This document shows, in pieces, positions 1-64,000 of a stretch of DNA of 64,000 bases; the stretch's first letter is position 1; every line of letters begins with the position of its first letter. The DNA is taken from contig JBGSMV010000016.1 in NCBI GenBank assembly GCA_041739995.1, positions 11,650-75,649 of the forward strand, written 5' to 3'. Both the position numbers and the translations under genes were made by a program. This DNA comes from Bdellovibrionota bacterium. GTDB taxonomy: Bacteria; Bdellovibrionota_C; UBA2361; JBGSMV01. A model generated the notes under the pieces. The model did no database searches. It was not told where the DNA came from and saw nothing but the letters and a program-made list of their open reading frames with translations.

Positions 1-596
1 TGTAAGGATGCAAGTTGGGCCCTCTCTCAAGGAGAAGCCCGATTGAGCATCCACGAAAAACGACTGACCAGAACCCCACGTGTCATCGGGTTGTTGCGTG
101 GAGCGGGGCTACTATTTGGATAGCCATTGGATAGCCGTGGCGGAGCGAATCACGGAGGACCCGGTGAACAATTACTAATAGATACAAGGCATTAGGCGTT
201 AGTCCGCAGAGGTTATGAAGAAAAGGCGTCGAAATGCCGACCCTTTTGGTTATGGGGTCTCTCCAAGACATAGCGCCATTTCGTACCCAGGAATCTGGGT
301 CGATTCAGCTTGTAGCGCTCGGGTTTTGTGCCGCGCTGGTGGTGCTACTGGCAATTCCTCTGATTGAGGCGCTTGTTCCAGAAACCGCCACGAATGAAAC
401 TGCGGTGAGCTCTGAGGTAGCTTCTTAGGCAGGAGCTTAAAAAATTCTAGCGAACTTACGCGCTAGTTTTTTGCGACTCACGGGGCAAATTTGACTTCAT
501 TATCGTCTCCTTAAGCTATCGCACGAGCAAACTCCATATAAGACTTTTTCTTCCTCTCTTTGCGAGAGCTCCTCTCTTACAGTAGCTTCTGTCTCC

Positions 597-2909
597 ATGG
601 GAACGGAAGAAAAGGGAATCATTGACGCATCACTGCAACGCGAATCAAAAGATCGCTACCTGACCTATGCGCTGAGTGTAGTTACTGGACGTGCACTTCC
701 CGATGTACGCGACGGATTAAAGCCAGTTCAACGCCGAATTCTCTTTTCGATGTACAAAGATCTCAGACTTCTCCCTCAGGGAACACACCGAAAGTCTGCT
801 GCTATAGTGGGTAAGGTGTTGGCCAGCTACCACCCACATGGCGACGTGGCTTGCTACGAATCTATGGTCCGCATGGCGCAAGATTTTTCTCTGCGCTACC
901 CGCTTGTGGATGGGCAGGGAAACTTCGGCTCACTCGATGGCGATAGCGCCGCGGCCTACCGATATACGGAGGCACGTTTGCGCCATCTCGCCGTTGAGGT
1001 GATTGGGGAAATTGACGAAGAAACGGTCGAGTACCGAGATAATTTTGACTCGACCGAGCGTGAGCCCATAGTTTTCCCGAGTCGAGTGCCTAACCTGCTG
1101 ATTAATGGCGCGAGTGGAATCGCGGTCGGCATGGCGACCAGCATTCCTCCGCATAACCTACGCGATACCGTAAAAGCCTTGCTCGAATTGCTCGATGACC
1201 CAGAGACCAGCAACGCCAAACTTGCGGGAACGATAAAGGGCCCCGACTTTCCAACTGGCTGTTTAATTCTCAACTCACGCAAAGAGATAGCAGACATTTA
1301 CAAAACTGGCCGTGGCTCCATCCGCATGCGCGGAGAATGGACTGAAGAAGAGACGGCCAGAGGCAAGAAGTACATCGTGGTCACCTCTATTCCCTATGCA
1401 GTCAATAAGTCTCAGCTTGTAGAGAAAATCGCCGAATTGATTGTCGAAAGAAAGGTTCCTCAGTTAGTTGATGTGCGAGACGAATCAACTGCTGAGGTGC
1501 GAGTGGTGCTCGAGTTATCTCCCGGCGCCGATCCGCAGGTGGCGATGGCTTACGTCTTTAAACACACCAATCTTGAGAGCAACTTCGCGGTAAACCTTAC
1601 CGCGCTGGTGCCGTCCGGTGGACGTTCGCCCAGACCTGAACTGCTCTCACTTCGAGACTGTTTGCAGCACTTCTTGAATTTTCGTGAGGAAGTAGTTCAG
1701 CTCAAACTCGAATTCGAAAAGCGCAAACTGCTTGAGCGCCTACATATTCTAGAAGGGCTCATTGCCATTTACGATAGGCTCGACGAGGCGCTGAAAATTG
1801 TTCGAAAGAGCGATGGACGCGCGGACTCAGCCAGCAAGTTACAAGCAAGATTTAAGCTTTCTGAGCTTCAGTCCTTCGCCGTGGTAGACATGCGCATCTA
1901 CCAGCTCTCAAGAACCAACATTGATGAGATAGAAGCTGAGTACAAAGAGAAATCATCGCGTGTGATGGAAATAGAGATTGTTCTAAAAAGTAAAGCCAAG
2001 ATTCGAGCGATAGTGAGAGGAGATCTCGAATCCCTCGCCGAGACCTTTGGCGATAAACGACTTTCTAAATTCGCGACTGAATCCGCAGAAATCGAGTTCA
2101 ATGCCGAAGACTATGTGGTTCATGAAGATGTCTTCGCTATCGTGACTGCCGACGGGTGGATCAAGCGAATTCGTCAGAACAATGAACTAGAGGCCACTAG
2201 AATCAGAGAGGGCGACTCCATTTTACGTGCGCATCCACTTTCAACGCATGACTCCGTCGTATTTTTTACCACTCGTGGCAACGTCTACTCATTGAAGGTG
2301 AGTGACTTTCCGTCGTCTTCTGGTTACGGCGATCCGGTGCAGAAGATTCTCAAATTCAAAGATGGTGAGCGCATTGTTGAGAGTTTTGGAGTCCTGCAAG
2401 GGCAAGATCCCGCAAAGCTCGCCGAATCGCGTCGTGCCGTTAAGGATGGTGATCATGTTCTGCTCATCAGTGCTACGGGGGTGGGCTTTATCCATAAGCT
2501 TGAAGGCCTTGAGCAGATTAAGCGCAGTGGGAAGCGCGCGATTAAGCTCAGAGACAAGGATGAGCTGAGCGTGGTGAGCGTGTGTATTCCTGGCACTGAC
2601 GCAGAAGTATCCTTATTCTCACTCAAGGGCTGCGGTTTGCGTGTGCGCCTAAAAGAGATTCCTGTTCGGGATAGCGCAGCCGTAGGGGTTGCCCTGCTCA
2701 GCGTACGTGATGCCGATAAATGCATCGGAGCAATCTGTCACAAGGGTTCTGTGAAGATTCAATTGGTGCTGGCAAATAAAAAGACCAAGGATATCGCTTC
2801 GTCAGAGATAGTTGCGGGACGTCGGTCGCTCAAAGGAAACAAGGTGGGTGTTCGTGATGATGTGTTGCGTGTCGAGCCCTTTGTTTCGGCCGAAGCAAAG
2901 AAGAAATAG
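597..2909 (+). CDS. parC: Type IIA topoisomerase subunit A, probably topoisomerase IV ParC
   Basis: [16 protein letters not shown], HPHGDxACYE and AAYRYTE (catalytic Tyr) motifs. 770 aa with a short C-terminal domain and no recognisable GyrA-box (QxRGGKG). Confidence 0.8.
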
Positions 2910-2942
2910 ACGATAATTCACTAAATCTTAAGTGCAGATCTT

Positions 2943-4871
2943 ATGGCAAAGAAAGACTACCGCGCAGAAGACATTGAGGTGCTCGAAGGGCTCGAGCCCG
3001 TTCGAAGACGGCCGGGCATGTATATCGGGGGGACGGAAGGACCCCAAGGACTGCACCACCTTGTTAAGGAAATTCTCGATAACTCTATCGACGAGGCCAT
3101 GAACGGATTCGCGACAGAAGTGCGACTTACTTTACATACTGGGGACGAAACGGTCAGCGTCGAGGATGATGGGCGCGGTATACCGGTCGATTTGCATCCG
3201 AAGTTCAAAAAGTCCGCACTTGAGATCGTCTTCACGACTCTGCATGCGGGAGGAAAATTCTCCGATACTAACTACCAATCGGCTGGTGGGCTACATGGGG
3301 TGGGCGCCTCAGTAGTTAACGCCTTATCTGAACAGCTTGATGTGGTGGTTCAGCGCGATGGGTACGAGTGGTCACAGAGCTTCTCGAGAGGCAAGCCTTT
3401 AGCCAAGCTGTCGCGCGGCGCAAAGACCAAAGAGCATGGAACCAAAGTCACCTTTCGTGCTGACCCAGATATTTTTCGATCTACAACTTTCCTGAGGGAG
3501 CGCCTTGAAGGAATGGCGCAAGAGAAGGCCTTTCTCAATCGCGGTCTGGCGGTGGTGTTCGTAGACGAAGCTCAGAAAACTGAGAAGCTATTCAAGTATG
3601 AAGACGGGCTCAAAGCCTATCTTGCCCACCTTGTTGAAAAGCAGAAGGTAGAAATCCTTGGAAATGAAGTGTTTGCGCTCGAGCGCTCGGATGGCATTAA
3701 GATCGACGTTTCTTTCTGCTGGACTGAGTCGACTTCGGAGAAGGTCGTTTCGTATGTGAACGGAATACCAACGGCCGAGGGCGGTAGCCACGAAGAAGGC
3801 TTTCGAAGCGGCCTTGTAAAGGCAGTCAGAAATTACCTGTCAGTTCACGATCTCTTGCCGCGTGGCGTGAAGTTGTCAGGAGAAGATATTCGCGAAGGCC
3901 TGCTTGCCGTGTTGTCGGTGAATGTTCCCGGAGCGGTGAGTCAGTTGCAGTTTCAAGGGCAGACCAAGGACAAGCTCAATAATCCGGAGATTGAAGCGCC
4001 TGTTGAGGCACTGCTTCGTACTTTCGAAAATACGCTTAATTCGAAGCCGCAGTTAGCGGGACAAATAGTAGAGCGCGTATTGTGCGCGGCAAAGGCGCGC
4101 GCGGCAGCCAGAATGGCGGCTGAGAATGTCTCGCGAAAAATCGGAGTGAGTCATCGTCTTAACTTGCCCGGCAAGCTCGCGGATTGTTCATCCAGCAAAC
4201 CGGGGGACTCTGAGCTATTCATCGTGGAAGGTGATTCAGCGGGTGGTAGCGCCAAGCAGGGGCGTAGTCGCGAAACCCAGGCAATCTTGCCGTTGCGGGG
4301 CAAAGTACTGAACACCATTGCAGCAACTGAGGCGAAACTTAAGGAGAACAGGGAGCTTTTAGATCTTGTTTCGGTAATCGGGTGTGGTCTTGGGGACAAG
4401 ATAAATATCGAGCGCATCCGCTACGGCAAAATCGTAATTCTCACCGATGCAGACGCAGACGGAATGCACATTGCGTCACTACTCATGGCTTTTTTCTTCC
4501 GCTTTATGCGTCCACTAATTGACGGGGGACATTTGTATCTCGCTCAGCCCCCTCTGTATCGCCTGAGATTTGGATCAGGAAAGAAGGAAGAGGAACATTG
4601 GGTATATTCTGACCAGGAAAAGGATGCGCTTCTAAAGAAGAAAGGCAAAGTTGCAGGGCTTCAAATCACGCGCTTTAAAGGTCTTGGAGAAATGAATCCC
4701 AGCACTCTATGGGAAACCACGCTTAACCCGAAGACTCGCAGTTTGTTGCGAATACGAACTGAAAACGAAGATCAGGTAAAAGAGATGCTTGAAAGTCTGT
4801 TCGGGAAGGAGACCGGCGAGCGTTATCGAATGATTCAAGAGAACGCGCACCGCATTGAGGCAGATATCTAA
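2943..4871 (+). CDS. parE: Type IIA topoisomerase subunit B, probably topoisomerase IV ParE
   Basis: LEGLEPVRRRPGMYIG, EILDNSIDE, GLHGVGASVVNALS, EGDSAGG, PLRGK, TDADADG and RFKGLGEM motifs. 642 aa, adjacent to the ParC-like gene. Confidence 0.8.
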   Translation: MAKKDYRAEDIEVLEGLEPVRRRPGMYIGGTEGPQGLHHLVKEILDNSIDEAMNGFATEVRLTLHTGDETVSVEDDGRGIPVDLHPKFKKSALEIVFTTLHAGGKFSDTNYQSAGGLHGVGASVVNALSEQLDVVVQRDGYEWSQSFSRGKPLAKLSRGAKTKEHGTKVTFRADPDIFRSTTFLRERLEGMAQEKAFLNRGLAVVFVDEAQKTEKLFKYEDGLKAYLAHLVEKQKVEILGNEVFALERSDGIKIDVSFCWTESTSEKVVSYVNGIPTAEGGSHEEGFRSGLVKAVRNYLSVHDLLPRGVKLSGEDIREGLLAVLSVNVPGAVSQLQFQGQTKDKLNNPEIEAPVEALLRTFENTLNSKPQLAGQIVERVLCAAKARAAARMAAENVSRKIGVSHRLNLPGKLADCSSSKPGDSELFIVEGDSAGGSAKQGRSRETQAILPLRGKVLNTIAATEAKLKENRELLDLVSVIGCGLGDKINIERIRYGKIVILTDADADGMHIASLLMAFFFRFMRPLIDGGHLYLAQPPLYRLRFGSGKKEEEHWVYSDQEKDALLKKKGKVAGLQITRFKGLGEMNPSTLWETTLNPKTRSLLRIRTENEDQVKEMLESLFGKETGERYRMIQENAHRIEADI

Positions 4872-5373
4872 GCCCCTCGTCTGATTTTCTACATTTCGCG
4901 CATTTTCGGGCAAATTTTAGCTTTGTTAGAGTTGTGTAAGGACTGGATTCCTAGTACCTTCCCACTTCCGTTGAAGGTTCAAAGTCTCTGGATTGACGGC
5001 GCGCAGCTTTGCCACACGATTGATGAGGGCAAAATTGAGCGCTTTGACTCGAGAGAACAAACCTTCGATGGTTGACCTTAAGTGGTTAAAATTGAAGCGG
5101 TTGTTTTTAGGTGTATCGTGAATCGATAGGCCACTGGCGAGGGTTTTTGATCCTCGCAGTTGTTGTCCAAAAAACTTCCAGATGCTCATAAGAGCGTCTC
5201 CTCTTCTTACTTCAAAGAAGAAACCGCCGAATAGAAAAACTTTCTTTGCAAGGCTTGCACCTTGTGGAGTCGTTGTCTTTTCGGTGGTTTCTTCTCGTGA
5301 GGCGGTGTAGCCGAAAGAGGGGGTCCTAAAGAGTCCCATCGCATGATGCGGTGGTCTGGAAGGAGTACTAAGG

Positions 5374-5817
5374 ATGACGAAGTTGCTTGTAAACGAGTTC
5401 GATCGGGCGTTGTTGAGGCGAGCAGGCGTTCGAACGGGTAGAGCACGAAAGCTCTCCCCTGTCGCAGCGCAAGCCGTGCTCTGCGCGGCCGCCGTCGAGG
5501 AGATCCCGCTTTTTCGAACTGGTTTTCCGGTCGAGGCGACCTTGGCCAGAATTGCTGGCAATCTCGGACTGCAGGTGCTGTGTCGAGACGGGGTCGCTCT
5601 TGTGCGGCACGTGAAGATCCGAGGAAAGCGTGACGTGCGGTTCAAACTGCTCGTGCACAACGTGCAGCGAGTCGTGTTCTTTGGGCCGAAAGGGTTCGAA
5701 GAAGCAGAGATTCATCCTCGCGTTCGAGTTGGTGGCCCAGTAGGCCATCATCGAGAGATGGCTTTGTCTAAGCCCAGACGGCAGATCCACCGCGCATTTT
5801 CGAGTGCTGCGGTGTGA
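5374..5817 (+). CDS. Hypothetical protein (147 aa, basic)
   Basis: Strong SD (AAGGAG) about 8 nt before the ATG and a terminator downstream. No recognisable family; overlapping minus-strand ORFs are alternatives. Confidence 0.5.
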   Translation: MTKLLVNEFDRALLRRAGVRTGRARKLSPVAAQAVLCAAAVEEIPLFRTGFPVEATLARIAGNLGLQVLCRDGVALVRHVKIRGKRDVRFKLLVHNVQRVVFFGPKGFEEAEIHPRVRVGGPVGHHREMALSKPRRQIHRAFSSAAV

Positions 5818-5898
5818 TGGTCATTGATGCGGGTGCTCCCATAGTGCCCCCTTACCAAGGAGGAGAGGGTGAGGGGTCGTGAAGGGAGTGGAGAGAGG

Positions 5899-5949
5899 CT
5901 CACGGGGCGGGGTTTGCAATGGTGCTTACCCCGCCTCGTTGAGTTTTTT
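5899..5949 (+). terminator. Intrinsic terminator
   Basis: CTCACGGGGCGGGGT...ACCCCGCCTCGTTGAG stem followed by T6. Confidence 0.65.
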
Positions 5950-6489
5950 CTCGATGACACGATATACACTTAGGTGGTTCGAACTTCGGTTTCGCTTAAC
6001 GCGTGATTCAAAGTTCTGGATGGTTATCTAGGTTTGTTTCTCTCGACCAATTTTCTCCCTTTCTTGCGTATCGCAATCCTGGCTTCTGCGTTGCCGCGCG
6101 GCACGCTTCTACTGATGTAAGCGGCCCTCGTGGTACATTCGCCAGATAAGTATGGAGCCGAATGAAGGCCGATTCCTTCGCAGATTCGACAAAGTGGGTG
6201 GATGTTTGGAACCGAACTCTCGGCCCAGTGCCGGAGCCTTAGAGTGTGGTTCGAGGCGCTGCATAAGCGCGGAGCCAATTTCTCTGCACGGAGCGCAACC
6301 TTATAATTTCCAGTTTGGAGCCGGCAATTTGCGCTCAAACGAGCCTCAAAGCTGAAACCCCTTGTTTTTCCTCAATAAGATTGAGAGTTTCTCAAGAGGT
6401 CCCCCTTGCGAGGGGCGAGGCGACAGCGTTAAGTTAGGTCGATTTTAAACAAATAGCGCTGATTTAGACCCCGCGCATAGAACATATCC

Positions 6490-7422
6490 ATGGCTAGCAA
6501 CGACCCAGCCGCACCTAATCAAGCGGCTCAAGAACAGGCAATACTAGCCGAAGTAGGGCGAACCGCGTTGCGACTTGGCTCCTGTGACCCAGTCTGGCTT
6601 AAAGATGGAGTCGCGCCGACTTTTAGCCTCACAGAGAATCCTAAAGCTGAGAGCCAGACTCCTGGTAGTCCAGGGGTAACTGGTATCGAAGCTAAGAAGC
6701 CAGAAATGATTTTGCTACACGGGCTCTTCGGCGCCTTATCGAACTGGGATTCCACCTTCCCGCTCTTTAGCGCCTTCAGTGAACCCATCGCGCTGCAGTT
6801 CCCGATTCTTACTGGCCACCGTTCGGAAGTTAAGGTGAAAGCACTTGCTGCCTATACCGAATATCTTGTGCGCTTAAGAAAGCTGGGGCCAGTAGCACTT
6901 TGTGGTAACTCGCTGGGCGGTCACGTGGCCATGCGTCTTTGTTTGGCATCGCCCGAACTGGTCGACTGTTTAATCTTGTCAGGAACCTCAGGCCTGTATG
7001 AGCACACCGTTGACGCACTCCCCGTTCGTCCGGATGAACGCTTTGTACGTGAGCATATGGCGCGAGTGTTCTTCGGCAAGCAGTTTGTGACCGAGGATGC
7101 CATCAAGGAGGTTCATCAGATTCTTAAGAGTCGCGTAAATGTCCTGAACATTATTCATGCAGCGCGCAGTGCCAAGAAAGATAATCTGCAGAAGCTTCTT
7201 CCTCAGATTAAAGTACCTACGCTGCTGCTGTGGGGAGAGGATGATAAGGTTACCACCATGGACGTGGCGCGACAGTTCAAAGCGCTTCTTCCAAACTCAG
7301 AGCTCCACTCAATTAAGAACTGTGGACATGCGCCAATGATTGAGCACCCAGAATGGTTCTCAGGGCACGTTGAGAGGTTTCTCAAGAAGAACTCGCGATA
7401 TTATAAAGTTGCTGGTACATAA
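6490..7422 (+). CDS. Alpha/beta fold hydrolase
   Basis: LLHGLFG oxyanion motif, GNSLGG nucleophile elbow, PTLLLWGEDD, and CGHAP catalytic His. Confidence 0.9.
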   Translation: MASNDPAAPNQAAQEQAILAEVGRTALRLGSCDPVWLKDGVAPTFSLTENPKAESQTPGSPGVTGIEAKKPEMILLHGLFGALSNWDSTFPLFSAFSEPIALQFPILTGHRSEVKVKALAAYTEYLVRLRKLGPVALCGNSLGGHVAMRLCLASPELVDCLILSGTSGLYEHTVDALPVRPDERFVREHMARVFFGKQFVTEDAIKEVHQILKSRVNVLNIIHAARSAKKDNLQKLLPQIKVPTLLLWGEDDKVTTMDVARQFKALLPNSELHSIKNCGHAPMIEHPEWFSGHVERFLKKNSRYYKVAGT

Positions 7423-7510
7423 CGGCATGGTTTGGACGTGCAGTCTTTTAGGAATACAGCCTTTTAGTAGCGCCATTTTTTGTAGCGCAGTCAAAGCAAG
7501 GGGAGTCTAG

Positions 7511-8062
7511 ATGGAACGCACTTCCGGTAGCACGAAGTTCCCGCTCGGGTCCAAGCTTCCTTCGTTTGCATTGCCGAATACCGATGGTCGCGAGGTTGAT
7601 GACTCTTACCTTCGAGAAGGGAAGATGGCGCTGGTGGTATTCACCTGCAACCACTGTCCCTACGTCAAGGGCAGTGAAGCAAAGCTCATCGAGCTGGCAA
7701 AGCAGTACGAACCATCGGCTCTTCGAGTGGTTGCGATAAGTTCAAATGACGCGACCAAGTATCCAGAAGACTCTTTCGAGCTTATGAAGTCTAAAGCTGC
7801 TGAGCTCGCGATACCGTATCCATATCTCTATGACGAGTCACAGGACATAGCGCGTTTGTTCGACGCAGCGTGTACTCCAGAATGCTATCTCTTTGATGCC
7901 AGCGGTTCATTGGTTTTTCATGGCGCGATAAATGATAGTCCCAAGAGTGCCGCCGGTGTGAGCCGCGCCTACCTTGCAAAAGCTTTACAGCAACTTAGCG
8001 AGGGGCAGAAACCAGATCCCGCAGAAGCGCATCCGATTGGCTGTTCAATTAAGTGGAAATAG
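7511..8062 (+). CDS. Thioredoxin family (AhpC/TSA-like) protein
   Basis: FTCNHCPYV, ISSNDA, AACTPE and C-terminal PIGCSIKWK, all typical of this family. Confidence 0.9.
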   Translation: MERTSGSTKFPLGSKLPSFALPNTDGREVDDSYLREGKMALVVFTCNHCPYVKGSEAKLIELAKQYEPSALRVVAISSNDATKYPEDSFELMKSKAAELAIPYPYLYDESQDIARLFDAACTPECYLFDASGSLVFHGAINDSPKSAAGVSRAYLAKALQQLSEGQKPDPAEAHPIGCSIKWK

Positions 8063-8093
8063 AGGGCGTTTGATGAGGGACTCCCAAAAAGGG

Positions 8094-8127
8094 AAAAAAG
8101 TTAAGTGGGCGGGGGAGCCCACTTAAC
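8094..8127 (-). terminator. Intrinsic terminator
   Basis: Perfect 11-bp stem GTTAAGTGGGC/GCCCACTTAAC followed by T6 on the minus strand. Confidence 0.8.
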
Positions 8128-8191
8128 GAGGAGTCAGGCATTCATTTCCCGTGTCCCCAGTGTGGAATGACACGGATGAATGAAAGGGTAT
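8094..8191 (-). ncRNA. Candidate sigma54-dependent small RNA (~98 nt)
   Basis: Sigma54 -24/-12 promoter at the correct distance, a 5' hairpin, a single-stranded CCUGACUCCUC linker, and an 11-bp terminator stem followed by U6. No SD-led ORF. Confidence 0.6.
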
Positions 8192-8200
8192 AGGAGTCTA

Positions 8201-8217
8201 ATGCGATTCTTGTGCCA
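8201..8217 (-). promoter_or_regulatory. Sigma54 (RpoN) -24/-12 promoter
   Basis: Minus strand reads TGGCACAAGAATCGCAT, i.e. TGGCAC-N5-TcGCA with exact GG-N10-GC spacing. Confidence 0.7.
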
Positions 8218-8364
8218 GGGGTGAGGGGGCCGAATTGAGGGGTATGTCCCTATCAATCTAGTTCCCATGCTTGGGCGATTCTGCTTCAGAGATAGTACAT
8301 TTTGTTGGGTAATTTGGTGGCAAGCTTAGGTAAAGCCACCAGAAGAATATTGATGGGGGATACA

Positions 8365-10356
8365 ATGAAAAGTGATTCCAAGCTCTTAAGTGATTTAGCG
8401 CTAACCGTAAGGGTGTTGTCGGCTGAAGCGGTCGAAAAGGCTAATTCTGGGCACCCGGGGCTCCCGATGGGTGCCGCTGATTTCGCCTCCCTATTATGGG
8501 CGGATTTCCTTCGATTTAACCCCCAAGACCCGAAGTGGCCAAACCGTGACCGCTTCATCCTCTCGGCCGGGCATGGCTGCATGTTGCTCTACACCCTTAC
8601 TCACCTCTTTGGGTACGACTTGCCAATGAAGGAACTTCAGAGCTTCCGCCAGTGGGAGAGCAAAACACCGGGACATCCTGAGTTTGGGTTTACTCCGGGC
8701 GTAGAAGCAACTACTGGTCCGTTGGGGCAGGGCTTTTCGAACGGAGTTGGCGTCGCGCTTTCGGGCAAGATGCTTGCTGAGCAGTATTCACCTGAGATGT
8801 TCAATTATCGAGTCTTCGCCTTGGTAAGCGATGGCGATCTCATGGAAGGGATTACGTCCGAGGCTGCTTCGCTTGCAGGTCACCTTGGCCTCGACAACCT
8901 CATTTATCTATACGACGACAACAAGATTTCTCTTGCCGGGAAAACGGACGTGTCGTTTACCGAATCAGTTCCGAAGCGTTTCGAGTCGTACGGGTGGTCG
9001 GTGCAAAGCTGTGATGGCCATAATCCAGACGAGATCCGCGCATGCTTAGATCGTGCCGTTCAAGAGAAAGGAAAGCCAAAGATTATTTGCTGTCGAACCA
9101 CAATCGGCAAAGGTTCCCCGAACAAAGAAGGAGACTGCGAGGTGCATGGTGCCCCGCTAGGAAAAGACGAGCTTGCTGCAACCAAGAAGAATCTTGGCTG
9201 GACTAGCGAGGAGCCGTTCTTTGTGCCTCCTCAAGTACAGAGCTTCTGCGCTGCTGCTATTGAGCAAAAGAAGAAGGAGTACTCGGAATGGCAAGCGAGC
9301 TTCAAGAAATGGGGCGACGCGAACTCAAGTAAGGCAGCGCTTTGGAAGGCTCAGTCTGAGCGTGTAGTACCGTCGGGACTAAAAGGAGAGCTACTCAAGA
9401 GTCTCGGAGAGATTAAGAAGGATTCAACTCGCAATCTTTCAGGCAAGGCGATTCAAATTATTGCCAAGCACGTGCCTTACTTCGTGGGTGGATCGGCTGA
9501 CCTTGAGCCTTCGACTAAGACACTCATTAAGGACACGACTGAGATTCAAGCCGGCAAGTTTGCCGGGCGCAATATTCGGTTCGGTGTTCGTGAACATGCA
9601 ATGGGCGCTGCGGTGAATGGGCTTGCATACCAACAATGCTGGTTCCCGTTCGGTTCTACATTCTTGGTGTTTTCAGATTATATGCGCCCGACGATTCGGC
9701 TCGCGGCGCTCTCGCATCTGCAATCACTGTTTATTTTTACTCATGATTCATTTTGGGTAGGAGAAGATGGGCCTACTCATGAGCCGATTGAGCAGGTGCA
9801 AAGCCTGCGGCTTATTCCGCATGTAAACGTGTATAGACCGGCTGATGGTGTAGAGGTGGCGATGAGCTACATGTCCGCTTTGGAGAATAAGTCGACCCCA
9901 AGTGTGATGATATTTACTCGCCAAGACCTCCCCATAGTCGCTCGACCATCTTCGGCGACGCCTGAAGATGTGTTGAAGGGCGGTTATGTGGTGACTGAGG
10001 CTGCTTCTCCTGATGTGGTGTTAGTAGCCACCGGTTCTGAGGTTTGGGTAGCGCAAGAAGCGGCCACCAAGTTGGGCGCGAAGGGCGTGAAGGCCCGCGT
10101 TGTCTCGATGCCATGTGTGGAGCTTTTCTTGAAGCAACCAGCGCAGTATCGTGATTCAGTGCTCCCAAAAGGAGTTCGCCGCGTCTCGATAGAAGCGGGC
10201 ACCACGGTCGGTTGGGAAAGGATTGCGGGTAGCGACGGACTCCTGATCGGAATCGATCACTATGGTGCTTCTGCTCCTGGTGGATTATTGGCAGAGAAGT
10301 TTGGATTTACCCCAGACCAGGTCGTAGGGAAGATCTCTGGGTTTCTAGGCAAATAG
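8365..10356 (+). CDS. tkt: Transketolase
   Basis: SGHPGLPMGAA, NRDRFILSAGH, TPGHPE, GDLMEG, GVREHAM and GEDGPTH motifs. Start placed at the SD-preceded ATG 8365. Confidence 0.97.
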   Translation: MKSDSKLLSDLALTVRVLSAEAVEKANSGHPGLPMGAADFASLLWADFLRFNPQDPKWPNRDRFILSAGHGCMLLYTLTHLFGYDLPMKELQSFRQWESKTPGHPEFGFTPGVEATTGPLGQGFSNGVGVALSGKMLAEQYSPEMFNYRVFALVSDGDLMEGITSEAASLAGHLGLDNLIYLYDDNKISLAGKTDVSFTESVPKRFESYGWSVQSCDGHNPDEIRACLDRAVQEKGKPKIICCRTTIGKGSPNKEGDCEVHGAPLGKDELAATKKNLGWTSEEPFFVPPQVQSFCAAAIEQKKKEYSEWQASFKKWGDANSSKAALWKAQSERVVPSGLKGELLKSLGEIKKDSTRNLSGKAIQIIAKHVPYFVGGSADLEPSTKTLIKDTTEIQAGKFAGRNIRFGVREHAMGAAVNGLAYQQCWFPFGSTFLVFSDYMRPTIRLAALSHLQSLFIFTHDSFWVGEDGPTHEPIEQVQSLRLIPHVNVYRPADGVEVAMSYMSALENKSTPSVMIFTRQDLPIVARPSSATPEDVLKGGYVVTEAASPDVVLVATGSEVWVAQEAATKLGAKGVKARVVSMPCVELFLKQPAQYRDSVLPKGVRRVSIEAGTTVGWERIAGSDGLLIGIDHYGASAPGGLLAEKFGFTPDQVVGKISGFLGK

Positions 10357-10370
10357 TAGTTCTCATACGC

Positions 10371-12413
10371 ATGGAATCTCTTTATCGCCGAGTGGTCTCT
10401 AGCCGCTACTTTCCATGGTACTGCTTAGTCTATGCGCTTGGACTCGCGCTGCGCTGGGTGATGCTTGATGATCGCCCAGTGCATCACGACGAGTCCTTGC
10501 ACTACATGTACGGGCGCTACTTTTTTGATTTCCCTGAGCAGAACTTTCACAAGTACGACCCGATGCTGCACGGGCCGATACTCTATAACTCACTTCGGCT
10601 CGTGTATCTCACGCTTGGCAGTTCAACCTGGGCGGGGCGTGCGTTCATTGCGCTGCTCGGCTCCGCCTTCATCTTCGTTCCACTGCTCTTTCGCAAATTC
10701 TTTCATCCGCGCGCACTCCTGGTGCTGGTGACCGCGTTAGCGCTTTCACCCACGCTGACTTTTTGGACCAGGTTCTTGCGTGAGGACATGCTCCAGATTT
10801 GGGCAACCACGCTGGTTTTCTATGGAGTACTTCTTGCACGCGCGGAGCGTAAAGCTCTGTTTGTTTTGGTGGGATGCGCTTTGCAGTGGTGCATCAAGGC
10901 AAATTTCTTTGTGCACCTGGCAATTTTGATTGGCTATCTGGTGTTCGAATTCGCATGGGACGCGATCGTTCGCAAGAAGTACGACGGACTGCTGGTTCGC
11001 TTGTTCCGCTATCTTAGGCAGTATGAGAAGCAGACCCTTTTTGCGTTCGGCACGGCTGCGTTTGTTTTCACTTACTTCTACTCAAGCGGTTACCGCTATA
11101 GCGCAGGGCTATTAGATGGGCTCTATCGCAAGAGCTTCTTGTACTGGATTAATCAGCACAACATCGAGCGCATTCCAGGTCCCTTCATGTTTCACGTGTA
11201 CCAGCTTAGTTGGTACGAATTCTTGTTCATGGTTGCCTTCTTCATTCAGGCCGCTTTGATGTATTTGCGCGGGCCGCGCCTTATTAAAATTGCGGGAGTG
11301 AGTGCGGGCCTCGCCACCCTGCTTTTGTCTTCACTCGCCGCCTATCACCAATCCGCTTTAGGAAAGCCCTTTGAAGGCGTTGCCCCGTGGAATCTTCTAA
11401 ATCTAAAGAGCTATTTTGACGTGTTCGGGTTGTTGCCGATTGACGTGCTTGGATGTTGTTTCCTTATTTTTCATGCGGTGTTGGTGACGGTGTATCACTT
11501 GTTGCGGGAGGAACGAGGCGCGGCGTTCTTTGGCTATCTCTTCATGGCGCTCTTTTTCACCTACAGCTATTTAGGCGAAAAGGTGCCGTGGCTTGCCATC
11601 TATCCGTTTCTTGCCGGAGTTATTTATTTGGTGCTGTTCTTTCAAGGCTACTTTAAAGGTCGTGACTCTGCTGAGTTCGCAAATTTCCCAGTCGCGCGAC
11701 TGATGCGCGTAACCGCCTGTATTTTAGCCGGGTTTGGACTGATTTTTCTTATTGAAGATCCTGATAGTTTAGCCAGAAATCTGCCCGCGGACCTTACGGC
11801 TGCGCAGCAATTTATCCTTGGTGCGTTGAAGAATGCCCCAATACTTACCGCCGGCGTTCTACTTTTTCCTATCACTTTGCTTGCGAAGCGCCTCAACCTG
11901 TTAGGAACGATAAATATTGGTGTGGTGGCGATGATAGGACTGATTCTATTCAACGTGCGCGCCACCTGGATGGTAAATCAGGTCAATGGTGGAAAGTCGA
12001 GCGAGTTCATGAGTCAGGTGCATACCACCAAGGAGTTACAAGACTTTGCGCTTGATATCCGTCATCAAATTCTCACCCCAACTTCCGGCAAGAAGCCTAC
12101 CGTATACGTAACGGGGGAGAGCACCTGGCCGCTTACCTGGTACTTCGTAGACCTTCCAGAATATAAGTTCACCGCAACTTCAGAGGAGATGGAGAAGTTT
12201 GATTATCGTTTCATCGACTTCGAGTCAGATAAGGCCAAGCAGTTTCCGGGCTATCGTAGGGTCGATTTAAATCTTAGAGGATGGTGGGTGCCGGACTACG
12301 CCAAGATGACTTTCGCAAATTTCTTATACTACTCGCTCACTCAAGTGCCATTTAGTCCAGTCGGATATTCGTATGTGACCGTGCTGGTGAAAGAGCCGGT
12401 GAGCCAGCCTTAA
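10371..12413 (+). CDS. Multi-TM glycosyltransferase-like protein (TIGR03663/Agl23-like, GT-C/PMT superfamily)
   Basis: LDDRPVHHDESLH, YDPMLHGP, TRFLRED, YSYLGEKVPWL and TWPLTWY motifs; many TM helices. Confidence 0.75.
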   Translation: MESLYRRVVSSRYFPWYCLVYALGLALRWVMLDDRPVHHDESLHYMYGRYFFDFPEQNFHKYDPMLHGPILYNSLRLVYLTLGSSTWAGRAFIALLGSAFIFVPLLFRKFFHPRALLVLVTALALSPTLTFWTRFLREDMLQIWATTLVFYGVLLARAERKALFVLVGCALQWCIKANFFVHLAILIGYLVFEFAWDAIVRKKYDGLLVRLFRYLRQYEKQTLFAFGTAAFVFTYFYSSGYRYSAGLLDGLYRKSFLYWINQHNIERIPGPFMFHVYQLSWYEFLFMVAFFIQAALMYLRGPRLIKIAGVSAGLATLLLSSLAAYHQSALGKPFEGVAPWNLLNLKSYFDVFGLLPIDVLGCCFLIFHAVLVTVYHLLREERGAAFFGYLFMALFFTYSYLGEKVPWLAIYPFLAGVIYLVLFFQGYFKGRDSAEFANFPVARLMRVTACILAGFGLIFLIEDPDSLARNLPADLTAAQQFILGALKNAPILTAGVLLFPITLLAKRLNLLGTINIGVVAMIGLILFNVRATWMVNQVNGGKSSEFMSQVHTTKELQDFALDIRHQILTPTSGKKPTVYVTGESTWPLTWYFVDLPEYKFTATSEEMEKFDYRFIDFESDKAKQFPGYRRVDLNLRGWWVPDYAKMTFANFLYYSLTQVPFSPVGYSYVTVLVKEPVSQP

Positions 12414-12670
12414 TGTTTCAGGTAGTTGACGAACGTTAACCCTAGAGTCGAAGCAAACAGTACGAGCAAGCCCTACGCTAAGTTTTTACCTGTCAACAAA
12501 AGCAGGCGAAGATCCGTTGATTAGGGGGCATTTTGAGCAGATGATTTGATGCACGAACAGGCGGGCGCTTGCCGTTATCAGGCTACATATGAGTCATAGC
12601 CAACTTAGAACTCCGACTCTATTGGACGAAGAAACCATATCGGCTGCGGTGGCGGTCTGAGATTTATGCT

Positions 12671-12829
12671 TTGAAAGAGCTGACGATCGTCGGTACTTCC
12701 GATAGGATTTCGATCTTTGCTCTTTCAACTTTCGACACGGACTACCTGCTAATCGGAAAGGATAACTTCACCAAAGCCAAGGAGGTCCTTACGGCCAGTG
12801 GTCGTACGATAATTGGTGAAGCCGATTGA
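12671..12829 (+). pseudogene. C-terminal remnant of an ACT-domain protein
   Basis: Translates to ...ISIFALSTFDTDYLLIGKDNFTKAKEVL, matching the ISIFAxST(F/Y)DTDY motif of small ACT proteins. The N-terminal part is missing (in-frame stop at 12590). Confidence 0.6.
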
Positions 12830-12948
12830 TCGGCCGGATACTTCCTCCGTTCCCGATAACAACTGAACAGAAGCAAATCGTCGCGTCGAGCGAGGGGCCT
12901 GGTGCTCGACACCTAGAGCGATGTCGAGCACCCAAAGGAGAATCTTTG

Positions 12949-13641
12949 TTACTGAATAGTTCTTTCTAAAAACACACCATTCTCTACAGTTTCGACTTGC
13001 ACCGTATCGTTTTTCTTTAGGTTCGGAATGACCGCATTAAGATGAAGCGCACTGACGCACTCGCCCGAAAGGGTGCGCACTCGTCGGCGAGATTTGGAGC
13101 GAACGGCTGCGCTGTATTTCGCTACACTTCCCTGTGCTTGGCTTGATGCAGTTCCAATGAAGTCCAACGAGCAACTTGAGACCACTATGCCTTGCCGAAT
13201 AACTCGTGCGGTGACCGGCAGCGTGTCTGCTTGTGTGACATCAAGCACATTCGGAACGCTGGCACCCAGCGGAATGCGCACTTTGACATGGAATCGTGCC
13301 GGTTGTGTTGCGCTCCTGCGTCGAAATTGAGCGCGGCCCGTCGCTTGCGTTTCAATCCCCACTGCCGGTGAAAGTTGAGCATGTACCGTTGTGCCACTTG
13401 TTGAGCTTCCTGCAGACGACGAGCTTCCACTGCTATGGGAATGCGCGCTGCTGCCTTGAGAACTTGAGGCGGAAGAGTTTGACCCGGAAGAGTTTGAGAA
13501 GGAGGAGGCTGAGGAACTCGAGGAGCTCCCGTCATCGTCGTCATCACCGCCATGTGCCAAGCTGGTACTGGGCAAAATGGCGAGAGCAAGGCATAGAAAT
13601 GGAAGTGCCAGAGTCTGTTTTCTTAAGAATCTTAGGCCCAT
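12949..13641 (-). CDS. Exported Ser-rich hypothetical protein
   Basis: Signal peptide ending SLA-HGG, then an acidic patch and a poly-Ser linker; SD GGAG. Confidence 0.75.
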   Translation of the reverse strand: MGLRFLRKQTLALPFLCLALAILPSTSLAHGGDDDDDGSSSSSSASSFSNSSGSNSSASSSQGSSAHSHSSGSSSSAGSSTSGTTVHAQLSPAVGIETQATGRAQFRRRSATQPARFHVKVRIPLGASVPNVLDVTQADTLPVTARVIRQGIVVSSCSLDFIGTASSQAQGSVAKYSAAVRSKSRRRVRTLSGECVSALHLNAVIPNLKKNDTVQVETVENGVFLERTIQ

Positions 13642-13687
13642 AATGAATCTCCGTTTATGATAAAATATAGTCTAATTGCTGTATTGA

Positions 13688-14539
13688 TTAGTCTTCCTTC
13701 CTCAGGCGCTCCAGCAGAACTTGTCCGCCAGAGGTGCTCCCGCGAGCTTCAACTAATTCCCCCACTGCAAAGTTTTCCAAAGCGGTGTCTTCACCTTCTT
13801 CGTCCTCGAACCTAGTGCTTGGCTGGGGGATGAAGTTCACGTTGCTGACGCGCACTACTGAGCTGCTAATCGCTTGAATTGGACCGGTTCTTCGAACCTC
13901 ACTACCGGTCGAAGAACTGCTGTTTTCTGACGAAGATGAACCGCTATTCGATGTCTGTGAGCTGCTTGAGCTGTCTCCGGAGGAACTACTATTGGATGAA
14001 TCGTCGTCTGAGGACGATCCACTGGAGGACGGACTGCTTAAGGAGCTGCTGCTGTTCTGGTCGGAGGAGTTCGAGGCTGAGTCGTTTGAAGAACCCGCAC
14101 TCGAGTTGCTTGTGGTAGAGCTAATGCTCGAGGATGAATACGAAGCGGGTGGGCGCTCAATCACAACTTCATCGGGTACGACAGAATTTTGTTCAACACT
14201 GGCGCGGAAGGTCGCCGTGACTTTGGAAGCGTCTCCCGGCACATCAGTGATTGTTGAGGTGGTATTGAGCCCTTGTCCCTCAAAGAGCAGGCCAAACTCA
14301 GCGGCTCTTTCAGCGATGAGAGCAAAGCGTCCATCTGAATTGGTGATATCTGCATCGCCTGATGCCTGGTCGGTTACCATAACGCCGACCACGGGACTGT
14401 TGGTCTGAGTCAACAGGCGACCGTCAATAGTGATTCCACCGGATCCAGAGGTGCCCCCGCCACAGCTTGCCAGTACGCCCCAAAGCGACATCACCATGAG
14501 GGCCAGTGGGCGCGTTAAGAGAAATCGCTTGATATTCAT
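13688..14539 (-). CDS. Ser-rich lipoprotein with a C-terminal DUF5666-like domain
   Basis: Lipobox LASC-GGG, a beta-sandwich-like N domain, a ~80-aa Ser-rich linker, and a C-terminal GPIQAIS...VGELVEARG pattern. ATGA overlap with the upstream gene. Confidence 0.7.
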   Translation of the reverse strand: MNIKRFLLTRPLALMVMSLWGVLASCGGGTSGSGGITIDGRLLTQTNSPVVGVMVTDQASGDADITNSDGRFALIAERAAEFGLLFEGQGLNTTSTITDVPGDASKVTATFRASVEQNSVVPDEVVIERPPASYSSSSISSTTSNSSAGSSNDSASNSSDQNSSSSLSSPSSSGSSSDDDSSNSSSSGDSSSSSQTSNSGSSSSENSSSSTGSEVRRTGPIQAISSSVVRVSNVNFIPQPSTRFEDEEGEDTALENFAVGELVEARGSTSGGQVLLERLRKED

Positions 14540-15387
14540 AACTCACCATTATGTCTTTGCTTATTCTGAATGGTTGTACTCTTTGAGCGATCCATACCTA
14601 AGCTGCTAAAGCTGAAAGACCCGACAACGATCCTTGCGGTGCCAGAGTCAGCATCGAGCTGTTGAGTGACATCTCGATCCTGACTGGCGAGGTATCGACG
14701 TACTTTTTGATGAAAAAGGCTCCCCTCCTTCATTATCCACTCGCGAATACGGGAGACTTTGGACTCTGGAATGTTGTCGAAGGAGGTCTTCAAGTGATGA
14801 TGCTTGTCGGCGCTTGTACCAAATAGATTTTCCTCAACTGCAAGGCCCAGATCAATGGTATCTTCCCCCCACTGCTCAAGTTGCTCGTTAATATTGTCAG
14901 AAGGGGCATAGTCACGCCAAATGAGCTTTACGATACCATGCTTTCGCTCAACGATTCCGCGGCGTTCCATTTCAAACAAGAGGGTGTAACCACTTAAGTC
15001 GCCGCCATTTACCGATTCCACTAATTTGGCAAACTCGCTCGCGCGACCCTCACAGCTAAGCACGCGAGGCTTTCTCGCCTTAGTGGTGAATCGGGCGCTA
15101 TTCTGCCATTGAGCCATCACCCGGCTGATGAGAGAACCGGGAGATCTGATTGGTTTAGAGTTGTTGGCGAGTCTTGCAACATCTTTGCGATGCACCCCCG
15201 TCATGGCGCTCACCCTACTGGCGCTAGTTGACTCTCCGGATGAGGAAATTGAGCGCTCCGCTGCTTCAACCATTATGCCCTTTAGTATTTCGATCATCTC
15301 GTTAAGTTGAATGCCGTAGCGCAGCGCAAGAAGTACGGCCGGTCGAAGCAGTTTGCGGAGAATATGGGGTGCTCGCTCGCTATCCAC
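14536..15387 (-). CDS. DUF6502 family protein (HTH-like)
   Basis: LLRPAVLLALRYG, SRVSAMTGVHRKDV and EFAKLVESV patterns; the family commonly precedes DUF5666 genes. Confidence 0.75.
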   Translation of the reverse strand: MDSERAPHILRKLLRPAVLLALRYGIQLNEMIEILKGIMVEAAERSISSSGESTSASRVSAMTGVHRKDVARLANNSKPIRSPGSLISRVMAQWQNSARFTTKARKPRVLSCEGRASEFAKLVESVNGGDLSGYTLLFEMERRGIVERKHGIVKLIWRDYAPSDNINEQLEQWGEDTIDLGLAVEENLFGTSADKHHHLKTSFDNIPESKVSRIREWIMKEGSLFHQKVRRYLASQDRDVTQQLDADSGTARIVVGSFSFSSLGMDRSKSTTIQNKQRHNGEL

Positions 15388-15795
15388 TACTGTTCTGCCT
15401 TATGCTGGGATTTAATCACATTACTAAGCTGTCGTAAAGAATGCTCGGTTGGCGTGGCTAAAATTGGCCATAAGATACTGAAAATATGCAGGTTATATTG
15501 AACTAGGGACACTTGCGCCGGCGACTTCTGGCCAGAAATGACGCATTGGGGGACTACCCTGTGGCTTTGGTGGTGCTGGACTTAAGAGATGGGGAGGTAA
15601 CTTGGGTCTCGAGCTATCAAGAGCAAGTATTTAGAGAAAGTATCAAGAAAAAGGGTGAGGGAAATTTCAGGTGAATATGGCTGAAATGGACGAGCGATAG
15701 CATTTCCTTGAGTGACGATTGAACCATTAGGTATTTGTGTAATGCCACAAATACTCAAACCACCTTGAAAGAAGCACAACAAGAAATGCCACAAG

Positions 15796-15842
15796 AAAAG
15801 CACCCCCGGGAACGGCTTGGGGCCAAGCCGTCCCGGGAGTGC
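15796..15842 (-). terminator. Intrinsic terminator of the 15884-16486 gene
   Basis: Long stem GCACTCCCGGGACGGCTTGG/CCAAGCCGTTCCCGGGGGTGC followed by TTTTC on the minus strand. Confidence 0.65.
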
Positions 15843-15883
15843 GAGAGGAGAGAGGCCTCATGGAAATGCGGAAAAAAAAGGTC

Positions 15884-16486
15884 TCAGGTTGAAGCGGAGA
15901 CGAGTCGCGAGTCAGCGGAACCCTTCAGCTGAATCCACCTCTCGTGCGTCGACTTGAGCGCTTTCAAGTGAACGCCGCTGCGAAGGCCGCTGGTGAACGC
16001 CTCACACTCCTTCACGGGGTGATTCGTTCCGAGCTTGATCACGAAGGGGTGCGCCTGGGTGCCCTTGTCGACATTGCCAAGAAGCTCCTGCACGCGCTCA
16101 AGGCGTGTGCAAAGCTTCATGTAGCGACCCTCATCATCGAAAATCCAGGCCAGACGCTGCCGAATCTCCTGGATGGAGTAGGTGTTCAGCAGCACCGCCA
16201 ACAGCGCCTTGAGCTCGTCGTCATGGCCGACAGGAACGGGGCCTTTCGCCTTGATGCTCCAGCCATCCTTGGCGCAGGCCACGATCTGATAGAAGGTGTT
16301 GACCACGTTGGCCAGCACCAGTTCCTCCGCCTTGGTCACCGAGCGCTCTGCGGGATCGCTCCGACCTTGGAAGGCGCGCGTCCGAACACCTGCGACAGAA
16401 ACTCCGGCGTGCGGGGGCGTCGTGCCATTGGAATGATGCGTGCGTGCAGCATGCCCGTTCGTTTCACTGCTCCTCGTAGTACTCAT
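15884..16486 (-). CDS. Hypothetical protein (200 aa)
   Basis: Strong SD (AAGAGGTG) before the ATG, GC3-rich codons and its own terminator. Confidence 0.7.
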   Translation of the reverse strand: MSTTRSSETNGHAARTHHSNGTTPPHAGVSVAGVRTRAFQGRSDPAERSVTKAEELVLANVVNTFYQIVACAKDGWSIKAKGPVPVGHDDELKALLAVLLNTYSIQEIRQRLAWIFDDEGRYMKLCTRLERVQELLGNVDKGTQAHPFVIKLGTNHPVKECEAFTSGLRSGVHLKALKSTHERWIQLKGSADSRLVSAST

Positions 16487-16970
16487 CGTTCACCTCTTTG
16501 CAGAATTCCCCAGCGAGAAAGTTCGACCAGCACATGGACCTGGGTGTTTCCATGCGTAGCAAAAGTGAGCGAGGCAACGCACACTATCGCTACGCACGGG
16601 ACCGTCAGTCCGGAATGCATGACATTGTTTTCTCTAGTGGAGTACTGAAGAGGCGAAACGCAAAAACCACTAAGCCCAGCTACAGTAGAAACCTGCAGCA
16701 GGAGAACCTTAGGTATCACTCAAGGAATGCTCGCGAGTTAAAAGGTTGAACGCGAAGGGCGCCTTTCAACTAGCGAGCATCCTCGAACCAAACTACCCAA
16801 AACTCTAATGAAAGTGAGCAATTGGGCGACCCTAACACAAGCCTAACACTCAACATAGAGCAAAAGGACCAAAGAGATTTTTGAAATTTGGGGGAATATT
16901 TCTGCCGAGCAGGAAGCTACTGGACTCAGCAAAATGTTGCTCACCCACCAGAGAAAGTCATGGTGATGCC

Positions 16971-17014
16971 TGTGGAAAAAGCTGTGGAAAACTCCAGAAT
17001 GAGTCTGTGGAAAA
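16971..17014 (+). promoter_or_regulatory. Cluster of three DnaA-box-like 9-mers
   Basis: TGTGGAAAA (reverse complement TTTTCCACA, matching TTWTNCACA) at 16971, 16983 and 17006. Confidence 0.45.
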
Positions 17015-17064
17015 CCCTGTGGAGTGATTTTTTGGCGGTTCTCAGGAGGACACGGAGGAAGGAT

Positions 17065-19191
17065 CTAGGGGGTGATCACGAGGTACTCGGCGCTGCGCGC
17101 GAACTCAGTTAAGCAGTTGAGATTATTAGAAGCCGACTCCCCAAACTTTTGTTTTTCAAGACTTCCAATCACCACATGTGAAATGTTCTCGGTAAGGAGC
17201 ATGGTTTTACGTTTCCCACAGTCCTCCTCCCGGTACCAACTGTTGGTAAATTCTTCACGTCTACGGACTTCATCATATTTATTAGTGAGAAGGCCGACAT
17301 GATTGCCCCAGCCTAGAAACGACTGCTGGCCAGATAGCGTCGCCACAAAGGTGGTGTAGTCGTAGGCGTTTCCTTGAGCCTCCAGAATCACTGCTCCCTC
17401 TTGGGTGGAGAGCTTCTTAATCGTGTCAGCTGCGCCAGGGAAACGCTGATCGACCGTGCTCAGTCCTTGGGTGAAAGGTCCCACAGAGAACCGTTCGGTT
17501 TTTCGCATGGGAATAGTTCGGTAGAAAAATCCAAGCATGAGCACCAACACGCAGGTGACAACCAGCGGTGCGGGCATCAGTTGGCTTGCTCCTTTGCGAA
17601 ACCTCGCCGGAACGTGGGCAAAGGCTTCTCGCCCCACCACAAACATCGCCATCCAGCCGAACCACCAGGCCGCGCTATAAAATTTAAAAATTGTGTTCAT
17701 GCGTTCGATGTCGTCGCCGTAGGCATCGTTCACAAAGGCTATTTCTGGAAACAATATGGCGGATACAAAGGCCAGAGGGAGAGCGGCCGCAAGCGCCTTT
17801 GTGCCTGGAGACCAGGTTCGCTCGGGGTTTTCCTGTCGAAGGAAGACCACGAAGTAAATCAAAGCAACCAAGAGCAAGAACACTAGCGGAAGGAGTGCGT
17901 CTTCGCCAAAAAAAGCCCCAAGTACTAAAATCGCTGCGCCGACTATGCCAAGAATAAAGTCGTTAGACATAATTCTTACGACAAGTCCGAGTGCAATAAA
18001 CACCAACGGAATTCCCCAATGCTGAAACATGGAAGCTACCGGCGTTCTCAGCAGAGGTTTTTGCACGAATTCTAGTTCAAAATTATCAGGAGATCTTAGG
18101 TGCAATGTCGACCAAATTAATACGCCGGCAAGCGCTATGGCCGAGACTCCAAGCGCCACTGTTCGAGGCGAGAGGGCAGAGGCAAAATGTTCTCTCAATG
18201 CGGATACTTTAGTTTCTTGGCTACCTGCAGGCATTTCTTTCCAGGCCATGAGAGCAAGGGCGACGGCTCCCCAAAAGGTGAGCAAAGCCCAGACTGGAAG
18301 CTCCCATGCATTGGCGGCATAGAGCCAACAAGGAGCCAAGATTGCCCAAACAGATATGGCATTCAGCGCACGCCAGCCGGTCCAGCCAGACCGCAGACTT
18401 AAGAGCACAATAGACGCTAGCAGCGGAAGCGCGCACAGGTTTAAGTAGTGTGGATGCAAGTCTCCGAGCAAAAACGACCAGGCGGGAAATTCGTTTATGG
18501 CGCCATTAATGACGCGTGAGGGCCCCCACCAGTTTCCGTCACGCGTGAGTGCATGAGTAATTCCCGACCAGTTTGACCCAAGCGCAATGACCAGCGCGCC
18601 TGTGACTGAAGCGAGTGCGGAAAATTTAAAGTGAAGCAAGAGAATGCGGAAGCAACATGCAAAGTATGCAGCGAGCGAGAGTGCTGCCATTTGATGATAG
18701 ATGGCCCAAACGGGCTCTCCAAAAAGTGAGCCGATAAACTGACCAAATCGATACCAGTACACGTAATAGTTTAAGACGGTACCGGACATCCAGGGCTCTG
18801 GCGGAGCGAGGGGGTCGCGGTAGGTTGCGGCAAGAATCGCATAATCGCGGAGACGCTCACCGATGGAAATAAAGTCCGGCCAAAGGAGCGCCACTCGGTA
18901 GAGAAAAATATAAGCAGCAACGAGCGCGATCGAACTGAGCCACTCTTCGCGGCGCGAAATATTGAAACTAGCAACCTTACTTCCGTCATAGGGAGTGCTG
19001 CATTTAAAAATGAGCACGGCGACGGAGGCGAGCGCGATATACGAAGCGACAGTAGAGGCACCGAGCAAAGACCCGAGACCAAAGAAAACGACGGGAGAGG
19101 CAAAGAGCACACCGAGCGTTACTTCGATACATGGGCGCTTCAGGCGCAAGCAAGCGGCGAGGAGAACTAGGAGTAGAAGAAATATCGTCAT
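17065..19191 (-). CDS. DUF2298 / YYY-domain membrane protein (TIGR03662-like, GT-C-like)
   Basis: PPEPWMSGTVLNYYVY, INEFPAWSFLLGDLHPH, RMNTIFKFY and VILEAQG motifs. Start re-set to the ATG at 19191. Confidence 0.8.
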   Translation of the reverse strand: MTIFLLLLVLLAACLRLKRPCIEVTLGVLFASPVVFFGLGSLLGASTVASYIALASVAVLIFKCSTPYDGSKVASFNISRREEWLSSIALVAAYIFLYRVALLWPDFISIGERLRDYAILAATYRDPLAPPEPWMSGTVLNYYVYWYRFGQFIGSLFGEPVWAIYHQMAALSLAAYFACCFRILLLHFKFSALASVTGALVIALGSNWSGITHALTRDGNWWGPSRVINGAINEFPAWSFLLGDLHPHYLNLCALPLLASIVLLSLRSGWTGWRALNAISVWAILAPCWLYAANAWELPVWALLTFWGAVALALMAWKEMPAGSQETKVSALREHFASALSPRTVALGVSAIALAGVLIWSTLHLRSPDNFELEFVQKPLLRTPVASMFQHWGIPLVFIALGLVVRIMSNDFILGIVGAAILVLGAFFGEDALLPLVFLLLVALIYFVVFLRQENPERTWSPGTKALAAALPLAFVSAILFPEIAFVNDAYGDDIERMNTIFKFYSAAWWFGWMAMFVVGREAFAHVPARFRKGASQLMPAPLVVTCVLVLMLGFFYRTIPMRKTERFSVGPFTQGLSTVDQRFPGAADTIKKLSTQEGAVILEAQGNAYDYTTFVATLSGQQSFLGWGNHVGLLTNKYDEVRRREEFTNSWYREEDCGKRKTMLLTENISHVVIGSLEKQKFGESASNNLNCLTEFARSAEYLVITP

Positions 19192-19302
19192 ATTCCGGGG
19201 CAGCGTACCAGGGGCGCGTGGAGCCGTGAAGCCTGTTTGCATGGGGAGCAGCGATAAATGGGTGCTTGACGTTGATTGCCTAGTCCACAAGGCTCTCCCC
19301 AT

Positions 19303-20910
19303 ATGAGTTTTCAGAGAATTCTTGGTCGGATAAGCCTACACGAGGCCGTGATAGCGCTGGCAGTCTTGTCTGCGGTGTATTTACAGCTGCAAAATTTTGC
19401 TGACGATCCTGGCGTGGGGTGGCACTTAGAGACCGGCAGGTGGGTACTGGAGCACCGTATGGTGCCCTCGACTGATCCTTTTTTAGCTACGCCGCCTGGG
19501 GCGTTAGAAGAAGGGCAGGCAGCTCGTTCGTGGATTTCGGATCAATGGTTGTCTGATGTCGTTCTCGAGCTTCTCTTCCAGGTTGGCTCCTGGCCGCTTG
19601 TCTACGCCAGCTTAACTTCACTGTATCTGATTACCTACTTTGTTGTGCTGTATGGTGGTTTGCGAAAACTTCACATGCCCGCGCTCGCGGCTACGTTTGC
19701 GGTCATGTGCGCTTTTAAGGGCGGACAAATTCACTTCATCCTGCGCCCCGTAATGTTTAGTTTTCTATTCTTCACCATTGTTTACCTGAGGTGTCTCTAC
19801 ACCGAGCAACAAATGCTCAATACACAAGCGGCGCAGGAACCGAGCAGGCCAAACGATAAAAGCTATTTTGCATGGGCTGCGTTGTTCGCGCTCTGGGCGA
19901 ACATTCATCCAGGCTTCGTGATTGGATTAGCCATGGTTGGGCTTTCAGGTGCGATCACCGGCTTACGCGCCATTTTTTATGCGCCCCTTCGTGCTCAAAT
20001 AGTTCCGGCAGGGCTTACTTTTCTTTCCTGCGCTATCGGTACACTTCTTAATCCCTATGGTTTGAAATTGCATGAATCAATTGCTTCGTTGCGGGCCAGC
20101 GATTACTTCATGTCATTACACGAAGAGTGGATGCCGATCTCTTTTGAATCACCTGAGGGGCGTTTGTGGTTAATGTTGGTCATATTGATTGGGCTGTGTG
20201 TGCTTTTTGGAAGAGGAAAGTTTCGGTTTCCATCGCCCACAAGCTTAGTAGCCTGCGTGGTCCTCGGACTTTCATGTCTTGATGCAGTAAGAATGCTGCC
20301 TTTCTTTGCCATCGCTGCAAGCCTTCCAGTCGCCTGTGGGTTTGCATCGCTGGGGCAGTGCTCAATTTTTCAGCGCTCGCGTCCCTTTGCGCGACTTGCG
20401 AGCGCATTCATGTTCTTCGAACGTAGGGAGCATACGGCTCGCGCTGGGATAATGCTAACGGCGGTTATCTGTGGTGCCCTTATTGCCTCGAGCCTATTGC
20501 GAGGAGATCTGCTGCTGTTTCAGGGTCCATTTGGTCCGCGCGTGGAGAAGTTCCCCTACGGAGCCATCCAGTTCCTTTCGGCTCACCAGGACTCCGAGTC
20601 GAAACGCGAGTTGGTGGTAGCCTCAATACCGGAATGGGGTGGCTTTTTAAGTAAATTTGGAACCGGAATGGTTCGGCCATTGATTGATGACCGAAATACT
20701 CTAGTCGGAGAGGACTTTCATAAGCGCTATTCCTCATATATTGGGGGTGCCAATGGGTGGGATACCTTCTTTGTATTGCTTGGAGCTGACGCTTTACTGG
20801 TTCCTTCAGGGGGAGTATTGGCCAAGGCATTACAGCAGGGGCCTGTAGGTGAATGGAGCCTTAGTTACCAAGATCGATTGCAGACCCTAGCGACTAAAAC
20901 CACTTCCTAG
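19303..20910 (+). CDS. Multi-TM membrane protein, putative GT-C glycosyltransferase
   Basis: DPGVGWHLETGRW...DPF, HFILRP, LWANIHPGF, LLNPYG, EEWMP and IDDR motifs of a widespread uncharacterised GT-C-like family. Confidence 0.7.
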   Translation: MSFQRILGRISLHEAVIALAVLSAVYLQLQNFADDPGVGWHLETGRWVLEHRMVPSTDPFLATPPGALEEGQAARSWISDQWLSDVVLELLFQVGSWPLVYASLTSLYLITYFVVLYGGLRKLHMPALAATFAVMCAFKGGQIHFILRPVMFSFLFFTIVYLRCLYTEQQMLNTQAAQEPSRPNDKSYFAWAALFALWANIHPGFVIGLAMVGLSGAITGLRAIFYAPLRAQIVPAGLTFLSCAIGTLLNPYGLKLHESIASLRASDYFMSLHEEWMPISFESPEGRLWLMLVILIGLCVLFGRGKFRFPSPTSLVACVVLGLSCLDAVRMLPFFAIAASLPVACGFASLGQCSIFQRSRPFARLASAFMFFERREHTARAGIMLTAVICGALIASSLLRGDLLLFQGPFGPRVEKFPYGAIQFLSAHQDSESKRELVVASIPEWGGFLSKFGTGMVRPLIDDRNTLVGEDFHKRYSSYIGGANGWDTFFVLLGADALLVPSGGVLAKALQQGPVGEWSLSYQDRLQTLATKTTS

Positions 20911-21197
20911 TGCGCTTTCCAAAAGCGAATGAGGTGATAGTCTACCGGAGCTGTAAGGGCTTCTTTTGCGACCCCGGAGCGGCGCTTGCCCTGGATAGAG
21001 CCTAGTGTCCTGAGCGAAGAGTTCGATGAATTCTCGCCGAGCTTGATACTCTCTTTGTGAATTTATTTAATCAATTAGACAATGAGTTCAGCGAGAAAGA
21101 TACTTGAATGAACTTCTGACTCAGCAGACTAGTACGTCCGATATTGATTGAGTTCGACTGAACATGATTGACCGCACATGAAAGTAGGTGAGATTTC

Positions 21198-22511
21198 GTG
21201 AAAAAGGGATCGCTCGCATTATTCCTAACTTTGCTGCTTGCGCTGCTCGGGGCTGGCGTATCGGCCTTGACCATTATCGAGCACCTACTCCTTGAGATAT
21301 CCGAAGAAACGGGGCTGACTCTAGAGTCTGGTCTGTGCACCATTGGAGCGACTTTCAATTGTAAGAAGGTAATCGGTAGCGAGTGGTCTCTTATATTGGG
21401 CATTCCGCTCGGCTATTTTGGAGTTGCCTTCTATCTCTTGCTGTTCGCTCTAACCGTTGCGGCCTTTGACGAGAAGTTTGTGGGCCGAACTCTTGCTGGG
21501 GCAACGCTGTTCACCATGTCGCTGCTTGCCTCAGTGTTCTCCGTATATCTCTATCTCGTTTCTGAATTGAAGATTGGGGCACTTTGCCCGCTTTGTCTGA
21601 CGACTTACGGAATAAATTTTCTACTTCTCATATCGACCTATCTGATTTGCCCGAGTGTCTCTCTGAGGGAGCGGCGGAAGCTGGGGATTGCAGGGTTAGT
21701 GCGTTACCCATTGTTGCTTCTTCGAATTGGCGCCCCACGAGAGTCCTCTGCGCCGACCATTGCGCGCATTTGGCTTGTTGCCGGCTTGCTTGCGGTATTT
21801 TTTATAGGGGCATTGCCCGATTTTATAGCGAGCCAGTTTGTGATTCCGACGGTTGAGAGAGCCAGCGACTCAGAAAGACTGGCTAAAGGTGTTGAGTCGT
21901 GGAGCAAGTCGCCCGTTCAGAAGATCGCTTTAAGTTTGGATGGTGGATTGCAGGGCGACCACTTTAAGGGGAGCCCGCAGGCTCCAGTTGTCATCGTAGA
22001 GTTTTCAGACTTTGAGTGCCCTGCTTGCAGAGGGACCCATATCGCTCTCGAGGCAGTGCTCAAGGAGTTTGAGGCGAGCATAGTTTTTGTGCACAAGGAT
22101 TACCCTTTGGACCATGCGTGCAATTCCAATATTTCGAAGCCTTTTCATCGAATGGCGTGTTTTGCTGCTGAGGTTGCTCGGTGTGCGGGAGAACAAGGAA
22201 AATTCTTTGAAACAGCCGATTTTCTATATAAGAGCCCGATTCTGACGCGTCGTTCAAATCTTAAGAAATCAAAGGAGGATGTTTTTCTTTCGAGTGAAGT
22301 GCTTGGGTTAGACGAACAGGGCTTAAGGGAATGCGTGGCGAGCCGAAGACATCGCCCCAAGATTAAAGGCGACATCGCAGCAGGAGACACTCTCGAGCTG
22401 GCAGGAACTCCTTCCATCTGGGTAAACGGGAAAAAACTACAGGTCATCCACCCCACAGTACTTCGCGCGGTGATTTCAGAAATATTGGGCGACCTCCCGG
22501 CGCAGGGTTAG
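21198..22511 (+). CDS. VKOR-DsbA fusion (disulfide bond formation)
   Basis: VKOR domain with loop Cys pair and CPLC, followed by a thioredoxin/DsbA domain with FSDFECPAC and cis-Pro GTP. Confidence 0.88.
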   Translation: MKKGSLALFLTLLLALLGAGVSALTIIEHLLLEISEETGLTLESGLCTIGATFNCKKVIGSEWSLILGIPLGYFGVAFYLLLFALTVAAFDEKFVGRTLAGATLFTMSLLASVFSVYLYLVSELKIGALCPLCLTTYGINFLLLISTYLICPSVSLRERRKLGIAGLVRYPLLLLRIGAPRESSAPTIARIWLVAGLLAVFFIGALPDFIASQFVIPTVERASDSERLAKGVESWSKSPVQKIALSLDGGLQGDHFKGSPQAPVVIVEFSDFECPACRGTHIALEAVLKEFEASIVFVHKDYPLDHACNSNISKPFHRMACFAAEVARCAGEQGKFFETADFLYKSPILTRRSNLKKSKEDVFLSSEVLGLDEQGLRECVASRRHRPKIKGDIAAGDTLELAGTPSIWVNGKKLQVIHPTVLRAVISEILGDLPAQG

Positions 22512-22517
22512 AATCAT

Positions 22518-23624
22518 ATGGCCTCCGTCCTTGCGCACATCGTTACTTACCATTCTTCAGCGCAGGTGATTCTGTGCATTGAATCGCTTCTTGCTCAGGA
22601 GGGTTTTGAGTCCGACCATGAGCTGACGGTTGAACTTACGGATAATGCCTCTGGCGATGGTATTGCACAGAAAGTGACCCAGCGCTTCGCTCAGAGGGTC
22701 GGTACTTTTCAAAATTCCGCAAACTTTGGTTTTTGCGGAGCGCATAATCAAGCCGCGCATCGTTTCTTGCAGGGCAAACAAGATTATTTGCTTATCCTGA
22801 ATCCCGACACGCTACTTTCCGCGGGAGCGTTGAGCGCGCTCGTTTCTGGGGTTGAACGGCACGCGCCGAAGGGGGCCGGAATGGCGACTCCCCTATTGCT
22901 GCGATGTGACGAGGATTTAAAGCCCGTGGAACCTGAACTGGTTGATGCTGCCGGGATGCATATGACTCGAGCGCTACGGCACTTCGATCGTGGATCTGGG
23001 GAGATTCGGTCGAAAGGCCAGTTTAACAGGGCGGGTTTTGTGTTTGGTGGAACAGGAGCATGTTTGTTGCTCAGTCGTGCTTGCGTAAAGGATCTCACTC
23101 TCCGTGCCAGTGAACACGATGAGGCGGTGTGGAAGTTGTATCCTCAGCTGCGAGAGGGCAGAGAATTGCGAGCGCAGCTTTTTGACGAGGCATTTTTCGC
23201 CTACCGAGAAGATGCTGACTTGGCGTGGCGCGCACAGATTGGTGGATGGGGTACCTGTTTTATTCCGGAATCAATTGTCTACCACGAACGGAAGGTAGTG
23301 CCTGAACGACGTGCCGCGCTTTCGAGTGAATTGAATCGCCTGAGCGTGCGAAATAGATTTCTTTTGCAGGCCAGTAATCTGAGCCTCGGTGTGCTGATTC
23401 ATACATTTTTTATGGGATTGTTGTGGAGGAACGCCTTGGTGGTCGTAGCGACGCTTGTTTCTGAAAGAACTTCTATTCGGGGCTTGAGAGAGGTACTGCA
23501 GCTTCTTCCTCGAGCGCTGGCCCGTCGCCGTGCTATTCTCAAAAGCGCAAAGCCGAATCAGCTTGCAACTGTTGGACGGTGGTTCTCAGGCACGACGTTT
23601 GTTCCTTTTGAGGGTTCGCTTTAA
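22518..23624 (+). CDS. Glycosyltransferase family 2
   Basis: DNASGD, NFGFCGAHN, LILNPDT and FFAYREDADLAWR motifs. Confidence 0.9.
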   Translation: MASVLAHIVTYHSSAQVILCIESLLAQEGFESDHELTVELTDNASGDGIAQKVTQRFAQRVGTFQNSANFGFCGAHNQAAHRFLQGKQDYLLILNPDTLLSAGALSALVSGVERHAPKGAGMATPLLLRCDEDLKPVEPELVDAAGMHMTRALRHFDRGSGEIRSKGQFNRAGFVFGGTGACLLLSRACVKDLTLRASEHDEAVWKLYPQLREGRELRAQLFDEAFFAYREDADLAWRAQIGGWGTCFIPESIVYHERKVVPERRAALSSELNRLSVRNRFLLQASNLSLGVLIHTFFMGLLWRNALVVVATLVSERTSIRGLREVLQLLPRALARRRAILKSAKPNQLATVGRWFSGTTFVPFEGSL

Positions 23625-24421
23625 TGGAAAATATTGCGGTAGTGACGGGGGCATCGTCCGGGATTGGCGCAGAGTTTGCCCGGCAACTTCATCAAGATGG
23701 CCTCAATGTCATACTGGTCGCTCGTCGCCGAGAGAACTTGCAAGCCTTGGAGGCTTCGCTTAATGCGAAGCGAGCTGAGAGCGCTTCATTTCTTGAGGTT
23801 GATTTATGTGCTCCCGGTACCCCTGAGTTTAAGAAACTAGAAGTGCTATTGCAGGAAAGTCCGGTAGAGGTGTTCGTGAGCAATGCTGGCTTTGGATCCT
23901 TTGGTGAGTTTGATGAGCTCCCGCTCGCCAAGGAGCTAGACATGATTACTTTGAATGTTGCTTCAAGCACGAGGCTACTTCACGCTGCGGTCGGTGGTAT
24001 GAAGCAGCGTCGACGCGGACAGATTGCGATCGTGAGTTCGATTGCGGGAACTCAACCACTTCCCTATATGGCGACCTACTCAGCCACTAAGGCCTTTAAT
24101 CTTACGCAAGCAGTAGCGCTGCATAGCGAACTTAAATCCTATGGGATTTCAGTGTTGGCGGTGTGTCCTGGTCCTGTTGCGACTGAATTCGGTGGAATTG
24201 CAAGAATGCCTGGTACTGTGGCGGGAGGACGACGAGATTCTGTTGAGGCGGTGGTTGCTGAGGCGCTGAGGGCTTTGCGTCGTGGCGCGGTCACGGTGGT
24301 GCCTTGTATGCGCGCTAAACTTCTTTGGTTTGCGTCGAGCCTTCTTCCCAGGGCAGTATCGGCGAGTGTAATTGCTCGTATGTTTCGACCGGTGCTTGCT
24401 GAATCCAAGCGCATTAAGTGA
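23624..24421 (+). CDS. Short-chain dehydrogenase/reductase
   Basis: TGASSGIG, NAGFG and YSATK motifs. Confidence 0.93.
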   Translation: MENIAVVTGASSGIGAEFARQLHQDGLNVILVARRRENLQALEASLNAKRAESASFLEVDLCAPGTPEFKKLEVLLQESPVEVFVSNAGFGSFGEFDELPLAKELDMITLNVASSTRLLHAAVGGMKQRRRGQIAIVSSIAGTQPLPYMATYSATKAFNLTQAVALHSELKSYGISVLAVCPGPVATEFGGIARMPGTVAGGRRDSVEAVVAEALRALRRGAVTVVPCMRAKLLWFASSLLPRAVSASVIARMFRPVLAESKRIK

Positions 24422-24441
24422 ACTGATTTCAGGAGGTCCCA

Positions 24442-25137
24442 GTGAAAGAGAAGGTAGCTGAAGAACTTGCGCGTAGGGTCAAGTCAGGCGAGGTGCTGGG
24501 CGTAGGGACTGGTTCTACCGTGGCGCTTGCAATCGAGCGCATTGGGGCACGGGTACGGTCTGAGAAGATGGAAGTAAGTGCGGTGCCCACTTCGGTGCAG
24601 ACCGCCTGGTTATGCGAATCACACGGCATTAAAGTGTTGTTCCCTGGTTTTCGCGGCTCCATAGCATGGGGCTTTGATGGCGCGGATGCAATCGATCCTT
24701 CGTTCCTCATGATAAAGGGCAAGGGCGGGGCGCTTTTGCAGGAAAAAATTCTTGCAGCCCGGTGCCGTGAGTTCGTCATTATTGTTGATGACTCCAAGTG
24801 CGTGCCGTCGTTGGCAGGAATTCCCCTTCCGATTGAGGTTATTCCGGAAGCCATAGGGCTTGTCGAAGAACATTTACGTAGCCGCAGTGGTGCATCTGAC
24901 ATTCAGGTACGTCAGTGCCAAGGGGGTAAGCATGGCCCCGTTATCACAGAGGCCGGGAATCTCATTGTTGATGCAACCTTTCCAAAAGTCGGCAAAGATC
25001 TTGAAGATCAGCTCAAGAGTATTGTCGGCGTAGTGGAAACAGGGCTTTTTACTAAATACGGCTCCGAAGTTCTTATCGGAAGTGCTACGGGAGTAGAGAG
25101 CAAGCTCCGAGCTTCCATGGTGAATTCGAAGCAATGA
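24442..25137 (+). CDS. rpiA: Ribose-5-phosphate isomerase A
   Basis: GVGTGSTV, DGAD, IKGKGGALLQEK and GVVETGLF motifs; SD AGGAGG. Confidence 0.95.
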   Translation: MKEKVAEELARRVKSGEVLGVGTGSTVALAIERIGARVRSEKMEVSAVPTSVQTAWLCESHGIKVLFPGFRGSIAWGFDGADAIDPSFLMIKGKGGALLQEKILAARCREFVIIVDDSKCVPSLAGIPLPIEVIPEAIGLVEEHLRSRSGASDIQVRQCQGGKHGPVITEAGNLIVDATFPKVGKDLEDQLKSIVGVVETGLFTKYGSEVLIGSATGVESKLRASMVNSKQ

Positions 25138-25191
25138 TTTCCTTGGAGTCTGTGCCGCAGGCACAGACGACGAAATTCCTGAGGATGAATA

Positions 25192-26019
25192 TTAGCGGAA
25201 GCGCGCCAGCACCTTATCAATTAGAGACGGGCGTTTCCACACGGGAGTAAGTTTTTCAAATATTGAGAATTGCAGGGAGTCTTTCATGGGAGAGGCAATC
25301 ACTCGCACCGGAGTATCCCCAATCCGTAATTTATCAAGCTCTGCTTGCAGCTCGGACTGGTAGTCAAGCGCGCCAGCATCGCTGCAAAGAAGGCCTATCA
25401 GTGTGCAGGTGAATTCCTCGCCTTCGGCAGAGAGAGAGACTTCGTTTGCAAGGTAGAGCTCCCTAACTGAGTGGGTATTCGTAGCGTAGCGTTTTGCGCA
25501 AAGTAACACCGGATCGTTCGCATCGAGCAACAGCTCGCCTACGCTAATGTTTACCGCAGGCTCCGCGTGTGACAGGTCGTGTACAATCTCATCGATAGCT
25601 TCAGCGCCTGAGCGAAGTTTTGTGATTTCCCAAGCAGAAAATTCCTTGGAAGCGTCACTTCCAGGATTCAATACTACCCACCAATCATCAGGCGTTCGTT
25701 TGAGCAGTTCGAGTCCGATTACCTGCGAGACCTGCAAGGTGTGGCTTGTCCAAAGCTTTAAAGCCTCAGGGCTTGAAAAACAGGGGATAAGGGTGCGCTC
25801 TTCGTCGCAAATTCCCATCAGAGAAAACAAATCTGATGGATAGGACGGCTGAGGATCTGCGGGCTTTGGTTGATACCTATCGGGAACCCATACCTGAGCG
25901 GCAAGAAACGACTTCAAAAAAACACGGATGGCGTCTTTGTCGCCCTCCGTCGCTCGCTCGAGAAGTTCCTCTAGAGCGAGAGATGGAAGTGGGCCGTGAG
26001 TATCCTCACTTGAGGACAT
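25192..26019 (-). CDS. SseB family protein
   Basis: FLAAQVWVP, IPCFSS and WVVLNPGS patterns; probable start at MSSSED. Confidence 0.65.
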   Translation of the reverse strand: MSSSEDTHGPLPSLALEELLERATEGDKDAIRVFLKSFLAAQVWVPDRYQPKPADPQPSYPSDLFSLMGICDEERTLIPCFSSPEALKLWTSHTLQVSQVIGLELLKRTPDDWWVVLNPGSDASKEFSAWEITKLRSGAEAIDEIVHDLSHAEPAVNISVGELLLDANDPVLLCAKRYATNTHSVRELYLANEVSLSAEGEEFTCTLIGLLCSDAGALDYQSELQAELDKLRIGDTPVRVIASPMKDSLQFSIFEKLTPVWKRPSLIDKVLARFR

Positions 26020-26085
26020 ACCCTCAAACTCCTGCAATTCGACTAAGCGCTATCTCTGATGTTAGCGAATGTGCCGTGTCTCGCA

Positions 26086-26649
26086 TTACGATTTATTCAT
26101 CTCTGAGACTATTTCGTCGGTGATATCGAATGACGGCTGACCAAAGAGCACCGGCCCACGAGTGCCCTCGCCTTTATCGAGTACCAGATCGATTTTGTTA
26201 CGCTTGGCGTAGGACGCAACTACCGTTACTGCTTTGTCAGCAAGCTGCCGGTTGATCTTCAGAAACTCCTTTTTCAAATCCTCGTCAGTGTCCTTTACGT
26301 CGCGCTCAAAATCTCGGGCGTCTGCGCGAAAGCGTTCGACTTCCTTCTGATCGGCGCTTGACTCTGCCTTGTCTAAAGACTCCTTTCGCGTACGTAGTGA
26401 CTTACCGCGCTCTTCCAATTTCTTTCGAGCTTCTGTGGCGCGCTCGTCTAGCTTCTTGCGCTGAGATTTTGCCGAAGAAGACTCGTTGAGAACCTTGTTG
26501 ACGTCGACAGTGGCGAGTCGAAAATCCGCTTGAGCGCTTAGAGGAATCGTACAGAGTAGAAGAGCCAGTGTTGAAAGCACCGCCTTCGCGAAAGTCTTAA
26601 GGTAGATAGTGCGGACTTGGATCATTCGAGAACAAACTGCGTATCTCAT
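26086..26649 (-). CDS. skp: OmpH/Skp periplasmic chaperone
   Basis: Signal peptide, ATVDVNKVL, coiled coil, DLVLDK and C-terminal DITDEIV. Confidence 0.88.
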   Translation of the reverse strand: MRYAVCSRMIQVRTIYLKTFAKAVLSTLALLLCTIPLSAQADFRLATVDVNKVLNESSSAKSQRKKLDERATEARKKLEERGKSLRTRKESLDKAESSADQKEVERFRADARDFERDVKDTDEDLKKEFLKINRQLADKAVTVVASYAKRNKIDLVLDKGEGTRGPVLFGQPSFDITDEIVSEMNKS

Positions 26650-26770
26650 AAGCTACAAAGTTCAAGAAAAAATTTGGCTAACAAATGGGGACATCCTGGA
26701 AGCTGTCTATGCAGTACTTACGCAGAAGCCCACAAACAAGGCACAACCGTACACCGCAGGCCAGAATAGC

Positions 26771-27979
26771 TCAACGGCGGGGCAGTTCTTTGGGGCTGTC
26801 GCACCTCTTCGGCGGTAGGTGGAGGCACCAAAAGGCCAGGACAGCCGTTACAAACAAGGAAATCCACTGGTTGAAACCGTTTAGGAGCTCGAGTGATTTA
26901 AATCCGAGGCTTGGAATGGAAATATGAGGTCCTGCAATGGGGATGCAGAGCAGCAGGGTTGCCAGGTAGGAGCGACCTCGAGTCTGAGCGAAGAGGAAAA
27001 TGCATGGGAGAATGGCAAAGGTGAATGAGTAGGGTTTGAGGCGCGGAAGCAAAAGAGTGACCACTATCGCGAGAAAAGCGAACTGGACGGTGCTTTCTCG
27101 GCCCCTCAGTCGGTAAATCCCAAAGGCTCCTAGTAGTGTCATTGAAATGAGCAGAAAAACTGCGCTGCTCTCGGGAGCGCCGAGGAGCTTCGAAGCTTCA
27201 AGAAGAAAGAGAAAGAGAGAGGGGTGGGTTCTGCCACTTTTCATTTCGTGAATGGGACTATGCTGTCCCGGAATCTCGCCAAAGAGACTTAGTTGGTAAG
27301 TTTGGTAGAGCGAAGGGAAAGTGAGCAGACTGACCACTTGGAGCGCCATGGCAGGAAGTAATGATAGCGCAATGAGAGCAAGGGTCTCGCGGTGACTTTT
27401 GTGAGCGCGAGGCTCGCACAACCAGCAAAAACCAAACCAGCACAGGGGATAGGCGAGCGGCACGAGCTTAATTGCCCCCGCCATTCCAAGGCTCAAGGCC
27501 ATCCATCTCATTTTTTTTGCTGCGAGACTCCAGAAGGCGAGAGTAAAGAAAAACAAATGCAGTAGTCCTATGTTTCCGGAGAGAAAATTCCATCGCGCGG
27601 CGTCAAATCCAAATAGGAGGAGCACAAGACAAGCCGGCAAAGAAAGGGAAAGCCAGCGCGTTGCTATATAGAAGGCCGCGAGCAAGCAACTCAGATAGAG
27701 GAGGAGGAAGGTCCAGGGAGATTGGGCGCATAGCAGAGAAAAAACCTTCAGGGTCGCGGGAGGGTAAGTGAATGCGTGATAGACGTGGGTGTCGGACGAA
27801 AGATACGGATTGCCGCCGGTCTCCCACGCGTATGAAGCTGCGCAATAGACGCTGATGTCATTCGCAACATTTAGATTTGAGAGTGTGTCTATCCATGGGG
27901 AGAGGCAAAGGAATATCGACACGAGTACCGCGATACGCTCAAACCAAATGGAGACGACGAGAGATTTCAGATACGTCAT
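26771..27979 (-). CDS. GT87 / DUF2029-like membrane glycosyltransferase
   Basis: D..VY..A, GGNPY, FTYPP, GN and IKLVP motifs; multi-TM. Confidence 0.75.
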   Translation of the reverse strand: MTYLKSLVVSIWFERIAVLVSIFLCLSPWIDTLSNLNVANDISVYCAASYAWETGGNPYLSSDTHVYHAFTYPPATLKVFSLLCAQSPWTFLLLYLSCLLAAFYIATRWLSLSLPACLVLLLFGFDAARWNFLSGNIGLLHLFFFTLAFWSLAAKKMRWMALSLGMAGAIKLVPLAYPLCWFGFCWLCEPRAHKSHRETLALIALSLLPAMALQVVSLLTFPSLYQTYQLSLFGEIPGQHSPIHEMKSGRTHPSLFLFLLEASKLLGAPESSAVFLLISMTLLGAFGIYRLRGRESTVQFAFLAIVVTLLLPRLKPYSFTFAILPCIFLFAQTRGRSYLATLLLCIPIAGPHISIPSLGFKSLELLNGFNQWISLFVTAVLAFWCLHLPPKRCDSPKELPRR

Positions 27980-28203
27980 GTGGCTTCGACGTTTCGCTTA
28001 GAATGTATCAACCAAAGCAGAGCGATGCTCACGCGACCGCACAGCCCAGTGTCGAGGGGATGTTTATACGGCTTTGCGGCTAAAAACCATCCAAAAGTCC
28101 TTCACAGGGCTCAAGCGTCAAATGGGCGCGAGTGTGGCAAACTGAGCGCCGTTTCTAGAGTATTTTGTGGGAGTAACAGGTGAAAGAGTGCCTTGAGGTC
28201 GAC

Positions 28204-29913
28204 CTAGATTTCGATTGGAATGCCACCTGGAATTTCAGGTAGGCGCTGATTGAGGGCCTGAACAACTGTGCGAAAGATTCGACGCGCTTCGAAAGTAATC
28301 GCCCCATCGGTTCCGCAATCTGCGTAGAGAGCGACCGGTGTATCATGCGCAGCATCGATTGGCGCGACCGCGAAGGCCTTACTTCCCCAGGGCGATTCCT
28401 TGGACTGCTTGCTACCCCACGATTTAACTTTGGAGAAGCAACTCGCGAGTGGCGACAGCGGATCGTCAATAATTATGGTTTGCCCGTTACCGATATTTGG
28501 GCCACGTGCGGCGACTACCTTGGCCTTTTTTCGATCTTTAGAAACAACAATTAGGGCAGACTTTTCGAATTTTCCCGATTTCACGAGCATGTCGAGTAAT
28601 TGGGTAAGAAGCTCTTCGCCGGATTTTGCGCCGTCCAGCAGGCCAGACATGGACTGCATTATTTCCTTGCCGGCGTCAGTGAGTAGTTCTGGAGCGGCCT
28701 CCTTGGGGCGATCGGGCGCTTCTCGTGCAGGGCGCGCTTTGGCGGAGGGCGTCTTTGAGATTGCAAAGTCATCGCCCGTATTTTCGCTTTCTTTACCCAC
28801 GCTGGCTAGCGTGCTGATAGCGCGAGGCTTGGCGGCGAGAGCGGGCGCTTCCACAGCATCTTCAATGACCTCTTCCTCGGCAGGTGAGCCGCGAAGTAGA
28901 TTCTGAATATCATCCTGAAGAGAGTCAGCTACTTCCTCAGTCTCGGGAGCAGAAATCTCAACCCCCACTTCCTCGTGGCTCACAGTGGCCGCTACATTGA
29001 GGGAGGCTCCGTGTTTCTTTCGCTCTTCCAGCAGTCTCGCAGCAAATAAATATTCGGAGCAACGTTCGTAAATTTTTAAGTACTGATTGTCTGGAATTTG
29101 GAGCATGCGTAGAGAGCTCTTTGAGGAAAGCGTCTTTCCTGGGGCGAACTTTTCCCATCGGTTTGAATCAAATGCTTCGACCAGCTCTTGCGAAGCCCAA
29201 GAAAGAGGTTTGATAAGAACTCGTTCTTGAGATCGGGCCCGACCGTCGCGCTCGATAGCGAACAAAAGCGCTTCAGGAATTCCGTACTTCCTTAGATAGC
29301 TAACCCCCATTCTCTCAACATCGAAGCGGTAATCTTGGGCCAGGCGGTAGTTTAAGCCACTCTTGGAGAGCTGTTCCGCAAGCTCGACATACTTTGTGCC
29401 AAAATGAGCCACTGCCAGCATGTCGCCGATTGAGAGCAGCAATCCTGCGGCCTGGCAATCGTCAGTAAGTGTTCGTGCCAAAGCTTCACTCAAAATTCTA
29501 GCGACAATCGCGGTGCGTCGGCAGCGACTGCGATGATGCTCAAACCAGAAGGAAACCTCTTCCTCTTCCAGCGCGGGACGTTCCGACATTTTCTCGAGGG
29601 TCTCTATCACCACATCCGATCCAAGTCGGACGATAGCGGTTTTTACCGAGGTGATATTCGACTTACCACCTGCAAAGAACATCGCGTTGGAGGTGCGCAG
29701 CAGATCGAGCACAATAACTGGATCTTGAATACAGCAGGTGGCGAGGTCTTCCACTCGAATCGATTTATCCGCTGCAAGCTTGCGAGCTTCGTTCCAGACG
29801 CCTTGGTCGGGGGGGAGCATGAGCGCAAGAGCCCCACCGGTACCCTTTGGGGCATTATCCGCAGAGCCATCCCCTGTGGGGCTTGCTTGAGTGTCATTTG
29901 CGTCAGTAGACAT
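28204..29913 (-). CDS. HDOD-domain protein with a C-terminal GAF-like domain
   Basis: QDPVIVLDLLRTSNA, ITSVKTAIVRLG and AGLLLSIG (HDOD, with the HD residues degenerate); acidic linker. Confidence 0.75.
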   Translation of the reverse strand: MSTDANDTQASPTGDGSADNAPKGTGGALALMLPPDQGVWNEARKLAADKSIRVEDLATCCIQDPVIVLDLLRTSNAMFFAGGKSNITSVKTAIVRLGSDVVIETLEKMSERPALEEEEVSFWFEHHRSRCRRTAIVARILSEALARTLTDDCQAAGLLLSIGDMLAVAHFGTKYVELAEQLSKSGLNYRLAQDYRFDVERMGVSYLRKYGIPEALLFAIERDGRARSQERVLIKPLSWASQELVEAFDSNRWEKFAPGKTLSSKSSLRMLQIPDNQYLKIYERCSEYLFAARLLEERKKHGASLNVAATVSHEEVGVEISAPETEEVADSLQDDIQNLLRGSPAEEEVIEDAVEAPALAAKPRAISTLASVGKESENTGDDFAISKTPSAKARPAREAPDRPKEAAPELLTDAGKEIMQSMSGLLDGAKSGEELLTQLLDMLVKSGKFEKSALIVVSKDRKKAKVVAARGPNIGNGQTIIIDDPLSPLASCFSKVKSWGSKQSKESPWGSKAFAVAPIDAAHDTPVALYADCGTDGAITFEARRIFRTVVQALNQRLPEIPGGIPIEI

Positions 29914-30096
29914 AGAGCTAGATTCTGAACTATTGAGCTTAAAACCGAGAGTGAGGCTTTTTTCGTACCAATGTCTTACAATCTGAGTTCGACACGTGGC
30001 GACAAAAACTTAACGCATTACGCTGCCACAAGTGTTTGATATTGTTTTAAAAGCTGGAAGTGCCTGAGAAGCTTTCGTATTTTTTTGGAGAGAGGG

Positions 30097-31488
30097 ATGG
30101 GAACAAGAATTGAACGAGATTCGATGGGGGAGATGGAGGTGCCTGAGCAGGCGCTTTTTGGTGCGTCGACCCAGAGAGCGGTACTAAATTTTCCTATCAG
30201 CGGGGCCGGTCTCCCGGCAGCTTTTGTCTCGGCACTTGGGCTCATAAAACTCGCTTCTGCACGTTCAAATACAAAACTAGCCATGCTGCCGAAGGACAGA
30301 GCAGACGCAATTGAGCGCGCTGCCGCCGAGGTCGTCAGCGGAGAGCTTTTGTCTCACTTTGTGGTCGATGTCTTTCAGACCGGTAGTGGCACGTCGACTA
30401 ATATGAATGCCAACGAGGTGATTGCGAATAGAGCAAGTGAGTTACTTGGGAAGCCTCGGGGCGACCGAGAGGCAGTTCACCCCAATGACCACGTCAACAT
30501 GTGCCAGTCCTCAAATGATGTGATCCCTTCGGCGATTCACGTGGCTGCACAACTTCGACTCGAGAAGCATTTGCTGCCGGCGCTTGAAGCGCTGAAGAAA
30601 AGCTTTGACGGATGTGCACAGCGTTTTGCTTCCGTCATAAAAGCAGGGCGCACACATCTGCAAGATGCGACTCCGATGAGCCTGGGCCAAGAATTCAGCG
30701 GATATGCGGCTCAGATAGCTCATGGGATAGCTAGAATTCGCTCCACTCAAGGCCGTTTGTGTGAGTTAGCACTCGGGGGAACCGCTGTCGGCACGGGGCT
30801 AAATACGCATCCCGAGTTTCCTTCTAAAACGATCGCAGAACTAAATAAGATTACTGGCATGAAGTTTTCTGAGGCGGCCAATCATTTTGAAGCGCAAGGC
30901 GCTCAGGACGCCGCGGTTGAGTTGAGTGGACAGCTTCGGACTGTAGCTGTGTCAATGATGAAGATCGCGAACGACCTCCGTTGGCTTGCCTCTGGTCCGC
31001 GTTGCAACATTTTTGAGATTGAGTTGCCAGAGATTCAGCCGGGTTCCAGCATTATGCCGGCAAAGGTCAATCCTGTTGTCTGTGAGTCAACAATGATGGT
31101 GTGCGCCCAAGTAATGGGAAATGACACCTGCGTGATGGTGTCAGGACAGCATGGCAATTTTGAGCTTAACACCATGCTTCCAGTAATTGCTCGAAACGTG
31201 TTGGAGTCGATAGAACTTCTGGGAGCTGCCGCAAAAAATCTTAGTGAGAGATGCGTCTCGGGAATTTCGGCAAATGAAGCGCGCTGCCTTGAGTTCGCCG
31301 AAAAAAGTCTTGCGACCTGTACCTCGCTTGCGCCGAAGATTGGGTATGATCGAGCGGCTAAGGTGGCTAAGCAGGCCTATCTTGAAGATAAGACCGTGAG
31401 GCAGGTTGCCAAGGAGATGGGCGTGCTGTCCGAAGAAGAGTTGTCCCGGGTACTTAATTTGGTCGCTATGACCAAGCCGGGACTCTAG
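30097..31488 (+). CDS. fumC: Class II fumarate hydratase
   Basis: RIERDSMGE, QTGSGTSTNMNANE, GRTHLQDATP and PGSSIMPAKVNP motifs. Confidence 0.95.
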   Translation: MGTRIERDSMGEMEVPEQALFGASTQRAVLNFPISGAGLPAAFVSALGLIKLASARSNTKLAMLPKDRADAIERAAAEVVSGELLSHFVVDVFQTGSGTSTNMNANEVIANRASELLGKPRGDREAVHPNDHVNMCQSSNDVIPSAIHVAAQLRLEKHLLPALEALKKSFDGCAQRFASVIKAGRTHLQDATPMSLGQEFSGYAAQIAHGIARIRSTQGRLCELALGGTAVGTGLNTHPEFPSKTIAELNKITGMKFSEAANHFEAQGAQDAAVELSGQLRTVAVSMMKIANDLRWLASGPRCNIFEIELPEIQPGSSIMPAKVNPVVCESTMMVCAQVMGNDTCVMVSGQHGNFELNTMLPVIARNVLESIELLGAAAKNLSERCVSGISANEARCLEFAEKSLATCTSLAPKIGYDRAAKVAKQAYLEDKTVRQVAKEMGVLSEEELSRVLNLVAMTKPGL

Positions 31489-31677
31489 GTCTGAGGGAGT
31501 GCCTTGGGGCTCTGCGGCCGGGCAGAGATGAGCTGAGGATCTTGGCTTGTTTCAAGAAGTTACTCGAAGCCTCTATACTTTTGAGAAGGCGTTCTCCCTT
31601 AGTGCGCCGGGTTCGCCCGCTAGAATGCGCGTACTGAAGGCGCCGCCTGGAACCAAGTTCTGGGCTATAATCTGATC

Positions 31678-31878
31678 ATGGGTAAATTAATCGCGCGCTG
31701 TACTGAGGTTTGCAGTGAGATTTTCCGGGTAGCTAGGCGCTATTTGAGGCAGCGGTCTCGAGCTCTGCGCATAGGGGCGCAAGACATGCTATCTTCCATC
31801 AGTATTGATCACGGCAGCGGTTTGACGCCTATTCCCGTCAGGGTTCGCAGCTCGCAAGCGTACCGTAGGCGACGGTAG
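31678..31878 (+). CDS. Small basic hypothetical protein, possibly leaderless
   Basis: TATAAT 6 nt before the ATG; C-terminal PIPVRVR motif. Confidence 0.45.
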   Translation: MGKLIARCTEVCSEIFRVARRYLRQRSRALRIGAQDMLSSISIDHGSGLTPIPVRVRSSQAYRRRR

Positions 31879-31897
31879 AAGAACTTGGTAGCGACAC

Positions 31898-32653
31898 ATG
31901 GCTTTTCCTCGACCCGATAACTCATCACGCGCGGTGTCCACTTCTGGACGGGAGTCGTCGCCTTCAAAGACCACCATTGTCGAACGAGACTTGGAATCCC
32001 TCTCCCCGCACCCCTTCGGCGGCTGTGAGCGCTTGCGTGGCCATTATCGGACAATCGGTTCGGCCTTACTTCGCCTCGAACGTGAGGGCTCAGTTTTGTT
32101 TTCTTCCGGTTTGTTTTCTTCCGGTTTGTTTTCTTCTGGAATGCTTCCTCGTGGCGACTTGCGAATCGAGCGTGAGTTTCGCGAAGCGGTGACTTTCGTG
32201 CCTGCCGAAGTCCTTTCTTCTTTCTTTGACGATTTGCTCGATGCAGAAATTCCAGATGAGCGACTTTCGATCTCCCATCGCTCGTGGGCTCAACGTTTGA
32301 TGACGTCTCTTCTTTCTATTTTTGGTCTTCTTTTGGCGGTCCTTTCAGGGCTGTACTTGAGCGCAATAGGAACTGCGCTTCCTGCTTCTTTTTTACTCAT
32401 GGTGGTTCTAGGGACGCCATTTGCCACCATGTTGTACCTCTCAGCAGGCGGTGCCGCTCGGCGACTTCGTTTCGCTCAGGTAGTTTCTCGTGAGATTTCT
32501 AGAAGAAGAGGCGATGGCAATCAGACCAATGGAGCGAAGCCTTCAACTGCCTTTCAAGGAGCAGCTCTCCGACTTAAGGATCTTCTCTCGCCGCAACCAT
32601 CTCAACCGGCGGCTCGCATTGTTATCGTTTCACCCCCAAGCCTCATTCATTAG
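31898..32653 (+). CDS. Hypothetical membrane protein (2 TM)
   Basis: Long ORF with two hydrophobic helices and an LFSSG x3 repeat. Confidence 0.65.
   Translation: MAFPRPDNSSRAVSTSGRESSPSKTTIVERDLESLSPHPFGGCERLRGHYRTIGSALLRLEREGSVLFSSGLFSSGLFSSGMLPRGDLRIEREFREAVTFVPAEVLSSFFDDLLDAEIPDERLSISHRSWAQRLMTSLLSIFGLLLAVLSGLYLSAIGTALPASFLLMVVLGTPFATMLYLSAGGAARRLRFAQVVSREISRRRGDGNQTNGAKPSTAFQGAALRLKDLLSPQPSQPAARIVIVSPPSLIH
32096..32140 (+). repeat. 15-bp in-frame tandem repeat x3
   Basis: TTGTTTTCTTCCGGT units encoding LFSSG. Confidence 0.85.
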
Positions 32654-32720
32654 TGCGCCTATCGGGGAGACTTCTGCTGAAACTTGTATGCGGGTGAGTA
32701 GGGGCGCGCCGAGCATTCTC

Positions 32721-32764
32721 AAAAAAAAGCCCACTGTTATCTAGGGATAGAGATAACAGTGGGC
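32721..32764 (-). terminator. Intrinsic terminator
   Basis: 14-bp perfect stem GCCCACTGTTATCT/AGATAACAGTGGGC followed by T8 on the minus strand. Confidence 0.85.
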
Positions 32765-32813
32765 GTGCAACGTTTATCTTGTGTAGGGATAGAAACTTTT
32801 ATCTCTCTTTCAT

Positions 32814-33461
32814 TTAAGCACAGACTAGCTCAAGGCTCCTCGAAGCGTCTGAAGGGCTTATGCTCTTCAGTTTTCTTGCCATAGTCTTTCTAGTCATGGC
32901 CCTTCTTGCCATAGTCCCAGGGCGAATTTTCTTTCCTCGAACTGTCTTGACTAATCTTAAGTGCTTCTCAGGCGTTCTGTTCTTCAGAGTACTAACTGAA
33001 GCATCTCGCTCCGTATGTGGGGTTTGACGCTGCTCGGTAGTGGTATATTCACTTTGCACGCTATTTATTTTTGAAGCAGGAGAAGCCCCAGGAGAGCCCC
33101 CAGGAGAGCCCTCAGCGGTCTTGTTGAAGTACCACGGCGCAACGCGTTGGTTCCCACGCCTGGGCATGGCGGCGATGACGCTCGAGATGTTCTTAGCGTC
33201 AAGGTCGAGTTCTTGGCAGACCCAGGCAAAGCTGAACGGAGTAAGATTTGTATATTCGCGGTAGCTCTCCTGGAGGTTCTCGGGCGGGGTGTCGCCAAAA
33301 ATCCACGTGCGCGCCTCTTGAACCTCGACTTGGTCGTTGCCGACAAAGTCTAGGATTGAACGTTCGAGAATCGCGAGCAGAAGGCGGCGCTCAGGCGTGC
33401 CTGTGAGCTTCGGCTCATCGATTAAACTGTAGGCTTCAGTGTCTATAACCGGAAAAAACAC
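32814..33461 (-). CDS. Conserved hypothetical protein
   Basis: SD GGAG; PERRLLLAILE...ARTWIF...FSFAWVCQELDLD pattern; basic tail. Confidence 0.7.
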   Translation of the reverse strand: MFFPVIDTEAYSLIDEPKLTGTPERRLLLAILERSILDFVGNDQVEVQEARTWIFGDTPPENLQESYREYTNLTPFSFAWVCQELDLDAKNISSVIAAMPRRGNQRVAPWYFNKTAEGSPGGSPGASPASKINSVQSEYTTTEQRQTPHTERDASVSTLKNRTPEKHLRLVKTVRGKKIRPGTMARRAMTRKTMARKLKSISPSDASRSLELVCA

Positions 33462-33551
33462 AATATGTCTCCAAATAATGTTTTAAAACTCTCCCCATTT
33501 GTCCATTCTTGAGGGATTTAAAGGTGAGACGTGGCGGAGTAGGTTTCATTC

Positions 33552-34109
33552 ATGTCTTGCAAGAAATTATTCACTATTCAGGCCCATGCGAGCGTAGGTT
33601 ATCGATTCCTATGCTTTTTCTTCATTCTGACGTTTTCGATATTTGGGGTGCTTTCAGCAGCGCGCGAGGCTCGGGCTCAGGTAACTTGCCGAGCGGAAGT
33701 GAGATATGAAGTGACCAGAGCAGAGCAGGAGTCCCCAGAGAAAATCGTGTTCCGTCAGGAAGAGGCACGCGGCGATTCTGAAGAATTAGTGCGAGAGGCC
33801 CTCTCGAAGAAGCTTATTCTGTCGACCCGCGACGCGATGCAGGCCTGTCGCGAACAACATGAAAATCTATCTGGGTGTGTCGCCTCAAAGTACACTTCGC
33901 TTGGCTCACTCATGCAGCAGATGCCATTTGCGGCTCGCACAAAATTGCAGGAAGCGATCGAAGTTGATTGCAAGGCGCGAATGGGCACCTGCGTCGAACC
34001 AAAGGTACCGGAAATGACGTGTGTAATTCCAACGCCGGTGACGGAAGTTGTGGTAGAAGGCGAGGCTGGCTCTGAAAAAGAGACGGCTAAAAAGCCCGGG
34101 AAAAAATAA
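33552..34109 (+). CDS. Exported Cys-rich hypothetical protein
   Basis: Signal-like N terminus (ARA-Q) and six Cys in the mature part. Confidence 0.65.
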   Translation: MSCKKLFTIQAHASVGYRFLCFFFILTFSIFGVLSAAREARAQVTCRAEVRYEVTRAEQESPEKIVFRQEEARGDSEELVREALSKKLILSTRDAMQACREQHENLSGCVASKYTSLGSLMQQMPFAARTKLQEAIEVDCKARMGTCVEPKVPEMTCVIPTPVTEVVVEGEAGSEKETAKKPGKK

Positions 34110-34147
34110 ATTATCCTAAATCCAGCAGTAGCCCATTACCCGCGCGT

Positions 34148-34643
34148 CTATGGATTATAGCGGCGTCGATTTTTTGACTTTATTTTCAGCAGAAATTGCC
34201 TGCACCCTGCACCCTGCACCCTGCACCCTGCACCCTGCACCCTGCACCCAAAGCCAACGCCAATGGCGATCCAAAGGGTTTGAGCCGTGAGAAGATAGTA
34301 GCGGGGAATTACCGCTTGAGTAGCTACCACCGTAGCCAATTGTCCTAGGTGGATGATTGTGGCCCCGAGACCTAGCCCTAACATCAGATCACGAGATCGT
34401 CTCCACGATCTCAAAATCAAGAACCCCATTATTAGGAATTCTATCAGGGAACATCGCAGGAGTTGAATCCCGTGCCACAAGTGGTTGAGGTATTCTGCTG
34501 GGTGAGTCGAGATACTCTTCGGAATCGTTCCCTAGGTATCCGAGGTCCTCTTCTTTGGTGAGTAGACTCAAACTTCCGCAGATTAGAGCGGCAAAAAGGA
34601 GAGAGGCGCAAATGATAAACGCAGCAGTAGGGCGACGGGCCAT
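34148..34643 (-). pseudogene. Internally deleted or frameshifted membrane (GT-C-like) gene remnant
   Basis: An N-terminal TM followed by DSEEY in one frame, and C-terminal TMs with PRY in another; far too short for an intact protein. Confidence 0.4.
34201..34249. repeat. Heptamer simple sequence repeat (TGCACCC)7
   Basis: Seven perfect tandem copies. Confidence 0.95.
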
Positions 34644-34710
34644 TCCTGATCCTTGCCAAGGACGACGTCTCCTGGCTGTCCTAAACCTTTTAGTGAAATT
34701 CGGCGGGGCA

Positions 34711-36033
34711 CTAACTCGCCGAGTGCGCCGAATCGGCTGCCTGATCGGTGGTCCAAGAGCGAAGGCTCTCAAAGAGCGCAAGCGAAAAAATAGCCTCAGG
34801 CGAAGTATCAAGTGACGTGGGCGAGGGGGATTCCTTTGAGCTTGTCGACGCTTGCTCTACAGTGGAAAGTCGCACTCTAAGAAACTGGGGAACATAAGGA
34901 AAGCGCGCCCCGACAGCCAGCAGCGCCTCTTTGAGTTCCTCGGAAGTGTGATCGGTGCGGGCATGGGTAACTTTTCGTGCGCACGTTCGAAGCTCTGAAA
35001 GAAGAAAGTGGCCATGCTGATATAGAGGTCTCAAGCCCACATGTTTCACCATTTCTTCGGCAGAGCGTGAGCAATGTTTTTCGGCAGACTGCATCCCTAG
35101 ATTTATGGCGCCCTTGACGCGTTCAGCCAGCTGCTGAACAGCCACCATATTTGAGATATCGATGTGAAAGTGTACCAATGCCGCGTTCATGATGAAGGTC
35201 ACTTCAGCCTCGAGGTTATCTCGGAATCGAGGATCTTCAAGAATGCGCGCCAGCGGTTGAGGCGTAGCCGAGTCGTACACAAGCGGCTGGACTGTGGCAA
35301 TATCCCTTAAGGAAACAGATTTCGGAGCACCATCAAGGAGCACTCGAATTTCCGAGGGAGAGAGCGGCGCGTGCGTTTCGAGCGCGAGGGCGGGCTCAGG
35401 AATGCCCTCTGAGGCGAGGCGTTTATTTCGCTCTGTGTAGGAATCTTCTTCCAACATTGAAGAAGTGGCGACCCCTGGAGTCGCGAGCAGTTGGTAGAAC
35501 AAGTCAGCGTTGGTCTCGAACAACATCGCAAGCAATCGTCCAAACAAGAAATGTTTAGATTCATCTTCGAACTTAAGAAAGATCCATGTGTGCCCCTGGT
35601 CGGGAGTGTAATATCCAGGGCCTGGAGGCGCGTCGGTAGATTCATCAACGGTCACTACCTCAACGTGGCGGGAGATTAGTAATCCGATCAGTTTCAGATC
35701 AATCGACTGAATCAAGCGCTGAAGGAGTAGCAGGCCCTCTTCGTCGTCTCCGAGTGCAAGCCATTCCCAGAAGTGCTCTTCGTTAAAGGAGTCCTTATTC
35801 CAGCAGTCCAGGTCAAGTAAGAGGCGAGACTGCTCCACGCTCGTCAATAGCAGGATATCAGCCGCTGAGCTAAGCCCCGCGTGGCGCACTGCCAGGTAGA
35901 GACTTTGCGCAGGAAGCGAGCGTGCGAACTCCTCTGGTCGCTCTGAATCGAAAATTGCCTTGAAAAGGCTTCGAGACGAGAAGCCGCGTTGACGAGGACT
36001 CTGAGCGACAGGAAGTGAAGTACTGGAGTTCAT
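34711..36033 (-). CDS. DUF6178-like hypothetical protein
   Basis: LDLDCW.KD, LEED.Y..R..RL...G and N..L...INLG patterns; start probably at MNSS. Confidence 0.65.
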   Translation of the reverse strand: MNSSTSLPVAQSPRQRGFSSRSLFKAIFDSERPEEFARSLPAQSLYLAVRHAGLSSAADILLLTSVEQSRLLLDLDCWNKDSFNEEHFWEWLALGDDEEGLLLLQRLIQSIDLKLIGLLISRHVEVVTVDESTDAPPGPGYYTPDQGHTWIFLKFEDESKHFLFGRLLAMLFETNADLFYQLLATPGVATSSMLEEDSYTERNKRLASEGIPEPALALETHAPLSPSEIRVLLDGAPKSVSLRDIATVQPLVYDSATPQPLARILEDPRFRDNLEAEVTFIMNAALVHFHIDISNMVAVQQLAERVKGAINLGMQSAEKHCSRSAEEMVKHVGLRPLYQHGHFLLSELRTCARKVTHARTDHTSEELKEALLAVGARFPYVPQFLRVRLSTVEQASTSSKESPSPTSLDTSPEAIFSLALFESLRSWTTDQAADSAHSAS

Positions 36034-36094
36034 GGTGATCCTAAAAATGGCAAACAACAGCACTGCGTAAAGGGCAGCCAAATTCTCGGCCCCC

Positions 36095-36129
36095 GCGAGC
36101 CCGAACCTGGCGAGCCCGAACCTGGCGAG
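36095..36129. repeat. 15-bp tandem repeat (x2.3)
   Basis: GCGAGCCCGAACCTG twice followed by GCGAG, intergenic. Confidence 0.75.
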
Positions 36130-36188
36130 AGAGTCGGACGTAAAGGCCGGCTGTCCAGCATCTTTCTTATATAAGCATGACTGCGAGC

Positions 36189-36911
36189 TCAGTTCCCGGT
36201 CGCTGGTTCTTCCGTGACTGCTGCCGGAGATTGGCTCGCTTCAGTCTTAACTTTGTCCGTCTTTGGTTTAGCAGTCTCAGCTTTAGCGGTTACGGGCTTG
36301 CTCGCCGCAGGCTTAGCAGGAGCTGCACTTGCACTCTTTGGAGCAGGCGTTACCACCTTTTTCTTACCTGGCGCAAAAACGATGTGAATCATGCGGCCCG
36401 CAGTCGGTGATCTTTCATCCACTGTGGCTACATCGGACAGCTTTTCAACGAGTTGGTCGAATTTCTTTCTGCCAAGATCAAGATAAGCAATTTCTCGGCC
36501 TCTAAACCGCATGGAGAACTTGACCTTGTCGCCTTCTTCGAGAAACTCTCGTGCTTGCTTAAGCTTGGTGTCCAGGTCACCGACATCGGTAATGTAGCGA
36601 ATGCGAAGTTCCTTTAGGACAGTTTCGGTACGCTTCTTGCGTGCTTCTGCTTCTTTCTTCTGTTCACGATATTTAAACTTCCCGTAATCCATTATACGAC
36701 AGACGGGAGGATTTGCGCCGGGAGCTACTTCGACCAAGTCGAGCTCGGCCTTTTCTGAAATAGAGAGTGCATCTCGAATCGCCAATACCCCAAGTTGCTC
36801 GCCTTCATCAGAAACGACGCGCACTTCTCGGGCGGTGATTCTGTGGTTGATTCGATGGGCGTCGGGGGGAAGATCACGTCGTGGAAAGCGGGGACCGCGG
36901 TTGAAAGCCAA
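36189..36911 (-). CDS. infC: Translation initiation factor IF-3
   Basis: RINHRI, DLVEVAP..PPVCRIMDYGKFKY and GDKVK..MRFRGRE motifs; TTG start 9 nt after AGGAG. Confidence 0.97.
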   Translation of the reverse strand: MAFNRGPRFPRRDLPPDAHRINHRITAREVRVVSDEGEQLGVLAIRDALSISEKAELDLVEVAPGANPPVCRIMDYGKFKYREQKKEAEARKKRTETVLKELRIRYITDVGDLDTKLKQAREFLEEGDKVKFSMRFRGREIAYLDLGRKKFDQLVEKLSDVATVDERSPTAGRMIHIVFAPGKKKVVTPAPKSASAAPAKPAASKPVTAKAETAKPKTDKVKTEASQSPAAVTEEPATGN

Positions 36912-37181
36912 AAAAGAATTCTCCTAGAAAGTCTAAAATCAGAGGCTAAAAACGCCTACGCTGCACAAAGGTTATATCGTAATTGGGCGAAAGGACTCAA
37001 TCCGCCACCCTTCAGATGCGACGTTGTTTCTACTTTGACCTTCGACAGGGCGACATAGCTAGTAATTTAGAAGGGTTAGCACCCAGTTCCTCTACTGTGA
37101 GCCTCCTGTGATACACCAGGGCGAACCGAAATCGAGGCCTCGGGCGAGTCGGTTGGACCTTACTTCTTATATTTTTGCCGT

Positions 37182-37979
37182 ATGTTGAGACCAAAACGAA
37201 TAGGCGTGTTCGATAGTGGGCTAGGCGGGCTCACCGTACTTCGGGCCCTCATCGAAGCCTTTCCTTCTACTTCCTTCGTGTATCTCGGTGATACCGCAAG
37301 GACCCCGTACGGATCGAAGAGTCCTGAGGCTGTAGCGCGCTACTCCGTTGAGTGCGCCGAGTTTTTGGAGAAGCATTCGATCGACCTACTGGTTATCGCG
37401 TGTAACACCGCGTCGTCAGTTGCGATGGAGGCCGTGCGTTGCGCTGTTCAGTGTCCGGTCGTTGGGACGATTGAACCTTCACTTGATGAATGGGAGAGAA
37501 GGGAAGCGATCGAACCACTTTTGATTCTTGGCACCCGAGCGACGGTGCAAAGCGAAGCTTATCAGCAACGAATTCGTGCTCGGTTTCCTAAAAAACAGTT
37601 TCACGCGGTAGCTTGCCCTTTGTTTGTTCCGCTTGTTGAGGAAGGCGTATTCGACGGACCTCTCGTAGAGCAAGTATCTGAAATGTACCTTCGAGAGTTT
37701 AAGGTCGGGAGGGTCGGTTCTTTGATGCTTGCCTGTACTCACTATCCGCTTCTTATGGGCGCTTTGCAGAAATTCTTTGGTTCGAAGGTGTGGATAGTTG
37801 ACTCAGCCAATGCAATTGCGCGCTCAATCGAGCGAAGCTACTCGCCGGAGGTGCAAAAGCAGACAGGGGAAAGAGTTTTCTATGTGACCGACGAGTCTAC
37901 CCGATTTAGTGAGCTCGCTCGTCGATTTCTCGGAGACGATGGGCTTACTGCCACTAAAGTAGACGTCTCCTCACGCTAG
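37182..37979 (+). CDS. murI: Glutamate racemase
   Basis: IGVFDSGLGGLTV, PYGSKS, ACNTAS and LACTHYP motifs. Confidence 0.97.
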   Translation: MLRPKRIGVFDSGLGGLTVLRALIEAFPSTSFVYLGDTARTPYGSKSPEAVARYSVECAEFLEKHSIDLLVIACNTASSVAMEAVRCAVQCPVVGTIEPSLDEWERREAIEPLLILGTRATVQSEAYQQRIRARFPKKQFHAVACPLFVPLVEEGVFDGPLVEQVSEMYLREFKVGRVGSLMLACTHYPLLMGALQKFFGSKVWIVDSANAIARSIERSYSPEVQKQTGERVFYVTDESTRFSELARRFLGDDGLTATKVDVSSR

Positions 37980-38313
37980 TGTTCCGTAACATACATAGAC
38001 AATCAGCTTGGCGAGAAAGCGGAACACTAGAAAATATTTCCAATTTACTTCGGCCATTCTTGGCCGGACCTCAATACGCTCCAAGCTCAGCGTGGTGCCC
38101 TGTAGCCCCTCGCTTCGCTTCATCCGCTTCGCGAGGCAAGGCCTTTGACATCCATGCGGATCTCCCGCTTGATAGGCCAGGAGAGTTGCGTGTAGAAAGT
38201 GACATTTTATACAGTATTAAAGGGCTAAATATAGCAAACTGTTCATCAATTATGTTTTTATTGCCAAATTTTACATTATCGATCTTAGCCTATCGAAAGG
38301 GGAGATTCGATCT

Positions 38314-38886
38314 ATGTGTAGCCATGTGTCACCAGAAATTGGAATTCAGGTAAGCGACGAAAGGAGGACCGCTCCTGAACGGAGTGGTGCTCGAGGAAAT
38401 TTGGAGCTCTTAGCCACGCCAAAGGGTGGGCAGTTTAGAGAGAAGGTCCTGGCTTCGGCTCCAAGCGATGTAATCAAGATCACCTGCATAGACTGGCGCG
38501 GCGGCGATCGGGGCGCTTATCTATTGACGTCGGCAGGAGCAGTCGTACATTCGGCTATGGTCGAAGACCTTGGTCTTGTACTCGCCGGGAAGAAAGCGCT
38601 CCTGTTGCAGGGCCATTCCGATTGCGCCAAGAGCAAGGCTGAATGTCCGCGATTCTCAGGTGAGACAGATTCGCATTATGCCAAACGCGTCGATGAATGG
38701 AGTTTGGTACGCCTTTGGAGAAACGCAGGGCGGCTCTTGGACGTCCCAGAAGTTCAGAGAGCGATACTTGAAGATGGGCTTAAATTTTGTGTGGCCTTTC
38801 ATGACGTGGCCAGGAACAAAGTGAAATTTTTTGAGAGGGAAACTGCGGAATTGCTGGGGAGTCGTTTTGCTCTTAAAGCTGCGTAA
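38314..38886 (+). CDS. Divergent beta-class carbonic anhydrase-like protein
   Basis: TCIDWR (CxDxR) and GHSDC (HxxC) zinc-ligand motifs. Confidence 0.55.
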   Translation: MCSHVSPEIGIQVSDERRTAPERSGARGNLELLATPKGGQFREKVLASAPSDVIKITCIDWRGGDRGAYLLTSAGAVVHSAMVEDLGLVLAGKKALLLQGHSDCAKSKAECPRFSGETDSHYAKRVDEWSLVRLWRNAGRLLDVPEVQRAILEDGLKFCVAFHDVARNKVKFFERETAELLGSRFALKAA

Positions 38887-38936
38887 GCGATGTGCTTTCG
38901 CTAATTTGTGCGTGACTTTGTACGCCGTTCCGGGTT

Positions 38937-39015
38937 CGCCACAGAGTTACGCAGAGGTTCACAGAGGAGGGACCTCTACCTCCTACCTCTGTGACCCCCT
39001 GAGTCCTCTGAGGTG
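38937..39015. repeat. Imperfect palindromic (REP/MITE-like) element
   Basis: CCACAGAG..GCAGAG..TCACAGAGG mirrored by CCTCTGTGA..CTGAG..CTCTGAGG, between convergent genes. Confidence 0.55.
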
Positions 39016-39040
39016 CGACCTCTCCGATTCAGGATGTGGG

Positions 39041-39631
39041 TCACGGTGCTACACGAGCAATCTCAAACTCTCGATCGTAAAGTTCAAGGAATGCTTCGCG
39101 CATATTGCCGTTGCAGCATGAGAGAATTTCGTCACAGACCTTGCGATCCTCTTCGGTCATCTCAGGTTTAAGCTTCCGCGCCAGTTCAAGGAATAGGGGC
39201 GGATTCACTCTCGTGGTGAAAATTGTCGGTAAAGGAACTGGTCGGTGTGCGCTCACAATCAGGCCCCGTTCCCCGAGAACAATTTTCGCGATCCTCCACA
39301 CCAAGCTCCACCAAAGTTGATTCCCTTCAGCGACGCCGTCGTCGACTATGCAAACTGGCGATCTGATTGTCGCGAGTGACCAGAGGAAGTGCAGGCTGGG
39401 GAAGGGCTTTTCGGCAAGATGAATATAGGGAACAGGGATTCCAAGCTTGCGCTCGAGGTGAGTTTGCAGCTCGAACAGGAAAGTTGTTTTTCCTGTGCCA
39501 TGAGGACCAATGATCGCTCCGCGAAAATTTAGTTCCTCGAGCCGGGCGCAAATGCGATTCCAGTCAACCGACCGAAAAGGAAGTGAGTCTAGCTTACTGG
39601 TCCGAAATGGATTCGTCCTCGGAGTCATCAT
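39041..39631 (-). CDS. P-loop ATPase (AAA-like)
   Basis: TNPF, Walker A GPHGTGKTT, Walker B IVDD and GNMREAF..LYD motifs. Confidence 0.75.
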   Translation of the reverse strand: MMTPRTNPFRTSKLDSLPFRSVDWNRICARLEELNFRGAIIGPHGTGKTTFLFELQTHLERKLGIPVPYIHLAEKPFPSLHFLWSLATIRSPVCIVDDGVAEGNQLWWSLVWRIAKIVLGERGLIVSAHRPVPLPTIFTTRVNPPLFLELARKLKPEMTEEDRKVCDEILSCCNGNMREAFLELYDREFEIARVAP

Positions 39632-39989
39632 CTTGTAGAGCACCCAAAATAATTTCTTTGCCAGTGGGGGAGACAAAGAGGTCATAGCTCGCTTCCTCGT
39701 TTCCGGCGGTAGCTTCGAGGCGATAGGATACAGAGATGAGTTTACCCGAAAACGAGTAAGGGCTTATTGGGAGACGAAACGAGAAGCTAAGAGAACCGCT
39801 TGAGCCTGGTGCTTTCCACGAAGTTGAATCGATGATTTCTGAGTGAGTCGACCCACGGCCGTGCGTGAAAAAAAGCAAATGTAGCGTTACTTCTTCGGTT
39901 GCCCCGGATTGAGACACAGAGACTCGCCCGGCAATGCGCTCGCCTGGTTTAAAGTTGATAGAACCACCTTCGACTGATATTTCAAGCAT
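39594..39989 (-). CDS. Hypothetical protein (arrestin-like beta sandwich)
   Basis: FSFRLPISPYSFSGKLISVSY pattern; tightly linked within the operon. Confidence 0.7.
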   Translation of the reverse strand: MLEISVEGGSINFKPGERIAGRVSVSQSGATEEVTLHLLFFTHGRGSTHSEIIDSTSWKAPGSSGSLSFSFRLPISPYSFSGKLISVSYRLEATAGNEEASYDLFVSPTGKEIILGALQDDDSEDESISDQ

Positions 39990-39993
39990 CGTT

Positions 39994-41253
39994 TCAACGC
40001 CTCAATGGAAATACAGTAAACGGCATATCTTCCGAAATGTCGGGCCATCTATCTATGCGACCATGACACTTCAGTGCCCACACGATTTCATTATTGGGAA
40101 CTGACAATGAAGGTACCAGATTTTCAGGCACAGAGAATTGGAATCGACCCTGACGCATTTGAACTTCAGTCGCGCTCACCGAGCGAAGCTCTTTGGTATA
40201 AAATGTTTGAGTGTCGGTAACGGTGTCGGTCCCCCGTCGGTAGCGGGCCACCTCTTTGCCTTCAAGTGAAAACACGAGATCTTTAAGTGAAGCGACTGAG
40301 CCGCGTTTGATCTTCCAAGCCACCTGAATCGGTCCGCTGAGTGCTTGAGGGTGCGGAGAAATTTCAATAGAGATGCGGGGATTAAATAGACCAAGGATTG
40401 AATATCCGACAAAAACAAGCAGGCCAATTCCCACTAGGGTGAACGGGACCAAGATTAGTGCGAGCACCCATTCTATCGAGCCGCTGTTCCAGTCTGCTAT
40501 AAATTGAAATAGGAAAAACGAGACGAGGCCATTCCAAAACGCTGCAATTAGGAGAGCGCCGATGAGGCGAAGCATGGGCGAGGACTCGTGCGTCAAAGGG
40601 CCTTCGGTAACCTTGGCAATCCCAAGCATTTTCTCGCCACTATTGGCGGCGACTGAAATCGAAGGAGCGAGATAATCAGTAGTGCTTACTGCAGCTAGAG
40701 AGTTTGATTTTGTACCTCCAGAGAAGCCTGTTTTGAATCCGGCATAGAGCATCCCGAGACCTGCAAGGGGAAAGAGCAAGACCAGGAGGCCGGGAAGGAT
40801 GATGCCATACCCGAGATCTCTATAGATCACAGACTCAGATGGATTATCGGAATTCACATAGCAAGCTACTTTTGCGCCAACGGGGACGGTGTCTAGTCGA
40901 TGTTGCTGCCCTTCTCGGCCGCCGCTGTACATTTCAGAGAAGTCAAATTTGTCACCGGTGTAGGAGCGATCGTTGAAGGTGAATCGGTAACGCACCGCGG
41001 GTCGATAGGTGTCTCCGTCGTCGCCGCTACTGGTCTCTAGAAAGCTTTCGGTAATTTGGCATGAAGCTTCAGACCAAGTCTGAGCGTCCATGGTTCTTAA
41101 GATCGGAGCTATTAAGACAAAGTATGTCCCTACAGATCCGATCGCCAAAAAGAGCAGGCCAGCAAGGAAAAGCACTATCGATGTGGAGCGGCCACGTCTT
41201 GCCGCATCTTTTGTAATGAGCCTAGAAGGAGTGGGGCGGGAGGATGGAACCAT
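39994..41253 (-). CDS. DUF3592 membrane protein with a C-terminal beta domain
   Basis: W...CQITES, YRPAVRYRF, GAKVACYVNSDNPSESV and FWNG motifs. Confidence 0.8.
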   Translation of the reverse strand: MVPSSRPTPSRLITKDAARRGRSTSIVLFLAGLLFLAIGSVGTYFVLIAPILRTMDAQTWSEASCQITESFLETSSGDDGDTYRPAVRYRFTFNDRSYTGDKFDFSEMYSGGREGQQHRLDTVPVGAKVACYVNSDNPSESVIYRDLGYGIILPGLLVLLFPLAGLGMLYAGFKTGFSGGTKSNSLAAVSTTDYLAPSISVAANSGEKMLGIAKVTEGPLTHESSPMLRLIGALLIAAFWNGLVSFFLFQFIADWNSGSIEWVLALILVPFTLVGIGLLVFVGYSILGLFNPRISIEISPHPQALSGPIQVAWKIKRGSVASLKDLVFSLEGKEVARYRRGTDTVTDTQTFYTKELRSVSATEVQMRQGRFQFSVPENLVPSLSVPNNEIVWALKCHGRIDRWPDISEDMPFTVFPLRR

Positions 41254-41413
41254 GATGAGCAGATCTCCGCCCTAAACGTCCGAGGAGTCAAGGACGATTT
41301 CATTTGGGTCTCCAAATTCGATAAAAGCCATCTTCGGTTATACTTGAAGCGATGTGCACTAACCGGGGCGCACTTTCGGAGTGCTGCGCTCATGTCTCTC
41401 TTCGCCTGAGGAC

Positions 41414-41749
41414 CTAATCCATTATATTTCCGTCATTGAAGAAGGTGCTTATAAACGAACGCAGAATGAAGGCCCCGACCGCAATGACAAGGCAACTTAT
41501 TGCCGCTCGATATTGCCCAAAAGCCGCACTAATAATGGCGATTAGTCCGGCAACCACCATTATCAAGGCTCCAAAACTTCCTTCAAGGTAACTTAGAATT
41601 GCATTCGAAGCGGCAGCGAAGCGCTGATCGTTGTACTCAATCTGCAGTCCCAGGTCTTGAGTGAGGCCGGGCGAGACTAGGCCTACGCTCAGAACTGAAA
41701 CCCCAAACGCAAGCAGCGTGATTTGAGCTACGAACTTTATTGAACTCAT
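41414..41749 (-). CDS. VirB2/TrbC-like pilin-type small membrane protein
   Basis: Long signal-like N terminus, then two hydrophobic helices joined by a FGQYR loop. Confidence 0.5.
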   Translation of the reverse strand: MSSIKFVAQITLLAFGVSVLSVGLVSPGLTQDLGLQIEYNDQRFAAASNAILSYLEGSFGALIMVVAGLIAIISAAFGQYRAAISCLVIAVGAFILRSFISTFFNDGNIMD

Positions 41750-41789
41750 AACGCCATCTTGAGTCCCACCACTCGTCTCGAAAAACGCT

Positions 41790-42866
41790 CTACATCAATC
41801 CGCGGGGGACCCCGCGAGCGATCAGCTTTTCCATTGCAGGAAGCATGAGCTCCTGCAGAGCTTCCGCCGCTGCACCCGCACCGCCGTGGAATTTTAAGCG
41901 ATGCAGGAGCACAAACGGAGCAATGAATTTCAAATCGTCTTCTGTTGCGTAGTTACGTCCATTCACTATGGCCCACGATTTTAGCGCCGACTGCACCATC
42001 AGAGCCGCTCTGGTTGAGGCCCCAAACTGAATCAGAGGATTGCCACGAGTGGCGTGAACAATCTCAATAATCGCTTCTCGTAAATGTTTGTGTACTTGCA
42101 CTGAGTCCACGGCCAGACGAGCAGAAATAATATCGCTGCGAGAACAGACCGCATCGATCGTTTCAGCCGTTTCCATCAAGGACGCATGTGACTCAAGAAT
42201 GCGAAGCTCGGTTGCTTGGTCCACATACGACATGGGGATTTTTAGAATAAATCTGTCGAGCTGCACGATTGGGAGCGGATACGTTCCTGCGATGTCCAAT
42301 GGATTTTGAGTTCCCACTACAAAGAACAGATCGTCCAGGGGGTGGGTGACGTTGTCGAGGGTGACTTGTTTCTCGGCCATACACTCGAGAAACGCTGCTT
42401 GTACTTTCGGGCCGGTGCGGTTGATCTCGTCTGCCAGAACTATGTGGGCAAATACCGGTCCATGCATGAAGTGAAACTGCCCGCTTTTTGGATCAAAGAC
42501 GTTCACTCCGAGCACATCACCAGGGAGCAAGTCGGGAGTGAATTGGATGCGGCGAAAAGGCAAAATATGATCGGCCACGAGGCCGTGGGCCGATGCACCC
42601 TTATCGGAGGATATGAGGCGCCCAAGCGTTTTGGTGAGGGTCGTCTTTCCTGAACCAGGATAGTCTTCAAGCAGCACGTGCCCATCTGCAAGCAGAGCGG
42701 TCACGAGTAGTCGAATGGTGTCCTCTCGGCCTTGAATAACGCGACCAAGCCCGTCTCTCAAGCGACGGGCTACGTCTATGGCCTGCGCATAGTCCGCTGC
42801 CTGCGGCGCAGAGCTTGTGCCGTTGGCGTCTACGCCTGTTGAAGTCGGTGTTGAGGAGTAGTTCAT
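41790..42866 (-). CDS. moxR: MoxR family AAA+ ATPase
   Basis: GHVLLEDYPGSGKT, RIQFTPDLLPGD, LADEINR, TQNP and GTYPLP..QLDRF motifs. Confidence 0.95.
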   Translation of the reverse strand: MNYSSTPTSTGVDANGTSSAPQAADYAQAIDVARRLRDGLGRVIQGREDTIRLLVTALLADGHVLLEDYPGSGKTTLTKTLGRLISSDKGASAHGLVADHILPFRRIQFTPDLLPGDVLGVNVFDPKSGQFHFMHGPVFAHIVLADEINRTGPKVQAAFLECMAEKQVTLDNVTHPLDDLFFVVGTQNPLDIAGTYPLPIVQLDRFILKIPMSYVDQATELRILESHASLMETAETIDAVCSRSDIISARLAVDSVQVHKHLREAIIEIVHATRGNPLIQFGASTRAALMVQSALKSWAIVNGRNYATEDDLKFIAPFVLLHRLKFHGGAGAAAEALQELMLPAMEKLIARGVPRGLM

Positions 42867-42870
42867 GTGA

Positions 42871-44823
42871 TTACTCTAGTGTTAGTTGAAATACCTTGTT
42901 CGACAGATCTACGAGCGCGGCTTCCATGCTTGAGCCGGTCCCAGTTGCGCCACCAAAGCCGGTAGACGATTTGCTCTCACTAGACCGGCCAGCCACGGGA
43001 ATTAGTGAAAGCTCATGCTTCTCACCCTTCTCAGAGTGCTGAATCACATATTGAACCGCTTTGGCCTCATGAGGCAAGAACGGGCTTCGCTCGAGGATTC
43101 CAAGAACCTCGTCAGAGAGGCCAGCGGCGCGCACGGGGAGCTGTAATCCATGGTTTCGTAGTGCGGGGCGCGAAAGGGAAAAGACTGAGTTCGCAAGCTT
43201 TACGTATTCTGTGGAGCTAGAATCCAGAAGGGTGAGCTTAACCACCATGGCTCTTAATGCCAGCGCATCATCGAACTGCGGTCGGGCCGTTTTGAGCGTG
43301 TGATTGAGCAGGCTTAAGGCTTCTGCTTCATTTCCGTTGAACGCTGCCTTTTCTGCGCGATAAAGCCGATAAAAATTCCGAGCCACTGGGCGGGCATCGC
43401 GAGATTCCTCTGCCTGAATACGAGCCTCAAGCGCACTGCTGGGGAGGCGCGCCAGCACCTCACCGAACGTTGGATACTCGAGCATGCTATCGGTATTTCG
43501 AATGAAGAGATCTTCGATGTTGCGCAGGTCTTCTATGAGAACTTGTCGGGCGCGACGCATCAACCACCAAGCTTCTACCGAATTCTCAAAGGATTCCGTC
43601 GCGAAGCGAACTCGATCCCAGGTGTGCTCAATCGGAGCCACGGACAGCATATCACTGCGTCTTAGTAGGGCTTGTGCGAGTGAAACGCTTGCAGCAGCCC
43701 TTAGGTCGTCTTGACTGGTTCCGATTTTTCCAAACCACTGACGCTTTGCAAGCACTTCGCGGAAGTGACCAATTGCTTCGGGCACGTGTCCTGACAATAG
43801 CGCGATGCGCCCGCGCACTAAGTGCACCAAGGCGCGGTGCTCTTCACCGTTGCGCAGCGGGAACTGAGCGACGCAGCCCTCGAAGCTATCAATGGTGCGC
43901 TTTGCGGTGCTGTAGTTCAGCTCATCAAGATAAAGTTTCGCTAGGTTGAGACTCGGCAGTACATGTTCACAGCCGTCGGGGAGCGACAGCGCTCGTGAGT
44001 AGGAGTTCTGAGAGAGGGCCTCGTTAAAAATTTCCTCATAGACTTCGCCTACATTGTTTAGAGGCGTCGCCGGTTGGCCAAGTTTTCCGAGGGAAAACTC
44101 GTACGAGATTGCTTGGCGAAACACTTCAATTGATCCAGAGCGATCTCCAGTCATCGAAAGCAGAATGCCAAGCATGTTAAGGGTTCGACCCATTTCTGCG
44201 CCGCTGAACACGCCGCGTCGAGCTTCGCGCACTGCTTCATCGAGTCGCCCAAGCTTCATTAAGATCCAGGCGCGACTTCCCGGATACCACTCGGCAAAAT
44301 ATCCATAGCCGGTAAATTCATCGAGCGTGTCGAGCGCGCCTGCATAGTCATCAAGGCTCAAACGTGCCTGGGAAAGGAGATACAGTATGCGCTGGTGCTG
44401 CTGCCGGGTTGTTTCGATAAAGTACGGCGGTGGACCCTGCTTTTCATAAAATAAATTCTGCCCCTGCTTTATGTAGCGCAGCGCAAGGTTGAAGTGCCCT
44501 ACATGCACCATGTAGTAGCCAGCAAGCAGCAGGTGTGCTCTGTATTCTTTGGGATCTTTCTGCAGAATTTTAAGCAGCTTCGTTCGTGCATCCAAAGGTC
44601 TGTCATCATCAAGCAAGAGAGTGCTCTCAAACAGCAGCTCTTCGACGGATTTTTGTTCGTCATCGCCAAAATCAAGCGGCTTTTCGAAGATGCTAAACGG
44701 ATCGAGGGGATCTACCGGGTCTCCCACGTCGGCGGAGGCGAGTGAGCAGAAGATTACTAACGCTGAGGCCAGACAGAACAGAGTCTTCGGGAGCGCTGTG
44801 CATAATGTAGGAAGTCTCCTCAC
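42871..44823 (-). CDS. Exported tetratricopeptide repeat protein
   Basis: Signal peptide and TPR-like helices (TLNMLG, LNNVG); the GTG start overlaps the upstream TGA. Confidence 0.75.
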   Translation of the reverse strand: MRRLPTLCTALPKTLFCLASALVIFCSLASADVGDPVDPLDPFSIFEKPLDFGDDEQKSVEELLFESTLLLDDDRPLDARTKLLKILQKDPKEYRAHLLLAGYYMVHVGHFNLALRYIKQGQNLFYEKQGPPPYFIETTRQQHQRILYLLSQARLSLDDYAGALDTLDEFTGYGYFAEWYPGSRAWILMKLGRLDEAVREARRGVFSGAEMGRTLNMLGILLSMTGDRSGSIEVFRQAISYEFSLGKLGQPATPLNNVGEVYEEIFNEALSQNSYSRALSLPDGCEHVLPSLNLAKLYLDELNYSTAKRTIDSFEGCVAQFPLRNGEEHRALVHLVRGRIALLSGHVPEAIGHFREVLAKRQWFGKIGTSQDDLRAAASVSLAQALLRRSDMLSVAPIEHTWDRVRFATESFENSVEAWWLMRRARQVLIEDLRNIEDLFIRNTDSMLEYPTFGEVLARLPSSALEARIQAEESRDARPVARNFYRLYRAEKAAFNGNEAEALSLLNHTLKTARPQFDDALALRAMVVKLTLLDSSSTEYVKLANSVFSLSRPALRNHGLQLPVRAAGLSDEVLGILERSPFLPHEAKAVQYVIQHSEKGEKHELSLIPVAGRSSESKSSTGFGGATGTGSSMEAALVDLSNKVFQLTLE

Positions 44824-47066
44824 CAGACCCTCCTTGTAAGCACCGCGAACGCAGACGAGGGATTCAGGTAACCGAGAAATCGTTTCCACTTCGGTAGTGG
44901 TAATGTGGCCACAGAGACTTTTGCTGCTTTAGAGAGCTGACTGAGCACTGAGGGGAGCACGGAGGGATCATAGACTGAGCGCACAAGCATGTCTGTTTCC
45001 GGTAGCGGATCAGAGCCAATTTCTTTAGCTAGGCGTGCGCGGAACTCGTGACGAGTTTCTCCCCCGGAACGTCGAAACCCAAGATCATATAGTAGCGCTT
45101 GGGTCGATCGGTGGCGCAGTTGCAGGCTTCGTAGTGGGTCCCTCGCGAGACGCCAGCCTGAAAGCAGAAGAACTTTTACCAAAGCTAAAAACACCAAGAG
45201 TCCGGCGATGGCGCCTGCTGGGTACTTCCAGTCAGGGGGGGAGAAAAACGGCTCTTCCTGAATTCCTGCTTCGTCAGCAGCAACATCTTTAGGAAGAATC
45301 TCTTCAGTTGGCCCGACCATTCCCATCAGCTCTTCAAGCGTCTTCATATCGACTGGGGATTCACCGTGGTTTTCTACCTGTTGTGGCTGCGGGTCGAACG
45401 GGATCCAGCCTCGACCTGCGATGTAAACCTCCGACCAGGCATGACGGTCATTCATGCGCAGTAGAATGTGGCCATCTCGCGCTTGGCTAAGGTCGGTAAG
45501 ATATCCGGTTCCTATGCGAGCAGGAATGCCGAGTGCTCGGTAGAGGTAGACCATGGCGTGTGCAAAGTGCACGCAGTAACCCCGCATGTCTCCAAAGAGA
45601 AATGCGGCGACAGGATCCTCGTCGGGTGCCATCTCGTGACCGGGAGTCAAAGTGTAAATGGCGTGCTCTGAAAACCATTGATTGACCAAAAACAAACGCG
45701 CAATAGGGTCTGTCGTGTCGCCCACTATTTTTCTTGCAAGTTCCTCGTAACGCTTGTCGGGATGAGGGGTAAGATAGTGAGCCTTGGTCTCCTGATCCCA
45801 ATCAGGATCGCCGACTTCACCACCAGCAAGTTCTTGCAGAGCGAAGCCTGGAGCTACCGAATATGCTTTATAAGCAGAGTTGAATCTTCCTGGATTGGGG
45901 TTTTTGAGTTGTCGTATTTCCAGAGGAAAATCTATGGCGAAAGCTGTTTTATGCTCGGCCAGGAGAAATACGGACTGTACCAGTGGTGTTCGACTAAGTA
46001 ATCGCGTGTCTGGTTCCGTAGAGTAGGACTCATCAGGACGAGATCGATTTACGTCGGTATCGTACCGAGCCGGTGCGATCACCATCTCGTTTCCACTAAA
46101 TCCGCTCAGTGCAGATTCTCTGAAATAGAGCATCGGGGAAAATGGATTCTGTGCGTAGTCGCCTTCGAGCCGCACCAGAGCTGACGGTTGAGAGTTTTTG
46201 CCGAGAGAAGAGTGAAACCCTAATGGTGAGAGCTCCTCTTTGTCTTCTTGACCCACACCCATCATGGTGACTGAGCCACCTGCAATTTTTGAAAATGCTG
46301 CGAAGGTGGCGTACCCGATACCGTAGAGCAGCGAGGCTAGTACCACCGTCACCGTTGCTCCTCGTAGTGACCACCCAGAAGTGTGATGAACGTTGAAATT
46401 TTTAAAACTACCGTCGTTGAGTCTTGTTGCTTCAGGGCGACCCGGGGGAGAGGAGAGTAATAGAAAACCAAACAGAGCGGCGACGACCGCTACTCCTACC
46501 GCGACAAGCATGGCTATCGGTGACCAGCCAAGTGACCAGGCCAGGGCGTGTACCGCCGAAGGTTGATCAAGCTTTAGACCGCGGTGACCTGAAAGCAAAT
46601 GAATGGTGGCCCAGACTAGTGCGAGTACCTCGAGTGTGAGCGCATGTTTCGTTCGCCAAAACAGCCAGGTGGTGGCGGCAGCAAGTAGCGCACCGATGCA
46701 GACGATATCAAGGTGAAGCTCGAATGCAGAAAGTGCAAGGGAGCCGTTGAGAAAACTAGGAGGAACGAATCCTATTCCCCACCAGAACCCTGAATAGGCC
46801 AGGTAGGTGCCTCCCAACAACGTGGCGAAGCCAAGCGAAGTGAGGCGACTAAACGCCAAAGTTGAGGCTACGAGCACTCCGACGCAAGTACCCGCCGACA
46901 CCACCAGGGGAGAAGTGCCGATTTCAAAAATACGGTTTAGAAAGTGAACTAGTATTCCAATGAACAGACAGCGAAGTAGTGCGACAAGCACGAGTCGTCG
47001 TCGTTCGCCCTTACCGAGGGAACCAAAATCAATAAAATGTGCGAGAAATGAAAAACCTTTGCCCAT
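44820..47066 (-). CDS. Membrane transglutaminase-like (TgpA-type) protein
   Basis: N-terminal TMs and an intact Cys-His-Asp triad: GYCVHFA, HAWSEVY, WIPFDP. Confidence 0.88.
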   Translation of the reverse strand: MGKGFSFLAHFIDFGSLGKGERRRLVLVALLRCLFIGILVHFLNRIFEIGTSPLVVSAGTCVGVLVASTLAFSRLTSLGFATLLGGTYLAYSGFWWGIGFVPPSFLNGSLALSAFELHLDIVCIGALLAAATTWLFWRTKHALTLEVLALVWATIHLLSGHRGLKLDQPSAVHALAWSLGWSPIAMLVAVGVAVVAALFGFLLLSSPPGRPEATRLNDGSFKNFNVHHTSGWSLRGATVTVVLASLLYGIGYATFAAFSKIAGGSVTMMGVGQEDKEELSPLGFHSSLGKNSQPSALVRLEGDYAQNPFSPMLYFRESALSGFSGNEMVIAPARYDTDVNRSRPDESYSTEPDTRLLSRTPLVQSVFLLAEHKTAFAIDFPLEIRQLKNPNPGRFNSAYKAYSVAPGFALQELAGGEVGDPDWDQETKAHYLTPHPDKRYEELARKIVGDTTDPIARLFLVNQWFSEHAIYTLTPGHEMAPDEDPVAAFLFGDMRGYCVHFAHAMVYLYRALGIPARIGTGYLTDLSQARDGHILLRMNDRHAWSEVYIAGRGWIPFDPQPQQVENHGESPVDMKTLEELMGMVGPTEEILPKDVAADEAGIQEEPFFSPPDWKYPAGAIAGLLVFLALVKVLLLSGWRLARDPLRSLQLRHRSTQALLYDLGFRRSGGETRHEFRARLAKEIGSDPLPETDMLVRSVYDPSVLPSVLSQLSKAAKVSVATLPLPKWKRFLGYLNPSSAFAVLTRRVW

Positions 47067-47071
47067 GATTC

Positions 47072-48445
47072 TTAAAGGATAACCTCCCAACCGCGTTGTG
47101 CACAAAGCCCCAGAAACTTCTTGTAGGCAGCTGGGTCGGCTCCTTGAGAAGCCTCGGTTTTGTGAATAAAGAGAGAGCTCAGACGTGGCGTTGCACCGGA
47201 TCGAGAGTGAAATATTCCGGAGCCTTTGGAAATGACTAGCACTGGCTGGGTCCCATCCTTTGACAGGGAATCCAGGGCTGCAACTATGTGCTGACTAAGT
47301 TCGGGAGCACCCGCCCTTCTCTCAGAGAGAAATACCACCACCTTATCGATTCGCGAGTCTTGGACTGAAGACCGAATAGTAGAGAGGAGGGTGGCAAGTT
47401 CGATTTGAAGAGAGTTTGAGGACGAGGGATATTCTGCGCTATGTGCATCAGTCGACGCATCCCAAACGCTCTCAACTAGAAGTCGCAGAAAGTTCTGCGA
47501 GGACCGAGTGATACTTCTCTCGCGGCGTCCTTCGCATCCACACCAAAGCTCCAAGTCCAGTTCTTCAATCATACGAGAGAAATGCACCGCTTCGGCACAC
47601 ACCGCATCCTCGTGCTTGTTCGCTATTACAAAACAAACGACCTGTCCTTCGGGGGACACGGCGCGTTCGGGATGGCGAGAGATAAGTTCGCCGCGTTTTG
47701 CAAAAACTTTCCAGAGCACGCGCTTCATGCCGTCGGAGGGATGGTACTGTTTGAGATCGAAGAGATCTCCTTGACGCTCAAGTAAGTCACTGACGGCATC
47801 TCCAGACCGAACCGCAGAGGTCATCACTGGAAGGTTTCTCTCGGGGTGCTGAGCTGGCAGGACATCAACTCGGGCGGTGCGGGCTGACTCATGGTCACGC
47901 CAAGCGATGCTGCTTAGTCCTGCAAGGTCACCGGTTCTAAATTGGTAGTGTTGTACTTGCCAGATACCGCGATGAGGAAAGCGAATGTCTTCCACCAGAA
48001 TACGATCATCAGAGGTGCTTCCTACTAAAGTGTGCTGGGCACATGGCAGGGCAGAATTGAAGGAAAGTTCTGTCTCGACTGTAGTAAATGGGAAAACGTT
48101 GAATGGACTAAGACGCACTACCACTCGAGTCAGAAGCCCTGCGGTGGGAGTGGCAGCTTCCGGGGAGAAGGAGTCGGCGTTAAAGCGCACTTGAAGGTTT
48201 CTTTGAATTGAGCGGGCCTGAATGAGCGTGGCACTTGCGAATCCTAGCACTAGAGCGATTAGGCTGTAGCCGATCACCGAAGCGACCATATCGTTGTCGT
48301 TTCGTGCAGGAATGAGAACCAAGAAAAGTCCCAACGATAGGAACAGCAGCCCCCTGGTGGTGAACGGCAGGGCATGAAGAACGCGTGCCCCGGTTGCGGG
48401 AAGCCAGCGTGCTTCGTTTGGGACAGTCTGTGTCGTAGAATTCAT
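47072..48445 (-). CDS. DUF58 domain protein
   Basis: FPHRG, GDLAGL and LKQYHPSDGMKRVLWK motifs; N-terminal TMs; MoxR-associated. Confidence 0.8.
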   Translation of the reverse strand: MNSTTQTVPNEARWLPATGARVLHALPFTTRGLLFLSLGLFLVLIPARNDNDMVASVIGYSLIALVLGFASATLIQARSIQRNLQVRFNADSFSPEAATPTAGLLTRVVVRLSPFNVFPFTTVETELSFNSALPCAQHTLVGSTSDDRILVEDIRFPHRGIWQVQHYQFRTGDLAGLSSIAWRDHESARTARVDVLPAQHPERNLPVMTSAVRSGDAVSDLLERQGDLFDLKQYHPSDGMKRVLWKVFAKRGELISRHPERAVSPEGQVVCFVIANKHEDAVCAEAVHFSRMIEELDLELWCGCEGRRERSITRSSQNFLRLLVESVWDASTDAHSAEYPSSSNSLQIELATLLSTIRSSVQDSRIDKVVVFLSERRAGAPELSQHIVAALDSLSKDGTQPVLVISKGSGIFHSRSGATPRLSSLFIHKTEASQGADPAAYKKFLGLCAQRGWEVIL

Positions 48446-48737
48446 CTAAATCCGTATGCTCCTAAAAGGAGCAGTAAGTTAGTTCGATTCTAGAGTATCG
48501 AAGCGCTTCAACTTCGGCGCAAATCGAAATTGTGAGTCGCCTTAGTGATCGTGCTTCTCGTGTAGCATGATCTCAGGAAAGCCCCTGGAGGCCAAGCAGG
48601 GGCCACCAGGGGACTTTCTAGGGGCGACAGCTATTTCAAGTCGCATCGTCACGCGGTTTTTGAGGGGATTTTCCTATGATACGGGACCTGCTCATCGTTC
48701 CATAACTGTCTGAGAGAGCTACACAATTAGTAATTTT

Positions 48738-49946
48738 ATGAGACCAGGACAAGGTAAAGAAGGGTGCGGATCTTCCCGCAAAACTCGCCCCCAAGATGCT
48801 TCGCAACCTGGGTTGTTTGAGGCACTCGCGACCCCGAAATCTTCAGATGAAACGGCTGCGCACACTTCTTTGCCTAAAGTGACTGAGGTGACGAAGGCGC
48901 CGCCAGCGGCCTCAAATGAACTGCGAAAGGCGAAAGTTCTAGAACTTGTCGATCCTGAGCAGTTGGCTACGGTACTACGCGGAGGACAGTTTCTGTCCAC
49001 ACTGCCACTCAGATTCAGTCCTGAGTACGAAACTGATCTTCTTGAACGACTGGCCCGTGTTGAAGCCGCCGCCAAAGTGCGGCCTGTCATTCCCGGCTAC
49101 GGGCCGACCGGCATTTCGCAATCACACGATAATGAACTGAAAATGCATGAAGCTTTGAAGCTGCTCGCAGAGCGAGTGGGGCCAGTAGCTTTGCTCGATA
49201 GGATATTGATCGAGCGGGTAAATACATACGAAAAGCGCGGTGGCGTGGACAACCGCTATCTGGCGCGCATGTTTCGTGACGAAGGTTTGGATCGGGGGCG
49301 CAAGCTTGGGCCGTTTGTGCAAGCTGTATATATCCCCAAAGGGAGCTCGTTGACCCCGGGCTCCATCGACCGCAAGCGACACCCCTTTCTTCTTGCTCAA
49401 GGCCAGCTGGTTGCCCCAGAGCATCCCAAGGAAACGGCGCTTCGAGCACTGGTCGAGAATGCGAGCGCCCTTAAGAACGGCGGTCGTGTGTTAGTTATTT
49501 GTGAAAATGGCGCGACCAATAAGTATCTCGCGGAGAAGTCGCTGACGTGGGAGCGAGTGAGCACGGGGCTGAGAGCCCTAACAAAGGAGTCTCAGCGAGC
49601 GTCTATTGCCCGCGCGGAAGGAGCCTACATGCAAGCAGATCGATCAATCGAAGTGCTTGTATTGCGGCCGGAACAACTCAAAGGCCTGCATTCCCAGGGC
49701 GTGAGCGCGCTACATGCTGCCATGGTTGTGGTGCATAGCCTCGGAGTTAATCCGAAGACCGAAGATTTGAAACTGCCCGGCTGCTCAGAGCTTCCGATGT
49801 TGTACACCAAGCAGGTAGTCCAGCTTTCAACCACTGAGCATACGAAGAACCTCAAGAAACCAGGCTACGATCCGCTCAATTTAAAACATGTGATTGACGA
49901 CGCCGGCTCAGAAGCGCCTGAAAAACCCCGCTATTGGGACAGGTAA
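48738..49946 (+). CDS. Hypothetical protein (possible degenerate helicase-like fold)
   Basis: 402-aa ORF with no intact catalytic motif. Confidence 0.6.
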   Translation: MRPGQGKEGCGSSRKTRPQDASQPGLFEALATPKSSDETAAHTSLPKVTEVTKAPPAASNELRKAKVLELVDPEQLATVLRGGQFLSTLPLRFSPEYETDLLERLARVEAAAKVRPVIPGYGPTGISQSHDNELKMHEALKLLAERVGPVALLDRILIERVNTYEKRGGVDNRYLARMFRDEGLDRGRKLGPFVQAVYIPKGSSLTPGSIDRKRHPFLLAQGQLVAPEHPKETALRALVENASALKNGGRVLVICENGATNKYLAEKSLTWERVSTGLRALTKESQRASIARAEGAYMQADRSIEVLVLRPEQLKGLHSQGVSALHAAMVVVHSLGVNPKTEDLKLPGCSELPMLYTKQVVQLSTTEHTKNLKKPGYDPLNLKHVIDDAGSEAPEKPRYWDR

Positions 49947-49964
49947 AGCCCCAAGAGCCACGCC

Positions 49965-51149
49965 CTATAATATTGGCTGTCGAGCAACTGCAGTTTCGGG
50001 AAACGAATCTGCATGGGCAACCGCTGCTGAAATTGCGCTGTCGAACTCGCTGGCGCCAAATCTCCACAGACGTGCAATTGAGAAGTTAGCGAAGAACACT
50101 TTTATGGTATCGAGTGACTTCCAAAAATTTTCAGAGAACTTCTCAGTGAATGTTGGCGCTCGTTGTTGGGACTCGCTCTCGTCCTTTAGTGATCGGTGCG
50201 CTTTAAACAGAAACTGAGAGCCGTTCAAAATAGTGGCTTTTACTTCGTTATTTGGATTGTTGGACTGTGGTCCGTCATGATGAAGATAGTAGCTAAGCTC
50301 GAAGAGTCGAAAGAGACGCTCGGTTCCGTCAGCCCCCTGGAGCTGTGGGCCGACGCGTCTCTCATAATTATACAAGTAGTGCGCAACTCCTGCTTCAGCA
50401 TTTCTCCAAGGATCCATGCAATCTGATTGTGGAAGCGCGAAGGTCTCTCCAGTTGCTTTTACAAACTGAAACAGCCCACAAGCAGTGGTAGTTGATGCGC
50501 GAGCCATTGGGTTGAATCCGGATTCAATATCGGCGATTGCAAGCAGTACCGCTTGATCGTCGATTGAAAGCCCTGCCTTCCTCGAGTGAAACAGAATCGC
50601 CCTTACCGATTCGCGTTGCGCCCAGACCGGCGCACCGACTCGTAGAAACTCTCTAGTGGATCCGCGGTTGACCTCATCAGAGTCGTACTCTCTGGTAAAT
50701 CGCGAGCCTTCAATAACTTTATCAATCGTCTGGTCGGAGATTTTGCCAAGAATCATCTGGGAATGAATCTCAGAACCTGTGACCACCACAAGTGCCAGTA
50801 GTACCACCATGCTGATGTTGAGAAGTACATGAAGCGGATGCTTCACCCCGTACCAGCACATGCCCTTGGTAAGAAACCAGAGGAGAGAAAGTGAGCTCGC
50901 AATAGTGAGAGAGAAAAAGCGGAGAAAATCTGAAAGCGGAGTGCTCTGGGGTAGGGGTTCAACGCGAATATGTTCTTCGACAACGGCATCAGAGTCGACC
51001 ACTACTATGTGGTTAGTAGGGAGCGTCTGGGAGTCTGCGGCTTGGGCGCTCTCCGCTGAATTACTTTGCGCAGAATGACTCGGCGCAGAAGACACCTCCT
51101 CCGATCTCGCCTCCGGGCGACTTCGCTCAAGCTTTACTACATTGCTCAT
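49965..51149 (-). CDS. Membrane-anchored lytic transglycosylase (SLT domain)
   Basis: IESGFNP.A, ACGLFQF and DPWRNAEAG motifs; SD AGGAG. Confidence 0.85.
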   Translation of the reverse strand: MSNVVKLERSRPEARSEEVSSAPSHSAQSNSAESAQAADSQTLPTNHIVVVDSDAVVEEHIRVEPLPQSTPLSDFLRFFSLTIASSLSLLWFLTKGMCWYGVKHPLHVLLNISMVVLLALVVVTGSEIHSQMILGKISDQTIDKVIEGSRFTREYDSDEVNRGSTREFLRVGAPVWAQRESVRAILFHSRKAGLSIDDQAVLLAIADIESGFNPMARASTTTACGLFQFVKATGETFALPQSDCMDPWRNAEAGVAHYLYNYERRVGPQLQGADGTERLFRLFELSYYLHHDGPQSNNPNNEVKATILNGSQFLFKAHRSLKDESESQQRAPTFTEKFSENFWKSLDTIKVFFANFSIARLWRFGASEFDSAISAAVAHADSFPETAVARQPIL

Positions 51150-51481
51150 ATGCCTGCTCCTAACTCCCTGCTCGTCGTTATCGCGAGACTCGAGCGGCGC
51201 GTATCAGAGAAATTCGGAGCAGGGCGCCAACTATCTGGATATACAATGAAAAATTTCAGAGCCACCAAGGTCTGAACGCCAAGTCACATTAATTTATGAC
51301 GGGGTATCTAGAGATGGGCTCTCTGTGACTTGGGGGCGGGTATGGGACTGGCCCCCATAGTCGCTCCAGCCTAATTATGCGCATTTGAGCTCGATCAGCC
51401 CAAAACGAAAGCTCGTAGCTCATATGAGCGGCTATTTGCTGGTGCGTGACGGAACCCTCCCTCTGCAGATATAGTAGCCCT

Positions 51482-52324
51482 ATGCGAGATGAACGTCTTA
51501 CTCGAATTGCGCTAAAGGAGCGCCTTTACCGACGGCGTTTTTTGGTACCGAATGCGGTGACGCTCGCGAACATGTTCTGTGGGTTCCTTGCTTGCTTGTA
51601 TGCGTCTCAAGGAAAGTTTGAAAAAGCGGCGCTCGCGATAGGGTTTGCCATTCTACTGGACGGGCTTGATGGCAGAGTTGCCAGAAAGCTTAAGGCAACG
51701 TCCAAGTTTGGACTTGAGTTCGATTCATTCTCAGACCTGACCTCGTTTGGAATCGCCCCAGCTATTCTGATTTACCATTGGAGCTTGAAGCCGGTCGCGG
51801 ATCAGTTTGGCGTCTTTATTTGTTTCATTTATGCGGTATGCGCGGCGAGTCGTCTGGCGCGCTTTAACATCGCAGATCAAAACATGAAATCCTTCACTGG
51901 TCTCCCGACTCCTGGTGCGGCGGCCTTGGTGGGTGCATTAGTAAATTTTGCGCCTGCGATTGGCTCATCAGTGGCGCACGCGGTCGTTGGATCCTGTGTG
52001 ATGGTGAGTCTCGGATTCCTGATGGTCTCGCAGGTTGAGTTCTTCTCGATAAAAACCGTTCAAATGAAGTCGTTCGGCATTTTTGCAAGAATTTTGGTTG
52101 CGGGGTCCATCGCGTTGCTTTGGTATAACTCAGGGGTTGGTTTTCTCGCACTGGCTGGAGTCTATGTACTCAGTGGTCCAATTCAATTTGTCCGAAGTAG
52201 GTATTGGCCTCGACCTCAAGAGGCTGAGTCTTCGCCTGATGGCTTTCATGGCGCATCTGCGCCGACTTCCACGGGCAAAGCCGAGTCCACTGAAAACAAG
52301 CTCACCGAGAGTAATCTGAATTAG
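51482..52324 (+). CDS. pssA: CDP-diacylglycerol--serine O-phosphatidyltransferase
   Basis: PNAVT, DGLDGRVAR, FDSFSD..SFGIAP, RLARFN and FTGLPTP motifs. Confidence 0.93.
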   Translation: MRDERLTRIALKERLYRRRFLVPNAVTLANMFCGFLACLYASQGKFEKAALAIGFAILLDGLDGRVARKLKATSKFGLEFDSFSDLTSFGIAPAILIYHWSLKPVADQFGVFICFIYAVCAASRLARFNIADQNMKSFTGLPTPGAAALVGALVNFAPAIGSSVAHAVVGSCVMVSLGFLMVSQVEFFSIKTVQMKSFGIFARILVAGSIALLWYNSGVGFLALAGVYVLSGPIQFVRSRYWPRPQEAESSPDGFHGASAPTSTGKAESTENKLTESNLN

Positions 52325-52347
52325 CTTCTTGCTACGCGTGCGGTGTT

Positions 52348-53061
52348 TTAGAGCACATTACAGAGCGTTGGTTCCTCTGAAGTAGCGGGAGGGGGAAGGA
52401 CGACTTGAGGCACAAATTCGTGCAAGCCGCTCAGTTGGTAGATGTAGACGGGGGAGAGGTTCCGATATTCTATCGATTTCTGAGAAAGATGTCGGTTGAA
52501 GAGTTGTTTAAAGAAGCGATCTAACTCCTTTGCTCGGCGTCGATGCTCATCGGTGGTGAAAATCGTACCAAGCGACCGCAGCCACATGTATTCATAATAC
52601 GTCATCTCGGTGCCTTGATGGCTCAGAGACGCGATTCGAGAAAATACCTGCTGGACGATTGGGACGCTAAGGTTGTTGAAAGGGATGGCGCATACAATTA
52701 AGTCGAACTGACCACAGTCATGAGGCAGATCTTGGATTGGACAGTTGAAAAATGAAATGCGGTCTTCGTTGCGCTTGAAGTCAACATTCCGAGCGAAGCG
52801 CGACTTCAACGTCTTAATGAAGCGACTATTCATTTCACAGAGGTGGAGCGTATCCTGGGGTCCCATGTGTTTTAGAATGTGAACCGTGACGGCGCCGGTC
52901 CCTGGGCCGATTTCCAGAATCCGAAGCGCACGCGATCCTGAGTTTTGAACGATGGGGGAGATTAGAATTTTTGAAGCCCAGCGCGAGGTGGGAAACAGGG
53001 CGCCGGTGGCGCGAATCTCCCTAATCCCTTCAATCAGAAATAATATTCTATCGCGTAACAT
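52348..53061 (-). CDS. SAM-dependent methyltransferase, PmtA/OlsG-like lipid N-methyltransferase
   Basis: TGALFPTS and LEIGPGTGAVT motifs typical of Sinorhizobium-type PmtA. Confidence 0.7.
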   Translation of the reverse strand: MLRDRILFLIEGIREIRATGALFPTSRWASKILISPIVQNSGSRALRILEIGPGTGAVTVHILKHMGPQDTLHLCEMNSRFIKTLKSRFARNVDFKRNEDRISFFNCPIQDLPHDCGQFDLIVCAIPFNNLSVPIVQQVFSRIASLSHQGTEMTYYEYMWLRSLGTIFTTDEHRRRAKELDRFFKQLFNRHLSQKSIEYRNLSPVYIYQLSGLHEFVPQVVLPPPATSEEPTLCNVL

Positions 53062-53369
53062 ACTTAACTTACCGCATGAACTCAGACGTAGTCTCTACGA
53101 AAGAAACAAAAGATTGCAATACCTTTGCTCATCAGGGAACAGCAACATTGCGGTTCGCGCGAAAATAACTCTGCGCTATGCGCAACGATAACTTTGTGCT
53201 TTGCGGAACTGCTACAGGGGGGTAAAGTCCGCCGCAGCCTCTCAGGGGCACATCGTCGCCGAAGCTAGCACGGCTTTTGGTGAAATCGTAAGTTCGGCAC
53301 TGCAAATTTCTTCGAGCAGCAGGGCCTCATAGCGGCATATAAATTTTATTGGCAGGGGAGATATCCACC

Positions 53370-54995
53370 ATGAATACGAGAGCCGAGCTTTGGGACCGAC
53401 TGAAAGAAACCTACTTCTTTGACCAAGAAACCCAGTTTGGATTGGATGTGAGCCATGTAGACGCCGAATCCTCGTGGTGGAGCGGCATGGCGCCCAAGTT
53501 TCAGACGGCCTTTAAGGACATGGCGGAGCTAGAAAAGGGAGCAATCGCGAACCCGGATGAGCAGCGCATGGTCGGGCATTATTGGTTGCGGAATCCAGAG
53601 CTTAGCCCTACTGCGGAGGTTCGTCAGGAGATTGAAGGCGCGCTTGCAAAGATTCTCTCCTTTGCCGGTGACGTGCACTCTGGAGCTATCTCTCCGACGA
53701 TTGGTGACGGGAAAGCCGAGGGGCGCTTTGAATATCTACTGATCGTCGGGATTGGTGGTTCGGCGTTGGGACCTCAGTTTGCGACGAGAGCTCTTGGAGC
53801 ACCTTCAGATCCTCTAAAGCCATTCTTTTTTGACAACACCGATCCTGACGGAATGGCAGGGGTGCTTGGAAGTATTCCGGATCTGAAGAAAACTTTGTGC
53901 GTGGTTATCTCGAAGTCCGGGGGGACTAAAGAGACTCGTAACGGGATGCTTGTCGCCAAGGCCGCCTGGGCCTCTGCTGGAATTCCATACGCAAAGAACT
54001 TTGTAGCGGTTACCGGGGCGGATAGCGAGCTGGACAAGTTTGCGCGCAAGGAGGGATGGCTCGAGCGTTTCCCAATGTGGGATTGGGTTGGGGGGAGAAC
54101 CAGCGAGCTCAGTGCGGTGGGACTACTTCCGGCAGCTTTGCAGGGCTATGACATAATAAAAATGCTTGAGGGGGCGCGTCATATGGATGAGCTCACACGA
54201 AGCCCCAATGTGCAGCGAAATCCTGCAGCTCTGCTTGCGGGGTGTTGGCATTTTCTTGGTGAAGGAAAGGGAACTCGCGCCATGGTGGTGTTGCCCTATA
54301 GCGATCGTCTTGAGCTATTCAGCAAATATTTGCAGCAATTGGTGATGGAGAGCCTTGGTAAGGAGAAAGATCTCGCAGGGAAAATAGTCCATCAAGGAAT
54401 TTCTGTTTACGGCAACAAGGGTTCTACGGATCAGCATGCCTACGTACAGCAGCTCAGAGACGGCCTAAATAACTTCTTCGCAGTGTTCATTCATGTACTG
54501 AAAGATCGCTCTGGGAAAACCGATGCGCTTAGGTCTCGGTTTTGTGCCGCAAGTTTTGAGGTCGAGCCGGGCGTGACCTCAAGCGACTACTTGAGTGGTT
54601 TCTTTCAAGGAACTAGGCGCGCTTTATATGAGAGTGGTAGGCAGAGCATCTCAATTCTGGTCAATGAAGTGAACGAGTACAGCGTTGGTCAACTGATTGC
54701 GCTATTTGAGCGAGCGGTCGGGTTCTATGCGAGTTTAGTAGGCATCAATGCGTATCATCAGCCTGGAGTAGAAGCGGGGAAAAAAGCGGCATCAGAGGTG
54801 TTGTCGTTGCAGGCAAAGATGATGAGTGCATTGCGGGATAGCAAGCAGCCGATGAGTGTTGAAGAGATTGCGAAGGTGCTTGGCGATGAGAATGCCGCCG
54901 ACACCGTTTTTCTAACCTTGCGGCATCTTGCAGCCAATGGGCGCGTCAAGCTTGTCGCTGGCGGGGATATCTTTGCTGATAAATATTCGATCTAG
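53370..54995 (+). CDS. pgi: Glucose-6-phosphate isomerase
   Basis: [32 protein letters not shown] and [10 protein letters not shown] motifs. Confidence 0.97.
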
Positions 54996-55434
54996 TGCCA
55001 GGGTGCGCTTTTACAATCCCTGCGATTCGCCGTGGCGGCTCACGATCGGGCATGGTCCCTCGAGTTAATGATTCGATGAACCATTCTCGCCGCGCTCGCT
55101 GCTCTCTTTGTGAATATATTTAATGAATTACACAAGGAGTTCAGCGAGAACAACGAGAAATATACTTAAATGAACCTCCAACTCATAACACTAGAATCGA
55201 GGGGCTAGGTCTGTCGGGGCTCGCGTGAGCTCCCTAGCGCTAAGTGGCTAGACGGGTGTCACAGTGTTTTTTCTCTTCCGCCAGCGACACCCCTGCGAAA
55301 ACCTCACCCCTTCTAATGCCGTTTGATTTTCAAGACTTAAGTCTGATGTTTGAAGTGACGAATCTCTTGTCGTTATAGACTTAATAGAGGCCCCTTTAGA
55401 ATTTCCAGGTTTCTAGCAAGCGAGTGCTGCGAGC

Positions 55435-56187
55435 ATGGCTGACATCGATCGCATCTTGGACTCCCTGGACCCAAAGTCGGGTCGTTCAACATTGGGAGTC
55501 AACTTCAAATCCTCCCCGGTATTGTGGGTGCTGTGTGGGTTGCTCGTTGTTGTTGCGGCCGGCGCGAGCCTCGCGCTGAATATTGCTTCACACGCGCCTG
55601 AAGCGGAGGCGTCAAAAGCTGATGCTGGTTCTGCCTCGATTCTGTGGGGAACGCTATTGCACGAAGCACCGGCATGCGTGCTTTACGATGGTCGAGAAGC
55701 TTTTAAAACTGCTGACGGACGTAGTCTCGCGCTTTTCGCGGCGGCTCGCTACGACTGTCCAGATCTGGCTAGGGCGCTGTTGGCAAAGGGGGTGGATCTT
55801 GAGGAACGACATTTCGTAAATGGCGAGGTGCTGACGATCGAGGATTATGCCGCTCAGTTTGGGGCGATTGAAGTGATTCGAGCGATACTCGACGAACGTA
55901 AGAAGGTAGACGCAGAGAACCAGTTAATGCTCGATAAAAAGAAGCAAGAAAAGGATCAAGAGCTGTTGCAAGCAACGCAGCGCGAGCAGCAACTACACGC
56001 AATTCTGGCCGAAGATGCCGAGCTCAGAAAATCAATTTTCTACGACCGAGCCAGGCTCGAATGCGAGGTGCTAAAGGAGAAGCTTGGTTTCAGTGCGCGC
56101 AACTTTCGTATGAATGATTGTATCCGGCAAGAAGTCGAGCGACGGCGTGTTGCGAGAGAAGAGCTCGGACACAGAGTGCCAGGCTAG
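55435..56187 (+). CDS. Membrane-anchored protein with ankyrin-like repeats and a coiled coil
   Basis: A TM segment, DGRSLALFAAA...LLAKGVD, and YAAQFGAIEVIRAIL. Confidence 0.55.
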   Translation: MADIDRILDSLDPKSGRSTLGVNFKSSPVLWVLCGLLVVVAAGASLALNIASHAPEAEASKADAGSASILWGTLLHEAPACVLYDGREAFKTADGRSLALFAAARYDCPDLARALLAKGVDLEERHFVNGEVLTIEDYAAQFGAIEVIRAILDERKKVDAENQLMLDKKKQEKDQELLQATQREQQLHAILAEDAELRKSIFYDRARLECEVLKEKLGFSARNFRMNDCIRQEVERRRVAREELGHRVPG

Positions 56188-56283
56188 GAGTCTGTGACTT
56201 AGGCGCTGTGACATAGGCACAGGTGAGCGAAGGCGGACCCTCATAAGCAGGGGTGCATCACTGACCTATAAAGCACTCAGAGC

Positions 56284-57462
56284 CTATTTTTGCGCAGTAT
56301 CAATTATAAGCCGAGCGGTTCTTTCGGCCGATGTCTGACAGCCACTAAAGAGCTCAAGTGGATCGGGACTGCCAAGAGCACTCCGAACTTCTGCGAATCC
56401 ACGTAACAGACAAGAACGCCGCGTTTCATCGAAGAGCAGCTCAGTTGCCTCGTTAGCGAGTGCCTCGGGAGTGGCGAAATCTTGCAGTAGCTCACGCACT
56501 GTTCCAGGGCGAATCACGTTTACAATCGAGAATTCTTTTATTTTTACGAAGTGAGTCACGACGAATTCCGACAGCGCAGAGCTTTTGAAAAACATACTGA
56601 ATGGCATGTCGAGAAAGGCTGCTTGCAGATTCGAGGTCCCTGATTTCAGCAGTGCGGCGTCACCGTACCTAAGGAGGTCAAGCGATCGTCCTTCGATTGC
56701 AGATAGCGTCACTTTTGACGAAGAAAGCGACTCTCTTACCTTGTGAGCGACGGCTGGAGCTACTCCGAGACAAATCTGAACCTCAGGGTGTCGGCGCTCA
56801 AGACGTCGCGCAGTCTCGATCGCGACTGGTAGTAGTCGAGAAATTTCCGAGCTACGACTTCCGGGGAAAATGGTGAGTAGTTTGCGTGTGCCATCGAGCG
56901 AGAATTCGTTGAAGAACGAATCGCGCATGGAATCATCTGGGTCGATATGTTTGGCAAGAGTATCGGAGAACGGATGCCCCACAAAAATAGCTCGGTCGTA
57001 TCCGCCTTCGCTGAAAATCGCTGGTTCGAAGGGGAAGATAACCGCGGCGCGATCAATGTAGCGTGAAAAGAGTTGGATGCGACTGCGTCGCCAAGCCCAC
57101 ACTTGCGGCGTGATGTAGTACAGTACTTTGATTCCAAGGGCGTGCGCGCGTTTGGCGAGTCGAAGATTGAAATCCGCGTAGTCGACGAGCACCAGAATGT
57201 CCGGCTTCCAGCTCGTTAGCAGCGCGGTCATTGTCGTAAAAGTTTGATAGACACTGCGTGCGGCGAGAGCGACTTCAACGAAGCCCATCAAGGAGCCGTG
57301 TCGCTCGCAATCTACTACTGTTTGGCAGCCCAGTTCGCGAACCGAACGTCCACCCATACCGCGCGCCTCGTACGAGGTGGTCTTGCCCAGGGCGTCTAGC
57401 ACTCGAGCTAGGTGCTCGTCCCCAGACGGTTCGCCTGCGCTAAATGCAACTTTCAAACTCAC
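56284..57462 (-). CDS. lpxB: Lipid-A-disaccharide synthase
   Basis: AGEPSGD, DYADFN, PQVWAWR, FPFE, FVGHP, PGSRSSE and SGT motifs. Confidence 0.95.
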   Translation of the reverse strand: MSLKVAFSAGEPSGDEHLARVLDALGKTTSYEARGMGGRSVRELGCQTVVDCERHGSLMGFVEVALAARSVYQTFTTMTALLTSWKPDILVLVDYADFNLRLAKRAHALGIKVLYYITPQVWAWRRSRIQLFSRYIDRAAVIFPFEPAIFSEGGYDRAIFVGHPFSDTLAKHIDPDDSMRDSFFNEFSLDGTRKLLTIFPGSRSSEISRLLPVAIETARRLERRHPEVQICLGVAPAVAHKVRESLSSSKVTLSAIEGRSLDLLRYGDAALLKSGTSNLQAAFLDMPFSMFFKSSALSEFVVTHFVKIKEFSIVNVIRPGTVRELLQDFATPEALANEATELLFDETRRSCLLRGFAEVRSALGSPDPLELFSGCQTSAERTARLIIDTAQK

Positions 57463-57690
57463 TGGGCGGGCCTCAAAGGCGGTAAAAACTCAATATTAAC
57501 GCAGTGTTAGGCTCTCATCGAGATACAGACAGGTCCATTTGCGACTCTCTGGCGTATGAGGCCTTCAATGCGCTATGGTGTCCGAACGCCGTCCACCGGT
57601 CAGTCTACTCGAACACAAGGGTAGCCATGTGGCGAGGCGGAGACTCTCAGAAGCTGAAAAAATTTTTTCAGTTAAAAGCACCGCGATCGC

Positions 57691-57718
57691 TTGCTTTTGA
57701 TGGGAGGATCCATATTAT
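57691..57718 (+). promoter_or_regulatory. Putative sigma70 rRNA operon promoter
   Basis: TTGCTT-N16-TATTAT with an AT-rich UP-like tract upstream and a C-rich discriminator. Confidence 0.55.
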
Positions 57719-58223
57719 CCCCGAACTCCAAAGTTTGGGGGTGCTGTGCGATCAGCGCAAGATACAAAAGTTACCTAGATAGCTAGAGTTGCTCGACTTG
57801 AGTTTCTCAAGAAGAAGCTGCTTTTAGCTGTCGGCCGGTACAGGAAGTTCGGTGTGAGGTAGCAGAAAGTAGACTTGAGCTGAATCGCTGTTTTTTATTC
57901 TGGCTTTTGAAGTCAGGGTTTTTGTTTCTCAACGACGGTTTTTCAAAATCGGGTTTTTCAAAAAATTGGGGCCAAGCTTAAGTGCGGCCATGGGTAGAAG
58001 CTGCTCAGCGAAGTTTGCATATGATTTTTCATACTGCAGATTTCGATACATATTATATTCCGTCAATTACAGGATCTTTGAGTATACAAGATCATACTTT
58101 TACTGTTTTTCAGTGCTGCTGTTTTACAGTTCGCTGATCTGCGGTGAGAGTTGATGCTCGTTGAAGTCGAGCTTTTTGCTTCGATTTCGATTCGGGTGGA
58201 TTTGGTCAGTATAAATTTATTTT

Positions 58224-59740
<1,517 letters not shown>

Positions 59741-60556
59741 TAAGGAAAGTGAATCCGTGATGGAACCTGAAAGGGTTCCTATATTCGGACATATTCACGG
59801 ACCTTAGGTAAGACATCCGAAAGGACGAGGCTTGAGGAGCCTTAACGACGAAATTATTTGTATCACTGAGCAGTTTCTATCGATGGTCTCTGTTTATGGG
59901 TCCATTAAAAATTTACTTTTGAGTAGAAGAGCTCTCTTCATTCTGAATGTTATCAATTCACCTGCGCGCAAGCGTATGTGGATATCAGAATGGGAAAATT
60001 ATATTCCGCTTGGGAATGGTTGGTGTTCGCTGTCGAGAGTTTTCTCTTGCGGTGCGCGACAATATTACCCCAGCGTGAATCTGAGTCATTATTCTCAAGT
60101 GCATTGACATTAATCGAAAGTAAATCTGTAACGATGAAGTGCATCCGTAAGGATGTGCAACATCTGACATTGATATTGCTGATAAAGTAGGCGCTCATGT
60201 TATCTGGAATCCTCACAGCAGTGAGGATCTCTGGAAACTAAGAATTCTGCGGGGAAGAAATTCTCCGTGGAACGTTGCTCAAGTTTTTTAAGAAAAAACT
60301 TAAGCTTTTAAGGGTGCACGGTGGATGCCTTGGCAGTGGAAGGCGATGAAGGACGTTGTATGGCTGCGAAAAGCCTCGGTTAGCCGCCAAACAGGCTTTG
60401 ACCCGGGGATGTCCGAATGGGGAAACCTGACCGTAAGGTCGTCTCGAAAGAGAAGCTAACGTGGGGAATTGAAAAATCTTAGTACCCACAGGAAAAGAAA
60501 TCGGAAGAGATTCCCTCAGTAGTGCGAGCGAACAGGGAAGAGCCTAAACCTGAGGA

Positions 60557-60700
60557 GCATTGATGTCCGAGCGGCGCGAAGCGTTGCGAGGACTCCGCCA
60601 AAGTCCGCGAAGCGGACGACGGCGAGTTGTTCCTCCTGAATGAAGAGCTCGACTTCGCAAAGCTAAGCTTTGCTTCGTCGGAGCCCTTCGTCGCATTGAT
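60557..60700 (+). mobile_element. 128-bp palindromic insertion with an 8-bp direct repeat inside 23S domain I
   Basis: GCATTGAT at 60557-60564 and 60693-60700; removing the insert and one repeat restores a perfect 20-bp hairpin. Confidence 0.6.
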
Positions 60701-60871
60701 AACCATCGGTTATCAATGCTCCTCAGGGGTTGTAGGACGTATAATAAAGCAGACTCGAGTTGGTAGCTGAACCCAGTTGGAAAGCTGGAGCATAGAAGGT
60801 GATACTCCTGTAAGCGAAACTAACAAAAGCTGTGAATACGTTCCTGAGTACTACGGGACACTTGAAATCCT

Positions 60872-60911
<40 letters not shown>

Positions 60912-62394
60912 TCCACTGACCGATAGCGAACTAGTACCGTGAGGGAAAGGTGAAAAGAAGCCCGATAAGGGTAGAGAAAAGATCCTGAAACCGTGCATCT
61001 ACAAGCAGTCGAAGATCCGTTTCGTCTTCGGACGAACGATCGACGGCGTACCTTTTGTATCATGAACCAGCGAGTTACGCCTCAGTAGCGTTTAGGTTAA
61101 GCCGTAAGGTGGAGCCGCAGCGAAAGCGAGTCTTAAAAGGGCGTTAGTTACTGGGGGTAGACCCGAAGCCAGTGTGATCTACTCATGATCAGGATGAAGC
61201 CAGGATAACACCTGGTGGAGGTCCGAACCGGTGGGAGTTAAAAATCCTTCGGATGAATTGTGGGTAGGGGTGAAAGGCTAATCAAACCTGGCGATAGCTG
61301 GTTCTCCTCGAAAGATATTTAGGTATCGTCTCGGACAATATATTTAGTGGGGGTAGAGCACTGATTGGACTAGGGGCCCTACCAGGCTACCAAACCCAGA
61401 TAGTCTCCGAATACCACTAAAGTCAGAATCCGGGAAACAGTTGACGGGTGATAAGGTCCGTTAGCGAAAGGGAAAGAGCCCAGACCATCAGCTAAGGTCC
61501 CAAAGTACATGCTAAGTGGAAAAGGAAGTGAGTGGACTCTGCCAGCTAGGAGGTTGGCTTAGAAGCAGCCATCCTTTAAAGAAAGCGTAACAGCTCACTA
61601 GTCAAGTCCGCTCGCGCCGAAGATTCAACGGGGCTAAGCATGTCACCGAAGCTATGGATTTATTGATCCTTCGGGATCAAGGAATGGTAGAGGAGCGTTC
61701 CCTGCTGCGTTGAAGCGTGATCGAAAGGACACGTGGAGCGCAGGGAAGTGAGTATGCTGGTATAAGTAACGATAAAAAGAGTGAAAATCTCTTTCGCCGA
61801 AAGTCTAAGGTTTCCTGGGCTAGGGCAATCCTCCCAGGGTAAGCCGGATCCTAAGACGAGGCCGAAAGGCGTAGTCGATGGAAAACAGGTTAATATTCCG
61901 TGCCAATTAGTGGCATTTGAACGAAGGGGAGACGGAGAAGGGTAGGTATTGCGTCATTGTGGTTCGACGTCTAAGCCCGTAGGGAGTCAAGATAGGCAAA
62001 TCCGTTTTGACATATCCCGAGAAGCGAATGTGAGCGAAGGGGCAACCCGGAGCAAAATGTATTGATCCCATGCTTCCAAGAAAATCCTCGTAGTGAGTCA
62101 CAAAATTGTCCGTACTTCAAACCGACACAGGTAGACTGGTAGAGAATACCAAGGCGCTTGAGAGAACCGTCCTTAAGGAACTTAACACATTGCCACCGTA
62201 ACTTCGGGAGAAGGTGGGCCTTTGATGGTGAAGGATGCACATCCGGAGCTGTTGAGGGTCGCAGATGGCAGGGGGTAGCGACTGTTTAGCAAAAACACAG
62301 GGCTCTGCAAATTCGCAAGAAGATGTATAGGGTCTGACGCGTGCCCGGTGCCGGAAGGTTAAGGTGAGTGGTCAGCGCAAGCGAAGCTACGAAC

Positions 62395-63351
<957 letters not shown>

Positions 63352-63612
63352 GCGTAACGACTTCCCCATTGTCTCAAGGACGGACTCAGTGAAATTGAAT
63401 TCTCGGTAAAAATGCCGAGTTGCCGCAGAAAGACGAAAAGACCCCGTGCACCTTTACTATACCTTTGCTTTGATCCCGGGGACTTTATGTGTAGCATAGG
63501 TGGGAGACTTTGAAGTTCACGCGCTAGCGAGAATGGAGTCAACAGTGAAATACCACCCTTAAAGTCACTGGTTTCTAACCGCGAGAAGTAATCCTTCTCC
63601 GAGACAGAGCAT

Positions 63613-63643
<31 letters not shown>

Positions 63644-63797
63644 CAAAGAGTAACGGAGGCGCGCAATGGTAGGTTCAGCGTGCTTGGAAACCACGCGTTG
63701 AGTGTAAAAGCATAAACCTGCTTGACTGTGAGAGGGACACCTCGAACAGGGACGAAAGTCGGCTTTAGTGATCCGGCGGTTCTGTATGGAAGGGCCG

Positions 63798-63911
<114 letters not shown>

Positions 63912-63912
63912 T

Positions 63913-63995
<83 letters not shown>

Positions 63996-64000
63996 TTCTG

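What the first reader, a model, noticed from the sequence alone, without database searches (positions are those of the whole stretch)
8094..8217. Unannotated sigma54-driven small RNA with an exposed anti-Shine-Dalgarno seed
Seen on the minus strand: a near-consensus sigma54 promoter (TGGCAC-AAGAA-TCGCA) predicts +1 at an A (8191). It is followed by a bulged hairpin (CAUUCAU-CCGUGUC / GACACGG-gaa-AUGAAUG), a single-stranded CCUGACUCCUC linker, and an 11-bp terminator with a UCCCCC loop plus U6. This is a complete ~98-nt transcription unit with no SD-led ORF, convergent with the thioredoxin gene and divergent from tkt. Known: sigma54-dependent sRNAs exist (Qrr, GlmY, Myxococcus Pxr), and C-rich unpaired seeds pair with ribosome-binding sites. 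Inference: a new trans-acting translational repressor under enhancer-binding-protein control. CUCCUC complements GAGGAG and UCCCCC complements GGGGGA, which is exactly the SD of the adjacent tkt (GGGGGAtacaATG).
Basis: partly seen in the sequence, partly recalled or inferred. Interest (0 to 1): 0.8.

Follow-up and report, generated by a model that had tools for sequence, protein, structure and literature searches.

The report
Conserved sigma-54-driven small RNA gene
This is a real, previously uncatalogued small regulatory RNA gene, switched on through the sigma-54 system and shared by about two dozen uncultured Bdellovibrio-like species, but what it regulates is still unknown.

Summary
On the minus strand, 8217->8094 carries a -24/-12 promoter, a 5' hairpin, an unpaired CCUGACUCCUC linker, and an 11-bp terminator with a UCCCCC loop and U6. 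Each element alone is at chance level in this window. Conservation makes the case. A covariance model built without the promoter finds 25 copies in 24 of 91 genomes of the order and none in 33 other genomes of the phylum. All 25 copies have TGGCAY-N5-NNGYW upstream. A repeated G[GT]NAC enhancer-like site lies at a fixed -47 to -50 in 16 of 25. Both helices covary. CURACUCC is invariant in 25 of 25. rpoN and ten activator genes are present; Hfq and ProQ were not found. Rfam has no match, and four literature searches found no description. The gene sits divergent from tkt in 21 of 25 copies. However, the proposed pairing with the tkt ribosome site is not conserved and tkt does not stand out as a target. 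No target could be identified and no RNA data exist. Verdict: a new family of a known kind, the sigma-54-dependent small RNA; the anti-Shine-Dalgarno mechanism remains inference.

The parts
8245..8266 (-). Putative enhancer (UAS): two half-sites, GGGAAC (8266-8261) and GGGACA (8250-8245), 16 bp apart, starting 48 nt upstream of the TGGCA
   Evidence: The pattern G[GT]NAC-N9-14-G[GT]NAC is present at -47 to -50 in 16 of 25 copies, against a shuffle mean of 0.38 and maximum of 3. Looser forms occur in 6 more copies. The same arrangement lies at -48/-47 before two other sigma-54-like promoters of this genome.
8202..8217 (-). Sigma-54 (-24/-12) promoter TGGCAC-AAGAA-TCGCA; GG at 8216-8215, GC at 8204-8203
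   Evidence: Read and matched. TGGCAY-N5-NNGYW is present upstream of 25 of 25 copies that were found with a model not containing the promoter.
8191..8191 (-). Predicted transcription start (A, 12 nt downstream of the C of the -12 GC)
   Evidence: Inferred from promoter geometry; not measured.
8183..8189 (-). 5' unpaired ACCCUUU
   Evidence: Unpaired in the minimum-energy fold. Exact ACCCUUU occurs in 9 of 25 copies, with near variants in others.
8139..8182 (-). Hairpin 1 (bulged; variable in sequence and length between species)
   Evidence: Fold. Per-copy folds of the 5' part have mean z -1.95, with 12 of 25 below -2 and 17 of 25 below -1. In the alignment fitted to model R2, 7 of 7 pairs show changes on both sides and 92% of cells are paired.
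8128..8140 (-). Invariant single-stranded linker UGCCUGACUCCUC (candidate seed; CUCCUC complements GAGGAG)
   Evidence: Unpaired. CURACUCC is present in 25 of 25 copies and GCCURACUCC in 24 of 25.
8100..8127 (-). Intrinsic terminator hairpin, 11 bp, loop UCCCCC (8116-8111)
   Evidence: 99.6% of cells are paired, 6 of 11 pairs have compensatory changes, and 0 of 500 shuffles reach this. The loop holds CCCC in 19 of 25 copies.
8094..8099 (-). U6 tract ending the transcript (about 98 nt from 8191)
   Evidence: Predicted transcript lengths in the family are 84-131 nt, median 96.5.
8365..10356 (+). Transketolase gene (tkt), divergent neighbour; context, not part of the RNA
   Evidence: Pfam Transketolase_N at 1.5e-127. 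The RNA gene is divergent from tkt in 21 of 25 copies.
7511..8062 (+). AhpC/TSA-redoxin family gene, convergent neighbour; context
   Evidence: Pfam AhpC-TSA at 6.1e-17.

Best explanation
This is the gene of a roughly 98-nt small RNA. It is transcribed only when an enhancer-binding protein, bound to a two-part G[GT]NAC site about 50 nt upstream of the -24 element, activates sigma-54 RNA polymerase. The transcript has an unpaired C/U-rich 5' end, a species-variable hairpin, an invariant unpaired linker (UGCCURACUCC, followed by UC in most copies), and an intrinsic terminator whose loop is usually a run of C. The most likely mode of action is Hfq-independent base pairing of the unpaired C/U-rich stretches with purine-rich ribosome-binding regions of mRNAs encoded elsewhere, which lowers their translation. 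Shown here by comparison: the gene, its promoter type, the upstream site, the two helices and the invariant linker. Inferred: that it is expressed, that it acts by base pairing, and that it represses. Unknown: the activator, the signal and the targets.
For: The elements are present and fold as described.
A model built from the transcript alone finds 25 copies in 24 of 91 genomes of the order and 0 in 33 other genomes of the phylum.
All 25 copies have TGGCAY-N5-NNGYW at the right distance. This includes the 6 divergent copies found only by the model.
The upstream repeat is at -47 to -50 in 16 of 25 copies, against 0.38 expected.
The composite of upstream site plus promoter is rare: 4 of 157 promoter-like matches in this genome, and 5 matches against 0 for the reversed control in five relatives, 3 of the 5 being this gene.
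Terminator: 99.6% paired, 6 of 11 pairs compensatory.
Hairpin 1: 7 of 7 pairs compensatory and 92% paired, against 29-45% when the partners are slid.
The linker CURACUCC is invariant in 25 of 25 copies while the flanking stems change.
No conserved reading frame: the AUG at 8141 is CUG, UUG or AAG in other copies, and loop lengths differ by non-multiples of 3.
rpoN is present, as are 10 activator genes, 9 with an HTH_8 DNA-binding domain.
Hfq and ProQ were not found and CsrA is present, in a genome 91% complete. This fits C-rich-seed RNAs of Hfq-less bacteria (established knowledge; RepG abstract seen in the listing).
Against: There is no expression evidence: no RNA run holds the locus.
No target was found. 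Exact complements of the linker are not more frequent than my hand estimate for chance, and the two longest lie antisense inside genes.
The 10-mer complement is not enriched in carrier genomes against a reversed control.
The best duplexes at start sites (-24.8 kcal/mol) lie within the intragenic background, minimum -25.5.
tkt is not a conserved or outstanding target.
The first 8 bp of the terminator stem are identical in 19 of 25 copies. That is more sequence constraint than structure alone needs and could point to protein recognition instead.
One divergent relative (G042, L106) keeps the promoter, the upstream site and the C-rich loop but has a different linker.
The hairpin-1 alignment was fitted to the model and leans towards the structure (tool caveat).
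Confidence: 0.6

Rival explanations
1. The RNA is a locus-specific regulator of tkt or of the abhydrolase-redoxin-tkt gene row. It could act as an antisense partner of read-through transcripts that cross the gap on the plus strand. Alternatively, its activator's binding site may sit in the tkt promoter region, so that the RNA gene and tkt are controlled together.
For: The gene is divergent from tkt in 21 of 25 copies across eight family-level groups, while the other neighbour varies. On the plus strand the hairpin has no U tract after it, so read-through from the redoxin gene is conceivable. The upstream site lies between the two genes.
Against: Four copies lie elsewhere, including a second copy in G013. 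There is no conserved complementarity to the tkt start region, mean z -0.19 over 21 loci. In this genome tkt ranks 734 to 1759 of 2008. The whole abhydrolase-redoxin-tkt row is itself syntenic, so the adjacency may simply be inherited. The invariant linker points to a trans partner.
Confidence: 0.15
2. The RNA acts by binding or titrating a protein. The invariant linker together with the sequence-conserved 5' arm of the terminator would be a protein recognition site rather than a base-pairing seed.
For: GCCURACUCC is invariant in 24 of 25 copies. The stem GUUAAGUG/CACUUAAC is identical in 19 of 25 copies, which exceeds what structure needs. No mRNA target is enriched.
Against: The more divergent copies change the stem by compensatory substitutions (GUUGGGUGGG/CCCACCCAAC, GUUGAGUGAACC/GGUUCACUCAAC), which is typical of a purely structural helix. 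There are no GGA motifs for CsrA in most copies. No candidate protein is known.
Confidence: 0.15
3. There is no RNA gene. The hairpin would only terminate or stabilise the convergent redoxin transcript, and the promoter match would be chance.
For: The promoter pattern and terminator-like sites are each at chance frequency in this window.
Against: The U tract is on the minus strand only. The promoter is kept in 25 of 25 copies at a fixed distance, together with an upstream site. The unit persists where the downstream gene is not convergent (L009, L012, L013, L021).
Confidence: 0.02
4. The unit encodes a small protein. A 30-codon frame runs from AUG 8141 to 8049.
For: An ORF of 30 aa is listed at 8049-8141 on the minus strand.
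Against: The frame runs through the terminator. The AUG is not conserved (CUG, UUG, AAG). Loop-length differences of 1, 2 or more nt break the frame. No Shine-Dalgarno sequence precedes it.
Confidence: 0.02

Closest known systems
Sigma-54/EBP-dependent non-coding RNAs of Desulfovibrio vulgaris (Kazakov et al. 2015, PMC4641369; passages read)
   Same: These are orphan -24/-12 promoters with an activator site that drive short non-coding RNAs. That sigma-54 regulome lists 4 ncRNAs, each assigned to a dedicated activator.
   Different: No sequence relation was found (Rfam scan empty; own-genome and relatives searches). In the regulon table of that paper three of the four ncRNAs are named by their position beside the activator gene; here no activator gene was found beside the RNA in any of the 19 loci whose neighbouring ORFs were scanned. 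The lineage is different.
Qrr, GlmY and Pxr
   Same: They share the promoter class, a size of about 100 nt, stem-loops followed by an intrinsic terminator, and control by a response-regulator-type activator.
   Different: None of the Rfam families matches, even at E up to 10. Qrr and GlmY act with Hfq or RapZ in gammaproteobacteria (recalled), whereas Hfq was not found here. The upstream site differs from LuxO or GlrR sites (recalled).
RepG of Helicobacter pylori (abstract seen in the listing, PMC8295292) and the C-rich-seed RNAs RsaE/RoxS of Firmicutes (recalled)
   Same: They act without Hfq, through unpaired C- or C/U-rich stretches, one of them in a terminator loop, which pair with G-rich mRNA leaders or ribosome-binding sites. 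This is what the present RNA most plausibly works like.
   Different: There is no sequence or Rfam relation. Those RNAs are not sigma-54-dependent (recalled). The pairing is demonstrated for them and only inferred here.
CJnc230/FlmE of Campylobacter jejuni (RpoN-dependent small RNA; abstract seen in the listing, PMC11187230)
   Same: It is an RpoN-dependent small RNA in an Hfq-less bacterium that acts post-transcriptionally.
   Different: It belongs to the flagellar hierarchy. Here no flagellar context or target is evident, and there is no sequence relation.

Membership tests
Sigma-54-dependent small RNA gene (kind) | -24 GG / -12 GC promoter with correct spacing, conserved in homologues | tested here: met
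   TGGCAC-N5-TCGCA at 8217-8202. TGGCAY-N5-NNGYW is upstream of 25 of 25 copies.
Sigma-54-dependent small RNA gene (kind) | rpoN and enhancer-binding proteins encoded in the genome | tested here: met
   One Sigma54_DBD match at 1.9e-61 in a 531-aa frame. Ten strong Sigma54_activat proteins, 9 with HTH_8.
Sigma-54-dependent small RNA gene (kind) | Upstream activator binding site | tested here: met
   A repeated G[GT]NAC pair at -47 to -50 in 16 of 25 copies, against 0.38 expected. The binding protein is not identified.
Sigma-54-dependent small RNA gene (kind) | Short non-coding transcript ending at an intrinsic terminator | tested here: met
   covariation, no conserved frame.
Sigma-54-dependent small RNA gene (kind) | Transcript detected, and dependent on rpoN | not testable with these tools
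   No RNA run holds the locus.
Any Rfam 15 family (including Qrr, GlmY/GlmZ, Pxr, RsaE) | Match to the family covariance model | tested here: not met
   0 matches in 7900-8500 at E up to 10. Only rRNA matches in the window at gathering scores.
Anti-Shine-Dalgarno base-pairing repressor (mechanistic class) | Unpaired, conserved pyrimidine-rich seed | tested here: met
   The linker is unpaired. CURACUCC is present in 25 of 25 copies, and a C-rich loop in 19 of 25.
Anti-Shine-Dalgarno base-pairing repressor (mechanistic class) | Identifiable complementary target sites at ribosome-binding regions, conserved across carriers | tested here: inconclusive
   No enrichment or outlier was found. tkt is not supported as a target. 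Whole-genome comparative prediction across carriers could not be run.

The most novel reading that the evidence does not exclude
The RNA is the post-transcriptional arm of a lineage-specific enhancer-binding-protein regulon. The transcriptional arm would be secreted proteins of unknown function: the same upstream site plus promoter precedes a DUF1800/DUF1501 operon and unknown exported proteins. With three pyrimidine-rich unpaired stretches, one resembling the 16S anti-Shine-Dalgarno sequence, it could act as a broad competitor for strong ribosome-binding sites in bacteria that lack Hfq and ProQ. The length of the C run in the loop (6 versus about 12 C between two species of one genus) could tune its reach.
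Probability: 0.15. Interest if true: 0.7.

Novelty: new member of a known kind. Interest (0 to 1): 0.55.

Why it matters
Regulatory RNAs are almost unknown in Bdellovibrio-like bacteria, and all carriers found here are known only as metagenome-assembled genomes. This locus offers a complete, testable regulatory module: an activator site, a sigma-54 promoter, an invariant seed and a terminator. It is conserved over eight family-level groups, in a genome where Hfq and ProQ were not found. It could enter Rfam as a new family. It also gives a handle on an unknown signalling pathway, because the activator also appears to drive genes for secreted proteins. Finally, it adds a case of sigma-54-controlled riboregulation outside the model organisms. 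It does not overturn any concept.

Tried and rejected
- RNA evidence: no RNA holder is listed for 7511-8700.
- Exact-complement search of the linker in this genome: 359 hits of 9 nt or more. The counts are near my hand estimate for chance. The 14-mer and 12-mer hits lie antisense inside longer ORFs.
- Two-part motif searches combining the seeds gave nothing convincing.
- GGAGTYAGGC counts in 91 genomes were no higher than the reversed control, and no higher in carriers.
- Duplex-energy ranking of 2008 start regions: the top values lie within the intragenic background.
- tkt as target: rejected as a conserved target.
Of the 80 loci returned, only 1 matched the model (L166), and it has the same sequence as L063. 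The scan therefore adds nothing on distribution.
- The genome-contig scan returned the same species as the genome search, plus one chance hit without a promoter (L026).
- L020 (G050, E 0.008, a different part of the query) was dropped as spurious. The true G050 copy was later found on another contig.
- Orthologues of the DUF1800 regulon candidate were not found in five relatives with this query, so a conserved regulon could not be shown.
- MAFFT alignments (A1, A2, A5) put hairpin 1 out of register, so model R2 was built from two sequences with a hand-given structure.
- Identifying the activator by phylogenetic profiling was considered and not done, because its discriminating power is low.
- Three look-ups in earlier findings of this scan were made. 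The two by place and by sequence returned nothing. The one by words returned three findings from other genomes, one of which served as a lead.

Full report
**What is in the sequence**

Read on the minus strand, the finding holds these elements:
- TGGCACAAGAATCGCA at 8217-8202. GG is at 8216-8215 and GC at 8204-8203, so the two dinucleotides have the -24/-12 spacing and the start is predicted at A8191.
- An unpaired AUACCCUUU.
- A bulged hairpin at 8182-8139.
- The unpaired linker CCUGACUCCUC at 8138-8128.
- An 11-bp stem with loop UCCCCC at 8127-8100.
- U6 at 8099-8094.

The terminator scan reports exactly this site, on the minus strand only.

Each element alone is unremarkable. The promoter pattern occurs twice in the window against 1.9 expected. 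Terminator-like sites are at the shuffled frequency. No sigma-70-type promoter was found in 7400-9000.

The neighbours are a convergent AhpC/TSA-redoxin gene at 7511-8062 and, divergently, transketolase. Its GGGGGAtaca-ATG start is at 8365.

**Conservation**

The 299-bp gap is single-copy in its own genome. A DNA search of 60 relatives found a 50-nt core (8094-8142) at 81-100% identity in 17 genomes. An 18th match (L020) was weak, fell on another part of the query, and was dropped.

A pattern scan of 185,579 species genomes returned the same lineage only. These are metagenome-assembled genomes labelled Bdellovibrionota, Oligoflexia, Bdellovibrionales and the like. One chance hit in an Actinomycetota genome had no promoter.

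I built a covariance model from the transcripts alone, without the promoter. It finds 25 copies in 24 of 91 genomes of the order, with two copies in G013. It finds none in the 33 other genomes of the phylum. Carriers fall in 8 of 21 family-level groups: f1 4/4 plus the window's genome, f2 5/7, f5 1/1, f10 5/7, f11 1/1, f12 4/5, f15 1/1 and f20 2/5. The largest group, f8, has 0 of 36.

**Promoter and enhancer**

All 25 copies carry TGGCAY-N5-NNGYW. It lies 21-31 nt before the model's first position in 20 copies and 39-68 nt before it in the five f2-group copies, which have longer 5' parts (L016, L018, L019, L063, L064). Six of these copies were found only by the promoter-free model, so for them the promoter is an independent confirmation. 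Predicted transcripts are 84-131 nt, median 96.5.

Upstream of the promoter lies a pair of G[GT]NAC half-sites, often GGTAACC or TGTCACC, 12 to 17 bp apart.
- The strict pattern starts at -47 to -50 from the TGGCA in 16 of 25 copies, against 0.38 expected from shuffles and a maximum of 3. Looser forms occur in 6 more copies.
- In the window the half-sites are GGGAAC (8266-8261) and GGGACA (8250-8245).
- In this genome only 4 of 157 promoter-like matches have such a site. Three of them have it at -48/-47: this gene, a DUF1800/DUF1501 operon (C64), and a gene for an unknown exported 313-aa protein (C68). The fourth lies in a repetitive coding region.
- In five relatives the composite pattern gives 5 matches against 0 for the reversed control. 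Three are this gene and two precede unknown exported proteins in G001.

The genome encodes rpoN and ten strong Sigma54_activat proteins. Seven have the REC-AAA-HTH_8 architecture. I could not assign the site to any of them.

**Structure and invariant parts**

On the model alignment of 25 copies, the terminator helix is 99.6% paired. Six of its 11 pairs show changes on both sides, for example GUUGGGUGGG/CCCACCCAAC and GUUGAGUGAACC/GGUUCACUCAAC. None of 500 shuffles reaches this.

MAFFT could not register hairpin 1. I therefore built a second model from two sequences with a hand-given structure. It aligned 21 of the 25 copies; L019, L062, L063 and L064 fell below E 1e-5. On that alignment all 7 hairpin-1 pairs show changes on both sides and 92% of cells pair. 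When the partners are slid by 1-3 columns, pairing falls to 29-45%. That alignment is fitted to the structure, so the numbers lean its way.

As an independent check, I folded the 5' part of each copy on its own. The mean z is -1.95, with 12 of 25 below -2. The stems have unrelated sequences in different groups.

Between the helices, CURACUCC is invariant in 25 of 25 copies and GCCURACUCC in 24 of 25. The loop contains CCCC in 19 of 25. Exact ACCCUUU near the 5' end occurs in 9 of 25, with variants in others.

A coding reading is excluded. The only AUG is replaced by other triplets in relatives, and loop lengths vary out of frame.

**Context**

The RNA gene lies divergent from tkt in 21 of 25 copies. 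The exceptions are L013, the second G013 copy L021, L063 and L064. The far-side neighbour is usually the redoxin gene but varies: an OprB porin, a CDGSH protein, or unknown proteins.

I read the tkt upstream region in 32 further genomes.
- The 22 genomes from the 11 groups without the RNA have no divergent sigma-54-like promoter there.
- G042 (f12) has a diverged version. It keeps the upstream site, the promoter, a hairpin and a C-rich-loop terminator, but its linker reads CGUCUGACAUCGG.
- G025 (f2) has a sigma-54-like promoter in front of a lipoprotein-like ORF instead.

**Mechanism**

The invariant, unpaired, pyrimidine-rich linker between covarying helices is the usual signature of a base-pairing seed. 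CUCCUC complements GAGGAG and the C-run loop complements G-rich sites. Hfq and ProQ were not found in this 91%-complete genome, while CsrA is present. This resembles the Hfq-independent C-rich-seed RNAs; RepG pairs with a G-repeat in an mRNA leader (abstract seen).

I could not find targets.
- Exact complements are not enriched, and the longest lie antisense inside genes.
- The 10-mer complement is not enriched in carrier genomes.
- The best start-site duplexes are within background.

- GGGGGA is peculiar to this genome.
- Linker-to-tkt duplexes equal shuffles over 21 loci, mean z -0.19.
- tkt ranks 734, 1759 and 374 of 2008 for the loop, linker and 5' seeds.

No RNA-seq holder exists. Expression and sigma-54 dependence are therefore inferred from conservation only.

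**Comparison with what is known**

Rfam 15 has no match, even at E up to 10. Four literature searches found no paper describing this RNA (search listings only). They combined Bdellovibrio or Bdellovibrionota with small RNA, sigma-54 or RpoN, or sigma-54-dependent sRNA with anti-Shine-Dalgarno.

The kind itself is known. An RpoN-dependent RNA in Campylobacter appears in the listing. The sigma-54 regulome of Desulfovibrio vulgaris includes four ncRNAs with dedicated activators (passages of PMC4641369).

The present RNA is therefore a new family of a known kind. It has an unusually complete conserved control region and an unresolved link to tkt.

**Verdict**

The reading as a sigma-54/activator-controlled small RNA with an exposed conserved seed is supported. 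Translational repression is plausible but untested, and the tkt target is not supported.

Noticed in passing
own genome G000:C64:228028-228091 (locus L080, about 2029-2092) and G000:C68:183-245 (locus L081): Two further sigma-54-like promoters have the same G[GT]NAC pair at -48/-47. One lies before a DUF1800/DUF1501 operon and one before an unknown exported 313-aa protein. They may belong to the same activator's regulon. In C68 the predicted start is only about 2 nt before the ATG.
   Followed up: partly
L106 (G042:C1:544610-545390), about 426-560 on the strand divergent from tkt: A diverged homologue missed by the model. It keeps the upstream site, TGGCACGCTCTTCGCA, a hairpin and a terminator with a UCCCCCC-containing loop, but its linker reads CGUCUGACAUCGG instead of GCCUGACUCCUCG.
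   Followed up: partly
L110 (G025:C1:41770-42550): At the place divergent from tkt, this genome has a sigma-54-like promoter (TGGCATATGAATTGCT) with GGTAAC-like repeats upstream. It is followed by an ORF with a lipoprotein-type signal peptide instead of the RNA. The ORF has no similarity to the C64 or C68 proteins.
   Followed up: partly
L012 and L021 (G013, contigs C25 and C20): One genome holds two nearly identical copies of the RNA with an identical promoter. One copy is next to tkt. The other is next to TadE-like and COX15/CtaA genes and has a different upstream-site sequence.
   Followed up: no
L060 (123-219) and L061 (1501-1602): In two species of one genus the terminator loop differs mainly in the length of a C run: CACCCCCCG versus CACCCCCCCCCCCG.
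   Followed up: no
L016, L018, L019, L063, L064: The f2-group copies are longer (about 99-131 nt). They share an extra conserved pyrimidine-rich unpaired stretch, UCUCCUUGCUUCUGUU, directly before the invariant linker. In them the linker reads GCCUAACUCC, and four of the five loops (all but L016) are not C-rich.
   Followed up: no
own genome (whole): Hfq and ProQ were not found in a 91%-complete assembly. CsrA is present at C36:119537-119689, on the contig that also holds a flagellar rod gene (FlgG-like; named from its N-terminal sequence, recalled, no family scan) at about 110.5 kb.
   Followed up: partly
window 58224-64000: An rRNA operon: 16S at 58224-59740, and 23S from 60345, cut by the end of the window.
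   Followed up: no
window 8218-8240 (minus strand) / plus strand 8218-8245: An unusually C-rich stretch (ccccctcacccc, read on the minus strand) lies directly upstream of the -24 element. It is seen only in this genome and gives G runs on the tkt-sense strand.
   Followed up: no
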